A stretch of DNA of 32,488 nt from Promethearchaeia archaeon (GTDB lineage Archaea > Asgardarchaeota > Lokiarchaeia > Sigyniarchaeales > SOKP01), in assembly GCA_029856295.1 (NCBI GenBank), contig JAHQWS010000204.1:1-32488 (forward strand). Direction: 5' to 3'. Under the pieces are notes generated by a model. It was not told the DNA's origin and ran no database searches. It saw only the letters and a program-made list of their open reading frames with translations. Numbering within the stretch: position 1 is the first letter of the stretch; the number at the start of each line of letters is the position of its first letter. This document shows, piece after piece, positions 1 to 32,488 of the stretch. The position numbers were made by a program, and so were the translations under genes.

Positions 1-1
1 G

Positions 2-424
2 ATTAACTTGTTAAGTTATGATGAGAAAATTTCTGTGAAGGATTCTACATTAAATATTTGCGAATATAAACAAGCATTCACCCAGAATGCGGGAGTTCGT
101 CCTTTTGGAGTTTCTTTCTTAGTTGCTGGAATTGATTCAAATGGACCTTCTTTATATTTAACGGACCCTTCTGGGGCTATGTGGGGTTATAAAGCTTTTG
201 CTATAGGCTCTGGAGCGAATGAAGCAAGAGCTTATCTTGAGGAACATTATAAAGATGATATTAGTGATGAGAATTTAAAATTATTGCCCTTAAAAACGTT
301 AAAGGAATTGATGGGAGATAATTTGAATAAAAATACATATGATATAGCCTTTATATTGAAAGAAGATAATAAATATAAATTGTTAAGTATCGAAGAAAAG
401 GAAGATCTGTTAAAAAAAATTTAA
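2..424 (+). CDS. psmA: Proteasome alpha subunit, 5'-truncated by the window edge
   Basis: Frame is open from base 2. Motifs TQxxGVRPFGVSFLVAG, LYLTDPSG and AIGSG are typical of proteasome alpha subunits. Sits directly before SBDS and exosome genes, as in the archaeal superoperon. Confidence 0.93.
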   Translation: MNLLSYDEKISVKDSTLNICEYKQAFTQNAGVRPFGVSFLVAGIDSNGPSLYLTDPSGAMWGYKAFAIGSGANEARAYLEEHYKDDISDENLKLLPLKTLKELMGDNLNKNTYDIAFILKEDNKYKLLSIEEKEDLLKKI

Positions 425-582
425 AATAATAATTGAAAAGTAAAAAGAAACAAAAAAAATTCAAAAAAATACCATTAAAAATTAAACTTATCTACTTATT
501 CCTTAATAATTCAAATAGATAGACAACATATAAGAAGGATAAATAGTAGGTAAATTTTTTATTAGATAGGGTAAATACTTTT

Positions 583-1374
583 ATGATTGATAGAGCAAGA
601 ATAGATTTAGGCGGTTACATAGTAGGACGCATTGAAAAAGGGGGAAGAACTTTTGAAATGCTTATTGATCCTGAACAGGCATGGGAAGCGAAGAAAATTA
701 TTCGAGAAGAGATCAATAAAAGATTAAGAGCGGGTAGTCAGAAAACTCGAGTCTCTGTTGAAGAATTAATAAATGACACTAAAATCAATTTAGAAATGAT
801 CTTTGAAAGTTTTACTGTTTTTGAAGACTTACGACGGGGCAAAAAAGCTACTGACGGTGATATGGAAGCTATCTTCAATACCACTGAAGGTAAGACAATT
901 AGCGGTTATATCCTTTTAGATGGAGAAATTCAATGGACTAAAGCCCAAAGAGAAGAAGAAAGAAATAAAAAACTAAAACAAATAATCACAATCATTAGTA
1001 AAAACGCAATAAACCCTCAAAATAAAAAACCACACCCTTCTCAAAGAATAGAAAAAGCTATTGATGAAGCGAATATCAAAATTGATTTAATGAAAAATGC
1101 CGAAGAACAAGTTGACGACATTATCAAAAAAATCCAGAGCATTATCCCAATTCGCATGGAACAGGCCGAGTTAGCAATTAAAATCCCGACAAGTTTTACT
1201 GCTAAAGGTTACCATATTGTTGCTCAATTGTCACAAATTAAGAAAGAAGAGTGGCAATCAGATGGTTCTTGGGTTGCTGTGGTCAGTTTACCTGCAGGAT
1301 TACAAATGGAATTAATTGATAAATTAAATAAATTAACCCATGGAAGAGTTCAAACAAAACCCTTAAAATCCTAA
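583..1374 (+). CDS. sdo1: Ribosome maturation factor SBDS/Sdo1
   Basis: GRTFEMLIDP, INPQNKKPHPSQRIEKAIDEA and EEWQSDGSW motifs; conserved position between psmA and rrp4. Confidence 0.93.
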   Translation: MIDRARIDLGGYIVGRIEKGGRTFEMLIDPEQAWEAKKIIREEINKRLRAGSQKTRVSVEELINDTKINLEMIFESFTVFEDLRRGKKATDGDMEAIFNTTEGKTISGYILLDGEIQWTKAQREEERNKKLKQIITIISKNAINPQNKKPHPSQRIEKAIDEANIKIDLMKNAEEQVDDIIKKIQSIIPIRMEQAELAIKIPTSFTAKGYHIVAQLSQIKKEEWQSDGSWVAVVSLPAGLQMELIDKLNKLTHGRVQTKPLKS

Positions 1375-1467
1375 CTTAAAAATTATTAATTTGTTCTAAA
1401 TACATTATTTTTTTGATGATAAGTTAGGTTAATAAATAAAATAAATAATAAGAGTGAGTAAAAATAA

Positions 1468-2250
1468 ATGGAAGATGAAGGAGAAATTCAAGAGGACGAC
1501 GAATTTGAGGATGAGGAAAGATCCCGAGAACTCGTCGTTCCGGGAGAAGTTTTGACTGAAGATGTTAATAATTTTTTACCAGGACGGGGAACAATATTAA
1601 ATGATACAAGAGATAAAATAATCTCACTTCATATTGGATTGAAGCAGATCAACAAGAATTATATTAATGTAATCCCACTTAAAGGAATTTATACACCTCA
1701 ACCAGGTGATAAAGTTATCGCAATAGTTGTGGATAAGAATCCTGTTAAATATAGATGTGATATAAATGCTAAGGATGATGCGCAACTCAAACCAAGAAAT
1801 ACAGAAAGAAGAATTAAAACTCGATTAGGAAGAGGACGGGATTATCAGCGAGATCACCGAGATGAATCTAACACGGATAGATTTGTAATTGGCGATGTGT
1901 TGATTGTAAAAGTCCTTTCAGCAGATCGCTTGAATAAACCAGAATTAACGACTGTTGGAAAGTATCTCGGGAAGAAAAATGGTGGTATTGTCATTTCAAT
2001 TGATCCCCCAAAAATTCCTCGAGTAATCGGACGTAGTGGATCAATGATAAAAATGCTTAAATCTTTAACCAATTGCAATATATTTGTTACTCAAAATGGG
2101 CGCATATGGTTAAGGGGTGATAACATAGCATATGAACGCTTACTTATTGATGCAATCTATAAGATCGAGAGAGAAGCACATACTTCAGGGTTAACTGATA
2201 GAATACAAGCATTTGTAAAAAATGAAAAAATAAAGAGAGGTATTAAATAA
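1468..2250 (+). CDS. rrp4: Exosome RNA-binding cap protein Rrp4 (S1 + KH)
   Basis: LVVPGE, YTPQPGDKVIAIV, KIPRVIGRSGSMI (KH GxxG), QNGRIW and EAHTSGLTDRI; synteny. Confidence 0.93.
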   Translation: MEDEGEIQEDDEFEDEERSRELVVPGEVLTEDVNNFLPGRGTILNDTRDKIISLHIGLKQINKNYINVIPLKGIYTPQPGDKVIAIVVDKNPVKYRCDINAKDDAQLKPRNTERRIKTRLGRGRDYQRDHRDESNTDRFVIGDVLIVKVLSADRLNKPELTTVGKYLGKKNGGIVISIDPPKIPRVIGRSGSMIKMLKSLTNCNIFVTQNGRIWLRGDNIAYERLLIDAIYKIEREAHTSGLTDRIQAFVKNEKIKRGIK

Positions 2251-2252
2251 AG

Positions 2253-3032
2253 ATGGTATTAATAATAAAAGACGAATATCCAGATAAATTATTTAGAGAA
2301 GATGGCAAAAGACTGGATGGACGTGATAAAAATGAATTGCGCCCAATTAAGATGGAAGTGGGTGTGATAAAAAACGCAGATGGTTCTGCATATCTTGAAT
2401 GGGGTAATAACAAAATATTTGCTGCTGTGTACGGACCTAGAGAAGTACATCCTCATCATCTCGCAAAGCCCGATCGCGGAATTTTACGAGTTTTTTATAG
2501 AATGGCTACCTATTCTGTATTTGATAGAAAAAGACCTGCACCGGGTCGTCGTGAAAAGGAGATCTCAATGATTATTTCTGATTGTATAGAGCCTGTTTTA
2601 TTCCTTGAACTTTATCCTGGTACTTCTTTTGAAGTATTTATAGAAGTCATTGATGCGGATGGAGGAACAAGATGTGCTAGCACAATTGTTGCTTCTTTAG
2701 CGTTAGCTGATGCTGGTGTCCCTATGAAAAGTTTAGTCACTGCCGTAGCCGTTGGTAAAATTGATGGGGAGATTGTGGTAGACCTTTCAGGTATAGAGGA
2801 TAAAGCTGGAGATGCTGATCTTCCTTTAGCGATTACCTGGTTTAATAATGAAATTTCATTATTACAATTTGATGGTACTATGGATGCTGAGGAATTTGAT
2901 ACATGTTTAACACTTGGGAAGGAAGCTGCAGAAAAGATATATAAAATTCAGTTAGATACATTAAGAAGTAAATATATCTCAATTCAAGAAAGTGTTAGCG
3001 AAATATCAAATACAAGTGGAGGTGAAGAGTAA
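2253..3032 (+). CDS. rrp41: Exosome exonuclease Rrp41 (RNase PH fold)
   Basis: RLDGRxxxELRP, ADGSAYLEWG, VYGPREVHP and ADGGTRCAS phosphate-binding motif. Confidence 0.96.
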   Translation: MVLIIKDEYPDKLFREDGKRLDGRDKNELRPIKMEVGVIKNADGSAYLEWGNNKIFAAVYGPREVHPHHLAKPDRGILRVFYRMATYSVFDRKRPAPGRREKEISMIISDCIEPVLFLELYPGTSFEVFIEVIDADGGTRCASTIVASLALADAGVPMKSLVTAVAVGKIDGEIVVDLSGIEDKAGDADLPLAITWFNNEISLLQFDGTMDAEEFDTCLTLGKEAAEKIYKIQLDTLRSKYISIQESVSEISNTSGGEE

Positions 3033-3034
3033 AT

Positions 3035-3862
3035 ATGATGGATGTTAAAAGAGTTATTTCAACGATCGAACGAAAATATATTATAAATAATTTGAAAAAA
3101 GAAGAGAGGATTGACGGAAGGGGTTTGTGGGAATATCGTGAATTTAAAATAGATTCAGATATGGTCGCATCTGCAGAAGGGTCTGCTGATGTAATGCTAG
3201 GAGAAACTCGAATTATTACTGGGTTAAAATATGATGTTGGTTCGCCTTTTCCTGATTTACCTGATGCAGGTGTTTGTACAATAATGGCAGAGTTATTACC
3301 TTTGGCATCTCCTTTATTTGAGAGAGGCCCTCCAGATGAACAATCAATAGAATTAGCTCGTGTAGTAGATCGAGGAATTCGACATGCTGATTGCGTTCAA
3401 ACTAAAAAACTTTGCATTAAGGAGAAAGAAGCAGTCTATATCTTATTTGTAGATATGTATGTCATAAATCATGGCGGCAATTTAATTGACTGTGGTGGCG
3501 TAAGCGCCTTAGCTACATTGATTTCAGCCCATATTCCTGAAGGAATATATACTGAAAATGGTATAGAATGGACGGGGAATTATTTAACAGGTGAGGATAT
3601 TGTGAACGAATTACCTTTAGTTTTAACTTACGGTAAAATTGATGACATCATATTCTTAGATCCAAGCTTACCAGAGGAATTAGTATGTGATGGAAAGATT
3701 TCCATTTCAGTAACAGAAGATAAAATAACATCAATCCAAAAAAGCGGTGCTACCACATTTTCTTTTGATGAAATTCGTATGCTAGGTCAGAAAACAATTG
3801 AAATTGGTAAAGAATTGAGAAATAAATTAAATTTTTGGCAATATAAGGTAAAAATTGACTAA
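3035..3862 (+). CDS. rrp42: Exosome subunit Rrp42
   Basis: RIDGRG, AEGSA, PFPDLPD, GPPDEQSIELARVVDRGIR and IQKSG motifs. Confidence 0.95.
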   Translation: MMDVKRVISTIERKYIINNLKKEERIDGRGLWEYREFKIDSDMVASAEGSADVMLGETRIITGLKYDVGSPFPDLPDAGVCTIMAELLPLASPLFERGPPDEQSIELARVVDRGIRHADCVQTKKLCIKEKEAVYILFVDMYVINHGGNLIDCGGVSALATLISAHIPEGIYTENGIEWTGNYLTGEDIVNELPLVLTYGKIDDIIFLDPSLPEELVCDGKISISVTEDKITSIQKSGATTFSFDEIRMLGQKTIEIGKELRNKLNFWQYKVKID

Positions 3863-3975
3863 ATGTATTGCCTTATGCCCTTGTTTTTTACTATTTTTAA
3901 CTTTTTTCACGAAAATTTTTATTTTATAATAATTTTAATAGAATATCAATAATTTTAAATAAAACGGGTAGTATC

Positions 3976-4266
3976 ATGGGAAAGACTAAAAAAGTCGGCT
4001 GGACAGGTCGCTACGGAGCAAGATACGGTTCAAATGTACGTAAAAGAGTACGCTTAATTATGGAAAGAATGAAAGGGGGGAACATAAAATGCCCTCGATG
4101 CATGACTGTAGGTTCAGTTTATCGTGTCTCAACGGGGATTTGGCATTGTAAAAAATGCGGGGCTAAATTTACAGGTGGTGCATATGATATTGTTACTCCT
4201 AGAGGCGCAGAATCGTACCGAATTGCAAAGAGAAAACAACGTGAATTAGAAGTAATCGAAGAATAA
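3976..4266 (+). CDS. rpl37ae: 50S ribosomal protein L37Ae (eL43)
   Basis: TKKVGxTGRYGARYG, CPRC...GIWHCKKC zinc ribbon and FTGGAY. Confidence 0.96.
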   Translation: MGKTKKVGWTGRYGARYGSNVRKRVRLIMERMKGGNIKCPRCMTVGSVYRVSTGIWHCKKCGAKFTGGAYDIVTPRGAESYRIAKRKQRELEVIEE

Positions 4267-4529
4267 TGAGTAATTCTAATTACTTTTCTATAAAATCAAC
4301 AATAGAACTAACTTTTAAGGATTCAAACACTTGTACTTTAGCGTATAATTCGTTTTTACCAGAATTAAAAAAGGCAAAATCTCATAGATCAAGAATTTTA
4401 ATGGAAAAACTGGATAACGCTTTAATTTTTTCTATTGAAAGTGCTGATATAACCGCTTTTAGAGCGTCTATAAGCGATGTTATTAGCTTTGGAAAAATTA
4501 TTGATAGTACTTTAAAATTATGCGAGTAA
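4266..4529 (+). CDS. pcc1: KEOPS complex subunit Pcc1
   Basis: 87 aa with PE...RS and IESADITAFRASI (AxDxxxLRA motif); typical position between rpl37ae and pfdB; TAATG stop/start coupling. Confidence 0.8.
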   Translation: MSNSNYFSIKSTIELTFKDSNTCTLAYNSFLPELKKAKSHRSRILMEKLDNALIFSIESADITAFRASISDVISFGKIIDSTLKLCE

Positions 4530-4584
4530 AACATTTATAACTTATCATATTACAATTTTTATAAAAAAAAAACTATGAAGAATT

Positions 4585-4947
4585 ATGAGTATAGATTTAA
4601 ATAGCCTTGATGAGGAAGTAAGGAACAAAGTAATAAACCTGCAGAATCTTTCTACTACAATGGAATACTTATCACAACAGAAGATGCAAATTGAAACGAG
4701 CTTAAGAGATACAGAACTAGCGATCGAAGAACTTGAAAAAATTAACCCGGATGATGTTGTCTATAAATCAATTGGCGGAATATTAGTCAAAAGCGAAAAA
4801 AATAAGCTGCTCGATGAAAAAAAATCACTGAAAGTTACTTTAGAGATGCGTTCTAAAACTGTAACCCAGAAACTCGATAGAACTAAGAGCCAAATCGAAA
4901 CTATGAGAAATTCAATTCAGGCAGATCTTCAAAGTAAAAGTGCTTAA
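4585..4947 (+). CDS. pfdB: Prefoldin beta subunit
   Basis: Coiled coil / VYKSIGGILVK hairpin / coiled coil; 120 aa; synteny. Confidence 0.93.
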   Translation: MSIDLNSLDEEVRNKVINLQNLSTTMEYLSQQKMQIETSLRDTELAIEELEKINPDDVVYKSIGGILVKSEKNKLLDEKKSLKVTLEMRSKTVTQKLDRTKSQIETMRNSIQADLQSKSA

Positions 4948-5959
4948 TTGTATGTTGACATATAAGTTTGAAGATTTCAAAACATATTTGAAAAATAAAA
5001 ATGTTTTAATAACTACTCACGCGCATGTGGATATTGATGGTGCTGCCTCTTGTTATATCTTTAAAATTTTTTTCACTAGTTATTTTAAAAATGAAGCCGC
5101 TTTAGTACTTCCTGAATTCTCCAAATCTACAAGAGACTTTCTAGAAAAAGTTTCACAAAAATTTCGGGAACTCTCCTTTTCTTTTAATGACGAATTTGAT
5201 ATTTCAAATATAGATGTAATTCTGGTATTAGATACTAATAACTTAGCACAAGTAAGTATTTTTGATAAATTGAATATTAGTAATGCCGAGATTCCCTTCA
5301 TTTTTATTGATCATCATTTAAATCTTAAAAAGGATTACAAAAACAATCTCTCTTCCTTAAATATTATCAACGAACAAGTCTCTTCTACTTCCGAAATAAT
5401 TTTTGAATTATGCGAATTCTTTAATTTTAAATTGGAATTTCCTTATAAATTTCTATTAATCTCTGCAATATTAACTGATTCGGGGTTTTTCAAATATGGC
5501 AATAATGATACAATAAAACGGATATCAAGATTATTGGACGATCAGTTAGATTTTCAAGAAATTCTATCAACACTTGAGTTTGAACAAGATATTTCTGAAA
5601 AATTAGCAAGAATAAAAGCATTACAGCGATTGAAATTAATCCGTTCAAAGGATTGGTTGATTGGAATGACACATGTAGGTAGTTTTGAAGCAGGTGTTGC
5701 AGCTTTATTGATTAACATAGGCTTAGATGTGAGTATTGTATATTCTGAAAAAAAGACGACATTTAGAATTAGTACGAGAGCAAAGAAAAGGGTTTGCATA
5801 AAAACAGGTTTACATTTAGGAAAAATTTTACAGGAAGTGGCTGAGGAATGTGAAGGAAGTGGGGGTGGTCATGATGGTGCTGCTTCTCTAAATGGAAAGA
5901 ATGATCTAAAAAAGATTTTAAACAAAATCATTGAGAAAATAAAACAAATTTTAAAATAA
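4940..5959 (+). CDS. DHH/DHHA1 family phosphoesterase (start may be ATG 4952)
   Basis: THAHVDIDG, LVLDT, IDHH, AILTDSG and C-terminal GGGHDGAA motifs. Confidence 0.88.
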   Translation: MLNCMLTYKFEDFKTYLKNKNVLITTHAHVDIDGAASCYIFKIFFTSYFKNEAALVLPEFSKSTRDFLEKVSQKFRELSFSFNDEFDISNIDVILVLDTNNLAQVSIFDKLNISNAEIPFIFIDHHLNLKKDYKNNLSSLNIINEQVSSTSEIIFELCEFFNFKLEFPYKFLLISAILTDSGFFKYGNNDTIKRISRLLDDQLDFQEILSTLEFEQDISEKLARIKALQRLKLIRSKDWLIGMTHVGSFEAGVAALLINIGLDVSIVYSEKKTTFRISTRAKKRVCIKTGLHLGKILQEVAEECEGSGGGHDGAASLNGKNDLKKILNKIIEKIKQILK

Positions 5960-6001
5960 CTAAGAATTTTTATAAAACAATATAATTGGTTCGCGTTTGT
6001 T

Positions 6002-6841
6002 ATGCATTTAATTGAATTTCATAATTTTTACTTCCGGTATAAAAAAAATAAGGAATATCAATTAAATGAAATTAATCTAAAGATAGACGAAAATAAATTT
6101 ATTTTATTATGCGGCCAGACCGGTTCAGGTAAAACTACTTTAATTCGGTGTATGAATGGACTGATCCCCCAATTTTATCCAGGATTCTATAGAGGTTATG
6201 TTAAAGTTCTTGGAAAAGATACAGCTGAAGCCCCCATTGCGGATTTATCTACTGAAATTGGAATTGTCTTCCAAAATCCTGAGAATCAATTAATATCAAT
6301 GAATGTTGAGCATGAAATTGCTTTTGGTATGGAAAATCTTGGAATTCCCCGTGAAGAGATGGAAAAGAGAATTAAAGAAGTTATTAAATTAACCGAAATT
6401 GAGCATTTACTAGATAAAGCTCCATTTGAGCTGAGTGGCGGAGAACAGCAACGAGTTGCAATTGCTTCAATTTTGGTTTTAGAACCAAAAATTTTGATTT
6501 TAGATGAGCCTACTGCATTACTTGATCCAAGTATGGCTGATAAAATAATTAAATTATTGAAGAAAATCCAGACGGAAAAAAACGTGACCATTATTATTAG
6601 TGAGCATAGAATGGATTTGGTTGTTCCTTATGCTGACGAAATAATTTTATTAGATAACGCAAAAATACTTGAACATGGAAAACGAGAAGAAGTATTGAAT
6701 GGTGAAAATTTCCAGAGATTGACCATTAATAAACCAGTCATTTATTCAGTATTTACAACATTAAAAAGTGAACAGTTGTATAAGGAAAAAATTCCTGCTT
6801 CTATTGATGAAGCTATAAGGTATTTTCAAAATTATAAGTAA
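6002..6841 (+). CDS. ecfA: ECF transporter ATPase component A
   Basis: Walker A GQTGSGKTT, VFQNPENQ Q-helix, LSGGEQQR, LILDEPT and EH switch. Confidence 0.92.
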   Translation: MHLIEFHNFYFRYKKNKEYQLNEINLKIDENKFILLCGQTGSGKTTLIRCMNGLIPQFYPGFYRGYVKVLGKDTAEAPIADLSTEIGIVFQNPENQLISMNVEHEIAFGMENLGIPREEMEKRIKEVIKLTEIEHLLDKAPFELSGGEQQRVAIASILVLEPKILILDEPTALLDPSMADKIIKLLKKIQTEKNVTIIISEHRMDLVVPYADEIILLDNAKILEHGKREEVLNGENFQRLTINKPVIYSVFTTLKSEQLYKEKIPASIDEAIRYFQNYK

Positions 6842-6855
6842 AAAAAGGATACAAT

Positions 6856-7725
6856 ATGCCCCAAGATTACCCCTTAATAGTAGTACACGATGTAGATTAC
6901 AAATATCTTAATGAAACCGTAGCTTTAAAAAAAATAAATTTAAAAATTTATAAAGGTGAATTAATTGGGATTATGGGAAAAAACGGAGCAGGCAAAACCA
7001 CATTAATAAGGACTTTTAACGGTTTAATACGGCCTACTAACGGCAATATTTATATAAATGGTGAAAATATAAAATCTAAAACACCTGGTACCCTATCTCA
7101 AAAAGTGGGCATAATTTTTCAAAATCCTCAACATCAAGTTTTTTCTAACACTGTGGAAGAAGAAATTAAATATTCATTAAAAAGTCTCAATCTTAGCAAA
7201 CAAGAAAATCAAATTAAAACCGATGATATTTTAAAAAAATTTGATTTGGATAAATATAGGGAACGCTCACCTTTGAACCTTTCAGGAGGAGAGACTAAAA
7301 AATTAGCAGTAGCATCAATATTTTGTAGAGATCCAGATATTCTCGTCTTTGATGAGCCCACTTTAGGACAGGATGCTAAAGAAATCAGTTTTTTTATAGA
7401 ATTAATTAAAAGCGAAATGAAAATTGGAAAAACTATCGTCATTATCACTCATAATATAGAATTTGCTATGGAATACATCTCCCGAACGATTTTAATGGCG
7501 GATGGAAAAATTATTGCTGATGGCCCTACAGAAAAGATAATAACCAATGAATTTTTAGTCAAAAAATCTGCTCTCATTTTACCCCAAATAAGTCAATTTA
7601 ATATAGCGCTTAATGATATAGGAATTCCATGTCCAAATAATATTTATTCCAAAGATAAAATGACTGAATTTTTAGCTGGTTATATAAAAGATAAATCTAA
7701 AGTAGTGTCAGGTGAAAGTAACTAA
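6856..7725 (+). CDS. ecfA: ECF transporter ATPase component A'
   Basis: GKNGAGKTT, IFQNPQHQ, LSGGETKK, FDEPTLGQD; tandem with a paralog and ecfT. Confidence 0.92.
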   Translation: MPQDYPLIVVHDVDYKYLNETVALKKINLKIYKGELIGIMGKNGAGKTTLIRTFNGLIRPTNGNIYINGENIKSKTPGTLSQKVGIIFQNPQHQVFSNTVEEEIKYSLKSLNLSKQENQIKTDDILKKFDLDKYRERSPLNLSGGETKKLAVASIFCRDPDILVFDEPTLGQDAKEISFFIELIKSEMKIGKTIVIITHNIEFAMEYISRTILMADGKIIADGPTEKIITNEFLVKKSALILPQISQFNIALNDIGIPCPNNIYSKDKMTEFLAGYIKDKSKVVSGESN

Positions 7726-8492
7726 TGTCCCTTGAATTTCTAAATGCATTTAAATTTCAAAAGAAAAATACATTTGTACATAATTTAGATCCAAGGGCTA
7801 AGTTATTATTTTCACTAGTATATAGCATTTCAGGTCTTATGTTTACAGAAATTGTACCTTTATTTATTATTTTTTTAACCTTGACTCCAATGATTTTATT
7901 AGGGAAAATGGTTAAGGAGTGGCTTAGAAGTATTCGAGGGCTTTCATTTTTAGTATTAATGATCATTGTACTAAATACCTATTTTATATCTTTAGGATAT
8001 GCGATAGCAATGATTATAAGAATAACCATTATGATCACCGCTTTCTCAATATTTTTTTTAACAGTACATCCTAATGATTTAGCATTGTCCTTAATATCAA
8101 TGAAAGTACCATACCCCTATGCCTTTTCCTTTTCATTAGCATTTAGGTTTGTACCCACTATAGCCAATGAAGCTCAAAATATTATGGATGCCCAGCAAAG
8201 TAGAGGGTATGAAATGAAAACCAGTGGTATGATAAATCAAATAAAAAATCTTTTTCCGTTATTAGTACCTCTTATAATTTGTTCAATTAAAAGAGCTTTT
8301 AATGTAGCTGAAGCCCTAGAATCGCGGGCTTTCGGGAGCGTTAATGAACGGACCTATTACTATACTATTAAGTATACTTTAAAAGATTGGATTTTTACCT
8401 TTTATTTAATTTGTTTTTTTATACTTACAATTTATGTGCGAATCCAATTTGGTCTCATGCCAGAATGGCTACTTTGGAGCCTACCCGTATAA
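7725..8492 (+). CDS. ecfT: ECF transporter transmembrane component T
   Basis: LDPRAKL, RFVPT, AQQSRG and ALESRAF (two XRX motifs); hydrophobic helices. Confidence 0.92.
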   Translation: MSLEFLNAFKFQKKNTFVHNLDPRAKLLFSLVYSISGLMFTEIVPLFIIFLTLTPMILLGKMVKEWLRSIRGLSFLVLMIIVLNTYFISLGYAIAMIIRITIMITAFSIFFLTVHPNDLALSLISMKVPYPYAFSFSLAFRFVPTIANEAQNIMDAQQSRGYEMKTSGMINQIKNLFPLLVPLIICSIKRAFNVAEALESRAFGSVNERTYYYTIKYTLKDWIFTFYLICFFILTIYVRIQFGLMPEWLLWSLPV

Positions 8493-8602
8493 AACTATAT
8501 TCTAAAACATTTAAAACAAAAATCGCAATTTTTTATGAATAATTAAAATTAAAGTTTTAGTATTTGAAAATGATTTAATATTAATAAAGAGAAAAATTAT
8601 TT

Positions 8603-9121
8603 ATGAATTTTAATAAGCAGCATGCAGCAGTTTGTGGTCTTTTTTGCCCAAGCTGTACAATATTTATTGGCACAACGGAAGATCCTAAAAGGCTTGAGAG
8701 ATTAGCAAGTCTATTTAATACTCCAGTTGGGGATATGAAGTGTTTAGGTTGCCGTTCAAATACTCGAGTCGCTTATTGCGATTCATGCAAGCTTTATTCA
8801 TGCGCTCAAGAAAAAGGAATAGATTTTTGTGGGGAATGTTCTGAATTTCCATGTAATGAAATAAAAGATTTTCAGGCTGGCGGCGCTCATAGATTTGAAT
8901 TATGGAATTTTCAAGCTCAAATTGTAAAAATGGGATATAAAAAATGGATACTAGAGATGATTAAATATTATTCATGTCCAAATTGTGGAATTATCAATTC
9001 AACCTATGATGATAAATGCAGAAAATGTGGACATAAACCAAGTAATCAATATACTGCTAAATATGGGCAAAAAATTCGGGATTTTCAAAAAAAACATCAA
9101 ACACGATTAAATATAAAATAA
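8603..9121 (+). CDS. Cys-rich metal-binding protein, DUF3795-like, with C-terminal zinc ribbon
   Basis: CGLFCPSC, CLGCRS, CKLYSCAQEKGIDFCGECSEFPC pattern, then CPNC...CRKC. Confidence 0.8.
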   Translation: MNFNKQHAAVCGLFCPSCTIFIGTTEDPKRLERLASLFNTPVGDMKCLGCRSNTRVAYCDSCKLYSCAQEKGIDFCGECSEFPCNEIKDFQAGGAHRFELWNFQAQIVKMGYKKWILEMIKYYSCPNCGIINSTYDDKCRKCGHKPSNQYTAKYGQKIRDFQKKHQTRLNIK

Positions 9122-9154
9122 TTTCTTTAAAATTATATCTAAAGAATTTCTAAA

Positions 9155-9844
9155 ATGATCATTAAAGAATTCAATATACCTGATATAAAATTGAAGTATT
9201 TTGTAGGTATTAATCAAGTCTCAATCGATTTAACAAAATTGTTAGATCAAAATAAATTAGAAAATCAAGCTCAAGTGTTAGATGTTATTTTCGATGTAAT
9301 TGAAAAAGTTCAAAACACATTTAAAGGGTCCATGATTCAATTTTTTTCTCATGAGTATGTTTTAGACCAGAGTCATATTTTTAATGCCTTCTATTATATG
9401 GAAAAAGCATTTCTTAATAATCTAAATATCTCAAATAAAAAAAATATCGAATTGCTGTTGTATTTAGCTACTAATCGGCAGATAAAAATTGGTATTGAAG
9501 CTTTTGGTATTAAATATTTAGATGTGAAAAAAGGAGAATTGCTTTATTGTATCATATCACGTGAGAATAGTGTACGTGAAATAAATGAAGAGATTTTACA
9601 TCTACTTCAAGCTAAAGAATTACCATTAAATCTGAACAACAGGTCTTTTGATAAATTTGACAGAATTAAAACTTTTTTTGAGATAACAGATAACCAGATT
9701 ATAACTGTATTAAAATCTTATGGAGTTAGTAATATTAACAAAGATCCAATAAGTTACAAGCTTGAAGATCTCTATGTAGCTTTAAATGATTTAATTTGTG
9801 AAAAAATGACATTGCTTAGTTTGGAAAAAATCAAACTTGATTAA
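9155..9844 (+). CDS. cgi121: KEOPS complex subunit Cgi121-like
   Basis: SHIFNA...AF...NIS...IELLLYLATNRQIKIGIEAFGI matches the Cgi121 E-LL--A--RQI--A----G pattern; ends ..EKMTLL. Confidence 0.75.
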   Translation: MIIKEFNIPDIKLKYFVGINQVSIDLTKLLDQNKLENQAQVLDVIFDVIEKVQNTFKGSMIQFFSHEYVLDQSHIFNAFYYMEKAFLNNLNISNKKNIELLLYLATNRQIKIGIEAFGIKYLDVKKGELLYCIISRENSVREINEEILHLLQAKELPLNLNNRSFDKFDRIKTFFEITDNQIITVLKSYGVSNINKDPISYKLEDLYVALNDLICEKMTLLSLEKIKLD

Positions 9845-10371
9845 TCAACATAATTCTCACTTTTTAACCTAAGAATCTCATCAGGTTTAAGAAAAGTTAT
9901 ACCGCAAAAATTTCCTAAAAGTTCTATACGTATAATTTTATCCGGATTCTCAAGATTCACCTGATTCTCAATATTGTTAGCAACATATTTGATAAGACGT
10001 TCCCTCTCAATAATATCATTATTTCTACGCTTTAAATCAATTTTAAATGTGTCAGTTTTATCAATAAATTCCGAATAATGATTCTCCACAATTTGGGTTA
10101 TACTTTTAAGATTTGTTTCACACACAAAATCAATAGGTACAATTTTGAGGATAAATTTGAGGAAATCGGGGTCTTTCTTTAGAATTTCTTTAATTTTTTG
10201 AATTATGATTTTTGCATCAATATTAGATAAAGCAGTTAATAAACCTAAGAATTCTAAATTTGAAATAATGGGATATTTATCACCAGTAATGAATAATGTA
10301 AACCATAACTCAGCTCTTGCGTTAGTTTCGTTATATCTTGATGTCGATACTAATAAATTGAAGTTCTTCGC
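9841..10371 (-). CDS. THUMP-domain RNA-binding protein (Tan1-like), 176 codons, with no canonical start codon
   Basis: The ORF-track call (10125) is open for 82 more codons: AKNFNLLVSTSRYNE...LKIVPIDF, then TFKIDLKRR...VNLENPDKIIRIE (THUMP). First codon is GCG (10371-10369), preceded by in-frame TAA and by AGGTGA at 5 nt. Confidence 0.8.
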   Translation of the reverse strand, partial: AKNFNLLVSTSRYNETNARAELWFTLFITGDKYPIISNLEFLGLLTALSNIDAKIIIQKIKEILKKDPDFLKFILKIVPIDFVCETNLKSITQIVENHYSEFIDKTDTFKIDLKRRNNDIIERERLIKYVANNIENQVNLENPDKIIRIELLGNFCGITFLKPDEILRLKSENYVD

Positions 10372-10407
10372 TTAAATCACCTAAAAAACTTGGTAAAATC
10401 TAATTTC

Positions 10408-11061
10408 TCATAAAACACTTCTAATTTCTTCTTCAGAAATTTTTCCAATTCGCAAGAATTTCACTTCTTCAGACGTGCTATCTACAATTGTAGTAGGAAT
10501 CTGAGATTGTGAATTTCCAGAATCTATAATATAATCTATAGTCCCGAGGAATTTTTTTGCAACTTCAGCCCCGCTAATTGAAGGAGGCTCCCCAGAATAA
10601 TTGGCGGAAGTTCCTATTATCCCTCCAAATTGCCCTCTTTGTTTCAGAATTTCTAATATCTTCAATATAACTTTACTTTCCGGTACTCTTAGTCCTATTG
10701 TATCTTGGAACGCAGTTACCTCTAAAGGAATTATATTTGGCTCTTTTCTTTTCAAGATCAATGTCAATTGGCCTGGCCAAAAATGGGTCGCTAATCTTTT
10801 AGCGGTACTGTTAAATTCTGCGATTTTAGATGCTTCTTCAAAATCAGAAACCAATAACAAAAAACCCTTCGAGCGTTCACGGAATTTTATATCATATATT
10901 CTTTCTAATAAGCTAAGATTTAAAGGGTCTCCTCCTAACCCATATACGGAATTGGTGGGGAAGCCTATTAACTTTCCTGCCATTACCCACTCTACCGCAG
11001 TTTCAAGGAACATTTCTGTATCCATATCTAAATTTCCAGATAATTTAACTAAGAAACCCAT
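10408..11061 (-). CDS. sua5: L-threonylcarbamoyladenylate synthase (single-domain YrdC/TsaC type)
   Basis: FPTNSVYGLG, KxR (KFRERSK), FWPGQLTLIL, GLRVP, TSANYSG, PTTIVD and LRIG motifs. Confidence 0.9.
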   Translation of the reverse strand: MGFLVKLSGNLDMDTEMFLETAVEWVMAGKLIGFPTNSVYGLGGDPLNLSLLERIYDIKFRERSKGFLLLVSDFEEASKIAEFNSTAKRLATHFWPGQLTLILKRKEPNIIPLEVTAFQDTIGLRVPESKVILKILEILKQRGQFGGIIGTSANYSGEPPSISGAEVAKKFLGTIDYIIDSGNSQSQIPTTIVDSTSEEVKFLRIGKISEEEIRSVL

Positions 11062-11127
11062 TCAATTTCACTATTAGAGAATAAATATAATATAAAATTA
11101 AAAAGATATAAAAAAAATATTACTTAA

Positions 11128-12075
11128 CTATTTTGAGTACTCATCTTGACATTTTAATTCTGTGCTGAGTTTTTCCCAATCGTTGTCAATTTGTTCTTGT
11201 ATCTCTATTAAAGTTTTTTCTGAAATACCAGCAAATCGTTTTTGCGTAGAAACATATTCAATAATTGGGATTCTTTTTGATGGATCCAACAAGGGCTTAC
11301 TTTTTTTGGACAATGTTAAAACGCCGTTTTCAACTTCGTATAATATCCAAGATCCTGCTTTTACTGCCATCCTAGCAATTTCAATAGTATCTTCTGATGG
11401 AAAACCCCAACCAGGAGCACAGGGAGCTAAGATATGGATATACTTAGTACCGTTAATAGATTTTGCCTTTTTGAATTTTTCATAAATATCTAAAGGTTCA
11501 CTAATACTACAAGTCGCTACATAGGGAATATCATGCGCTCTCATTATAGCTGGTAAGTTCTTTTTATATCTCTCCTTCCCAAAAGGCGTTGTAGTGGTAA
11601 TAGCACCGTGGGGGGTACTTGACGATCTTTGGATTCCGGTATTCATGTACGCCTCGTTATCATAACACACATAAATGATATTACTATTACGTTCTGCAGC
11701 CCCGGAGAGGCCTTGTATCCCTATATCTGTTGTCCCCCCATCTCCCGCAAAACAAATTGAGATCATCTTATCCCAGCCTTTCCCTGGGAATTTATGTGCC
11801 TTTGCTTTGAATGCCGCTTCAAAACCAGTTGCCACTGCTGCTCCTGCGGCGAATGCCATATTAAATTGAGGAAAGTCAGGAGCTGTTTTCGGCCAAAGTC
11901 CTATAACAACGTTTAAACAACTAGCAGGGGTAACCATCGCTATGTCTGGTCCTAAAGCTTTCATCGTCCATCGAAGGGCTACTTCAAGACCGCATCCGGC
12001 GCAACAAGCATTACCCGGTAAAAACCACTCTTTACAAGCTATTTCATCTTCCATTACTTTCTTTAATGATGCCAT
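11128..12075 (-). CDS. porB: Pyruvate/2-oxoacid:ferredoxin oxidoreductase beta subunit
   Basis: CAGCG, TPP-binding GDGG...DIG...DNEAYMNTGIQRS and APCAPGW. Substrate specificity not determinable from sequence. Confidence 0.9.
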   Translation of the reverse strand: MASLKKVMEDEIACKEWFLPGNACCAGCGLEVALRWTMKALGPDIAMVTPASCLNVVIGLWPKTAPDFPQFNMAFAAGAAVATGFEAAFKAKAHKFPGKGWDKMISICFAGDGGTTDIGIQGLSGAAERNSNIIYVCYDNEAYMNTGIQRSSSTPHGAITTTTPFGKERYKKNLPAIMRAHDIPYVATCSISEPLDIYEKFKKAKSINGTKYIHILAPCAPGWGFPSEDTIEIARMAVKAGSWILYEVENGVLTLSKKSKPLLDPSKRIPIIEYVSTQKRFAGISEKTLIEIQEQIDNDWEKLSTELKCQDEYSK

Positions 12076-12078
12076 TTC

Positions 12079-13338
12079 TTAATCCACCTCTAATTTTCCA
12101 TGCCAGAGAGTACCATGAAGCAAATCTTCTGGTAATTCTCCAGTTTCATTTATTTTAATTAATATTTTTAACTGTTCTTTTTGTTGTTCCACGGTCACTT
12201 CTCTCCCTCCAATGCCATTTATCATCGGAAAAATCAGAGCAGTTCCTTTTGTTCCATGTAGGGCTGTTTTTACTTCAGAACTTACGGGACCCCCAGTTGG
12301 CGATCCAAACGCAGTAGCTCTGTCCATTACACCCAAGACTTTCACTTTTTTGGCAACCTCAATGATATCTTCAACAGGGAATGGTCTAAAGTGTCGTAAC
12401 TTAACCATTCCAACTTTATACCCTTCTTCCCTTACGGCGTCTATGGCCTCTTCCATTTGTAACGCTAAATCACCATAATTTAGCATTGCAACATCGGCAC
12501 CATCCATTCTATATTCTTGAATCAATCCATTTCCATAACTTCTTCCAAAAGTTTTTTCAAATTCTTTTGCAACAGCCTTAATTTTTGATTTTGATCTTAT
12601 CAATGCATCATGGATTTTCATTCTAAATTCGCTATAAAACCCTGAGGGCATGATAAGGTTTCCGTGCATAAGTGGTCTTTTAGGGTCGATCCATATATGT
12701 GGCCAACCTTTTTCATCTGGCAATGGTGGTAAAAAGTTATCAACTTTATCTTGATCTTCCAGTATTACTGGTTTTGATGTATGAGATAATATAAAACCCC
12801 CATAGGCAACGAATTTCGGTAATAAAACGTCATAATCTTCACATACCTTATATGACATTAATATTTCATCATAAATTTCTTGATGGGTTGCCGTAAAGGC
12901 ACTCATCCATCCTGTATCTCTACAGCTAATAACGTCTGTGAAATCTGCCCAAATATTCCAGGGTGGTGCTGGACCTCTTGAAGCAATAGCCATTACAATA
13001 GGTAGCCTTACGCCAGCTGTCCAATGAACCATTTCATACATATAGAAAAGACCTTGTCCTGACGTAGCTGTAAAGGTTCTTGTACCTGCCATACTTGATC
13101 CAACCAGGGATGCGAGTACCGAGTGCTCGGATTCTACTTTAATATATTGCGTTCCAGGCATTAATCCCCCATCAACAAACTCAGATAATTTCTCAACAAC
13201 TGTTGTCTGTGGAGTAATTGGGTACGCACTAATCACTTGGACTCTTGCAGACTTTGCTGCATACGCAGCTGCCACATTTCCTTTGATTATCTTTATTTCC
13301 TCACTCTGTAAAAAATCTTTTAATTCAGGTTTAATCAT
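12079..13338 (-). CDS. porA: Pyruvate/2-oxoacid:ferredoxin oxidoreductase alpha subunit (ATG 13338; alternative 13350)
   Basis: AYPITPQT, VESEHS, TATSGQG, RPFP and GIGGRE motifs. Confidence 0.9.
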   Translation of the reverse strand: MIKPELKDFLQSEEIKIIKGNVAAAYAAKSARVQVISAYPITPQTTVVEKLSEFVDGGLMPGTQYIKVESEHSVLASLVGSSMAGTRTFTATSGQGLFYMYEMVHWTAGVRLPIVMAIASRGPAPPWNIWADFTDVISCRDTGWMSAFTATHQEIYDEILMSYKVCEDYDVLLPKFVAYGGFILSHTSKPVILEDQDKVDNFLPPLPDEKGWPHIWIDPKRPLMHGNLIMPSGFYSEFRMKIHDALIRSKSKIKAVAKEFEKTFGRSYGNGLIQEYRMDGADVAMLNYGDLALQMEEAIDAVREEGYKVGMVKLRHFRPFPVEDIIEVAKKVKVLGVMDRATAFGSPTGGPVSSEVKTALHGTKGTALIFPMINGIGGREVTVEQQKEQLKILIKINETGELPEDLLHGTLWHGKLEVD

Positions 13339-13678
13339 CTTTTGTATCACTTTCTCTTATCATTTCTATATTGTTAGTTGGACATTCTTTAGCACATATG
13401 CCGCAACCTTTACAATAAATATAATCAATTTCAAAAGAACCATCTTCTTTTTTATGAATAGTTCCCTCGGGACAATACATCCAACATATTCCACACTTAT
13501 TACATCCTTCTTTGATAATTGGTCTGAATGTACGCCAATCACCTGTGATACCCATAGCTCCGTCGATGGGTAATGATATTGGAATAGGTGATAATTCTTC
13601 CCAACATGAATATTCTTGGAGCTTTGGACGCTCTTCTCTCGATTTATTTATTTTTTTCCATTTTTCAGTGTCTGCCAT
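13331..13678 (-). CDS. porD: 2-oxoacid:ferredoxin oxidoreductase delta subunit (2x[4Fe-4S])
   Basis: TGDWRTFRP, CNKCGICWMYCP and CKGCGICAKECP. Confidence 0.92.
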   Translation of the reverse strand: MADTEKWKKINKSREERPKLQEYSCWEELSPIPISLPIDGAMGITGDWRTFRPIIKEGCNKCGICWMYCPEGTIHKKEDGSFEIDYIYCKGCGICAKECPTNNIEMIRESDTKDD

Positions 13679-13680
13679 TT

Positions 13681-14256
13681 TTATACCTCCTTAACTGACT
13701 CGTAAGCATCTTTGGCTACGGCCATATTCTTATCTATTCTCTCTTCCCCAAATTCTTTCTTTAAGACTTTTTCCATTATTTCAAGGGCATAATAACCCGA
13801 AACCTTTCCAAAAGCCCCCAACATAGGGATATTCAAGATGGGACCACTCGAATGCATGAACTTGTTCTTTATACAAATTCCTGTCGCATCAACAATAAAA
13901 ACTTTTACATTTTTAGGTAGTTTGTTTTTATCTAAAGGTCTAACGCTATCTACTATGAGTGTAACCCCCTCTTTAATAGTTTCGTTTATTCTGGGAATCG
14001 ATAGTAGAGATGTATCAAAGATGAGCATATAATCCGGGTCCTTCACACTATCATAAGTTCTTATTGATTTATCTTGAGATATTTTAGTAAAAGCTTGAAT
14101 AGGGGCACCTCTTCTCTCAGCACCTATAATGGGTATTGCGATCGTATCTTTAAATCCTTTTTCAAACGTGAACTCGGCTAATAATTGGCTTGCGGTGATC
14201 GCTGTTTGACCACCTCTCCCGTGAAACGTTATCTCTATTATACCATTATCTTTCAA
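13681..14256 (-). CDS. porC: 2-oxoacid:ferredoxin oxidoreductase gamma subunit
   Basis: FHGRGGQ, GAERRGAP and NIPMLGAF; first gene of the gamma-delta-alpha-beta operon; TTG start. Confidence 0.9.
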   Translation of the reverse strand: MKDNGIIEITFHGRGGQTAITASQLLAEFTFEKGFKDTIAIPIIGAERRGAPIQAFTKISQDKSIRTYDSVKDPDYMLIFDTSLLSIPRINETIKEGVTLIVDSVRPLDKNKLPKNVKVFIVDATGICIKNKFMHSSGPILNIPMLGAFGKVSGYYALEIMEKVLKKEFGEERIDKNMAVAKDAYESVKEV

Positions 14257-14308
14257 TTTTTTCCAACATTTCCTTTTTTGATTTTTATATAGTTATTATC
14301 TAAGCAAC

Positions 14309-14340
14309 CAATAAAAACCCTAAAGCGTAGGTTTTTATTG
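14309..14340. repeat. Perfect 11-bp inverted repeat with 10-nt spacer upstream of the por operon
   Basis: CAATAAAAACC (14309-14319) / GGTTTTTATTG (14330-14340). Confidence 0.6.
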
Positions 14341-14636
14341 TTTACTTTATAAAATTAATACTACTACTTGAATTACTGAGAGTACTAACAATAATATAGA
14401 GTTAAGAACAATTGGAGATTTTTTTATCATAAGATTAAGCATTTTTTCCCAACTTTATATTATTTAACTAAGTATTAACTGAATTAAAAATCGGTAATAT
14501 TAATAATTTTTGCATAAACTTTTTAAGGTAACTCTTTAAATGACTTATAAAATGATTAAATCTCACATGTAGAAATAATAAAAGTCATATTTATTGCATA
14601 AATTCATCATATTATAGAAAAAATTAACATTATATT

Positions 14637-15212
14637 ATGTCTGGAAAAGGGAGCAACAAGGAAGAAACGTTTTCATTCAAATGTCCTTCTTGTGAAAAGG
14701 GAGTTATAACAATTGATACCACAGATTATGATCTTCCTGATGGTGATAAGATGCTAATTATTAAATTTACTTGCGATCAATGTAATTACCATAAAAATGA
14801 TGTTATTCCAATGACTACAAGAATGGATTCTGGAATCATGACTTTAAAAATAGTGGATGAGAGTGATCTAAAATCTAAGATTTATCGTTCACCTACAGGA
14901 AAATTAGAGATTCCTGAATTGGAACTCATTGTTGAGCCTGGACCAAGAGCTGACTTTTATTACACTAATGTGGAGGGTGTACTTTTTAGATTCGAAGAAG
15001 CGGTTTCAATTTACAAAAATAATCTTGAAAAAAATGATCCCCAATTCAATGAAATTGAAGAAATCTTAGGAAATTTAAAGAAAGCAATAAACGGAAAATT
15101 AAAGTTTACATTAAAAATATCGGATCCCGGTGGAGGAAGCTATATAATTCCCCAAGATCCTTCACGCTATACTTTTCAAAAACTAAATAGTGATGAACTT
15201 GAGGAGGGTTAA
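14637..15212 (+). CDS. ZPR1 zinc-finger domain protein
   Basis: CPSC...CDQC, then IYRS, IPELELIVEPG, TNVEGVL and DPGGGSYI, the archaeal ZPR1 pattern. Confidence 0.88.
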   Translation: MSGKGSNKEETFSFKCPSCEKGVITIDTTDYDLPDGDKMLIIKFTCDQCNYHKNDVIPMTTRMDSGIMTLKIVDESDLKSKIYRSPTGKLEIPELELIVEPGPRADFYYTNVEGVLFRFEEAVSIYKNNLEKNDPQFNEIEEILGNLKKAINGKLKFTLKISDPGGGSYIIPQDPSRYTFQKLNSDELEEG

Positions 15213-15365
15213 ATTAGATTGTTATCCCCAGAACAGAATTTATTTTCATTAGCGAGACTATCAATTCTAAATTTACTAATATAGAAGAGTAGTGTGGATC
15301 AGCACAACTTTTTTAATCGAAAATGGCTTAATTAATTAGTCAAACTACCAAATTAAAAATAACTA

Positions 15366-15371
15366 AGGTGA
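15366..15371 (+). promoter_or_regulatory. Shine-Dalgarno AGGTGA of the phosphofructokinase gene
   Basis: AGGTGA-TTTTAT-ATG (15378); complementary to the archaeal 16S 3' end. Confidence 0.75.
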
Positions 15372-15377
15372 TTTTAT

Positions 15378-16587
15378 ATGACCATTAAAAAAGTTGGAAT
15401 TTTAACGGGTGGCGGAGTCATGTTAAAGGATTTCTTTAGCTGCCGTATACTGCCCGGGTTTAAACAGCGTAATATATGGCATTATGTTGAAAGCTTTCGA
15501 TGCCGGTGTTGAGTGTGTCGGTATTAAAAAAGGATGGAAAGGATTTTTAGAAAACTTGACCATTCCCCTCAATATTGCAGAACACGATGATCTCCATACT
15601 ATAGGAGGAACTCTCTTATATACCAGTAGAACCAATCCTTTTAAAGGAGTTGATTCTAAAGAAGAAAAATCAAAAGAGTTAGGAAAAAAATTTGATGATC
15701 TCGGCATTGATGCTCTAATCGCGATTGGTGGAGATTTAAAATGGTTTCCATTTTAAACTAAAAACGATACCCTCGGAGTCGCGGATGCTTTATATAAATA
15801 TGCAAATGCTAAGGTCGTTGGATGTCCAAAGACGATTGATAACGATTTAGCTGGCACCCATTATACTTTCGGATTTTGGAGTGCCGTTCAACTAGCATCA
15901 AATGCCATGGACAATCTTACAACCACGGCTAGATCCCATCAAAGAGTCTTTATTGTCGAGATAATGGGACGAGATGCCGGATTTTTAACAATGTACAGTG
16001 GAATCTCTTCAGGAGCAGATATTATTCTTATACCAGAAACACCATTCGATTTTGAGAGAGATCTTGTAGGCGTGCTAAAAAAAAGAGCAAATGCCGGTCA
16101 TAAATATCATATGATTGCGTGCTCTGAAGGGGCCTATCCCGATCAAGCATCACTTAAGCGAGACTTTAAGACTATAACCCAGGAGACCATTGATAAATTA
16201 CCAAAAGATGTCTTCGGAAATCCAATGTTACCCGCATTGAATATTTCAAACATATTAGTAAAGGAGTTAAATCTAAGAGATGATTTAAAAGAAGTTTTCA
16301 AGAAAAATGGAGTCGATTTTGAATGCCGTAGTGTAGTGCTGGGTCATACTATGAGAGCGGGAACACCCAATTCTTTTGATAGAATATTAGGACTTAGATT
16401 CGGTTTAGCAGCTATGAAACTCGTGCTTGATGGGGAATTCGGAAAAATGGTTTCCCTCCAAGGTACTGATATTACCACTTTTCCGCTTGAAGAGGGGGTA
16501 AATAAGAAATATATCAAGCCCGAAAGCGATAAATTAGAACTTAGGGATTTAATGGTTAAAATAAGGTATAAATCAAGAGAAAATTAA
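15378..16587 (+). CDS. pfp: Phosphofructokinase (PfkA family, PPi-dependent signature); three exons join(15378..15417,15449..15733,15764..16587), 382 aa
   Basis: Joined translation: MTIKKVGILTGGG-D-CPGLNSVI...GGTLLYTSR...LIAIGG-D-DTLGVA...GCPKTIDND...TFGF...SHQRVFIVEIMGRDAG...LGHTMRAG. Exons 40+285+824 = 1149 nt = 383 codons including the stop. Confidence 0.9.
15418..15448 (+). other. Putative BHB intron 1 (31 nt) in the pfk mRNA
   Basis: Central helix GCGG(15412-15)/CCGU(15443-46); bulges AG^U and AU^A; inner hairpin CA-GUUAAAG/CUUUAGC-UG; outer exon helix CGGGUG/C-GCCCG. Removal gives GGA GAC TGC (GGGDCPG). Confidence 0.85.
15734..15763 (+). other. Putative BHB intron 2 (30 nt, in-frame TAA) in the pfk mRNA
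   Basis: Perfect 10-bp inner hairpin UUUAAAAUGG/CCAUUUUAAA; bulges AG^A and AA^A; central helix GUGG/CUAA (3 pairs plus a G.A mismatch); outer helix AUUG/CGAU. Removal gives GGA GAC GAT ACC (GGDDT). Confidence 0.82.
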
Positions 16588-16727
16588 CTTGCTTTTTTTA
16601 CTTATTCTTTTTACTTTTAATAAATTTATTTTAAATACTTAATTTATTAGAAATAAATTAAGGGGAATAAAATCTGATTTTAACATACATAGTATATGGT
16701 TTTTTATAAAAACCTATTTATAGGGCT

Positions 16728-18131
16728 TTATTTAATCCTGACACCCTGTTTTTTGAGAATCTTCTGGACTTTTGAGATATCAACCTGTCTACATGTCACA
16801 TTTTCTTGAAGAGACACGGCAGCAGCTACACCAGCACCTTGGCCTGTGACTGTACAGCACGCCATTTGACGGGTTGCAGCATGGGAAATTTTATCTCCAG
16901 CAACACAGCGACCTGCCACGAGAAGGTTTTCCACTTTCTGTGGGAGTATAATGCCGTAAGGAACTTGGAAATATCTTCCCGTAGTAGGCAAGATTGCAAT
17001 GCCGTAGCCGTCTATAAACTCCGGACAGATGCCGATAGAGTCTTCAAAACGGGCCTCATTTCTCACATCATGCTCGGTGATGTTGTATTCACCGATTATT
17101 TTTCTGGATTCTCTGGTACCCAAAGATGATCCGATTGTTCTTAACCGTGCCTTTTTAAACCCTGGAGTGTATTTTTTTAAGGCTTCAACGGCCCACATCA
17201 CCCGCTTTCTGCCTTCCATTTCTGCCTTGGTAAGATCCCATATATCTGTGCAGTCATATCCTGTCATATGGATTCCGTTAAACGATGTAATCTCTCCCGC
17301 ATCCGTATAGTTGGTCCAATAGCTTTCTATGGTGACATTCTCGGGAATCTCACCGGCTTCCCTGGCCTTGTTAAACGGTTCCACGAGGTAGGTGCTGAAG
17401 GTATCTGCTTCCTTACCTGTGGTCTCACCCCAATCTCCTATGCTACCGCGATTTAGATATATATACATGAGAAATTTGCCGATATTTATACCACTACAAC
17501 CGAAGTTTACCGTCACCTCCATCAATTCGTTCTTCGGGTTTTTTCGAAATGGGGCACCTGCAAGGAAAGCGATATCGGCGTCTCCTGTGGCATCGATAAT
17601 CCTTTTAGCCAGAATTGCTTGTCTTCCAGATTTACTCTCTGTAATGACACCTTTTATAGTGTTGCCATCCAGGACCACATCAACAGCAGAACAATGTAAA
17701 ATTGGAGTAATTCCTGCTTCTTGTATTAGCGTATCGGCCACAAATTTGAACATCTCTGTTTCCAGAACCTCATAGGTTGGCTCCCCCTTTACCATCAATC
17801 CTTCCTGCTCAAGAACTTCCACCATTTCCGGATTCTTGATATTGCCGATTATATTTATAGTACTTCCCATCTCTTTTGCTCGACGTTCAAACTCAACTCC
17901 AATTCCCCCAGCATCCACAGTTTTTGCATATCGATACCACGCAATAGTTCCAATCATGGCCTGTGTTATAACCCCTCCAAAACAACCATATCGCTCTACA
18001 AGCATGGTATCAACACCTTCTCTTGCCGCTGCTAACGCAGCGGAGAGACCCGCGGGTCCTCCTCCTATTACTAAAACATCAGTCTCCGCCATAACGGGGA
18101 TTTTTCTTGATGGTTCTTCAATTTGTTTCAT
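16728..18131 (-). CDS. FAD-dependent oxidoreductase (FAD_oxidored/PF12831-like)
   Basis: DVLVIGGGPAG Rossmann motif, IDATGDADIA, RESRKIIGEY and NLLVAGRC...GQGAGVAAA. Confidence 0.88.
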   Translation of the reverse strand: MKQIEEPSRKIPVMAETDVLVIGGGPAGLSAALAAAREGVDTMLVERYGCFGGVITQAMIGTIAWYRYAKTVDAGGIGVEFERRAKEMGSTINIIGNIKNPEMVEVLEQEGLMVKGEPTYEVLETEMFKFVADTLIQEAGITPILHCSAVDVVLDGNTIKGVITESKSGRQAILAKRIIDATGDADIAFLAGAPFRKNPKNELMEVTVNFGCSGINIGKFLMYIYLNRGSIGDWGETTGKEADTFSTYLVEPFNKAREAGEIPENVTIESYWTNYTDAGEITSFNGIHMTGYDCTDIWDLTKAEMEGRKRVMWAVEALKKYTPGFKKARLRTIGSSLGTRESRKIIGEYNITEHDVRNEARFEDSIGICPEFIDGYGIAILPTTGRYFQVPYGIILPQKVENLLVAGRCVAGDKISHAATRQMACCTVTGQGAGVAAAVSLQENVTCRQVDISKVQKILKKQGVRIK

Positions 18132-18213
18132 GATTTATTACCTTTTTAAATATTTAATATTAAAAATATAAGATAGCTAAAAAATGTGTTTTAAAAGAAA
18201 TAAAAAAAAATAT

Positions 18214-19452
18214 TTAGCCATAATGCTTCTCTTCTTCATGATCCTCAGCTATAGCATCTTGCTCTATGTCTCTGCCAAGCCATTTTTCGCTTAAAAATTC
18301 TTTATACCATTCATGCTGGATGATAAGGCTCATAATCTCATTGGTCCCCGTCCATATCATCCCAATTCGGCAATCGCGGAGTAACCTTTCAATTGGATAA
18401 ACAGTAGTGTACCCTATTCCAGCCACAATCTGCATAGCATTATTAATTACTTTCCAACAGGCTTCAGTTGAGAACTTTTTAGATTCAGAAACTAATCTTC
18501 TCTGCAAAGCAGGAGGAGCTCCGGCATCTATGCTTCTTGCGGTGTTGTAAACGATTGCTCTAGTTGCATCTAATAACGTGCAATTTTCAGCGACCAAAAA
18601 ACTTACAGCTTGAAATCTATTTATAGTTTGACCAAATGCTTTTCTTTTTGTACTATATTTAGTGGAAATCCTATGACATGCTCTAGCAAGCCCAATCAGC
18701 CCAGACGCCGTGGTAAGACGTTCGGGGACCATCATCTGATAAAAGATTTTTCCTCCTGCTCCTTCCCCTAATATAATGTTTTCTTTAGGAACCTCACAAT
18801 CTTTAAACACCAGTCTTCCAGTCCCTCCCCCGCGAGTTCCCATTAAACCGTAAATATATGCCGATTCTACCGCATCAGATCTATCCACAACAAAAAGACT
18901 TAAAGATTCGTGAGGAGGTGCATTAGGATTTGTTTTTGCGTAAACTAAGAAGAAATCAGCACCTTCGGCGCCTACTACAAACCTTTTTTCCCCATTTAAT
19001 ATGTAATGATCACCCTCCTTCACAGCAGTGCAAGTGGCTCCAAAGAAATCAGAACCTCCTCTCGGTTCCGTGAGTGCCTCAGCGCAAAATTTTTTACCCT
19101 CACACAGAGGTTTGAGGTATCTTTGTTTTTGGTCTTCATTACCAAAATGATGAAACGCTTCACCGCATATGCTAGTTATGGAGAATAAACACGCAAGCGA
19201 ACTTCCGAGTACTCCGATCTCTTCTTGGGCAATGATTTCAGCTTCCCAATTTAATCCACGACCTCCAAATTCTTTTGGAAACCGTATTCCGATTAAATTT
19301 TGTTTTGCTAATGCCTGAATAAACTCGCCAGGATATTGAACTTCGTCATTGTCCATTTTTCTTAATAATGAGGGGGGAACCTCATTTTTCACAAATTCTC
19401 GAACTTCTTCCTTAAATTTCTTGTTTTCTTCACTCAATAAATAATCATACAT
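18214..19452 (-). CDS. Acyl-CoA dehydrogenase
   Basis: ALTEPRGGSD, LNGEKRFV, RKAFGQTI, QIVAGIGY and IWTGTNEI. The usual catalytic Glu of (Y/F)EGT is replaced by Thr, so the base may be the ERL Glu, as in LCAD/IVD types (inference). Confidence 0.92.
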   Translation of the reverse strand: MYDYLLSEENKKFKEEVREFVKNEVPPSLLRKMDNDEVQYPGEFIQALAKQNLIGIRFPKEFGGRGLNWEAEIIAQEEIGVLGSSLACLFSITSICGEAFHHFGNEDQKQRYLKPLCEGKKFCAEALTEPRGGSDFFGATCTAVKEGDHYILNGEKRFVVGAEGADFFLVYAKTNPNAPPHESLSLFVVDRSDAVESAYIYGLMGTRGGGTGRLVFKDCEVPKENIILGEGAGGKIFYQMMVPERLTTASGLIGLARACHRISTKYSTKRKAFGQTINRFQAVSFLVAENCTLLDATRAIVYNTARSIDAGAPPALQRRLVSESKKFSTEACWKVINNAMQIVAGIGYTTVYPIERLLRDCRIGMIWTGTNEIMSLIIQHEWYKEFLSEKWLGRDIEQDAIAEDHEEEKHYG

Positions 19453-19571
19453 TATTAAATCACTTTTAAAGAATCCTTTATTATTAACTATTTCAAGAAA
19501 CTAATCTTCTATTGAAAAAATATCTTACTAAATTAAACTAGAAGTATTAGTTTAAATTAATTTCACATTAT

Positions 19572-19611
19572 TTAGAAAGTTCGTGAAACACTCATTTCAC
19601 GGTTTTTCTAA
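19572..19611. repeat. Interrupted inverted repeat (7-3-7 arms, 6-nt loop) upstream of the acyl-CoA dehydrogenase
   Basis: TTAGAAA-GTT-CGTGAAA cactca TTTCACG-GTT-TTTCTAA. Confidence 0.6.
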
Positions 19612-19713
19612 CATGTTAGGATATTATATAGATATAAAAAGAATTAAATTTCAAAAGTTTCCTTTGTTTTCTCCTCAATTATCGATCAGGTCAATATCGC
19701 TTTTAATAGTAAA

Positions 19714-20862
19714 CTATTCCTCAATTTCAAATTTAACTTTTAAATAATTATATTTGGAATTAAGCAGCACTAATATTTTATGGGCAAATTTCCTAAGATT
19801 TGCAGCATGGATCGGCTTTTCTTCGGCTTCTTGATGAAAAAAATCATGAAGCATTTTTCTCGTTTCCTCCTCTCCATTATTTTCGAGAAATGCTTCCCAA
19901 TGGATAGAAGTTCTACATATCCACTTTAATTTCTCATCCGGATGCTTTCCTTTATCAAAAATGAGGTCATTATATTTTTTTAATGCCCCGCTTACCCTCT
20001 CGAGATGGTCTGCAATTGCCAGGGAGGACCGGCATAAACTAATTAAGTTAGAAGTTGTCCTTGAATTTCTTGTGTTTGCAGCTTCCTCGAAAGCAGACCA
20101 CGCTTGTATCCATTCATCCTTATGTTTTCCCGTAATTCCATCGTTAACCATTGCTATATTAATAATATCGCTGATATCCACATCATGACCTCTTTTTATT
20201 TTTTTTGCGAAAATTTCTTTTAGACTCGATCCTTCGAGATATGCCCCTGCGCCGAAATCTAGCAATTGATTTAAGTTGTTAGCAGCAAAAAGAACATTGT
20301 GTCTAGTTTTTTTTTTATCGCGATTAACCCATTCAATCTTTTTTTCCCATTCACCGTCTTGGTTTTTTATAAAACTACAGTTTTTTAGCGTAGAATCTAA
20401 TAGTGAGGTTTGAAATGTCCAAAAATCTATATCGTCGGTAAATCTCTTTCTTCTCCAGTCTCTTGTGGTATATTTCCCTAAATACAGCTTCAGGGTCCCT
20501 CTCACCAATGCAAATTTGCCGTGTTTCAGCGCATCACGAGCATCTTCGCAGTAGTGGTGATTTGGATCGTTGGAACAAGCTACTAATTCATTAAGAACTT
20601 TTCTCGCATGACTTGATACTATATCGCAGGGAATACTTCCATCAGAGGGGTATTCCCGTGATCCGCCTTCTACAAACTTTTCAAATAATTCATAATCATC
20701 TTCAGGGATGGCATACCATTTATTATTAAACAAAATTTTACTAAAAACATAATGAGTATATCCCTCCTCATCTTTCCGTGTTTTACCTGTTATGGATGAA
20801 ATATCTCTTAAGTTGTCTCCATCTGATACAACATCGGCTTTAGTGTCCCAAATTCCATTCAT
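19714..20862 (-). CDS. Hypothetical protein, possible nucleotidyltransferase fold
   Basis: 382-aa ORF; LVRGTLKLYLG...RFTDDIDFW and KKIKRGHDVDISD resemble AbiEii/DUF6036-type NTase motifs. Confidence 0.6.
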   Translation of the reverse strand: MNGIWDTKADVVSDGDNLRDISSITGKTRKDEEGYTHYVFSKILFNNKWYAIPEDDYELFEKFVEGGSREYPSDGSIPCDIVSSHARKVLNELVACSNDPNHHYCEDARDALKHGKFALVRGTLKLYLGKYTTRDWRRKRFTDDIDFWTFQTSLLDSTLKNCSFIKNQDGEWEKKIEWVNRDKKKTRHNVLFAANNLNQLLDFGAGAYLEGSSLKEIFAKKIKRGHDVDISDIINIAMVNDGITGKHKDEWIQAWSAFEEAANTRNSRTTSNLISLCRSSLAIADHLERVSGALKKYNDLIFDKGKHPDEKLKWICRTSIHWEAFLENNGEEETRKMLHDFFHQEAEEKPIHAANLRKFAHKILVLLNSKYNYLKVKFEIEE

Positions 20863-21018
20863 AAAATTATCTAGCTCAATCTATCTCTAATCAGAAAAAA
20901 ACTAATTTGGCTTTTAAATCTATTTTTTATATTTTAAATCAATCTAATAATATAAAAAAATTAATTATAGCGTAACTAATTAATGAGTAAATAGAATTAT
21001 AAAATAATTGGTAAAAAA

Positions 21019-22239
21019 TTGTTTCAAATCACGGAACCACTCATTTACTATAAAACTTCCGAAATTATGGAAGAATTGGAAGAAAATTCAGTCCAATTAA
21101 TCGTAACATCTCCTCCTTACGGTAAAATTAAGGATTATGGTCTTGATAATCAGATTGGTTTTTTTGATTCTTTTGAAGACTATTTTAAAAGGCTTAAAAA
21201 GGTTTGGAAAGAGTGTTATCGTGTTTTGGAACCTAAATGCAGGATGGTAATTAATGTAGGCGACCAATATTTAAGAACTACGCAATACAGTCGTTATCGA
21301 ATACTTTCAATAGCCAGCAGAATAATAAATGACTGTACAGATTTAGGATTGGACTTTTTAGGAGATATCATTTGGCAAAAAATCAGTACAACCAATACTA
21401 CTGGCGGATGCTCTTTAATGGGCTCCATTTATTATCCTAGAAATGGATTATTGACTTACGATTATGAACACATACTTATTTTTAAAAAACATGAGGGTAA
21501 AAAGAAGAAAATAAATCCTCCAATAAAAGAATTGTCTAAAATATCATTGAGTGAATGGAAAAAATGGTATACAGGTCATTGGAGATTTCCAGGAATCGTT
21601 CAAAAAGAGCATATTGCAATGTTTCCAGAAGAATTACCATATAGGATCATTCGAATGTTTTCATTTATTGGAGATAACATCTTAGATCCTTTCGTGGGTA
21701 GCGGAACAACTCTGAAAGTCGCGAAAGCCCTATTTAGAAAAGGTATAGGTTATGAAATCAACGAGAATTTTAAACCCATTATAGAGAAAAAGATCTTCGA
21801 AGCAAATGAAGGAATTTATAAAGATTTCCAATATTTATTATATAAAATTTATCAAAAGGGATTATCCGAAGATATACAATTTAATTTTGAAAAACAAAAG
21901 CAGAAAGGCATTGTAATTTTAAAAGATAAAGAAAATTCGGAGATTGTATTAGATTATCTATTATTGGAAGATGAAATGATTAATAATGAAAAAATTTTTA
22001 AAGAGTTCAAATCTAAATTTGAAGAAAACACCATTCAATACTATTTAAAAGAAAAAGAAGGATGGAATTCTTATCATAATTACATAATTGTTGTGAATGC
22101 TCATAAATCGACCAAAAATGAAATTATAAATATTGGAAAAAACCAGCTGAATGATCTTGGAATTTCTAAAAAATTCCAAATTATATTCATAGATGATATA
22201 ATTTCTGATAATTTTCATATTAATCAAATTTTTAAATAA
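21019..22239 (+). CDS. N4-cytosine/N6-adenine DNA methyltransferase (beta class) with C-terminal extension
   Basis: Motif IV VTSPPY precedes motif I ILDPFVGSGTT; also IIWQK, HIAMFPEELP and GYEIN. Confidence 0.88.
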   Translation: MFQITEPLIYYKTSEIMEELEENSVQLIVTSPPYGKIKDYGLDNQIGFFDSFEDYFKRLKKVWKECYRVLEPKCRMVINVGDQYLRTTQYSRYRILSIASRIINDCTDLGLDFLGDIIWQKISTTNTTGGCSLMGSIYYPRNGLLTYDYEHILIFKKHEGKKKKINPPIKELSKISLSEWKKWYTGHWRFPGIVQKEHIAMFPEELPYRIIRMFSFIGDNILDPFVGSGTTLKVAKALFRKGIGYEINENFKPIIEKKIFEANEGIYKDFQYLLYKIYQKGLSEDIQFNFEKQKQKGIVILKDKENSEIVLDYLLLEDEMINNEKIFKEFKSKFEENTIQYYLKEKEGWNSYHNYIIVVNAHKSTKNEIINIGKNQLNDLGISKKFQIIFIDDIISDNFHINQIFK

Positions 22240-22286
22240 TTTATTTGCAAAATGAATTTATTTTAGCCAAATACTTATGTAATATA

Positions 22287-22958
22287 ATGACAGATTTTTT
22301 TATGGTATATACAGAAACACCCTGGGATAATCTAAATACAAATCAGCTAGCCCAGATAAGAATCCTCTCTTTAAAAAGCATTTTTAAGTCATTTCCCGTT
22401 ATTGAACCCTCATTTTTTGATGATTTGAATTCCAAAATTATTGAGTATAATCATTATATGTGGGCTCAGAGCATTAAGAGGATTATTGGACCCAAAAACG
22501 AGGATTATGAAATAGCTAACTGGAATTTTGTGTGGGCGTTTGATAATCAGAGAAGGATGTTTCAATTCTTGTTTCAGAAAGTTGAAGAGCAAGGTATTTT
22601 AGTAGGATTAGCTCCACCAGAATTATCAAAACTATTTTCTGAGCATGGAAAAGGGGCAATATTACGAACTCTCTCTATAATAACGAATCCCTCAAAAATT
22701 AAATTCTTAATGGTCCTAGGTCCCAGAGGGAAATCAATTGTCGAGGGGCAACAACTTTTTCAAGCAGATAAAAATTATCTCGAAAAATTAAATTATCTAA
22801 GAACTTTAAAAGATGTCCCTAATATCCAAGGAGCCTGGTATCCTTCCTTTGACCCTAGGTGTCCTGTTTGTAATTCATTTATGTCAGAAATAAAGGATTA
22901 TAAGGTTGGAGTCAGTAAATTAGTATGTCCTCAATGTGGGTATGAGAAAACGAAATAA
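22287..22958 (+). CDS. Hypothetical protein with C-terminal zinc ribbon (ATG 22287; TTG 22245 possible)
   Basis: Long ORF ending CPVC-x15-CPQC. Confidence 0.7.
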   Translation: MTDFFMVYTETPWDNLNTNQLAQIRILSLKSIFKSFPVIEPSFFDDLNSKIIEYNHYMWAQSIKRIIGPKNEDYEIANWNFVWAFDNQRRMFQFLFQKVEEQGILVGLAPPELSKLFSEHGKGAILRTLSIITNPSKIKFLMVLGPRGKSIVEGQQLFQADKNYLEKLNYLRTLKDVPNIQGAWYPSFDPRCPVCNSFMSEIKDYKVGVSKLVCPQCGYEKTK

Positions 22959-23047
22959 ATAAATTTAACCTTTAAAAATCTTAATAATGGTTTTTATAAA
23001 ATCAATAATTATTTTTATATGATTATAAAATAAAAAGAGATGTAAAC

Positions 23048-24580
23048 ATGTACATTGCAGCTTTAGATTTGGGGACCACCGGATGCAGGACATTCATCTT
23101 TAATTTAGTGGGAGATGTTATAGCAAGTGATTATCAAGAATGGGAAAGCTTTTACCCAACCCCGTCTTCTGTAGAGCAAGATGCGAATTCATGGTGGGAT
23201 TCTATTAAAAAAACGATAGAAGCGGCAATTAAAAAAAGCGGCATCGATAAAAGTGAGATTGTGTCATTATCGGTTACAAACCAGAGAGAAACCATTGTTC
23301 CTGTGGATAAAGAGGGCAATCCCCTCCATAACGCTTTAGTATGGCAGGATAGACGTACCACAGACCAGGTTGAATTTATTAAAAATAAGATAGGAGCAGA
23401 TAAAATATATAAAACGACTGGTTTAACAATAGATCCCTATTTCTCAGCCACCAAAATCCTCTGGTTTAAGGATAAGAGGCCGAATATCTATAATAAAACT
23501 CATAAATTTCTATTAGTCGCTGATTTTATCATTTTTAAGCTAACAGGTAAATTTGTAAGTGATCATAGCAATTTAAGCAGAACTATGTTATTTGATATTA
23601 ATAATTTAAGGTATTCTGAAGATATTGCTTCTGAGATGGGACTTGATTTGGATAAAATGCCCGACCCAGTTGGGTGTGGTGTAGATATTGGAGAAATTAT
23701 TACTGAAGAAACGGACTTTGATAAGAAGACATTAGTAGTCTCTGGTGCCGGAGATCAACAATCTGCCGCATTAGGAGTAGGTGTCATTTCTCCTGGGGAA
23801 ATAAAATGTACAACAGGAACGGGTAGTTTTATTTTAGCCTATTTAAGCGAGCCAAAATTTGATCCAGAGAAAAGAGTTTTGTGTAGCTGTCATGCCATTC
23901 CTGGGGCATGGGTTCAAGAAGCTAGTATCTTTACCTCTGGAGCAGCATTAAGATGGTTCAGAGATCAAGTTGGCCAGCCAGAATGTATAGCTGCCGGAGA
24001 AGGACAAGATCCATACGATATTATGACCGCTGAGGCTGAAAAATCCCCTATAGGGGCAAACGGCTTAATGCTAATTCCGCATTTAATCGGTGCGGGGGCA
24101 CCCCATTGGAATCCCTATGCTAAAGGTATTTTATTTGGGTTATCGCTAGGCCACCAACGGCGAGATCTTTACCGTGCAGTACTTGAAGGCGTCGCCTTTG
24201 AAGTGAAAAAAAATATCCAAGTTTTTAAGGAACTGGGAATTGAACCTAGGGAATTGTTACTTACTGGTGGAGGGTCCCGTTCTGATTTCTGGAATCAAAT
24301 TTATGCGGATGTGTTAGGAATTACATGTGTAAGAAATGTTATTGAAGAAGCTACATCTTTAGGTGCTGCCATATTAGCGGCTTCGGGAGCAGGACTTTTC
24401 CCAGATGTGGCAAAAGCTGCGGAAAATTTATGTAAAGTTGATAAGAAATGGGTTCCTAATGAAAACAATAGCAAATTTTATAAAGAGATGTACAAATTTT
24501 CCTATGATTTATATAATTTATTAAAAAGCAAAAATATGTATAAGAATTTCAATGACTTAAATCAGTTAAAAGATTCCTAA
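23048..24580 (+). CDS. FGGY-family carbohydrate kinase (glycerol kinase/xylulokinase-like)
   Basis: DLGTTG, TNQRET, WQDRRT, DPYFSATKILW, GDQQ, GTGSF, GAPHW and TGGGSRS. Confidence 0.9.
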   Translation: MYIAALDLGTTGCRTFIFNLVGDVIASDYQEWESFYPTPSSVEQDANSWWDSIKKTIEAAIKKSGIDKSEIVSLSVTNQRETIVPVDKEGNPLHNALVWQDRRTTDQVEFIKNKIGADKIYKTTGLTIDPYFSATKILWFKDKRPNIYNKTHKFLLVADFIIFKLTGKFVSDHSNLSRTMLFDINNLRYSEDIASEMGLDLDKMPDPVGCGVDIGEIITEETDFDKKTLVVSGAGDQQSAALGVGVISPGEIKCTTGTGSFILAYLSEPKFDPEKRVLCSCHAIPGAWVQEASIFTSGAALRWFRDQVGQPECIAAGEGQDPYDIMTAEAEKSPIGANGLMLIPHLIGAGAPHWNPYAKGILFGLSLGHQRRDLYRAVLEGVAFEVKKNIQVFKELGIEPRELLLTGGGSRSDFWNQIYADVLGITCVRNVIEEATSLGAAILAASGAGLFPDVAKAAENLCKVDKKWVPNENNSKFYKEMYKFSYDLYNLLKSKNMYKNFNDLNQLKDS

Positions 24581-24798
24581 AAAAATTGTATTTTTTTTTT
24601 ATATTTATTGTATAATTTTACAAGTACTTTCAATTTTAGATATATCTTTCATTTATCGCCTCAAAATATTGAAAACTCCATCTTATTGATTTCAAAAGGA
24701 AAAAATTATTATAATGTATACAATCAATTTTATATATCTTAAATGGTATTCTTTTATTTATAAAACATATTTAAAAAACATATAAATTTGAGAAATTT

Positions 24799-25389
24799 AT
24801 GAATGTAATACGCTTTTCAAAAAAACAAATGTTGGTAGCAACTATTTTTTATATCGCAATAACAATAACCGTAATCGTTATTATTGCAGGGTTAGTATAC
24901 ACATTAGCAGACCTCATTATGGAAACCGGAAAAATGGCATTATTCTTAGGTTTAAATTTTGGTTACCAAATCGCCATCATTGGAACTTTATTAGCAGGGT
25001 TATTCTTCTTAATTGTTTACTTTTTTGGGTTATATAAGAAAGGAAGAACCATGATCTTAAAAAATATTTTCAGGAAAAAACTATTCAATGATAAATATAG
25101 AAATCGGATCGGAGTGAAAATAGCCGCAGGTGCTTTAATGTTTAGCATTTTTGCAATTATCATTGGAATTTTAACTGCTGTTATTTACGATCTCTTTACA
25201 CGTCCAGCAAGTGGAGATAGGGTGACACTTAACACGATATTTGCAGAATTATCGCAAGGACAAATTGTTTTATTTATCGGGATGTTAATGTTATTAATCA
25301 TAGGGCTTTTATTTTTTCTTAATTACCTGTGGTATAATGGATATTACTTGATACTTCGCATGATAAAAGATTTAGAAGAAGAGGATTAA
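24799..25389 (+). CDS. Hypothetical membrane protein, about 4 TM, two repeated halves
   Basis: Four hydrophobic segments; internal duplication visible. Confidence 0.75.
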   Translation: MNVIRFSKKQMLVATIFYIAITITVIVIIAGLVYTLADLIMETGKMALFLGLNFGYQIAIIGTLLAGLFFLIVYFFGLYKKGRTMILKNIFRKKLFNDKYRNRIGVKIAAGALMFSIFAIIIGILTAVIYDLFTRPASGDRVTLNTIFAELSQGQIVLFIGMLMLLIIGLLFFLNYLWYNGYYLILRMIKDLEEED

Positions 25390-25516
25390 ATAAATCACTA
25401 TTTTCTTTTTTCAATATAAGTCAAAAAACTTTTACTCCTATTTTGTTTAAATTCATTCCTTTTTTTATTTTAACTCAAATAGATTGAATTAATGTTTTTT
25501 TAGACTTTAAATTATA

Positions 25517-27037
25517 ATGCCCTCTAAAATTGGTACTATTTTTAATTTTAATCAATTACCAGATGTATCAAAATTTCCCTTTGTTATTAGTAAAAGGAGA
25601 GATAGAGTTTTAGTAAAAAAGGGATTATTTGTGTATACTAAATCAAGTGAGGGTTATTTAATAGGTATAATTGAAAGAATATTAATATTAAATGAATATT
25701 TTTCTGATGCTTTGACTATAAAGTCATATAATAGTAATAATAATCCAAATATATTAAAGGGCTTATTTCCAAGTGAAGACTTTGAATTTGTCACGGCTAT
25801 TGTGAAATGTTTAGGGATAATCCATTTTATAAACGGAAATAATAAGGAGATTAAAACAATTAAAAGAATGTCATATCCCGCAAATCCGGGAGCTGATGTT
25901 TATTTATTAGAAGAAGAGATTTTTAACCAATTCATAGGACTCGATATTAAACGGGGATTACATTTAGGAAATATAAAAGTTTCAAATTTTGACGCAAAAA
26001 TAAACGTGGACCGCTTATTAAATAAGCATTTTGCTATTCTATCAATTTCCGGAGGGGGAAAAAGTTATCTCACATCAATTCTCATAGAAGAATTATTGAC
26101 AAGAGATATGTCCTATGGGAATCCTGCTATAATTTTAATTGATGTTCACGGAGAATATTTATACTTGAAAGATCTACCTAAGATTCAAGATAAGGTGAAA
26201 ATACAGGATATTTCTTATTTTCAAATTTCTGTACCTAATTTAAATGCATGGTGGTTCAGAAAGTATCAGGATCAGATCTCCAATGTTCAGATTAGAGAAC
26301 TTTCTAAATACATTCAAAAACTGAAAAACGATAAAGGGAGAAATGGGAATTACACTTTGCAAGATATTATTGATTATATTGAAAACGAATCTGAGGGTGG
26401 TAAAAGTACTAAACAAGCATTAATTGGCTGGTTATCTGATTTAAATCGACTGACATTATTTGGACCTCAAGAAAACCCATTCATTGCCAATATAGTTAAT
26501 CAAAATCAAATTACGATATTTAACCTTGCAAATGAGATTAGTATAAGAAAAAAACAAATTATTGTCGATTATCTTTGTAATCGATTATTTTATCTAAGGA
26601 GAACCGATAATATTCCCCCTTTCTTATTAATAATGGAAGAGGCTCACCAATTCTGCCCTGAGGCAGCACATTCCAAAGCAATATCTAAATCCATAATAGA
26701 AACTATCGCCAGAGAGGGTAGAAAGTTTATGGCATGCTTATGTTTAATTTCGCAACGACCAAAGAAATTGAGTGCCACTGTTTTATCTCAATTGAATTCA
26801 AAAATGGTTTTGAACATAAAAAATCCATACGATTTAAAACATTTAATGGATAGCTCCGAAGCAATATCTAAAGAGTATGCCGATATGATTTCGAGTTTAG
26901 GAGTAGGTGAGATGCTATTGATCGGAAATGCGGTTAATTACCCTATCTTCATCGATATCAGAGAAAGAAAGTTTAAATCGAAGATTGAAGACCTTTCACT
27001 TACAGATGTTTGCTTAAAATGGGAAAAAACAAGCTAA
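25517..27037 (+). CDS. HerA/DUF87-family ATPase
   Basis: N-terminal HAS-barrel-like region, KHFAILSISGGGKS (Walker A), IDVHGEY, EEAHQF (Walker B), IAREGRKF and SQRP. Confidence 0.87.
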   Translation: MPSKIGTIFNFNQLPDVSKFPFVISKRRDRVLVKKGLFVYTKSSEGYLIGIIERILILNEYFSDALTIKSYNSNNNPNILKGLFPSEDFEFVTAIVKCLGIIHFINGNNKEIKTIKRMSYPANPGADVYLLEEEIFNQFIGLDIKRGLHLGNIKVSNFDAKINVDRLLNKHFAILSISGGGKSYLTSILIEELLTRDMSYGNPAIILIDVHGEYLYLKDLPKIQDKVKIQDISYFQISVPNLNAWWFRKYQDQISNVQIRELSKYIQKLKNDKGRNGNYTLQDIIDYIENESEGGKSTKQALIGWLSDLNRLTLFGPQENPFIANIVNQNQITIFNLANEISIRKKQIIVDYLCNRLFYLRRTDNIPPFLLIMEEAHQFCPEAAHSKAISKSIIETIAREGRKFMACLCLISQRPKKLSATVLSQLNSKMVLNIKNPYDLKHLMDSSEAISKEYADMISSLGVGEMLLIGNAVNYPIFIDIRERKFKSKIEDLSLTDVCLKWEKTS

Positions 27038-27306
27038 AGTAGGTCTTCCATTAATTTACTACTAATCTTTTCATTGTGTTTATTGAGAACGATCATCTTT
27101 TTATTCTTAGAAACTCTGAATACATTTATAATATTCATAGATTCTAATTTCATAAAGGTTTCTTCTAAATACAATGAATTGACAAAAGGAAATTCTTTTT
27201 TAAGTAATTCTTCCATTCTCTTATCCATTACCTCTCCTTTATTTCTTACAAGGATATCAATTATTGAGTTTAAAATCGGTTTTTGATTCCAACGATGTGC
27301 TTCTAT
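27034..27306 (-). CDS. Small winged-helix-like protein; probable start ATA at 27306 (90 aa); ORF-track ATG at 27228
   Basis: Frame is open 26 codons upstream of the called ATG: IEAHRWNQKPILNSIIDILVRNKGEV-MDKR...FMKLESMNIINV. AGGTGA lies 6 nt before ATA; in-frame TGA just upstream. Confidence 0.65.
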   Translation of the reverse strand: MEAHRWNQKPILNSIIDILVRNKGEVMDKRMEELLKKEFPFVNSLYLEETFMKLESMNIINVFRVSKNKKMIVLNKHNEKISSKLMEDLL

Positions 27307-27420
27307 AAGTTTTCACCTTATTGTTTTAATTTTTTAGGTTTTTTATAATTTATTAGTCAAAAAAAAAGAAAATTCAAGTTATCACGATTAATATTTTCTT
27401 TATAATTAATATTTTTAATA

Positions 27421-29649
27421 TTATACAAACAGACCTTCTTCTTTTTCTTTTTCTATTCTTCTTCTTTTTAGTTTTTCGCCAAATTCTCCGTACCATTTAA
27501 GTATTTCAGGGGTAATTGTTGGATGTATTTCTGTCCGTGCTTCTTTAAAGTGGTCCAAAGTGATTTTTCTTGCTCGAATATTTTCCCTTAAAGCATTCAT
27601 AGCCGCTTCCCGGCATAATGTTTCAATGTCAGCACCAGAAAAACCTTCATCGATTATAGCATGAATCTCTTCTACTTTTAAATTCGTTGCTAAAGGCATT
27701 TCTTTAGTATAGATTTTTATTATTTCAATTTGAGTTTTTTCATCTGGAGCGGGAACTAATAATGTGCGATCTATTCTTCCTGGTCTTATTAACGCCAAAT
27801 CTAATATATCAGGGCGATTTGTAGCAGCAATTACCACAATATCTTTCATACTTTCTAACCCATCTAATTCGGTTAAAAGTTGCGATAGAACCTTTTCTGT
27901 CACTCCTGTACTTGAAGCATATCTACCTCGACTTGGAGCAATGGAATCAAATTCATCAAAGAATACAATACATGGTGCTGCCATTTTAGCTTTTCGAAAA
28001 ATTTCTCTAATAGCTTTCTCACTTTCGCCTACCCATTTTGATAAGAGTTCTGGACCTTTTATCGAAATAAAATTTGCCTTACTTTCAGTTGCTACGGCTC
28101 TGGCAAGAAGTGTTTTACCACAACCTGGAGGACCATAAAGTAAAATACCCTTTGGAGGGTTTATTCCCATTCTTTTGAAAATTTGTGGACTAGATAAAGG
28201 CCATTCTACAGCTTCAATTAATCTTTGCTTTAAATCCTCTAAACCTCCCACTTGATCCCATTTTACATTGGGAACTTCTACAAATACTTCTCTTATTCCA
28301 GAGGGCATTACCTCTTTTAAAGCTTCTTCAAAATCTTCCTTAGTAACAATTATTTGTTCCAAAAGGTCTGGGTCAATCATCTCTGATTCTAAATTAATTT
28401 TAGGTAAATATCTTCTTAAGGCTGACATTGCCGCTTCTCGACAAACTGCTGAAATATCAGCGCCTACAAATCCATGAGTTATTTGAGAAAACTCTTTTAT
28501 AGAGATTTTTTTATCAAGAGGCATGTTGCGAGTATGAATTAGAAATACTTCTCGGCGTCCCTTCTCATTTGGAACTTTTATTTCAATTTCGCGATCAAAT
28601 CTTCCAGGGCGCCTTAAAGCGGGATCTAAACTATTTGGTCTATTCGTAGCCCCTATGACTATAACTCTTCCTCTACTATGTAACCCATCCATTAATGCTA
28701 ATAATTGTGCCACGACTCTTCTCTCTACTTCTCCTGTTACAGTTTCCCTTTTTGGTGCAATAGCATCGATTTCATCAATAAATACTATTGAGGGACTTTT
28801 TTCTTCCGCCTCTATAAAAATTTTCCGTAATTTCTTCTCTGATTCACCATAAAATTTGCTCATAATTTCTGGACCATTTATTGAGATAAAATGAGCCTCA
28901 CTTTCATTAGCAACCGCTTTCGCTAATAATGTTTTTCCACATCCGGGAGGCCCCCTTAATAATACTCCCTTAGGAGGATCTATCCCTAAACGTTTAAATA
29001 TAGACGGATGACGCAATGGTAATTCAACCATTTCTCTTACTCTTTGTATTTCTCTATCCAAACCACCGACATCTTCATAAGTTATGTAGCCTCCCCCCTT
29101 TTCCTCATCTTCGGTAACATGCTCACTTATATGTAATGCAGATTCTTGTTTAATAACACAAATCCCCTTAGGTCTAAGACCTATAACTTTGAAAGTAATT
29201 TCTCTACTTATCCCTATTGAAATTAATATAAGATCATCAATGGTAACGGGATAATTATTTAATTTTCTTTTTACAAACGATTCAAATCTTGGATTCGTTC
29301 TAATTTTTACACTTGAAGGTGCCAAAACAATGTTTTGAGCGACTTTGGCATTTACCTTAAAAATCTCGATGGTATCGTCGATGCTAGTGCCCGTATTTTT
29401 TCTCAATCTCGAATCTATTCGTACAATTCCTAATCCATTATCCTGAGGATAACTTGGCCATGCTATACCTGCACTTTCTTTTTTACCAAATAACCCGATT
29501 ACATCTCCCGTTTGAATGTTTAAATCTTCCATAGTTTTGGGGTCAATCCTTATAATATTCCTACCGATATCCCTCTTCTTCGCTTTTTGGACGCGGAGTG
29601 TGAATCTTTTTTCCTTATCATCTACTTTATTTGTCTCTCCTTCTGACAT
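27421..29649 (-). CDS. cdc48: CDC48/VCP (VAT) AAA+ ATPase
   Basis: N-domain (RDIGRNIIRID) and two AAA modules with GPPGCGKT, IDEID/FDEFD and ALRRPGRFDR/ALIRPGRIDR. Confidence 0.96.
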   Translation of the reverse strand: MSEGETNKVDDKEKRFTLRVQKAKKRDIGRNIIRIDPKTMEDLNIQTGDVIGLFGKKESAGIAWPSYPQDNGLGIVRIDSRLRKNTGTSIDDTIEIFKVNAKVAQNIVLAPSSVKIRTNPRFESFVKRKLNNYPVTIDDLILISIGISREITFKVIGLRPKGICVIKQESALHISEHVTEDEEKGGGYITYEDVGGLDREIQRVREMVELPLRHPSIFKRLGIDPPKGVLLRGPPGCGKTLLAKAVANESEAHFISINGPEIMSKFYGESEKKLRKIFIEAEEKSPSIVFIDEIDAIAPKRETVTGEVERRVVAQLLALMDGLHSRGRVIVIGATNRPNSLDPALRRPGRFDREIEIKVPNEKGRREVFLIHTRNMPLDKKISIKEFSQITHGFVGADISAVCREAAMSALRRYLPKINLESEMIDPDLLEQIIVTKEDFEEALKEVMPSGIREVFVEVPNVKWDQVGGLEDLKQRLIEAVEWPLSSPQIFKRMGINPPKGILLYGPPGCGKTLLARAVATESKANFISIKGPELLSKWVGESEKAIREIFRKAKMAAPCIVFFDEFDSIAPSRGRYASSTGVTEKVLSQLLTELDGLESMKDIVVIAATNRPDILDLALIRPGRIDRTLLVPAPDEKTQIEIIKIYTKEMPLATNLKVEEIHAIIDEGFSGADIETLCREAAMNALRENIRARKITLDHFKEARTEIHPTITPEILKWYGEFGEKLKRRRIEKEKEEGLFV

Positions 29650-29740
29650 ATAATATCATTCTTTTGGTGAATCACTTCTTTAATTAATTTAATGCAATTA
29701 ACTAGTAAAAACTTTTGTGTTTCAATTTATAAATTACTTT

Positions 29741-30796
29741 TTAATTTTTTTTAAGAAAACTATCAAGTGATATTTGCATTTTTGAAGAATCTAATTTTCT
29801 TAAACGGTCAAGTGCATTCTCCACCCGCTGTTTTGAGAAGTTGTGCTGTTCTAGCAGCAATTCTTCTATTTTTTCGAAATCTATTTTTTTCCACTTCAAT
29901 TTGGGATATTCTTTTTTAATATCTGGTTTTAAAAAAATCGTTTTTACTTGCTCAATTATTTCTGGAGCTATTTGAATTTCTAGTTTTCCTACTTTTATTT
30001 CTTTATCAATTATATTTTGTATAGATCCATATTTCTTAATCAGATCTAAGGCCTTATGTTGACCTATTCCTGGTATCCCTTCAAAGAAATCGGTTCCAAT
30101 CAATATTCCCATTTCGATTAATTGTTCTCGCGAAATTTCTAAATTCTCTAATAATTTTGGGAGTGAAACATATTCTATGTCTAGAGTAACTGTCGTATCT
30201 TTTACCTTTTTACTTCTGCTTACTGCGAAATTCCTGACTAATCGTTCTCCACCAAATAATAAGGTATCATAATCCTGAGATGCACACGCCCAAGCATCGC
30301 CTCTTTCAACTAAATATGCTGATTGAGCTTCACCTTCGGAGCTGGCTTCAATGACAGGGATACCCATATATTCAATTAGTTTTTTACTCTCTTCTATCAT
30401 ATCTGTAGATAGTTTAGATGTTTGTTGCGCGAATTTTCTTGCCTCTCTGAAATCTTCTGCTTCTTGAGCCTTAATCATCTTTTCCTTAGCTTCTTCTTTA
30501 ATTTTTTTTCTCTCCTTTATTGTATCTGATTTAAGTTCAGATGGAATCCCATCAAAAACATAAATTGGTTTAATAGCATGCTCAAGAAAATTTATAGTTC
30601 TATAAAATAATCCTGAAAGATGAGAGGTTACATTTCCTTCATAATCCTTAAGTGGAGTACCATCTCTCTGACGAATAATTGCCAAAAATTGATAAATTGT
30701 ATTAAATGCATCAATAGCTATAGGTTTTCCTAAAAGATTCTCAAAAGTAATCGTTCTGCTAACTTCTTTAACTAACTCGTTTATCTTTACTCCCAT
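29741..30796 (-). CDS. fen: Flap endonuclease 1
   Basis: MGV..., AIDAFN, TSHLSGLFYRT, EGEAQ, SQDYD, GTDF H3TH and C-terminal PIP box QISLDSFL. Confidence 0.96.
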   Translation of the reverse strand: MGVKINELVKEVSRTITFENLLGKPIAIDAFNTIYQFLAIIRQRDGTPLKDYEGNVTSHLSGLFYRTINFLEHAIKPIYVFDGIPSELKSDTIKERKKIKEEAKEKMIKAQEAEDFREARKFAQQTSKLSTDMIEESKKLIEYMGIPVIEASSEGEAQSAYLVERGDAWACASQDYDTLLFGGERLVRNFAVSRSKKVKDTTVTLDIEYVSLPKLLENLEISREQLIEMGILIGTDFFEGIPGIGQHKALDLIKKYGSIQNIIDKEIKVGKLEIQIAPEIIEQVKTIFLKPDIKKEYPKLKWKKIDFEKIEELLLEQHNFSKQRVENALDRLRKLDSSKMQISLDSFLKKN

Positions 30797-30969
30797 TTTT
30801 ATCTTTGATCATAATTGTTATTCTATCAATTATTATTTGGAAAATTTAATATATATTTTCCACTATATTCCAAATTCATTCTTCTAGTTCTTAAAAATTT
30901 ATATCCTAAATTTAGCTTAGCTTGGATTTATTTTAAAAAAAATTGTTTATATTGATGTATATATATATT

Positions 30970-31515
30970 TTAAATTAATTTTATTTCATTCTTCCTTCTT
31001 CGTCTAAGTCTTGTCCCACATCTTTCACATTCTTTACCAAATTCTTCAACTTTTTTTGCTTCTTTACAAAAAGGGCAGTAAATTTCCCAGATAATCCTTG
31101 ATTTAATTCCATCTCTAATTAATGGTGAAAAAGGAATGTTCAATTCTGAGCATAAGTTTTGCATTGAATAATCATTAGTGTAGAGAATAAAATCATTTTT
31201 AATGGATTCTTTAAATTCTAAAGCCAACGCAATTAATTCTTTATCAACCATCGATAACGTTTTATAATCTCCTGTAGTTTTTGAACTTGTCTCGATTTCT
31301 TGAAAAAACCTGCTTGAAGGAGTTTGTATCAATAACTTTTTACTTTCAATGGCTACTTGAATTCTATTAACAATATTCCTATTTTTATTTGTATATCTCT
31401 TATGTTTAACTTCCTCAATAACTTTAGGCGTTGTATAAATAACACCATCAATTACATTAAATTCTATGCCTAACAAAAAGATATTTGTATCAAAAATTAA
31501 AGTTGGTTTATTCAT
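30970..31515 (-). CDS. nob1: Nob1-like endoribonuclease (PIN + zinc ribbon)
   Basis: IFDTN, TGDxxxLSxVDxELIALA, TNDYSMQN and CPFC...CERCG. Confidence 0.88.
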   Translation of the reverse strand: MNKPTLIFDTNIFLLGIEFNVIDGVIYTTPKVIEEVKHKRYTNKNRNIVNRIQVAIESKKLLIQTPSSRFFQEIETSSKTTGDYKTLSMVDKELIALALEFKESIKNDFILYTNDYSMQNLCSELNIPFSPLIRDGIKSRIIWEIYCPFCKEAKKVEEFGKECERCGTRLRRRRKNEIKLI

Positions 31516-31527
31516 TTTTTATGAACA

Positions 31528-32445
31528 TTACTCCTCTGGGGAATCGTTCAATGGAGTTCTTATTGTTCCTATTATTTTTTTTCTTAAACGCCTAAAATAA
31601 TTTTCATATAAATTATCTGTTAAGCGAATGAATTTTGTGTGAGAGTTAGCTTTTCGAATTCTAATTCTCGTATTTGGGTGAATCTTTTTAATTGTTTGCT
31701 GTCCATCTACAATGATTCTAGCATTCAACCTTGGTCTTAAGGGAGTAATCTCTATTTCAGAATCAATAGGGAGAACCATGGGTCTTAAACCAGAGCGAGC
31801 AAAACTGTTTAGAGGTGTTAACTGCATAATCTCTAAGTTAGGGCTTATTATCGACCCTCCTGCGCTTAGATTATAGGCTGTTGAGCCTGTGGATGTAGAA
31901 ATAATCAATCCATCTAAGTAACTCCGATTTAAAAAAATCCCATTCACCTTAACCGAAATTTGTAATACTTTGGAATTTTTTGAGGAAATAATTAGAATTT
32001 CATTTAACGCATTATTGAGCTTAATCTCTTCAGAATTTCTTACTATATAAGGAGTCAACTTAGAACAAGTCTCTATTATATATTCTCCTTTTAACACTTT
32101 AATTAAATCTTTATATACTCGTCTATCGTTAGACTCATCCAAAAATCCAATCGATCCAATATTAACTCCTAAAATAGGAGGAGGATCAATTTGAGAAACA
32201 CCATTCGCTACCCGGAGGAGTGTACCATCACCTCCTACAGAAATAAGGAATTTCGTATTTTTAGATGTCATGGTATTTAGATCTATTCCATTATGGGGAA
32301 ATATTTTTGGAGCAATACGAGTTTCTAAATACACTACCTCTCCTTTTTTTACCAAAAATTCAAAAATTCTCTTAGATAATTTAATTGCTCTCTCTGAATC
32401 CATCCGACAAGCTAATGCGATAGATTTTTTTTCCATACCTCTCAA
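31528..32445 (-). CDS. nadK: NAD(+) kinase (start TTG 32445 or ATG 32436)
   Basis: GGDGTLL, GVNIGSIGFL, ALNE and DGLIISTSTGSTAYNLSAGG. Confidence 0.93.
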   Translation of the reverse strand: MRGMEKKSIALACRMDSERAIKLSKRIFEFLVKKGEVVYLETRIAPKIFPHNGIDLNTMTSKNTKFLISVGGDGTLLRVANGVSQIDPPPILGVNIGSIGFLDESNDRRVYKDLIKVLKGEYIIETCSKLTPYIVRNSEEIKLNNALNEILIISSKNSKVLQISVKVNGIFLNRSYLDGLIISTSTGSTAYNLSAGGSIISPNLEIMQLTPLNSFARSGLRPMVLPIDSEIEITPLRPRLNARIIVDGQQTIKKIHPNTRIRIRKANSHTKFIRLTDNLYENYFRRLRKKIIGTIRTPLNDSPEE

Positions 32446-32488
32446 AACTATTTAAATAAGTCTCTTTTCTTGATATAATCTAAAATAG

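What the first reader, a model, noticed from the sequence alone, without database searches (positions are those of the whole stretch)
15378..16587. Candidate tRNA-type (BHB) mRNA intron system: a glycolytic gene that needs two splicing events
Seen: the pfk gene has an intact SD and ATG, all conserved motifs and no lesions except two short insertions. One shifts the frame (31 nt); the other carries an in-frame stop (30 nt). Both form bulge-helix-bulge structures with the exons, and cutting after the 2nd nt of each 3-nt bulge yields a 382-aa PFK. Established: the archaeal splicing endonuclease EndA cuts BHB motifs in pre-tRNA and pre-rRNA, RtcB ligates, and the classic protein-coding case is crenarchaeal cbf5. 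Inference: this is a multi-intron metabolic mRNA, probably in an Asgard archaeon, that pipelines would call a pseudogene. It hints at a wider hidden class of micro-introns and puts carbon metabolism under EndA dependence. I cannot check whether it has been reported.
Basis: partly seen in the sequence, partly recalled or inferred. Interest (0 to 1): 0.96.

Follow-up and report, generated by a model that had tools for sequence, protein, structure and literature searches.

The report
tRNA-type micro-introns split Asgard genes
A sugar-metabolism gene of a Loki-type Asgard archaeon is interrupted by two 30-letter inserts that look like the introns normally cut out of transfer RNAs, and the same kind of insert sits in several other core genes of its relatives.

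Summary
The pfk gene (window 15378-16587, +) is whole except for a 31-nt insert (15418-15448, shifts the frame) and a 30-nt insert (15734-15763, in-frame stop). Removing them gives a 382-aa phosphofructokinase. Both cuts fall inside an Asp codon (G|AC).

Among 88 distinct Promethearchaeota pfk loci, insert 1 is present in 23 and insert 2 in 15. All other scorable loci are intronless at exactly the same nucleotide. All 30 carriers read open after excision. dN/dS is about 0.10, the same as for intronless genes.

The bulge-helix-bulge fold is kept through compensatory changes, some between exon and intron. Synonymous codons at the flanks are fixed only in carriers. EndA is encoded in this genome. 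RtcB was not found in this 72%-complete MAG but occurs in 4 of 5 congeners.

Like inserts interrupt rnhB and a sugar-nucleotide epimerase gene here, rtcB in one congener and an aIF2-gamma-like gene in another.

No RNA data were available, so splicing is inferred, not shown. It is the same kind of element as the crenarchaeal cbf5 intron, but new in host phylum, genes and number. My literature searches found no report of it.

The parts
15365..15372 (+). Shine-Dalgarno-like AAGGTGAT, 5 nt upstream of the ATG
   Evidence: read
15378..15417 (+). pfk exon 1 (13 codons plus the G of the split Asp codon)
15418..15448 (+). micro-intron 1, 31 nt, shifts the frame; relaxed BHB
   Evidence: Present in 23 of 87 scorable distinct loci
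15412..15449 (+). BHB core of intron 1. Central helix GCGG (15412-15415, exon) pairs with CCGU (15443-15446, intron). The bulges are AG|U (15416-15418) and AU|A (15447-15449)
   Evidence: central helix paired in 100% of cells over 22 distinct sequences, with one C-G to U-A exon/intron double change
15449..15733 (+). pfk exon 2 (AC of the Asp codon, 94 codons, G of the next split Asp codon)
   Evidence: PF00365 positions 11-100
15734..15763 (+). micro-intron 2, 30 nt, in-frame TAA; canonical hBHBh' geometry
   Evidence: Present in 15 of 88 distinct loci
15724..15768 (+). BHB of intron 2. Outer helix 15724-15727 with 15765-15768. Central helix 15728-15731 with 15758-15761. Bulges AG|A (15732-15734) and AA|A (15762-15764). 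Inner hairpin 15735-15744 with 15748-15757
15764..16587 (+). pfk exon 3 (AC of the Asp codon, 273 codons, stop at 16585-16587)
   Evidence: PF00365 positions 103-276

Best explanation
The two inserts are archaeal bulge-helix-bulge (tRNA-type) introns inside a protein-coding gene.

Proposed mechanism (inferred, not observed): the pfk pre-mRNA folds so that each exon-intron boundary lies in a 3-nt bulge on either side of a 4-bp helix made of 5'-exon and intron bases. The splicing endonuclease EndA cuts after the second nucleotide of each bulge. An RtcB-type ligase joins the exons, which rebuilds the split Asp codons (G|AC). The result is the mRNA of a 382-aa phosphofructokinase.

Shown here:
- the anatomy of the inserts;
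- their exact presence or absence among orthologues;
- conservation of the fold through compensatory changes;
- purifying selection on carrier genes;
- EndA in this genome;
- further genes with the same kind of insert.
For: 1. Exact presence/absence. Of 88 distinct Promethearchaeota pfk loci, 23 of the 87 scorable at site 1 carry insert 1 (31-32 nt). 15 of 88 carry insert 2 (30 nt), and 8 carry both. All others are uninterrupted at the same nucleotide. The carriers come from many separately named assemblies.

2. All 30 carrier loci read open from start to stop after excision.

3. dN/dS of pairs in which both members carry inserts is 0.106, 0.099, 0.100 and 0.114 (dS 0.21-0.86). Intronless pairs give 0.083-0.124.

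4. Structure.
- Intron 2: 88.8% of cells paired, against 33-45% when partners are slid. The outer helix is 98.7% paired, and one inner pair switches A-U to G-C in 5 sequences.
- Intron 1: 83.8% against 35-56%. The central helix is 100% paired, including an exon C to U change matched by an intron G to A change. Five pairs carry double changes. One locus (L070) has a wholly different, perfect 9-bp inner hairpin.

5. The protein-restoring cut pair is the unique best canonical BHB geometry in 15 of 15 intron-2 carriers.

6. Synonymous codons that form the helices are fixed only in carriers.
- Site 1: GGC 22/23 against 8/64, and GAC 22/23 against 12/64.
- Site 2: ATC 14/15 against 12/73, and GAC 15/15 against 9/73.

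7. Both Asp codons are split G|AC, so only nucleotide-precise joining restores the invariant Asp.

8. Machinery. An EndA ORF with PF02778 and PF01974 lies in this genome. RtcB was found in 4 of 5 congeners. Asgard EndA is reported as the broad-specificity (alpha-beta)2 type (PMC5829648, passages).

9. The same architecture occurs elsewhere.
- rnhB: 15 of 30 loci; 88.3% paired against 27-42% slid; 8 of 11 pairs with double changes; 0 of 500 shuffles reach the score.
- rtcB of one congener: Pfam profile 1-47 | 48-426.
- An epimerase gene.
- An aIF2-gamma-like gene of another congener.

10. An independent DNA contig spans intron 2 with 15 substitutions in the exons, none in the intron, and no indel.
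Against: - No spliced RNA, circular intron or junction peptide has been seen.
- RtcB (PF01139) was not found in this genome, which is 72% complete.
- Single-sequence folds are no better than shuffles (z -1.2, -1.45).
- Intron 1 is not a strict BHB. By a gapless canonical score the true cut pair ranks first in only 2 of 23 carriers, and RNAalifold prefers a 3-bp helix with a 4-nt bulge.
- RNAalifold leaves the central helix of intron 2 unpaired. One of its four positions never pairs, and the helix is 68% paired overall.
- The sequences are related, so the shuffle statistics overstate independence.
- Fixed flanking codons could partly reflect co-inheritance of flanks with the insert rather than selection for pairing.
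Confidence: 0.85

Rival explanations
1. The inserts are removed or skipped at the RNA or translation level by some other route. One option is an endonuclease other than EndA. Another is ribosomal bypassing of the kind known from phage T4 gene 60 and yeast mitochondrial 'byp' elements (both recalled).
For: - The inserts are short hairpins of bypass-like size that carry stops.
- No RNA data tie them to EndA.
- Intron 1 departs from the strict BHB.
Against: - Both cuts split an Asp codon (G|AC), so no intact codon for the invariant Asp exists on either side. A hop over insert 1 would read Tyr-Cys-Pro instead of Asp-Cys-Pro.
- No take-off codon matching a landing codon precedes exon 2 or exon 3.
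- Covariation links exon bases with intron bases in exactly the BHB register.
- Rfam gives no ribozyme or other family here.
Confidence: 0.07
2. pfk here is a decaying pseudogene hit by two small insertions, or the inserts are assembly artefacts.
For: A gene caller would report fragments (ORFs of 44, 90 and 226 aa). The genome is a fragmented MAG of 337 contigs.
Against: - The same inserts at the same nucleotides occur in 30 distinct loci from many assemblies.
- No carrier has any other lesion.
- dN/dS is about 0.10.
- The introns change more slowly than synonymous sites. L025 and L073 differ at 2 of 61 intron positions at dS 0.31.
- Contigs from other sequencing runs cover intron 2 and most of intron 1 without indels.
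Confidence: 0.02
3. The inserts are excised from the DNA in the cells that express pfk (programmed DNA rearrangement), or the population is a mixture of alleles with and without inserts.
For: The distribution among close relatives is very patchy. One contig from the best-holding run continues past 15417 as an intronless allele.
Against: - That contig differs at 3 of 34 aligned letters and is unlike the window on both sides, so it belongs to another organism.
- No joint skipping either insert was reported in the four runs laid.
- DNA excision would not explain the RNA-type covariation or the BHB geometry.
Confidence: 0.03

Closest known systems
cbf5 pre-mRNA intron of Crenarchaeota (Desulfurococcales, Sulfolobales; Watanabe 2002, Yoshinari 2006, Yokobori 2009)
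   Same: - A BHB-like motif at the exon-intron borders of a protein-coding gene.
- Cuts between the 2nd and 3rd bulge residues.
- A dependence on the hetero-oligomeric EndA.
- The intron lies between the 1st and 2nd letter of a catalytic Asp codon.
- Gain and loss among relatives.

All of this is taken from passages of PMC2738675.
   Different: - A different phylum (Asgard) and different genes: pfk, rnhB, an epimerase, rtcB and an aIF2-gamma-like gene.
- Two introns in one gene.
- A far patchier distribution, with 18 and 14 changes on a tree of 87.
- Splicing has not yet been shown by cDNA, whereas it has for cbf5.
Non-canonical and multiple BHB introns of Asgard tRNA genes (PMC11291895; bioRxiv 10.64898/2026.10.13.758758)
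   Same: The same host group, the same presumed enzyme, a similar small size, repeated gains, and positions where the exon can form half of the motif (passages).
   Different: Those papers treat tRNA genes only. Here the exons are codons, so the motif is built from synonymous-site choices.
HAC1/XBP1 unconventional mRNA splicing (Ire1 endonuclease plus tRNA ligase/RtcB)
   Same: A short intron is cut from an mRNA by a protein endonuclease at stem-loops. The exons are joined by the tRNA ligase, and the reading frame changes as a result. This is recalled; only the title of a reference on RtcB and HAC1 was seen, in the reference list shown.
   Different: A different endonuclease and a different recognition motif. 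It is stress-regulated and is not a BHB.
Inteins and homing introns at conserved catalytic motifs
   Same: The insertion sites are nucleotide-binding or catalytic motifs: GGGD and GGDD in PFK, DEAGRG in RNase HII, GGVGYD in RtcB and GHVDHGKT in the GTPase. The distribution is patchy.
   Different: These inserts are 29-32 nt, encode no homing enzyme, and have no known route of mobility.

Membership tests
Archaeal BHB (tRNA-type) intron cut by EndA and joined by RtcB | [quoted passage not shown] | tested here: met
   Intron 2 has exact geometry, though one of the four central positions never pairs. Intron 1 has a central helix pairable in 100% of cells, but RNAalifold prefers 3 bp with a 4-nt 3' bulge. 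It is therefore relaxed, not strict.
Archaeal BHB (tRNA-type) intron cut by EndA and joined by RtcB | Cutting after the 2nd nucleotide of each bulge yields the functional junction | tested here: met
   Both cuts restore the Asp codon and the frame. For intron 2 this cut pair is the unique best BHB geometry in 15 of 15 carriers. For intron 1 it ranks first in only 2 of 23 by the gapless score.
Archaeal BHB (tRNA-type) intron cut by EndA and joined by RtcB | Flanking helices: h (exon with exon) and h' (intron with intron) | tested here: inconclusive
   Intron 2: h is 98.7% paired and h' 92%. Intron 1: h' carries a bulged nt, and h pairs (93.6%) only if offset by one nt. That places it among the HBh'-like relaxed forms, which the literature says need the broad-specificity enzyme.
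Archaeal BHB (tRNA-type) intron cut by EndA and joined by RtcB | Structure kept by compensatory substitutions | tested here: met
   The covariation score was reached by 0 of 500 shuffles in all three alignments. Slid controls pair in 27-56% of cells, against 84-89% observed. The sequences are related, so these are not probabilities.
Archaeal BHB (tRNA-type) intron cut by EndA and joined by RtcB | Host encodes the splicing endonuclease | tested here: met
   PF01974 match at G000 C6:9932-10156. The 200-aa ORF carries PF02778 and PF01974. A beta subunit was not looked for.
Archaeal BHB (tRNA-type) intron cut by EndA and joined by RtcB | Host encodes the RtcB ligase | tested here: inconclusive
   Not found in G000, which is 72% complete. 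Found in 4 of 5 congeners searched.
Archaeal BHB (tRNA-type) intron cut by EndA and joined by RtcB | Spliced RNA, or a circular or linear excised intron, observed | not testable with these tools
   No RNA run holds the stretch. The runs laid were DNA contigs only.
Phosphofructokinase, PF00365 | Full-length match to the family profile with the conserved motifs | tested here: met
   Exon 2 matches profile 11-100 (6.5e-20) and exon 3 matches 103-276 (3.4e-54). The best NCBIfam model is TIGR02483 PFK_mixed. The GGDD and PKTIDND motifs suggest a PPi-dependent enzyme. The rule that Asp104 and Lys124 mark PPi-PFK is recalled and was not tested.

The most novel reading that the evidence does not exclude
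Loki-type Asgard archaea carry a genome-wide, fast-turning-over population of 29-32-nt BHB micro-introns in core protein genes. These introns are gained and lost again and again at the same nucleotide. They persist mainly inside Gly-rich catalytic or nucleotide-binding motifs, an intein-like site bias. They even interrupt rtcB, the ligase needed to splice them. On this reading they behave as mobile or selfish elements that make expression of central metabolism, replication and translation genes depend on the tRNA-splicing machinery, in the closest prokaryotic relatives of eukaryotes.
Probability: 0.35. Interest if true: 0.9.

Novelty: new member of a known kind. Interest (0 to 1): 0.72.

Why it matters
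According to the passages I read, cbf5 is the only archaeal protein gene whose BHB intron has been confirmed. Others had only been predicted.

Here at least five further genes in one Asgard genus carry such introns, and pfk carries two. Three practical consequences follow.

- **Annotation.** Pipelines will call these genes pseudogenes or fragments. That distorts metabolic reconstructions of Asgard MAGs. A 'missing' PFK or RtcB may simply be split.
- **A system for intron turnover.** The many carrier and non-carrier pairs form a natural system for asking how archaeal introns enter and leave genes. A recent preprint on Asgard tRNA introns calls this an open question.
- **Eukaryote origins.** Interrupted protein genes that need RNA splicing exist in the lineage nearest to eukaryotes, by a mechanism unrelated to the spliceosome.

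All of this rests on comparative evidence until spliced RNA is seen.

Tried and rejected
- **RNA evidence.** The look-up of sequencing runs listed no RNA holder, so expression and splicing could not be tested. The four runs laid were DNA contigs.
- **Motif-only genome scan.** I scanned G000 for a BHB core plus an excision that joins two open frames of at least 50 codons. It gave no excess over a mirrored-motif control. There were about 231,000 real and about 235,000 mirror first-pass hits, and at score 15 or above 51 real and 57 mirror. Adjacent genes swamp the signal, so the scan says nothing either way.
- **Comparative scan, false leads.** The scan against 1.59 Mb of a congener also gave hits that I rejected. 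C316 near 1550 is a 1-nt shift at a run of G, not an insert. Hits on C102, C106, C26, C58, C12 and C101 lie in N-terminal or non-coding stretches or antisense frames. Three pairs of adjacent ORFs (on C65, C108 and C43) differed from the congener by 1-2 nt only. The scan cannot see inserts near a gene's start, and it missed pfk intron 1. It also cannot see inserts shared by both genomes, so the counts are lower bounds.
- **Epimerase insert.** I first placed its splice sites one nucleotide off and judged the BHB poor. The two other carriers fixed the sites. The single-sequence MFE fold of that region still shows another structure.
- **Rfam.** A search on 15200-16700 gave only a chance miRNA hit below threshold.
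- **tRNA comparison.** ARAGORN found only 25 tRNA genes in G000, 6 with introns. That is too few for a useful comparison of tRNA and mRNA BHB motifs.
- **Literature.** Eight searches found no report of BHB introns in Asgard protein genes or in pfk. The library lacks most subscription journals.
Full report
**What is in the window**

The plus strand from 15378 to 16587 holds a phosphofructokinase gene in three pieces. An SD-like AAGGTGAT lies at 15365-15372 and the ATG at 15378.

The frame runs for 13 codons and then meets a 31-nt insert (15418-15448). Read through, that insert ends the frame after 44 aa. A second insert of 30 nt (15734-15763) is in frame but carries TAA.

The translated exons match Pfam PF00365 at positions 11-100 (exon 2) and 103-276 (exon 3) of 277. 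Nothing of the family profile is missing. NCBIfam ranks the mixed-type PFK model first. With both inserts removed the frame is open for 382 aa from the ATG. Both cuts fall after the first letter of an Asp codon (G|AC), in the motifs GGGD and GGDD.

**Who carries it**

The window is a whole contig of a 3.24-Mb MAG with 337 contigs, 72% complete. A search of 60 relatives found pfk in 56 of them, and in the window's own genome, 57 of 61 in all. The nearest named records in the genome collection are titled Promethearchaeota, Promethearchaeia or other Asgard names. The guess of an Asgard host is therefore supported.

**Presence and absence**

After 13 duplicates were removed, 88 distinct pfk loci remained.
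- Insert 1 (31 or 32 nt) is present in 23 of the 87 loci that can be scored at that site. One locus reads N there.
- Insert 2 (always 30 nt) is present in 15 of 88.
- Eight loci carry both, and 30 carry at least one.
- In every other scorable locus the codons run on without a gap at exactly the same nucleotide.
- All 30 carriers give a complete open frame after excision and have no other lesion.

A contig from a separate sequencing study spans insert 2. It has 15 substitutions in the flanking exons, none in the insert, and no indel. Another contig covers insert 1 from its third base onward without a difference. Assembly artefact and pseudogene decay are thus excluded for practical purposes.

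**Selection**

Pairwise dN/dS (NG86) for pairs in which both genes carry inserts is 0.106, 0.099, 0.100 and 0.114, at dS 0.21-0.86. Intronless pairs give 0.083-0.124.

The inserts themselves change slowly. L025 and L073 differ at 2 of 61 insert positions while dS is 0.31.

**Structure**

In a BHB motif each strand has its bulge 3' of a 4-bp central helix. The 5' strand of that helix is exon and its partner is the 3' part of the intron. Cuts fall between the 2nd and 3rd bulge residues (passages of PMC2738675 and of the 2026 preprint).

*Insert 2* fits this exactly.
- A 5-bp outer helix is 98.7% paired over 15 sequences.
- A central helix of four positions pairs at three of them.
- There are two 3-nt bulges and an inner hairpin of up to 10 bp.
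- Overall 88.8% of cells pair, against 33-45% when partners are slid by 1-3 columns.
- One hairpin pair switches between A-U (10 sequences) and G-C (5).
- Among about 286 alternative cut pairs within 8 nt, the protein-restoring pair is the single best canonical geometry in 15 of 15 carriers.

RNAalifold predicts the outer and inner helices but leaves the weak central helix open.

*Insert 1* is a relaxed form.
- The central helix is pairable in 100% of cells. This includes a locus in which the exon glycine codon ends in U instead of C and the intron has A instead of G.
- The two outermost inner pairs switch C-G to U-A and A-U to U-A.
- Overall 83.8% of cells pair, against 35-56% slid.
- The inner helix has a bulged base in most carriers, and the outer helix pairs only when offset by one nucleotide.
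- RNAfold and RNAalifold instead draw a 3-bp central helix, a 4-nt 3' bulge and a 7-bp outer helix.
- By my gapless score the true cut pair is first in only 2 of 23 carriers.
- One carrier (L070) has an unrelated, perfect 9-bp hairpin in the same frame of helices.

Single-sequence energies are not significant, so the case rests on comparison.

**Exon flanks**

The synonymous positions that would form the helices are nearly fixed in carriers and free in non-carriers.
- Site 1: GGC 22/23 against 8/64, GGA 23/23 against 31/64, GAC 22/23 against 12/64.
- Site 2: ATC 14/15 against 12/73, GGT 13/15 against 18/73, GGA 15/15 against 27/73, GAC 15/15 against 9/73.

This is what selection for exon-intron pairing predicts. 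Co-inheritance of the flanks with the insert could contribute, and relatives are not independent.

**Machinery**

A 200-aa ORF with the N-terminal and catalytic domains of the tRNA-intron endonuclease lies on another contig of this genome. RtcB was not found in this incomplete genome but is present in 4 of 5 congeners. Kaneta et al. 2018 report that Asgard archaea have the (alpha-beta)2 EndA with the L1 loop. That form accepts relaxed BHB motifs (passages).

**A wider class**

In one congener the rtcB match itself was split. The break is a 29-nt insert inside GGVGY|D, with a perfect 4-bp central helix, 3-nt bulges and an 8-bp hairpin. The Pfam RtcB profile is divided 1-47 | 48-426.

I then compared G000 with 1.59 Mb of a congener by translated search in both directions. 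This recovered pfk insert 2 and found the following.
- A 30-nt insert with a stop in rnhB (contig C197, 4261-4290, minus strand, inside DEAGR|G).
- A 31-nt frameshifting insert in an NAD-dependent epimerase/dehydratase gene (C204, 1538-1568).
- In the congener, a 29-nt insert in the P-loop (GHVDHG|KTT) of an aIF2-gamma-like GTPase.

Pfam coverage is continuous across each break where the exons are long enough to score.

The rnhB insert is present in 15 of 30 related loci. Its BHB is 88.3% paired against 27-42% slid. Eight of 11 pairs carry changes on both sides, including exon-intron pairs of the central helix, and 0 of 500 shuffles reach the observed scores.

The epimerase insert occurs in 3 of the 40 genomes with a match. 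In one further genome the match runs off a contig end and cannot be scored. Its hairpin shows compensatory changes.

All six introns share the central helix, a 5' bulge cut after its 2nd base, a 3' bulge of the form A-N|A, and an A/U-rich hairpin.

A motif-only genome scan showed no enrichment over a mirrored control and is uninformative.

**Evolution**

On a quick ML tree of 87 spliced PFK proteins, parsimony needs 18 changes for insert 1 and 14 for insert 2. That is close to what shuffled labels give. Well-supported branches alone force at least 8 changes for the class carrying insert 1 only.

Sister genes with branch lengths of 0.01-0.03 differ in carriage, for example L069 and L093, or L066 and L072. 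This is a gene tree, unrooted, with many weak forks. It shows patchiness, not the direction of change.

All insertion sites seen are Gly-rich catalytic or nucleotide-binding motifs, as for cbf5. This recalls inteins and homing introns, but no route of mobility is known.

**Rivals**

Ribosomal bypass is unlikely. The Asp codons are split, no take-off codon matches a landing codon, and the covariation is of RNA-pairing type in the BHB register. Rfam finds no ribozyme. DNA-level excision has no support in the contigs laid.

**Known or new**

Passages of PMC2738675, PMC5829648 and PMC6379350 name cbf5 as the confirmed archaeal pre-mRNA case and mention only predictions for other genes. The two papers on Asgard introns that I read in passages treat tRNA genes only. 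Eight full-text searches found no report of BHB introns in Asgard protein genes. The library is incomplete and I did not look at supplementary files.

I file this as a new member of a known kind. The mechanism is the cbf5 one; the host phylum, the genes, the multiplicity and the turnover are new. The statement that the GGDD and K-TIDND motifs mark a PPi-dependent PFK is recalled, not tested.

**Verdict**

Splicing itself is still to be shown. My confidence in the BHB-intron reading is 0.85.

Noticed in passing
L113 (G005:C13) 659-687: The RNA ligase gene rtcB of a congener is itself split by a 29-nt canonical BHB insert inside the GGVGYD motif. The ligase thought to join the exons would then need splicing of its own mRNA.
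   Followed up: partly
L218 (G001:C4) about 4842-4870, minus strand: An aIF2-gamma-like GTPase carries an N-terminal HHH_5 domain, an unusual fusion. A 29-nt BHB-type insert sits in its P-loop. The G000 orthologue (C172:303-1904) is uninterrupted.
   Followed up: partly
window 15640-15650 region; alignment: Many relatives have 30 extra in-frame nucleotides (10 Lys/Glu-rich residues) inside pfk exon 2. The window and some others lack them. This looks like an ordinary loop indel and not an intron: it has no stop and is translated in the open frames.
   Followed up: no
L005, L006, L007, L025, L026, L054 start regions: Several pfk orthologues have ATA, ACG or another non-standard triplet where the others have the ATG start. 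The true starts were not worked out.
   Followed up: no
G000 contig C308, 6269-8171: Fourteen intron-free tRNA genes lie in one tight array. ARAGORN finds only 25 tRNA genes in the whole MAG, 6 of them with introns. The array may belong to a mobile element or to contamination, and many host tRNAs are probably missed because of non-canonical introns.
   Followed up: no
G000 contig C316, about 1550-1575: A uroporphyrinogen-decarboxylase-like gene changes frame at a run of G. This is a 1-nt shift, either a sequencing error or a real frameshift, and not an intron.
   Followed up: partly
window 15384-15417, run X1: The same sediment sample holds a related organism whose pfk is intronless at site 1. 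Carriers and non-carriers therefore coexist.
   Followed up: no

What the first reader, a model, noticed from the sequence alone, without database searches (positions are those of the whole stretch)
15406..15456. Intron 1: canonical BHB whose predicted cuts are the only local 31-nt deletion that restores the Asp of GGGD
Seen: central 4-bp helix G15412-U15446, C15413-G15445, G15414-C15444, G15415-C15443. 5' bulge A15416 G15417 ^ U15418; 3' bulge A15447 U15448 ^ A15449. Inner stem C15419-G15442, A15420-U15441, then GUUAAAG/CUUUAGC with a GAUUU loop. Outer exon-exon helix CGGGUG (15406-11) with C-GCCCG (15450-56, one bulged U). Ligation gives G+AC = GAC. Shifting the deletion by one nt gives TAC (Tyr) or GTC (Val). 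Protein conservation and RNA geometry therefore point independently to the same two bonds. Unspliced mRNA runs off-frame to a TGA near 15510.
Basis: partly seen in the sequence, partly recalled or inferred. Interest (0 to 1): 0.92.

Follow-up and report, generated by a model that had tools for sequence, protein, structure and literature searches.

The report
Splicing-endonuclease intron inside an archaeal phosphofructokinase gene
A 31-base insert that breaks the phosphofructokinase gene of an Asgard-type archaeon folds into the shape cut by the tRNA-splicing enzyme, and removing it at the expected cuts restores the gene, so this relative of eukaryotes probably splices some of its messenger RNAs.

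Summary

- **The insert.** Window 15418-15448 is a 31-nt insert in the only phosphofructokinase (PFK) gene found in this archaeal genome. It sits after the first base of the Asp codon of the GGGD/CPG motif.
[quoted passage not shown] Cutting after the second base of each bulge gives G+AC = GAC and an open 382-codon frame.
- **Relatives.** Of 109 related PFK loci, 28 carry an insert at this site (20 distinct sequences, 31 or 32 nt), 80 lack it and 1 is masked.
- **Pairing.** All 20 distinct sequences keep the 4-bp central helix, one through a change on both strands. Inner stems are replaced yet still pair. Seven of 18 pairs show two-sided changes; 0 of 500 shuffles reach this.
- **Selection.** The exons are under strong purifying selection (median dN/dS 0.064).
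- **More introns.** A second, more relaxed 30-nt BHB intron lies at 15734-15763. Three further about 30-nt introns interrupt other coding genes of this genus.
- **What is missing.** No RNA data were available. Folding energy alone is not significant. RNAalifold prefers a competing exon-exon helix. RtcB was not found in this 72%-complete genome.

Verdict: a new member of a known, very rare kind (messenger-RNA BHB introns), and I found no report of one in Asgard archaea.

The parts
15378..15417 (+). PFK exon 1: ATG, 13 codons and the first base (G) of the Asp codon. A GGTGA ribosome-binding motif lies a few bases upstream.
   Evidence: The aligned N-termini of intron-free orthologues begin the same way.
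15406..15411 (+). 5' strand of the outer (exon-exon) helix h.
   Evidence: MFE. Pair counts: helix 1 has 81.7% of cells paired and no two-sided changes, because both strands are coding.
15412..15415 (+). 5' (exon) strand of the central 4-bp helix H, GCGG.
   Evidence: 80 of 80 cells paired across 20 distinct sequences.
15416..15418 (+). 5' bulge A G ^ U. The predicted cut lies between 15417 and 15418.
   Evidence: The geometry was checked on a tRNA-Leu 37/38 intron of the same genome.
15418..15448 (+). Intron 1, 31 nt, phase 1 (it splits G|AC).
   Evidence: Absent from 80 of 109 related PFK loci, present in 28, 1 masked. Removing it gives an open 1149-nt CDS.
15419..15442 (+). Inner helix h' and hairpin: C-G, A-U, one bulged U, a 7-bp stem and a GAUUU loop.
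   Evidence: Six of its 8 counted pairs show changes on both sides in relatives.
15443..15446 (+). 3' (intron) strand of the central helix H, CCGU.
   Evidence: Variants CCGC, UCGU, CUGU and CCAC all keep four pairs.
15447..15449 (+). 3' bulge A U ^ A. The predicted cut lies between 15448 and 15449.
   Evidence: In relatives this bulge reads AU, AC, UU, AA or AG, always followed by A.
15450..15456 (+). 3' strand of the outer helix h, with U15451 bulged or the 3' bulge widened to 4 nt.
15449..15733 (+). PFK exon 2.
   Evidence: Residues from 15451 match Pfam PF00365 positions 11-101 of 277.
15734..15763 (+). Intron 2, 30 nt, phase 1, with an in-frame TAA. It is a relaxed BHB.
- H: GUGG (15728-31) with CUAA (15758-61), three pairs plus a G.A mismatch.
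- h': a perfect 10-bp hairpin, 15735-15757.
- Bulges: AG^A and AA^A.
- Outer helix: 15724-27 with 15765-68.
   Evidence: Present in 19 of 110 loci. 94.4% of cells paired in 14 distinct sequences, against 35-46% when the partners are slid. Recovered blind by the genome scan.
15764..16587 (+). PFK exon 3, including the stop codon.
   Evidence: Residues from 15766 match PF00365 positions 103-276 of 277 and NCBIfam PFK_mixed positions 105-323 of 325.

Best explanation
Window 15418-15448 is an archaeal bulge-helix-bulge (BHB) intron inside the coding sequence of the genome's only detected phosphofructokinase gene.

Proposed mechanism:
1. The pre-mRNA folds so that the Gly-codon run of exon 1 supplies one strand of the 4-bp central helix and of the outer helix. 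The intron supplies the other strand of the central helix and a hairpin.
2. The tRNA-splicing endonuclease EndA cuts after the second base of each 3-nt bulge (15417^15418 and 15448^15449).
3. An RtcB-type ligase joins the exons and probably circularises the 31-nt intron.
4. G + AC becomes the Asp codon of the GGGD/CPG motif and the frame is restored.

A second, more relaxed BHB intron (15734-15763) is removed in the same way. The mRNA then encodes a 382-residue PFK.

Shown: the fold, its conservation with compensatory changes, the exact match of the cuts to intron-free orthologues, purifying selection on the exons, and an EndA gene in the genome.

Inferred: the cleavage, the ligation, the enzymes responsible and the fate of the intron.
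For: 1. **Structure.** The MFE of 15400-15462 is the BHB.

2. **Exact boundaries.** Pfam PF00365 continues from exon 2 (positions 11-101) to exon 3 (103-276) with nothing missing. The computed spliced CDS is 1149 nt with no internal stop. It is identical at 358 of 392 aligned columns to the intron-free same-genus orthologue L003, and the residues around both junctions are identical.

3. **Presence and absence.** Of 109 related PFK loci, 28 carry an insert at this site, 80 do not and 1 is masked. One further locus, L030, ends before the site. Orthologues L003 to L005, at 94-96% amino-acid identity in exon 3, lack the insert.

4. **Covariation** in 20 distinct inserts on a plain MAFFT alignment.
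- The central helix is paired in 80 of 80 cells.
- In L056 the exon strand is GUGG and the intron strand CCAC, a C-G to U-A change on both sides.
- Seven of 18 pairs show two-sided changes (15 cells).
- 87.8% of cells are paired, against 32-53% when the partners are slid by 1-3 columns.
- 0 of 500 shuffles reach the observed value on 4 of 5 measures.
- In L037, L019, L021 and L056 the inner stem has a different sequence but still pairs.

5. **Not a pseudogene.** Exon 3 is open in 17 of 17 carriers tested. Median dN/dS is 0.064 and the maximum 0.142, over the 78 of 136 pairs with dS below 3. The genome search found one PFK match in this genome.

6. **Machinery.** An EndA gene lies in the genome (PF01974 at 106.8 bits; TIGR00324 at 120.9 bits against a cut-off of 59.6). 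Four of 5 same-genus genomes have two about 200-aa EndA paralogues, as expected for the two-subunit enzyme that PMC5829648 ascribes to Asgard archaea (passages). RtcB was found in 4 of 5 same-genus genomes.

7. **Internal control.** A tRNA-Leu intron on contig C110 of the same genome lies at position 37/38. It has H at nucleotides 32-35 and bulges AG^A and AU^A.

8. **The phenomenon recurs.**
- Intron 2 lies in the same gene.
- 30-nt BHB inserts interrupt a thiolase-like and a flavin-reductase-like gene of this genome, each absent from close orthologues.
- A 29-nt canonical BHB insert interrupts rtcB of same-genus genome G005, and is absent from G001 and G006.
Against: - No RNA evidence: no RNA run was listed for this sequence, so no spliced junction or excised intron has been seen.
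- Folding energy alone is not significant (z = -1.60; 12 of 200 shuffles fold as well).
- RNAalifold on the 20-sequence alignment does not return the BHB. It pairs exon GGCGG with exon CUGCC (covariation term only -0.23 kcal/mol; no two-sided change in that helix).
- The single-sequence MFE of at least L006 and L009 also prefers that exon-exon helix. The BHB therefore has a competitor.
- The outer helix is imperfect (a bulged U15451 or a 4-nt bulge). It shows no two-sided changes and only 81.7% of cells paired.
- One of the five covariation measures, further pair types, is not above the shuffles (333 of 500).
- RtcB was not found in this genome, which is 72% complete. Only one EndA paralogue was found here.
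- All sequences come from metagenome-assembled genomes.
Confidence: 0.85

Rival explanations
1. The inserts are inactivating insertions (for example scars of a small mobile element) and the PFK gene is a pseudogene in the genomes that carry them.
For: As it stands in the DNA, the gene is broken into a 44-codon frame and two further frames. Gene callers would miss it. All carriers are metagenome-assembled genomes.
Against: - Exon 3 is open in 17 of 17 carriers, with median dN/dS 0.064 and synonymous sites near saturation.
- The insert persists in 20 distinct sequence versions with compensatory changes.
- The genome search found one PFK match in this genome.
- Removing the insert is exact to the base.
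Confidence: 0.04
2. The insert stays in the mRNA and the ribosome deals with it, by a programmed frameshift inside the insert or by hopping over it as in phage T4 gene 60.
For: In the window, the insert has no stop codon in the exon-1 frame. A stable hairpin is present.
Against: - No contiguous Asp codon exists in the DNA, so neither route can restore the D of GGGD.
- There is no matching GGA landing codon next to the 3' junction (read).
- Homologous inserts are 31 or 32 nt long, so they would need different shifts.
- L019, L021 and L037 have stops in the exon-1 frame (sequences, read by eye).
- Intron 2 carries in-frame stops in the window and in L016 and L018.
Confidence: 0.02
3. The insert is removed from the RNA, but not by EndA at the BHB. 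Some other nuclease or ligase route acts on the conserved hairpin, and the exon-exon helix GGCGG/CUGCC holds the ends together.
For: RNAalifold and some single-sequence MFE folds prefer the exon-exon helix with the hairpin looped out. RtcB was not found in this incomplete genome.
Against: - The exon-exon helix shows no two-sided change, and it is made of Gly and Cys-Pro codons that intron-free genes also have.
- The intron's CYRY strand varies only in ways that keep pairing with the exon GYGG.
- The homology-defined ends fall exactly two bases into each bulge in 20 of 20 versions, and likewise in four other introns.
- No other archaeal system for precise excision of about 30 nt is known to me (recalled).
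Confidence: 0.07

Closest known systems
BHB intron in the cbf5 (pseudouridine synthase) pre-mRNA of Crenarchaeota (Watanabe 2002; Yoshinari 2006; Yokobori 2009, PMC2738675)
   Same: - A short intron inside an archaeal coding sequence.
- A (relaxed) BHB at the exon-intron boundaries, cut by a two-subunit splicing endonuclease.
- Patchy gain and loss among relatives.

What I saw: passages of PMC10485636 and PMC7714728, and the search listing and start of the abstract of PMC2738675.
   Different: - A different gene (PFK), with no sequence relation.
- A different phylum: the record titles of related loci read Promethearchaeota, that is Asgard.
- Two introns in one gene, and further introns in other genes of the same genome.
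- Intron 1 here is close to the strict BHB rather than relaxed.
BHB intron in the 5' UTR of HVO_1309 mRNA, Haloferax volcanii (PMC7714728)
   Same: An EndA substrate in an mRNA. Cleavage was shown in vitro there (passages). PMC10485636 says RNA-seq shows that the spliced form dominates.
   Different: That intron lies in an untranslated leader and does not interrupt a reading frame. The organism is a euryarchaeon with a homodimeric enzyme.
[quoted passage not shown]
   Same: - The same motif, the same predicted enzyme and the same bulge letters as a tRNA-Leu intron of this genome.
- Repeated gains at sites able to form a BHB are reported for Asgard tRNA genes (abstract and passages).
   Different: The host is an mRNA, so the cuts must also keep a reading frame. 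That preprint does not mention mRNA: the term occurs 0 times in its main text, and 'protein-coding' occurs once, for neighbouring genes.
Unconventional splicing of HAC1/XBP1 mRNA in eukaryotes (Ire1 plus tRNA ligase or RtcB); recalled, not tested here
   Same: It works alike: a small non-spliceosomal intron in a coding sequence is cut by a protein endonuclease at paired stem-loops, the exons are sealed by the tRNA ligase, and the reading frame changes.
   Different: The endonuclease (Ire1) and the motif are different, and that splicing is a regulated stress response. No regulation is shown here.

Membership tests
Archaeal BHB intron (EndA substrate) | [quoted passage not shown] | tested here: met
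   MFE. All four central pairs are kept in 20 of 20 distinct homologous inserts.
Archaeal BHB intron (EndA substrate) | Flanking helices h (exon-exon) and h' (within the intron) | tested here: met
   h' is 86.3% paired, with 6 of 8 pairs changed on both sides. h is 81.7% paired but needs a bulged U or a 4-nt bulge and shows no two-sided change.
Archaeal BHB intron (EndA substrate) | Cuts after the second base of each bulge give the functional mature RNA | tested here: met
   G+AC = GAC. The spliced CDS is 1149 nt and open, and the junction residues are identical to intron-free orthologues. The geometry was calibrated on a 37/38 tRNA-Leu intron of the same genome.
Archaeal BHB intron (EndA substrate) | The host encodes the splicing endonuclease and an RtcB-type ligase | tested here: inconclusive
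   EndA is present. RtcB was not found in this 72%-complete genome but was found in 4 of 5 same-genus genomes. Two EndA paralogues were found in 4 of 5 same-genus genomes and one in this genome.
Archaeal BHB intron (EndA substrate) | Cleavage by EndA, ligated exons and an excised (circular) intron seen in RNA | not testable with these tools
   No RNA run was listed for this stretch, so read laying could not be used.
Group I or group II self-splicing intron | A ribozyme core of hundreds of nucleotides, detectable by Rfam models | tested here: not met
   The insert is 31 nt. The Rfam gathering search of the whole window gave 0 matches.
Programmed translational bypass (T4 gene 60 type) | Matching take-off and landing codons, and a product that needs no residue absent from the mRNA | tested here: not met
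   There is no GGA landing codon next to the 3' junction, and the required Asp codon exists only after the G and the AC are joined (read).
Phosphofructokinase, PF00365 (the host gene) | Full-length match to the family profile | tested here: met
   Exon 2 matches positions 11-101 (74.1 bits) and exon 3 matches 103-276 (184.5 bits) of 277. NCBIfam PFK_mixed positions 105-323 of 325 are matched; the score is below the whole-protein cut-off because only exon 3 was scanned.

The most novel reading that the evidence does not exclude
This Asgard (Promethearchaeota) lineage may carry a whole population of about 30-nt BHB mini-introns that enter and leave protein-coding genes.

- They would settle wherever the exon can supply half of the motif. 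Both PFK introns sit in GGYGGAG^AC.
- mRNA splicing by the tRNA-splicing machinery would then be a routine step of gene expression in close prokaryotic relatives of eukaryotes.
- It would even include the ligase gene rtcB itself, which would give a possible feedback loop.

Five such introns in four genes are documented here. On the PFK tree, presence of intron 1 needs at least 18 changes and intron 2 at least 14, among 96 rows.
Probability: 0.45. Interest if true: 0.9.

Novelty: new member of a known kind. Interest (0 to 1): 0.78.

Why it matters
Protein-spliced introns inside archaeal messenger RNAs have been reported for very few genes. The passages I read name cbf5 in Crenarchaeota and one leader intron in Haloferax, and they say more probably remain to be found.

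- **Where it is.** This is a well-supported case in a central glycolytic gene of an Asgard-type archaeon, the prokaryotic group closest to eukaryotes. There are two introns in one gene and more in other genes of the same genome and genus.
- **Annotation.** Such genes are called as fragments or pseudogenes, so metabolic reconstructions of these genomes may wrongly score PFK, thiolase or RtcB as missing.
- **Evolution.** It gives a concrete system for asking how introns arrive in and leave coding sequence without a spliceosome. It also raises the question of how splicing is reconciled with coupled transcription and translation.

Tried and rejected
**RNA evidence.** The look-up of sequencing runs (kind rna, window 15330-16600) listed no RNA holder.

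**Earlier findings.** A second request, sent in the same turn, failed on a missing field. The tool was not tried again.

**Genome-wide census.** I scanned both strands of the genome for BHB motifs whose excision joins two open frames.
- The first script timed out.
- The rewritten scans gave as many ORF-joining hits at the predicted cut as at cuts shifted by 1-3 nt. Examples: 4269 against 4138-4314, 795 against 749-838, and 67 against 63-73 with the narrow motif.
- The scan therefore has no statistical power, and its list is dominated by junctions between neighbouring genes.
- From the 143 narrow-motif candidates I translated six chosen by eye and followed up two. Both were confirmed by orthologues. 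The other four looked non-coding or were not pursued. This is not a census.

**Copies elsewhere.** blastn-short of both introns with their flanks against the genome found only chance matches of 12-20 nt. There is no evidence of recent copying within this genome.

**Unbiased consensus fold.** RNAalifold did not return the BHB (reported under evidence against).

**tRNA introns as a calibration.** ARAGORN found only 25 tRNAs, 6 with introns, and its intron placements were unreliable. For example, the tRNA-Ala on C84 has a non-standard intron position. Only the tRNA-Leu on C110 gave a clean 37/38 case.

**Literature.** Six searches found no paper describing BHB introns in protein-coding genes of Asgard archaea.

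**Rejected readings.** Pseudogene, frameshift or bypass, and group I/II intron (see Rival explanations and Membership tests).
Full report
**What is there.** The + strand of window 15378-16587 carries a phosphofructokinase gene in three pieces.
- The frame starting at ATG 15378 reads MTIKKVGILTGGG, then runs off-frame to the TGA at 15510-15512.
- Translated from 15451, the next piece matches Pfam PF00365 positions 11-101.
- Translated from 15766, the last piece matches positions 103-276 of 277.

So nothing of the protein is missing except the two Asp codons at the joins. The neighbouring genes are archaeal in type: ZPR1, ribosomal protein L37ae, prefoldin, CGI-121, Sua5 and pyruvate:ferredoxin oxidoreductase subunits. 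The genome is a 3.24-Mb, 337-contig assembly with 32% G+C and 72% completeness. The record titles of related loci read Promethearchaeota and other Asgard names.

**The observation.**
- Outer helix 15406-15411 with 15451-15456.
- Central helix GCGG (15412-15415) with CCGU (15443-15446).
- A 3-nt bulge AGU on the 5' strand and a bulge AUA(C) on the 3' strand.
- An inner hairpin, 15419-15442.

Cutting after the second base of each bulge removes 15418-15448 and joins G to AC. A one-base shift of the deletion gives Tyr or Val. The energy is not exceptional: z = -1.60, and 12 of 200 shuffles fold as well. The case therefore rests on position and on comparison with relatives.

**Relatives fix the boundaries.**
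- Searching 40 related genomes with exon 3 found the gene in 38 of them, and one match in the window's own genome.
- A scan of the species-representative genome collection added 80 named loci.
- Of the 109 loci that cover the site, 80 read GGN GGN GGN GAY TGY CCN without interruption. Another 28 carry an insert of 31 or 32 nt between the G and the AY of the Asp codon, and one is masked. Locus L030 ends before the site.
- Some genomes were fetched by both routes. After removing duplicates there are 20 distinct insert-bearing sequences. On the tree, 22 of 94 scorable distinct rows carry the insert.
- The nearest relatives, L003 to L005, have 94-96% identical exon-3 protein and lack both inserts.
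- The spliced CDS computed from the window is 1149 nt and open. It matches L003 at 358 of 392 aligned columns. The only gap is a 10-residue indel in a variable loop of exon 2, and the residues across both junctions are identical.

**Covariation.** With boundaries set only by the codons, the four central pairs form in 20 of 20 distinct sequences.
- The intron strand reads CCGU, CCGC, UCGU or CUGU opposite the exon GCGG.
- In L056 the exon reads GUGG and the intron CCAC, a change on both sides.
- The first two inner pairs switch from C-G and A-U to U-A and U-A in four sequences.
- The hairpin of L037, L019, L021 and L056 has a different sequence that still pairs.

On a plain MAFFT alignment (A2) the named structure has 87.8% of 360 cells paired and 7 of 18 pairs with two-sided changes (15 cells). 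Its covariation score is 0.232, against a shuffled mean of 0.160. On four of five measures, 0 of 500 shuffles reach the observed value; the fifth, further pair types, is not significant (333 of 500). Sliding the partners by 1-3 columns drops pairing to 32-53%.

**Evidence against the BHB fold.** RNAalifold on the same alignment prefers a different helix, exon GGCGG with exon CUGCC, plus the hairpin. Some single-sequence MFE folds do the same, at least L006 and L009. That helix is built from Gly and Cys-Pro codons, which intron-free genes also have. It shows no two-sided change. I read it as a competing conformation rather than the selected one, but it is a real caveat.

**Not a dead gene and not recoding.**
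- Exon 3 is open in 17 of 17 carriers tested. Among the 78 of 136 pairs with dS below 3, median dN/dS is 0.064 and the maximum 0.142. Window against L006 gives dN 0.045 and dS 1.56.
- Frameshifting or bypass cannot create the Asp codon, because no contiguous GAY exists in the DNA.
- The inserts are of two lengths.
- L019, L021 and L037 have stops in the exon-1 frame (read).

**Machinery and calibration.**
- The genome has an EndA gene, a 200-codon ORF on contig C6 (PF01974 at 106.8 bits, TIGR00324 at 120.9 bits).
- Four of five same-genus genomes have two about 200-residue paralogues. This fits the two-subunit, broad-specificity enzyme reported for Asgard archaea (PMC5829648, passages).
- RtcB was not found in this incomplete genome but was found in 4 of 5 same-genus genomes.
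- As an internal check of cut geometry, a tRNA-Leu gene on contig C110 has an intron at 37/38. Its central helix is nucleotides 32-35 and its bulges are AG^A and AU^A, the same letters as in PFK intron 1.

**A second intron in the same gene.** 15734-15763 (30 nt, in frame but with a TAA) separates GGA G from AC GAU. It occurs in 19 of 110 loci, as 14 distinct sequences.
- Its hairpin (15735-15757) is a perfect 10-bp stem placed directly after the 5' bulge.
- The central helix has three pairs plus a constant G.A mismatch, and only two pairs in L032, L034 and L093.
- The outer helix is 4-5 bp.
- 94.4% of cells pair, against 35-46% when slid, but only one pair shows two-sided changes. The support is weaker and the motif is relaxed.
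- Both PFK introns sit in the same exon context, GGYGGAG^AC, and both are phase 1.

**The phenomenon is wider.**
- The rtcB gene of same-genus genome G005 is split. A 29-nt insert (L112 359-387) has a perfect 4-bp central helix (UUGG with CCAA), bulges AU^A and AA^A and an 8-bp hairpin. It lies within the Tyr codon of GGVGY-DINCG. G001 and G006 lack it.
- A motif-plus-ORF scan of this genome had no statistical excess over shifted-cut controls. It nevertheless recovered PFK intron 2 blind and yielded two candidates that orthologues confirmed.
- The first is a 30-nt insert in a thiolase-like gene (C147, minus strand, 4217-4246). It is absent from G001, G005 and G010 and present in G011.
- The second is a 30-nt insert in a flavin-reductase-like gene (C337, 5009-5038). 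It is present in G001 and absent from the six other orthologues compared.

**Evolution.** On a quick maximum-likelihood tree of 96 distinct exon-3 proteins, the presence of intron 1 needs at least 18 changes and intron 2 at least 14. The tree has 38 unresolved forks of 93 inner branches, and its starred branches force fewer changes. The safe statement is therefore: several independent gains or precise losses, direction unknown. No other copy of either intron exists in this genome.

**Comparison with what is known.** The passages I read say that archaeal mRNA BHB introns were known for cbf5 in Crenarchaeota and for the 5' UTR of HVO_1309 in Haloferax. They also say that more probably remain to be found (PMC7714728 and PMC10485636). 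A 2026 preprint documents very many tRNA introns, gained repeatedly, in Asgard archaea but does not treat mRNAs. Six full-text searches found no report of BHB introns in Asgard protein-coding genes.

**Verdict.** The finding is a new member of a known but very rare kind. The mechanism is textbook and the host and setting are new. Confidence in the BHB-intron reading is 0.85. What is missing is RNA or enzyme evidence.

Noticed in passing
window 15734-15763: A second 30-nt insert in the same PFK gene. It is in frame but carries a TAA, and it has a relaxed BHB and a perfect 10-bp hairpin. It occurs in 19 of 110 related loci and sits in the same exon context as intron 1 (GGYGGAG^AC).
   Followed up: yes
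L112 359-387 (G005:C13, rtcB gene): The RNA ligase gene rtcB of a same-genus genome carries a 29-nt canonical BHB insert within the Tyr codon of GGVGY-DINCG. It is absent from G001 and G006. If it is spliced, the ligase would be needed to make its own mRNA.
   Followed up: partly
G000:C147:4217-4246 (minus strand; L113 1217-1246): A 30-nt BHB insert (H GGUA with UACU, bulges AU^A and AA^A) between ...LLIGN and MDHFEG... of a thiolase-like gene. It is absent from orthologues in G001, G005 and G010 and present in G011.
   Followed up: partly
G000:C337:5009-5038 (L114 309-338): A 30-nt BHB insert (H UGGA with UCCA, bulges AA^A and AA^A) in a flavin-reductase-like gene. It is also present in G001 and absent from six other orthologues.
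   Followed up: partly
window 15440-15455: CUGCC occurs twice, 10 nt apart: once at the 3' end of intron 1 and once at the start of exon 2. The Gly-codon run of exon 1 can therefore pair with either copy. This is the source of the competing exon-exon helix that RNAalifold prefers.
   Followed up: partly
window about 15640-15690 (exon 2): The window's PFK lacks 10 residues of a Lys/Glu-rich loop that the same-genus orthologues L003 to L006 have. Short and long forms are both widespread among the relatives. This looks like an ordinary protein indel, not an intron.
   Followed up: partly
G000:C308:6269-8171: Fourteen tRNA genes without introns are packed into about 2 kb of one contig, while ARAGORN finds only 11 tRNAs in the rest of the genome, 6 of them interrupted. 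This may be a mobile or viral tRNA array, or a foreign contig in the bin.
   Followed up: no
window 4267-4584: A gap of about 320 nt with no ORF of 90 codons or more lies between the L37ae and prefoldin genes. It was not examined.
   Followed up: no

What the first reader, a model, noticed from the sequence alone, without database searches (positions are those of the whole stretch)
15724..15768. Intron 2: hairpin micro-intron with in-frame stop and a relaxed BHB inside the GGDD motif
Seen: perfect 10-bp stem UUUAAAAUGG (15735-44)/CCAUUUUAAA (15748-57) with a UUU loop. 5' bulge A15732 G15733 ^ A15734. Central helix GUGG (15728-31)/CUAA (15758-61), three pairs plus one G.A mismatch. 3' bulge A15762 A15763 ^ A15764. 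Outer helix AUUG (15724-27)/CGAU (15765-68). The insert contains TAA (15754-56), so it cannot be a tolerated in-frame loop. The BHB model predicts spliced GGA GAC GAT; a naive codon-boundary deletion gives GGA GAT GAT, so the two can be told apart. Inference: the imperfect helix implies a broad-specificity EndA or slower, possibly regulatory, splicing.
Basis: partly seen in the sequence, partly recalled or inferred. Interest (0 to 1): 0.88.

Follow-up and report, generated by a model that had tools for sequence, protein, structure and literature searches.

The report
Spliced micro-intron in Asgard phosphofructokinase gene
A 30-base hairpin that interrupts the catalytic motif of a sugar-metabolism gene in a Lokiarchaeal (Asgard) genome looks like a tRNA-type intron sitting in a protein-coding message, and it seems to be one of a family of such mini-introns in this lineage.

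Summary
The gene at 15378-16587 (+) is a phosphofructokinase broken twice. A 31-nt insert (15418-15448) shifts the frame. The 30-nt insert of this finding (15734-15763) carries an in-frame TAA inside IGG-D|D-T.

No RNA data were available, so the case is comparative. Among 90 distinct Lokiarchaeal PFK alleles scored at this site, 15 carry a homologous insert, always 30 nt, and 75 lack it precisely. All 15 carriers have exon codons GGA G^..^AC, against 1 of 75 non-carriers. Only the junction G^..^AC works in every allele. The named bulge-helix-bulge (BHB)-like pairing holds in 94.5% of cells, against 48% or less for slid controls. Exons are under strong purifying selection (median dN/dS 0.046).

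The same architecture recurs. It consists of an outer helix, a 3-bp central helix, an AG|N bulge, a hairpin and an NNN|A bulge. It is seen in PFK intron 1 and in an RNase HII insert with strong covariation (9 compensatory pairs). Comparison with a same-genus genome found eight 30-31-nt ORF-breaking inserts in seven protein genes. A relative's rtcB carries a canonical BHB insert.

Best reading: a relaxed BHB intron cut by EndA and joined by RtcB. My searches found only crenarchaeal cbf5 as a precedent. Splicing itself is inferred, not shown.

The parts
15378..16587 (+). Phosphofructokinase gene (three exons, stop included); the spliced length is 382 codons
   Evidence: tblastn of the in-silico spliced protein matches intronless relatives end to end (91% identity to L003 over residues 1-382).
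15378..15417 (+). Exon 1 (MTIKKVGILTGGG + the G of the Asp codon)
   Evidence: alignment with intronless alleles.
15418..15448 (+). Intron 1, 31 nt, shifts the frame. It lies between GGA G and AC TGC, restoring GGGDCPGLN.
   Evidence: MFE: 7-bp outer helix, 3-bp central helix, AGU bulge, hairpin, UAUA bulge. (present in 21 of 89 distinct alleles, precisely absent in the rest)..
15449..15733 (+). Exon 2
   Evidence: Pfam PFK profile positions 11-100.
15734..15763 (+). Intron 2, the finding: 30 nt with an in-frame TAA at 15754-56. The cut could equally lie one base to the right on both sides (15735-15764) and give the same product.
15724..15727 (+). Outer helix, 5' strand (AUUG; AUC G in 13 of 14 aligned alleles). 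It pairs with 15765-15768.
   Evidence: helix 1 is 100% paired. RNAalifold predicts it independently.
15729..15731 (+). Central helix, 5' strand (UGG; G15728 faces A15761 unpaired). It pairs with 15758-15760.
   Evidence: helix 2 is 92.9% paired. Pair 10/41 shows UG:6, UA:3, CG:2, other:3.
15732..15734 (+). 5' bulge A G | A, with the predicted cut after G15733
   Evidence: Read. AG is invariant in all 14 aligned alleles.
15735..15757 (+). Intron hairpin: 10-bp stem (15735-44 / 15748-57) and UUU loop
   Evidence: pair 24/30 is AU in 10 alleles and GC in 4 (compensatory).
15758..15760 (+). Central helix, 3' strand (CUA)
15761..15764 (+). 3' bulge A A A | A, with the predicted cut after A15763. 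Read as 3 nt if G28/A61 is counted as a mismatched fourth central pair.
   Evidence: Read. PFK intron 1 and the RNase HII intron show the same 4-nt form.
15765..15768 (+). Outer helix, 3' strand (CGAU), in exon 3
15764..16587 (+). Exon 3 (AC completes GAC, then DTLGVADA... to the stop)
   Evidence: Pfam PFK profile positions 103-276.

Best explanation
The 30 nt at 15734-15763 are an archaeal bulge-helix-bulge (BHB) intron inside the mRNA of a phosphofructokinase gene of a Lokiarchaeal (Promethearchaeota, Asgard) genome.

Proposed mechanism. In the transcript, exon and intron bases fold into five elements:
- an outer helix (15724-27 / 15765-68);
- a short central helix (15729-31 / 15758-60);
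- a 3-nt bulge AG|A;
- a 10-bp intron hairpin;
- a 3' bulge AAA|A.

The tRNA-splicing endonuclease EndA, here probably the broad-specificity (alpha-beta)2 form, cuts once in each bulge. The RNA ligase RtcB then joins the exons to give GGA GAC GAT, restoring IGGDDT in the active site. Intron 1 (15418-15448) must be removed in the same way. Unspliced RNA can give only truncated protein.

What is shown: the structure, the precise presence/absence across alleles, the junction, the constraint on exon synonymous sites, purifying selection on the exons, and the presence of the enzymes in the lineage. What is inferred: the cutting and joining themselves.

The intron appears to belong to a lineage-wide family of 29-32-nt micro-introns in protein-coding genes that share this architecture.
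For: 1. One gene is interrupted. Pfam PFK is continuous across the insert (profile 11-100 | 103-276). Intronless relatives read ..IGGDDTLGVA...

2. Presence/absence is precise. Intron 2 is in 15 of 90 distinct alleles scored, always exactly 30 nt. Intron 1 is in 21 of 89, at 31-32 nt.

3. The junction is fixed by the alleles. All carriers read GGAG^...^ACGAU, and those starting GGAG|UUUU exclude the GAT|GAT alternative.

4. Exon synonymous sites are fixed where they would pair or bulge. Carriers have GGA GAC GAT in 15 of 15 and AUC in 14 of 15. In the 75 non-carriers GGA occurs in 28, GAC in 10 and both in 1.

5. The structure holds across alleles. 94.5% of cells pair in the named structure, against 35-48% when partners are slid. 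The covariation score is reached by 1 of 500 shuffles. One pair is compensatory (AU:10, GC:4) and pair 10/41 shows UA/UG/CG. RNAalifold finds the outer helix and the hairpin on its own.

6. The same architecture occurs elsewhere.
- PFK intron 1.
- RNase HII (G000 C197): a 30-nt insert in GIDEAGR|GP, present in 9 of 29 relatives' loci. Its RNAalifold consensus is outer helix, 3 bp, AG|N, hairpin, NAA|A. It has 9 of 20 pairs with compensatory changes, 92.1% of cells paired, 0 of 500 shuffles as high, and slid controls at 50.6% or less.
- G005 rtcB: a 29-nt insert folds as a canonical BHB (4-bp UUGG/CCAA, 3-nt bulges, z = -3.28). The cut-after-second-bulge-base rule restores GVGY|DINCG exactly.

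7. The gene is alive. All 15 intron-2 alleles have an intact 273-codon exon 3. Median dN/dS is 0.046 and the maximum is 0.104, over the 69 of 105 pairs that could be computed.

8. The enzymes are present. An EndA homologue with the PF01974 domain is in G000. Two ~200-aa paralogues are in 4 of 5 relatives searched. RtcB is in 5 of 5 relatives. Asgard (alpha-beta)2 EndA with the L1 loop is described in PMC5829648 (passages read).

9. It is not an assembly artefact. Carriers are MAGs with many different record titles, and a metagenome contig matches exactly across the insert.
Against: - No RNA evidence exists. No RNA run was listed, so splicing, its junction and its efficiency are unobserved.
- The BHB is not canonical. 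The central helix has 3 pairs (one of them G.U) plus a G/A mismatch. In 3 of 14 alleles pair 10/41 is broken, which leaves 2 central pairs.
- RNAalifold did not predict the central helix for intron 2.
- Covariation within intron 2 is modest. One pair changes on both sides, and 440 of 500 shuffles reach that count.
- Thermodynamic stability is unremarkable (z = -0.41).
- RtcB was not found in G000, and only one EndA paralogue was found there. The genome is 72% complete.
- Related genomes are not independent samples, so the codon contrasts overstate the significance.
Confidence: 0.8

Rival explanations
1. An RNA-level excision takes place, but not by EndA/RtcB. Some other nuclease/ligase pair, or a self-cleaving activity, would recognise the hairpin with its A-rich tail.
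For: The central helix of intron 2 is weak: 2-3 pairs. The protein-gene inserts have a narrow length range of 29-32 nt. The BHB rule itself does not demand this. Several share an A-rich 3' tail.
Against: In G005 rtcB the BHB cut rule gives the reading-frame-restoring junction. By my hand threading of the sequences printed it does so in G001 C6:188665 as well, where the BLAST gap placement gives a stop codon. The exon-intron pairing that defines a BHB covaries in RNase HII. A 31-nt insert in a tRNA gene of the same genus has the same hairpin shape and is a perfect hBHBh'. Rfam finds no ribozyme in the window.
Confidence: 0.08
2. The PFK gene is a pseudogene, or is inactivated by small insertions of the MITE or repeat-element type, and no mature protein is made.
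For: The gene has two disruptions, one a frameshift and one a stop. The hairpin is an inverted repeat, as in small mobile elements.
Against: Exons are intact and under strong purifying selection in all 15 carriers (dN/dS 0.046). Only one PFK match was found in G000. The insert has no other copy in the genome: blastn-short hits in the part of the output shown, which was cut before most hits of intron 2, are chance matches of 18 nt or less. There is no target-site duplication. Inserts persist at the same site across alleles whose synonymous sites are saturated.
Confidence: 0.05
3. Translational bypassing: ribosomes hop over the 30 nt, as in phage T4 gene 60 or the mitochondrial 'byp' elements of Magnusiomyces. 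Both examples are recalled, not read here.
For: In this window alone, GAU precedes and follows the insert (GGA GAU ... GAU ACC). A stop and a hairpin lie inside it, which are superficially the gene-60 ingredients.
Against: 10 of 15 alleles read GGA GUU ... GAC GAU, with no matching take-off and landing codons. Intron 1 is 31 nt and has no matching codon pair. The conserved pairing involves exon bases on both sides, which a hop does not need.
Confidence: 0.04
4. Assembly or sequencing artefact, or a tolerated in-frame loop.
For: The window comes from a fragmented MAG: 337 contigs, 72% complete.
Against: The same 30-nt insert stands in 15 distinct alleles whose record titles name many different MAG isolates. 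It also stands in a metagenome contig. It carries an in-frame stop in every allele, by my reading of the sequences, and it sits between the two Asp residues of GGDD.
Confidence: 0.02

Closest known systems
BHB intron in the cbf5 pre-mRNA of Crenarchaeota (Aeropyrum, Sulfolobus; Desulfurococcales/Sulfolobales). PMC2738675, abstract and outline read.
   Same: An intron in an archaeal protein-coding gene, thought to be removed by the tRNA-splicing endonuclease through a BHB formed by exon and intron bases. It is lost in some lineages.
   Different: Here the lineage is Asgard (Lokiarchaeia) rather than Crenarchaeota. The genes are metabolic and housekeeping: PFK twice, RNase HII, an epimerase, thiolase-like genes, BKACE and rtcB. 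There are several genes and several sites per gene. Lengths are tightly 29-32 nt. The distribution is very patchy, needing at least 14 changes on a 90-row gene tree. The motif is relaxed: a 3-bp central helix and a 4-nt 3' bulge. Splicing is not yet shown experimentally here.
Non-canonical tRNA introns of Asgard and TACK archaea, processed by (alpha-beta)2 EndA with the L1 loop. PMC5829648 and bioRxiv 10.64898/2026.10.13.758758; passages read from both.
   Same: The recognition logic is the same and relaxed motifs are tolerated. Introns differ between close relatives. I saw such polymorphisms in tRNA-Val and tRNA-Ser, in a further tRNA and in LSU rRNA.
   Different: The host RNA here is an mRNA, so splicing has to restore a reading frame and competes with translation. 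In the passages I read, the Asgard tRNA-intron preprint mentions protein-coding genes only as neighbours of tRNA genes.
Unconventional cytoplasmic splicing of HAC1/XBP1 mRNA, by Ire1 plus a tRNA ligase or RtcB. Recalled; RtcB's role in XBP1 is mentioned in the abstract of PMC8718801 in the listing.
   Same: A short intron (26 nt in XBP1, recalled) is bounded by stem-loops, cut by an endonuclease and joined by the tRNA-ligation machinery, which changes the reading frame.
   Different: The endonuclease is different (Ire1) and the process is regulated. No evidence of regulation was found here.
Inteins and homing introns in conserved catalytic motifs. General knowledge, recalled.
   Same: The inserts sit in the most conserved motifs: GGGD|C, GGD|D, DEAGR|G, GVGY|D. 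Their distribution among close relatives is patchy.
   Different: There is no encoded endonuclease or protein-splicing domain. The stops show that removal must happen at the RNA level. Mobility is only inferred.

Membership tests
Archaeal BHB intron (EndA substrate) | [quoted passage not shown] | tested here: inconclusive
   The geometry fits: bulges AGA and AAA are 4 positions apart. Only 3 of the 4 central positions pair (G-C, G.U, U-A) and the fourth is G/A. Across 14 alleles the 3 pairs hold in 92.9% of cells. This is a relaxed form, not a canonical one.
Archaeal BHB intron (EndA substrate) | Flanking helices: an outer one made of exon bases and an inner one made of intron bases | tested here: met
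   The outer helix 15724-27/15765-68 is 100% paired in 14 alleles. The inner stem has 10 bp and is 92.9% paired. Both are predicted independently by RNAalifold.
Archaeal BHB intron (EndA substrate) | Cuts at the rule positions (after the 2nd bulge base, one base before the flanking helix) give the functional mature RNA | tested here: met
   G15733|A15734 and A15763|A15764 give GGA GAC GAT = G-D-D. This is the only junction valid in all 15 alleles and it matches intronless alleles.
Archaeal BHB intron (EndA substrate) | Compensatory change keeps the pairs | tested here: met
   The support within intron 2 is modest: one AU/GC pair, UA/UG/CG at the central pair, and a covariation score reached by 1 of 500 shuffles. 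It is strong in the sister RNase HII intron of the same architecture: 9 pairs, and 0 of 500 shuffles as high.
Archaeal BHB intron (EndA substrate) | EndA and an RtcB-type ligase are encoded by the organism | tested here: inconclusive
   EndA: one PF01974 hit in G000. RtcB: not found in G000, which is 72% complete. Relatives: two EndA paralogues in 4 of 5 genomes and RtcB in 5 of 5.
Archaeal BHB intron (EndA substrate) | The intron is absent from mature RNA | not testable with these tools
   No RNA run was listed.
Programmed translational bypass element (T4 gene 60 / byp type) | Matching take-off and landing codons flank the gap | tested here: not met
   Met only in this window (GAU...GAU). 10 of 15 alleles have GUU...GAC. 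Intron 1 has no such pair.
Self-splicing group I / group II intron | A ribozyme core of hundreds of nucleotides | tested here: not met
   The insert is 30 nt. No Rfam family reaches its gathering score anywhere in the window.
MITE / small repeat insertion | Multiple copies in the genome and a target-site duplication | tested here: not met
   No other copy in G000 beyond chance matches of 18 nt or less, in the part of the output shown. No direct repeat flanks the insert.

The most novel reading that the evidence does not exclude
Lokiarchaeia, close archaeal relatives of eukaryotes, may carry a mobile family of 29-32-nt BHB micro-introns. These would have colonised the most conserved catalytic motifs of many protein-coding genes, including the ligase gene rtcB that is needed to splice them.

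On this reading the introns are related to the lineage's tRNA and rRNA introns. They spread between lineages or sites rather than being inherited only vertically. Three observations point this way:
- Identical 30-nt introns stand in PFK alleles whose third codon positions differ by 31-48%.
- At least 14 gains or losses are needed on the PFK tree.
- A tRNA intron resembles PFK intron 2 (score 10, against a null 95th percentile of 2 and a null maximum of 12).

Routine mRNA splicing by the tRNA machinery would then require these cells to keep ribosomes off unspliced messages.
Probability: 0.35. Interest if true: 0.95.

Novelty: new variant of a known kind. Interest (0 to 1): 0.85.

Why it matters
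1. Until now the textbook case of an archaeal mRNA intron has been one gene, cbf5, in Crenarchaeota. Six full-text searches found no paper describing BHB introns in protein-coding genes of Asgard archaea.

2. If these inserts are spliced, gene callers will mis-annotate essential Asgard genes as frameshifted, truncated or pseudogenes. Metabolic reconstructions from MAGs will then wrongly score pathways as missing. Here that would be glycolytic PFK, RNase HII and RtcB.

3. Introns in the messages of eukaryotes' closest relatives bear on how transcription, splicing and translation came to be separated.

4. The system is easy to test: a 60-nt transcript, recombinant EndA, and RT-PCR in cultured Lokiarchaeia.

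Tried and rejected
- De novo genome scan for BHB plus ORF joining in G000. It gave 35,041 structural hits and 1,701 ORF-joining candidates, dominated by gene-gene junctions and antisense frames. It found intron 2 but not intron 1. I rejected it as uninformative.
- Second scan, hairpin plus fixed-length excision, with and without a no-start-codon filter. It gave hundreds of loci per length with no peak at 29-32 nt. Rejected.
- Local recombination tracts around the introns. Extra synonymous differences lie just upstream of intron 2 in the near-identical pair L068/L074. Selection for pairing explains this equally well, so I drew no conclusion.
- Similarity among the nine inserts. The best pair scores 10, against a null 95th percentile of 2 and a null maximum of 12. 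This is suggestive only.
- Four of the 12 'disrupted' events were dropped on inspection as protein-gene introns:
  - C205:31526, 20 nt, at a gene start;
  - C34:1515, a tandem repeat;
  - C322:10793, 12 nt, in a low-complexity region;
  - G001 C9:327752, which lies in a tRNA gene. I had first taken it for a protein gene.
- Three events were ordinary: C302:13591 and C229:2760 are in-frame indels, and C102:2820 is intergenic.
- The +10-codon difference of L003 and similar alleles is a normal loop indel, not a third intron.
- RNA evidence: no RNA holder was listed.
- Not used: structure prediction, complex prediction, protein atlas, the search for homologous proteins.
Full report
**What is at the coordinates.**
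The window is contig C205 of a 3.24-Mb, 337-contig genome that is 72% complete. Record titles of its nearest relatives name Promethearchaeota / Promethearchaeia, that is Lokiarchaeal Asgard archaea.

The region 15378-16587 (+) encodes a phosphofructokinase in three open pieces. Pfam PFK matches 15451-15732 at profile positions 11-100 and 15766-16584 at positions 103-276.

- the perfect 10-bp stem 15735-44 / 15748-57 with a UUU loop;
- TAA at 15754-56, in frame;
- GUGG facing CUAA with three pairs and a G/A mismatch;
- AUUG facing CGAU;
- the two A-rich bulges.

The hairpin alone is not beyond chance. The fold z-score is -0.41. Perfect hairpins of 10 bp or more are expected 0.87 times per shuffled window, against 3 hits (2 distinct) observed. 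13 of 100 shuffles reach 3.

**A second insert in the same gene.**
31 nt at 15418-15448 split GGA G|AC TGC, which breaks GGGD|CPGLN and shifts the frame. Its MFE fold has a 7-bp outer helix, a 3-bp central helix, an AGU bulge, a hairpin and a UAUA bulge. Both inserts therefore sit in the exon context GGAG^AC.

**Comparative test.**
I collected PFK loci from 40 relatives and from the genome collection. That gave 101 Lokiarchaeal loci and 93 distinct sequences.

- Intron 2 is present in 15 of 90 distinct alleles scored at that site. It is always exactly 30 nt and is precisely absent from the other 75.
- Intron 1 is present in 21 of 89, at 31-32 nt.
- All carriers of intron 2 read GGAG^...^ACGAU.
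- 10 of the 15 begin GGAG|UUUU. The 'GAT GAT' codon-boundary deletion that is possible in this window is therefore impossible in them. G^...^AC is the only junction valid throughout.

Carriers have fixed synonymous sites exactly where exon bases would pair or bulge. They read AUC (14 of 15), GGY, GGA (15 of 15), GAC (15 of 15) and GAU (15 of 15). Among the 75 non-carriers, GGA occurs in 28, GAC in 10 and both in 1. The same holds at intron 1: GGC GGA GAC in 20-21 of 21 carriers, against 9, 34 and 12 of 68 non-carriers. Related genomes are not independent, so these contrasts are descriptive rather than a formal test.

**Structure.**
On the 14 distinct 56-nt alleles (alignment A1), the named structure is outer helix, 3-bp central helix, hairpin.

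| Measure | Result |
|---|---|
| Cells paired, named structure | 94.5% |
| Cells paired, partners slid | 35-48% |
| Shuffles reaching the covariation score | 1 of 500 |
| Pair 24/30 | AU in 10, GC in 4 |
| Central pair 10/41 | UG:6, UA:3, CG:2, other:3 |
| Pairs changed on both sides | 1 (440 of 500 shuffles reach this) |

RNAalifold predicts the outer helix and the hairpin on its own, but not the central helix.

**The architecture recurs.**
I compared 1.76 Mb of a same-genus genome (G001) with G000 by blastn: 605 HSPs and 1.07 Mb aligned. Of 48 clean insertions or deletions of 12-200 nt, 20 lay in coding context and 12 broke the frame. On inspection 8 are credible micro-introns in protein genes, and all are 30 or 31 nt.

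In G000:
- PFK intron 1 and PFK intron 2;
- RNase HII, C197:4261-4290, inside GIDEAGR|GP;
- an NAD-dependent epimerase/dehydratase, C204:1544-1574, with the Pfam profile split 1-126 | 138-240;
- a thiolase-like gene, C147:4215-4244.

In G001:
- a BKACE homologue;
- a thiolase-like gene;
- a P-loop protein.

One further event is a tRNA intron with a perfect hBHBh' fold: GUGGG/CCCAC, UGCA/UGCA, and bulges aa|A and AA|u. Three events were rejected.

G000's thiolase-like gene on C257 is also split by a ~32-nt hairpin insert that the G000/G001 comparison did not flag as a difference, so G001 presumably carries it too. Polymorphism therefore undercounts these inserts.

In G005 the RtcB gene has a 29-nt insert that folds as a canonical BHB: UUGG/CCAA central helix, 3-nt bulges, z = -3.28. 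The cut rule restores GVGY|DINCG exactly.

**Independent replicate: RNase HII.**
The insert is present in 9 of 29 relatives' loci examined. Two alleles (G024, G011) fix the junction as AG^...^A.

RNAalifold on the nine alleles returns the same layout as in PFK: outer helix, 3-bp central helix, 3-nt bulge AG|N, hairpin, 4-nt bulge NAA|A. 9 of 20 pairs show compensatory changes. 92.1% of cells pair, none of 500 shuffles reaches any of the five measures, and slid controls stay at 50.6% or less.

**Is the gene alive?**
All 15 intron-2 alleles have an intact 273-codon exon 3. Median dN/dS is 0.046 and the maximum is 0.104, over the 69 of 105 pairs that could be computed. Only one PFK match was found in G000. 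A functional protein is therefore selected for, and the inserts must be removed or bypassed.

**Enzymes.**
G000 has one EndA homologue, a PF01974 hit in a 200-aa ORF. Four of five relatives searched have two ~200-aa paralogues. This fits the (alpha-beta)2 type with the L1 loop reported for Asgard archaea, which cuts relaxed motifs (PMC5829648, passages read).

RtcB was not found in G000 but is present in 5 of 5 relatives. ARAGORN calls introns in 9 of 41 tRNAs of G000.

**Rivals.**
- Ribosomal hopping fails. Take-off and landing codons match only in this window, and intron 1 has none.
- A pseudogene or MITE-type insertion fails on purifying selection, on the lack of other copies in the output shown and on the lack of a target-site duplication.
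- An assembly artefact fails on 15 independent alleles and a matching metagenome contig.
- An unknown RNA-excision system cannot be excluded without biochemistry. It is not needed, because the BHB rule predicts the correct junctions.

**Distribution.**
On a PFK protein tree of 90 rows, intron 1 needs at least 17 changes of state and intron 2 at least 14. Neither is clearly clustered.

Seven allele pairs share a 30/30-identical intron 2 although their third codon positions differ by 31-48%. This means either strong constraint on every intron base or lateral spread. I cannot tell which.

**Literature.**
Six full-text searches returned three relevant items:
- the crenarchaeal cbf5 intron (PMC2738675, abstract and outline read);
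- work on EndA types;
- a 2026 preprint on Asgard tRNA introns (passages read).

None describes introns in protein-coding genes of Asgard archaea. Supplements were closed.

**Verdict.**
The interpretation as a relaxed BHB micro-intron is supported by comparative evidence (confidence 0.8), but splicing has not been observed. The wider pattern, a family of ~30-nt introns in several protein genes of a Lokiarchaeal family, is the more important result and needs RNA data.

Noticed in passing
window 15418-15448: Intron 1 of the same PFK gene. It is 31 nt, shifts the frame, and has the same architecture and the same GGAG^AC exon context. It is present in 21 of 89 distinct alleles.
   Followed up: yes
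G000 C197:4261-4290 (- strand; L209 1262-1291): A 30-nt hairpin insert with an in-frame TAG inside the GIDEAGR|GP motif of RNase HII. It is present in 9 of 29 relatives' loci and shows strong covariation for a BHB-like fold.
   Followed up: yes
G000 C204:1544-1574 (+; L210): A 31-nt frame-shifting insert in an NAD-dependent epimerase/dehydratase, just before the YxxxK region. It is absent in G001. Its 5' bulge would be larger than canonical (my hand threading).
   Followed up: partly
G000 C147:4215-4244 (- strand; L211 1216-1245): A 30-nt insert in a thiolase-like gene (..DLDALLIGN|M|DHFEG..). By hand threading it has a 9-bp hairpin, a 4-bp central helix and 3-nt bulges, but a weak outer helix.
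   Followed up: partly
G000 C257, about 14075-14106 (- strand; L213 about 1576-1607): A second thiolase-like gene is split in G000 itself by a ~32-nt hairpin insert between ..CYDE and TGTTTPEV... The G000/G001 comparison did not flag it as a difference, so G001 presumably has it too. G001 carries a further 30-nt insert about 150 nt downstream in the same gene.
   Followed up: partly
L212 659-687 (G005 C13:33458-33486): The RNA ligase gene rtcB of a same-genus genome carries a 29-nt canonical BHB insert inside GVGY|DINCG. The ligase thought to join spliced exons would itself need splicing.
   Followed up: partly
G001 C1:205298 against G000 C307:13900; L122 3935-5438 (-): A 29-nt insert in the archaeal LSU rRNA gene of G001 that is absent from G000. 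30-nt and 23-nt inserts in tRNA-Val and tRNA-Ser of G001 are likewise absent from G000 C102.
   Followed up: partly
window 16638-16662: A perfect 11-bp hairpin lies about 50 nt after the PFK stop codon, between PFK and the convergent gene 16728-18131 (-). It may be a terminator-like element.
   Followed up: no
G000 C308:5286-8171: ARAGORN finds 24 intron-less tRNA genes packed into about 3 kb on one contig, unlike the scattered, often intron-bearing tRNAs elsewhere. It could be a mobile element, a virus or a contaminant contig.
   Followed up: no
PFK loci L018, L047, L082, L103; L068, L087: Intron 2 is identical at 30 of 30 positions between alleles whose third codon positions differ by 31-48%. 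The intron is far more conserved than synonymous sites. The cause (constraint or lateral spread) is unexplained.
   Followed up: partly
L071 (record CAZBPC010000002.1), locus 2430-2528: A second short PFK-like match (query residues 349-381, 61% identity) lies about 110 nt downstream of the PFK gene in one relative.
   Followed up: no

Follow-up and report, generated by a model that had tools for sequence, protein, structure and literature searches.

Watanabe in 2002 and Yoshinari in 2006 reportedly described a BHB intron in the cbf5 pre-mRNA of Desulfurococcales and Sulfolobales. According to the sections of Yokobori 2009 (PMC2738675) at hand, this short intron interrupts the codon of a catalytic residue, shows a (relaxed) BHB at its exon-intron borders, is cut by the tRNA-splicing endonuclease, occurs in hosts with a heteromeric endonuclease and was lost in some lineages. 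A further example is the HVO_1309 mRNA of Haloferax volcanii, for which EndA cleavage and splicing seen in RNA-seq are given in the consulted sections of a review (PMC10485636; primary work PMC7714728). In the literature searched, as far as the sections at hand extend, these two are the only archaeal protein genes with documented enzyme-spliced introns, and the same review sections expect that further archaeal mRNA introns probably remain to be found. From Asgard archaea, non-canonical introns are described in tRNA genes (PMC11291895; 10.64898/2026.10.13.758758) that, in the parts of both papers at hand, take one half of the BHB from the exon, were gained repeatedly and are patchily distributed. 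These parts cover tRNA genes only, and the term 'mRNA' occurs zero times in the available preprint text (10.64898/2026.10.13.758758).

The gene investigated here codes for a glycolytic kinase, phosphofructokinase (PFK), of an Asgard archaeon and lies in a window of 32,488 nt, the whole stretch of DNA that was analysed. Its two inserts resemble the cbf5 intron in their shortness, their protein-coding host and their (relaxed) BHB borders. They differ from it in the Asgard host, in the glycolytic function of the gene, in occurring twice per gene, in that splicing is here predicted from sequence, and in belonging to a uniform 29-32-nt module that related genomes carry at no fewer than nine further sites. 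With HVO_1309 they would share the processing of an archaeal mRNA at a BHB by the tRNA endonuclease, whereas lineage and gene differ. The Asgard tRNA introns come from the same lineage and share the exon-supplied BHB half as well as the repeated gains and patchy distribution, but the hosts considered here are protein-coding and the exon half is at the same time codon-constrained.

Two short inserts in the PFK gene

The PFK gene spans positions 15378-16587 of the forward strand, and two inserts interrupt its coding sequence (Table 1). While uncorrected ORF calling reports three separate ORFs, removal of both inserts leaves 1149 nt forming a 382-codon PFK ORF with zero internal stops. The coordinates of the Pfam PFK profile are contiguous over the splice junctions, and intronless PFK orthologues align without gaps at both insert sites.

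Table 1. Features of the PFK gene and its two inserts (window coordinates).
Feature	Position	Strand	Remarks
PFK exon 1	15378..15417	+	13 codons and first base of the split GAC; ATG at 15378
Site 1 central helix H, exon strand GCGG	15412..15415	+	partner 15443-15446; 100% paired in 8 sequences
Site 1 5' bulge AG^U	15416..15418	+	predicted cut after second base; BHB geometry
Mini-intron 1 (predicted), 31 nt	15418..15448	+	1 bulge base, hairpin, 4-nt tail CCGT pairing exon GCGG, 2 bulge bases
Site 1 3' bulge AU^A	15447..15449	+	alternatives: C15450 unpaired, or 4-nt bulge
PFK exon 2	15449..15733	+	Pfam PF00365 profile positions 11-100, E 6.5e-20
Site 2 outer helix h, exon strand ATTG	15724..15727	+	partner CGAT 15765-15768
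Site 2 central helix H, exon strand GTGG	15728..15731	+	partner 15758-15761
Mini-intron 2 (predicted), 30 nt	15734..15763	+	1 bulge base, 10-bp hairpin, tail CTAA pairing exon GTGG (3/4), 2 bulge bases
PFK exon 3 including stop codon	15764..16587	+	Pfam PF00365 profile positions 103-276, E 3.4e-54

An earlier note on this DNA had described a common exon context, GG(C/T)GGAG^AC, around two inserts of unrelated sequence, and this description was borne out in all its parts. The context is formed by GGCGGAG (15411-15417) and AC (15449-15450) at site 1, and by GGTGGAG (15727-15733) and AC (15764-15765) at site 2. Both inserts are in phase 1 and split a GAC codon following Gly-Gly, and their excision gives a clean PFK frame. 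In the BHB geometry of both sites, AG provides the first two bases of the 5' bulge and A the first downstream exon base. A target-site duplication is absent, as the boundary repeats amount to 0 nt at site 1 and 1 nt (a single A) at site 2, which also leaves the boundary of intron 2 ambiguous by this 1 nt. The intron bodies are unrelated, with a global alignment score of -3 that ranks 58 among the 105 pairs of 15 introns.

When fixed BHB rules were applied, the sole boundary choice that preserves the protein also yielded a helix H of 4/4 pairs for intron 1 or 3/4 for intron 2, together with inner and outer helices. At site 1, the four pairs of H include one G.U and go along with a 3' bulge of 4 nt or, alternatively, a single unpaired C; the site departs from the BHB canon, having either an H of 3 bp with a 4-nt 3' bulge or an H with G.U and C15450 unpaired. 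Site 2 has a G.A at the outer position of H, and both its bulges comprise 3 nt. The flanking helices measure 5-6 bp (outer) and 2 bp plus a 7-bp hairpin (inner) at site 1, and 4 bp (outer) and 10 bp (inner) at site 2. Folding energy alone fails to single out the two PFK sites, with z-scores of -1.1 to -1.4 and 17-31 of 200 shuffles being equally stable. Taken by their sequence, both inserts are nevertheless candidate BHB introns of a pre-mRNA by geometry, by a flanking helix of at least 2 bp, by frame restoration and by the compensatory changes described below.

Several other types of element were considered and rejected. A group I or group II self-splicing intron would require a ribozyme core of hundreds of bases, compared to the 31 and 30 nt found here, and no Rfam family reached its gathering score in the window. 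An intein would be in frame, free of stops and translated together with its host, but the 31 nt of insert 1 are not divisible by 3, and insert 2 contains an in-frame TAA. A transposable insertion with target-site duplication is at odds with the boundary repeats of 0 and 1 nt. In programmed translational bypass of the T4 gene 60 type, matching take-off and landing codons flank the gap; here, neither resumption point is directly preceded by a GGA/GGN codon, and both gaps resume inside a codon.

Relatives and a census of further inserts

Intron 1 occupies the identical site in 8 of 28 readable PFK loci of relatives and intron 2 in 3 of 30, these three being the present genome (G000), G022 and G019. 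The two introns are distributed differently, with G022 carrying intron 2 only and six genomes intron 1 only. The splice sites of the relatives were read from pieces of 66-102 nt, and the relatives are non-independent samples. Intron 1 is bridged by variant metagenome contigs from 2 studies and intron 2 by a contig from another study (X3), while metagenome contigs with intronless PFK alleles part from the intron-bearing sequence exactly after 15417. A search for RNA runs containing the PFK locus found none. A segment-wise comparison of PFK identity in search of a recombinant 5' part gave no clear signal at protein level.

In the alignment of the eight intron 1 sequences, 94.9% of cells are paired, a value reached in 0 of 500 shuffles, and 4 pairs are compensatory; sliding the partner by 1-3 columns reduces the paired fraction to only 31-54%. 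Changes from G-C to A-U are seen in the stem of intron 2 among just 3 sequences, and in G022 and G019 an Ile codon ATC at site 2 replaces the U-G pair of the outer helix by C-G. The exon side is equally uniform where an intron is present. At site 1, all 8 intron-bearing alleles read GGC GGA G^AC TGC CC, whereas the 20 intronless alleles use varied codons, with GAT in 17 and the 9-mer in 1 of them. GGT GGA G^AC at site 2 is found in 3/3 alleles with intron 2 and in 0/19 readable intronless ones. In G016, an intronless PFK allele retains GGA GAC, which may be a trace of intron loss via cDNA.

Further mini-introns were collected in a motif-free census that compared G000 with 2.58 Mb of the sister genome G001 (56% of it) and was complemented by family searches; it detects only introns differing between the two genomes, plus chance finds. 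Including the two PFK sites, it yielded 11 candidate mRNA mini-introns, which are 29-31 nt long in the first-found copies and 29-32 nt with the copies of relatives. Their hosts are PFK (two), RNase HII, an epimerase-family gene, an aIF2-gamma-like GTPase, GH38, an AAA-like gene, Sir2, BKACE, an octopine-DH-like gene and RtcB. A ligase gene, rtcB, and an initiation-factor gene count among the intron hosts themselves. The census table comprises 57 rows, 11 of which were inspected at DNA level, while the remaining 46, judged from the table, are mostly inserts of 8-27 nt or above 35 nt, or weak matches. The 29-31-nt module also breaks tRNA and 23S rRNA genes of G001.

Two of the other hosts show pairing changes as well. 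In the RNase HII intron of 6 genomes, the pair (21,48) is UG in 3, GC in 2 and CG in 1, and 91% of cells are paired compared to 75% in shuffles, 0 of 500 of which reach this value. In 7 genomes, the T/C wobble base of an exon His codon pairs with intron A/G at the aIF2-gamma-like intron.

Scanning for the motif itself was unproductive. A relaxed search of G000 for BHBs whose removal restores an ORF yielded about 4000 hits on each strand, a number matched by frame-shifted decoys whichever threshold was applied. A tighter scan for the module in G000 and G001, in which hits were checked against orthologues, returned 23 hits against 12-22 in decoys and 26 against 18-23, with no excess, and re-found only 6 sites that were already known. 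As such motif-based genome scans show no excess over decoys, this class of mini-introns is small. A 25-nt insert on contig C88 and inserts at G001 C3:292097 and C259:5658 were discarded for showing no BHB or no alignable orthologue. A cobO copy on contig C317 of G000 was likewise rejected as an intron-split gene: it is the sole broken G000 copy, as seen in a search of 41 genomes, and with two stops at sense positions looks like a pseudogene.

Origin of the shared exon context

The earlier note had looked to a larger intron set for a bias in flanking sequence or phase. The motif-free set of 11 sites is biased in its flanks, an outcome in favour of the note, with a weak preference for phase 1 (7/11; 5/9 without PFK, P=0.14). 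All 11 follow a common plan in which a G-rich exon segment at -6..-3 pairs with the 3' end of the intron and positions -2, -1 and +1 are bulge bases (A/U, purine and mostly A, respectively); +2 pairs with -7 at 8/11 sites. With n=11, nominal P values and a partly post hoc framing, we count A at -2 in 9/11 (P=0.002), a purine at -1 in 10/11 (P=0.014), A at +1 in 9/11 (P=0.002), C at +2 in 6/11 (P=0.002) and G at 26/44 of the positions -6..-3 (P=8e-9). The nine sites outside PFK keep the flank bias (P 0.01-0.04; G-richness P 1.7e-6), and one of them is GGTGGAA^AC. These biases fall precisely on the part of a BHB that the exon supplies, which comprises helix H, a pair of bulge bases on one side, a single bulge base on the other and the closing pair.

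Codon choice shows the same imprint. All six NAY codons split in phase 1 are NAC, compared to a genomic NAC share of 0.18 (P=3e-5, post hoc), and intronless orthologues carry NAT opposite the intron-bearing NAC in 5/6 cases, vary at -2 and usually do not have the 'motif' at synonymous positions. For the octopine-DH-like gene, the only intron confined to a single genome, the nearest intronless relative reads GGG AAT where the intron-bearing allele reads GGA A^AC. In G000, the 1419 long ORFs with their 1,996,875 coding positions contain GG[CT]GGAGAC itself 6 times, always uninterrupted, and the 1.15-kb PFK coding sequence contains it twice, with an intron both times.

From the observed geometry, frame restoration, conservation, covariation and flank statistics, we infer a mechanism in which splicing itself, and selection for it rather than the insertion step, would have shaped the flanks. 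Both inserts would be tRNA-type BHB mini-introns in the PFK pre-mRNA that are cut out by the tRNA-splicing endonuclease EndA, with the ligase RtcB presumably rejoining the exons. Exon positions -6..-3 (GCGG or GUGG) are predicted to pair with the last-but-two four intron bases in a 4-bp central helix. In the 5' bulge, exon -2 and -1 (A, G) would be joined by the base with which the intron begins, and in the 3' bulge the last two intron bases would be joined by exon +1 (A). Exon +2 (C) would pair with -7 (G) to open the outer helix, and the intron body would form a hairpin. Because EndA is expected to cleave after the second base of each bulge, the exon would have to provide [4 pairing bases]-A-R^A-(C). 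The same nine letters at both PFK sites could then be explained by this demand together with the fact that both introns split Gly-Gly-Asp (GGN GGA G^AC). Selection for splicing would also hold the flanking synonymous positions, as suggested by the rare NAC and GGC codons and the exon-intron covariation. An EndA gene was found in G000, and two EndA paralogues of about 203 aa in 4/5 complete relatives. An RtcB gene was not found in G000, whose genome is 72% complete, and was found in 37/41 relatives.

In this AT-rich genome, only G-rich stretches, mostly Gly codons, are likely to give a stable 4-bp helix, which could account for mini-introns residing in Gly-rich catalytic loops. Gly lies within three residues at 10/11 intron sites and makes up 21/77 window residues around them compared to a background of 6.5%. 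The earlier suggestion that introns are retained at essential active-site codons agrees with their placement at conserved Gly-rich catalytic loops, but the G-rich Gly codons explain this placement too. Among the compared genomes, the patchiness of the introns shows precise loss or gain to be a frequent event.

We thus consider it probable that the shared context represents the exon half of a BHB substrate, held by selection for splicing, with Gly-Gly-Asp present twice in PFK. The fixation of synonymous positions and the covariation between exon and intron point to such selection, without demonstrating a pre-existing insertion target; read from sequence, the data would reflect either selection for a spliceable shape or flanks transferred together with the intron. 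Of the target preference put forward in the earlier note, the class-wide flank bias stands, while recognition of AG^ by an insertion machinery does not follow, given that intronless orthologues vary and the wobble bases covary with the intron.

An insertion preference in the proper sense would have a mobile hairpin with an exon-complementary tail move among tRNA, rRNA and mRNA and land at a proto-splice site [G-rich]4-A-R^A-C, for instance by reverse splicing and cDNA recombination, with both PFK sites hit because both offer the target. We regard this as unlikely, even if several observations go along with it. Beyond the class-wide consensus and the patchy presence among close relatives, a comparison of the intron bodies uncovered a hairpin shared by PFK intron 2 and a T-loop intron in a tRNA gene of G001 (score 16), with an AAA-gene intron of G001 scoring 10; the maximum of a structure-preserving null (300 trials) has its 95th percentile at 9 and its highest value at 12. 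The hairpins differ by compensatory stem changes and carry differing 3' tails matched to each host. The aIF2-gamma site, moreover, holds very different bodies across genera, which could mean repeated hits at one site. On the other hand, intronless orthologues mostly do not have the motif at -2 and +2, as the octopine-DH-like gene illustrates, and the six 9-mer copies elsewhere in G000 are uninterrupted. Most intron bodies have no relative in the 5.8 Mb of both genomes, where blastn-short found nothing significant except an identical BKACE intron on contig C179 of G000; a regex search for more members of the intron 2 hairpin family returned 1081 matches in the AT-rich DNA, which were not informative. 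The preprint on Asgard tRNA introns (10.64898/2026.10.13.758758), in the text at hand, reports no general arrival route.

The remaining readings fare considerably worse. That unrelated introns came by chance to the two Gly-Gly-Asp motifs is improbable to our mind: the sites number just two and belong to a single gene, their bodies are unrelated, and with 4 PFK sites eligible under the class-wide splice-site rule a match is expected about 1 in 3 times, but without this rule it amounts to about 1 in 1100 positions, nine more introns obey the same flank rule, and the synonymous positions are fixed in every intron-bearing allele. The larger census already argues against pure coincidence. We give very little credence to the view that the inserts are not introns and stem from a decaying pseudogene, an assembly artefact or translational bypass or frameshifting. 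The weak folding z-scores and the absence of the locus from RNA runs would suit it, but 8 and 3 genomes, respectively, have the same inserts in the same places, with all exons intact and compensatory stem changes, and variant contigs of other studies carry them too. Matched take-off and landing codons are absent, and the module also sits in tRNA and rRNA genes, where translation has no role. Least credible of all appears an intragenic copy, in which one PFK intron arose from the other by transposition within the PFK transcript into a look-alike site. It would explain the exon context matching at 8/9 letters and the same phase and size, but is contradicted by the dissimilar bodies, by the differing distribution of the two introns and by the resemblance of intron 2 to introns of other genes instead.

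Implications for Asgard genomes

Transposed tRNA introns of Thermoproteales, with related bodies at different host sites, are said to have been reported by Fujishima in 2010, and the introduction of the preprint on Asgard tRNA introns alludes to them. PFK intron 2, the tRNA T-loop intron and the AAA-gene intron are similar in combining related bodies with different hosts, but here one family spans tRNA and mRNA hosts and has three members only. The eukaryotic proto-splice site, MAG^R, offers an analogy in its short exon-side consensus, with AG^ present at 3/11 and A-purine^ at 8/11 of our sites. Unlike there, a protein endonuclease and a ligase would act here, with no spliceosome, and RNA pairing and bulge composition account for the consensus, which implies no homology. 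A more far-reaching and less likely reading is that this Asgard family may carry retargetable mini-introns, consisting of a hairpin of about 23 nt and a 4-nt exon-complementary tail, that pass between tRNA, rRNA and mRNA but are kept only at [G-rich]4-A-R^A, which in protein genes means Gly-rich catalytic loops. If true, enzyme-spliced introns in the closest prokaryotic relatives of eukaryotes would obey a proto-splice-site rule and follow an intein-like 'safe harbour' logic.

The eleven predicted sites enlarge the set of enzyme-spliced introns in archaeal protein genes; all belong to a single Asgard family, and two share a glycolytic gene. Their simple and testable rule, a module of 29-32 nt with a 4-nt tail complementary to the exon and with bulges rich in A, could help to find the remaining introns. 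As gene callers fragment such genes, Asgard metabolic reconstructions can wrongly score key enzymes as missing or broken; the genes exposed to miscalling here include PFK, RNase HII, the aIF2-gamma-like factor and RtcB. Synonymous codon choice bears a measurable trace of the exon half of the splicing motif, and the mini-introns would offer a concrete system for studying how introns settle in protein genes, in the lineage nearest to eukaryotes.

The interrupted phosphofructokinase gene

The phosphofructokinase (PFK) gene on the + strand of the window (33% GC) appears as three pieces in the ORF list, and without both inserts it reads as 1149 nt with the terminal stop as its sole stop codon. Positions 11-100 of the Pfam profile PF00365 fall in exon 2 and positions 103-276 in exon 3. 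The sequence context that the earlier note had described as common to both inserts is confirmed, site 1 being GGCGGAG^...^AC and site 2 GGTGGAG^...^AC, each interrupting in phase 1 a GAC codon that follows Gly-Gly. Target-site duplications are absent, as also stated there. The bodies of the two inserts aligned with a score of -3, 58th among 105 pairs, and are unrelated.

Parts of the PFK gene in the window
Feature	Position	Strand	Basis or remark
Exon 1	15378-15417	+	DNA reading and computed coordinates
Insert 1, 31 nt	15418-15448	+	DNA reading and computed coordinates
Exon 2	15449-15733	+	DNA reading and computed coordinates
Insert 2, 30 nt	15734-15763	+	boundary shiftable by one A
Exon 3	15764-16587	+	DNA reading and computed coordinates

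Both inserts were folded in a fixed bulge-helix-bulge (BHB) geometry, in which exon bases -6 to -3 before the cut pair with intron bases n-5 to n-2 as the central helix H, bases -2, -1 and intron base 1 form the 5' bulge, intron bases n-1 and n with exon base +1 form the 3' bulge, and the inner helix runs from intron base 2 onward. The boundary that preserves the protein is the same one that pairs. H forms with 4/4 pairs (one G.U) at site 1 and 3/4 at site 2, and both sites also have an inner and an outer helix. At site 1 the fold departs a little from the canon, as RNAfold and RNAalifold favour a 3-bp H and a 4-nt 3' bulge, and the folding energies of the PFK sites are unremarkable (z-scores -1.1 to -1.4). 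Across eight sequences of intron 1, 94.9% of cells are paired, a value as high being found in none of 500 shuffles and slid controls giving 31-54%; in four pairs both partners have changed, and every one of the eight keeps H paired. A search for RNA runs containing the locus returned none, and splicing of both inserts is inferred from these sequence patterns.

PFK was detected in 39 of 41 related genomes. Of the 28 loci with a readable site, 8, from at least four genera, carry intron 1 at the position seen in the window; intron 2 is present in 3 of 30 PFK loci. In metagenome data, intron 1 is spanned by variant contigs of two studies and intron 2 by a contig of a third; intronless alleles in the same runs part from the window sequence exactly after 15417. 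The PFK locus of the related genome G016 is the only intronless allele to keep GGC GGA GAC at site 1, which may be the footprint of a recent precise intron loss. Most relatives also carry an insertion of about 10 residues near PFK residues 83-93 (window 15378-15733 compared with loci L002-L024); it is missing in the window's own genome (G000), G006, G009 and G010, and the alignments of G019 and G022 likewise show no gap there. Ahead of the start codon, too, G000/G008 differ from G001/G003/G007.

A class of probable mRNA mini-introns

Two motif-based genome scans for such introns were swamped by background, so a motif-free comparison was used instead. G001, a genome of the same genus, was represented by 2.58 Mb (56%), which was set against G000 with blastn and, for every stop-to-stop ORF, with reciprocal tblastn; a further test extended each alignment over a skipped 24-39 nt. 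Among the gap lengths in the DNA alignments, those of 28-32 nt stand out, with 10, 9, 10, 7 and 5 cases, compared with 3 of 27 nt and a single one of 33 nt. Together with one chance find in a family search, the census yields 11 mRNA sites, six of them within the first ~25 codons.

The 11 mRNA sites (host names from Pfam, protein motif names partly from general background; slash, interruption; context, H tetramer followed by -2 -1 ^ +1 +2)
Host	Location	Protein context	DNA context	Phase
PFK site 1	G000, window	Gly-Gly-Gly-Asp	GCGG AG^AC	1
PFK site 2	G000, window	Ile-Gly-Gly-Asp	GTGG AG^AC	1
RNase HII	G000 C197	DEAGR/G	TGGT AG^AG	2
NAD-epimerase family	G000 C204	immediately N-terminal of catalytic Tyr motif	ACGT AA^AC	1
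aIF2-gamma-like GTPase	G001	P-loop GHVDHG/K	ATGG TA^AA	1
GH38	G001	HWDRE/W	CGTG AA^TG	0
AAA-like gene	G001	APGGV/	GGTG TA^CT	0
Sir2	G001	ELHGN/	ATGG AA^AC	1
BKACE	G001; identical intron in G000 C179	GGAHGK/	TGGG AA^AT	2
Octopine-DH-like gene	G001	GGGN/GG	GTGG AA^AC	1
RtcB	G005, also G002 and G021	GGVGY/DINCG	TTGG AT^AC	1

All 11 introns measure 29-31 nt, and in the fixed geometry each has an inner hairpin and 3-4 bp in H. When RNAfold was applied to these bodies together with three tRNA-gene introns and one 23S rRNA intron from the same comparison, nearly all 15 shared one plan, in which a single unpaired base leads into a hairpin of 8-10 bp and 5-8 nt (mostly 6) are left as an unpaired tail. 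PFK intron 1 and the tRNA-Leu intron are exceptions at the 5' end. The 23S rRNA intron, 29 nt long, lies near 205298 on contig C1 of G001 (L041), at ...CTCTTA^AGGTAGCC..., and is missing from G000.

With the base composition of the coding strand in 1419 long ORFs as reference, and with P values that are nominal and partly post hoc, the flanks are biased to A at -2 (9/11 sites, P=0.002; 7/9 without PFK), purine at -1 (10/11, P=0.014; 8/9), A at +1 (9/11, P=0.002; 7/9), C at +2 (6/11, P=0.002; 4/9) and G at -6 to -3 (26 of 44 positions, P=8e-9; 20 of 36 without PFK, P=1.7e-6). Base +2 pairs with -7 at 8 of 11 sites. The biased positions are H, the bulges and the closing pair, and each is therefore a defined part of the BHB. 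The flank bias that the earlier note had proposed to seek in a larger set persists without PFK, whereas the phase bias is weak (phase 1 at 7/11, P=0.04; 5/9 without PFK, P=0.14).

The full GG[CT]GGAGAC context is rare: the 2.0 Mb of long ORFs contain six copies, none of them interrupted, and PFK contains two; the octopine-DH-like site, GGTGGAA^AC, comes near to it in an unrelated gene. A class rule of at least two G in H followed by A, R ^ AC leaves four eligible coding positions in PFK, the two occupied ones being both Gly-Gly-Asp motifs, and the identical contexts therefore require no extra special event. Gly stands among the three residues before the split at 10 of 11 sites and makes up 21 of 77 residues in 7-residue windows, compared with a background of 6.5% (P=1e-8). 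In an AT-rich genome G-rich Gly codons supply H, which is in itself enough to place the introns in nucleotide-binding and catalytic loops. This placement is compatible with the suggestion of the earlier note that introns are retained where imprecise loss would destroy an active-site codon.

Pairing constraint or insertion target

The earlier note had explained the shared context by a target preference, for example through reverse splicing or insertion by the tRNA-splicing endonuclease EndA and the ligase RtcB. Synonymous flank positions are uniform in intron-bearing alleles and varied in intronless ones. At PFK site 1, all eight intron alleles read GGC GGA G^AC, whereas 17 of 20 intronless alleles have GAT, GGC being the rarest Gly codon of the genome (11%) and GAC accounting for 16.5% of Asp codons; at site 2, GGT GGA G^AC is found in 3/3 intron alleles versus 0/19 intronless ones. 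The six NAY codons that are interrupted in phase 1 are without exception NAC, which has a share of 0.18 in the genome (P=3e-5, post hoc), and 5/6 of their intronless orthologues have NAT. The octopine-DH-like intron occurs in one of four genomes with the gene, where GGA A^AC faces GGG AAT in the nearest intronless allele with an unchanged H tetramer. In the six genomes with the RNase HII intron, the Gly wobble base covaries with its intron partner (UG 3, GC 2, CG 1), compensatory changes affect 8 of 15 pairs, and the paired share of cells, 75% when shuffled, is 91%, a level reached by 0/500 shuffles; downstream, GG[CG] CC pairs with the upstream GGCU in intron alleles, and intronless ones read GG[AT] CCA. 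In the aIF2-gamma-like gene (seven genomes), a His wobble change from T to C is mirrored by A to G in the intron.

At the level of sequence, these comparisons show an exon half apparently kept by selection for pairing. The G-rich, A-flanked site may have existed before insertion or arisen after it. The earlier interpretation is partly supported: the flank bias stands, and the data point to a pairing constraint, with a target preference as the less likely reading.

Possible mobility, splicing enzymes and relation to known introns

Every intron looked at is patchily present, and at the aIF2-gamma site the intron bodies differ strongly between genera. PFK intron 2 is similar to an intron in the T loop of a G001 tRNA gene (score 16), a gene whose identity is confirmed by the Rfam tRNA match of its G000 orthologue, and also to the intron of the AAA-like gene (score 10). 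In 300 trials of a hairpin-preserving null, the 95th percentile was 9 and the highest score 12. The lookalikes show compensatory stem differences, and their 4-nt tails differ, each fitting its own host. For this family of three members only, the likeness is suggestive of common ancestry or of movement between tRNA and mRNA hosts.

A tRNA gene near 20386 on G000 C280 carries a T-loop intron in both G000 and G001 and an extra anticodon-loop intron in G000 only. Beyond the window, G000 C308:5286-8170 holds 23 of the 41 Rfam tRNA matches of the genome back to back, full-length and intron-free, unlike the remaining G000 tRNA genes, which are often interrupted; C308 may represent a tRNA array of mobile or viral origin, or may be foreign to the genome. 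An intron in the cobO-like gene at G000 C317:9336-9869 was rejected, as its TAA and TAG stand where the C261 paralogue has sense codons, and it looks like a pseudogene or read-through; the search of 41 genomes turned up no cobO intron. Matches to cobO in two pieces with overlapping profile ranges were seen at G030:C2:130577-131209 (1-62 with 39-172) and G037:C785:606-1253 (2-66 with 40-172).

G000 encodes EndA and also has actin-family genes (up to 441 bits), an Asgard hallmark. A search of G000, which is 72% complete, found no RtcB, and 37 of 41 relatives have it. RtcB is the ligase required to complete BHB splicing, and among the 37 genomes with a match, three (G005:C13, L165; G002:C3; G021:C222) have an rtcB gene that itself carries a 29-nt BHB mini-intron inside the metal-binding motif GGVGY/DINCG. 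An rtcB intron is present in the genus of G000. Four of five complete relatives encode two EndA paralogues of ~203 aa, a pair that suggests the heteromeric, broad-specificity type, a link drawn from the wider literature and from PMC5829648.

Within the papers that could be searched, cbf5 and HVO_1309 are the documented cases of an mRNA spliced by the tRNA endonuclease, and a 2023 review expects that further such mRNA introns probably remain; the Asgard papers among them treat tRNA introns only. The PFK introns are further examples of this already known intron type, and what makes them valuable is how large and regular a class they reveal.
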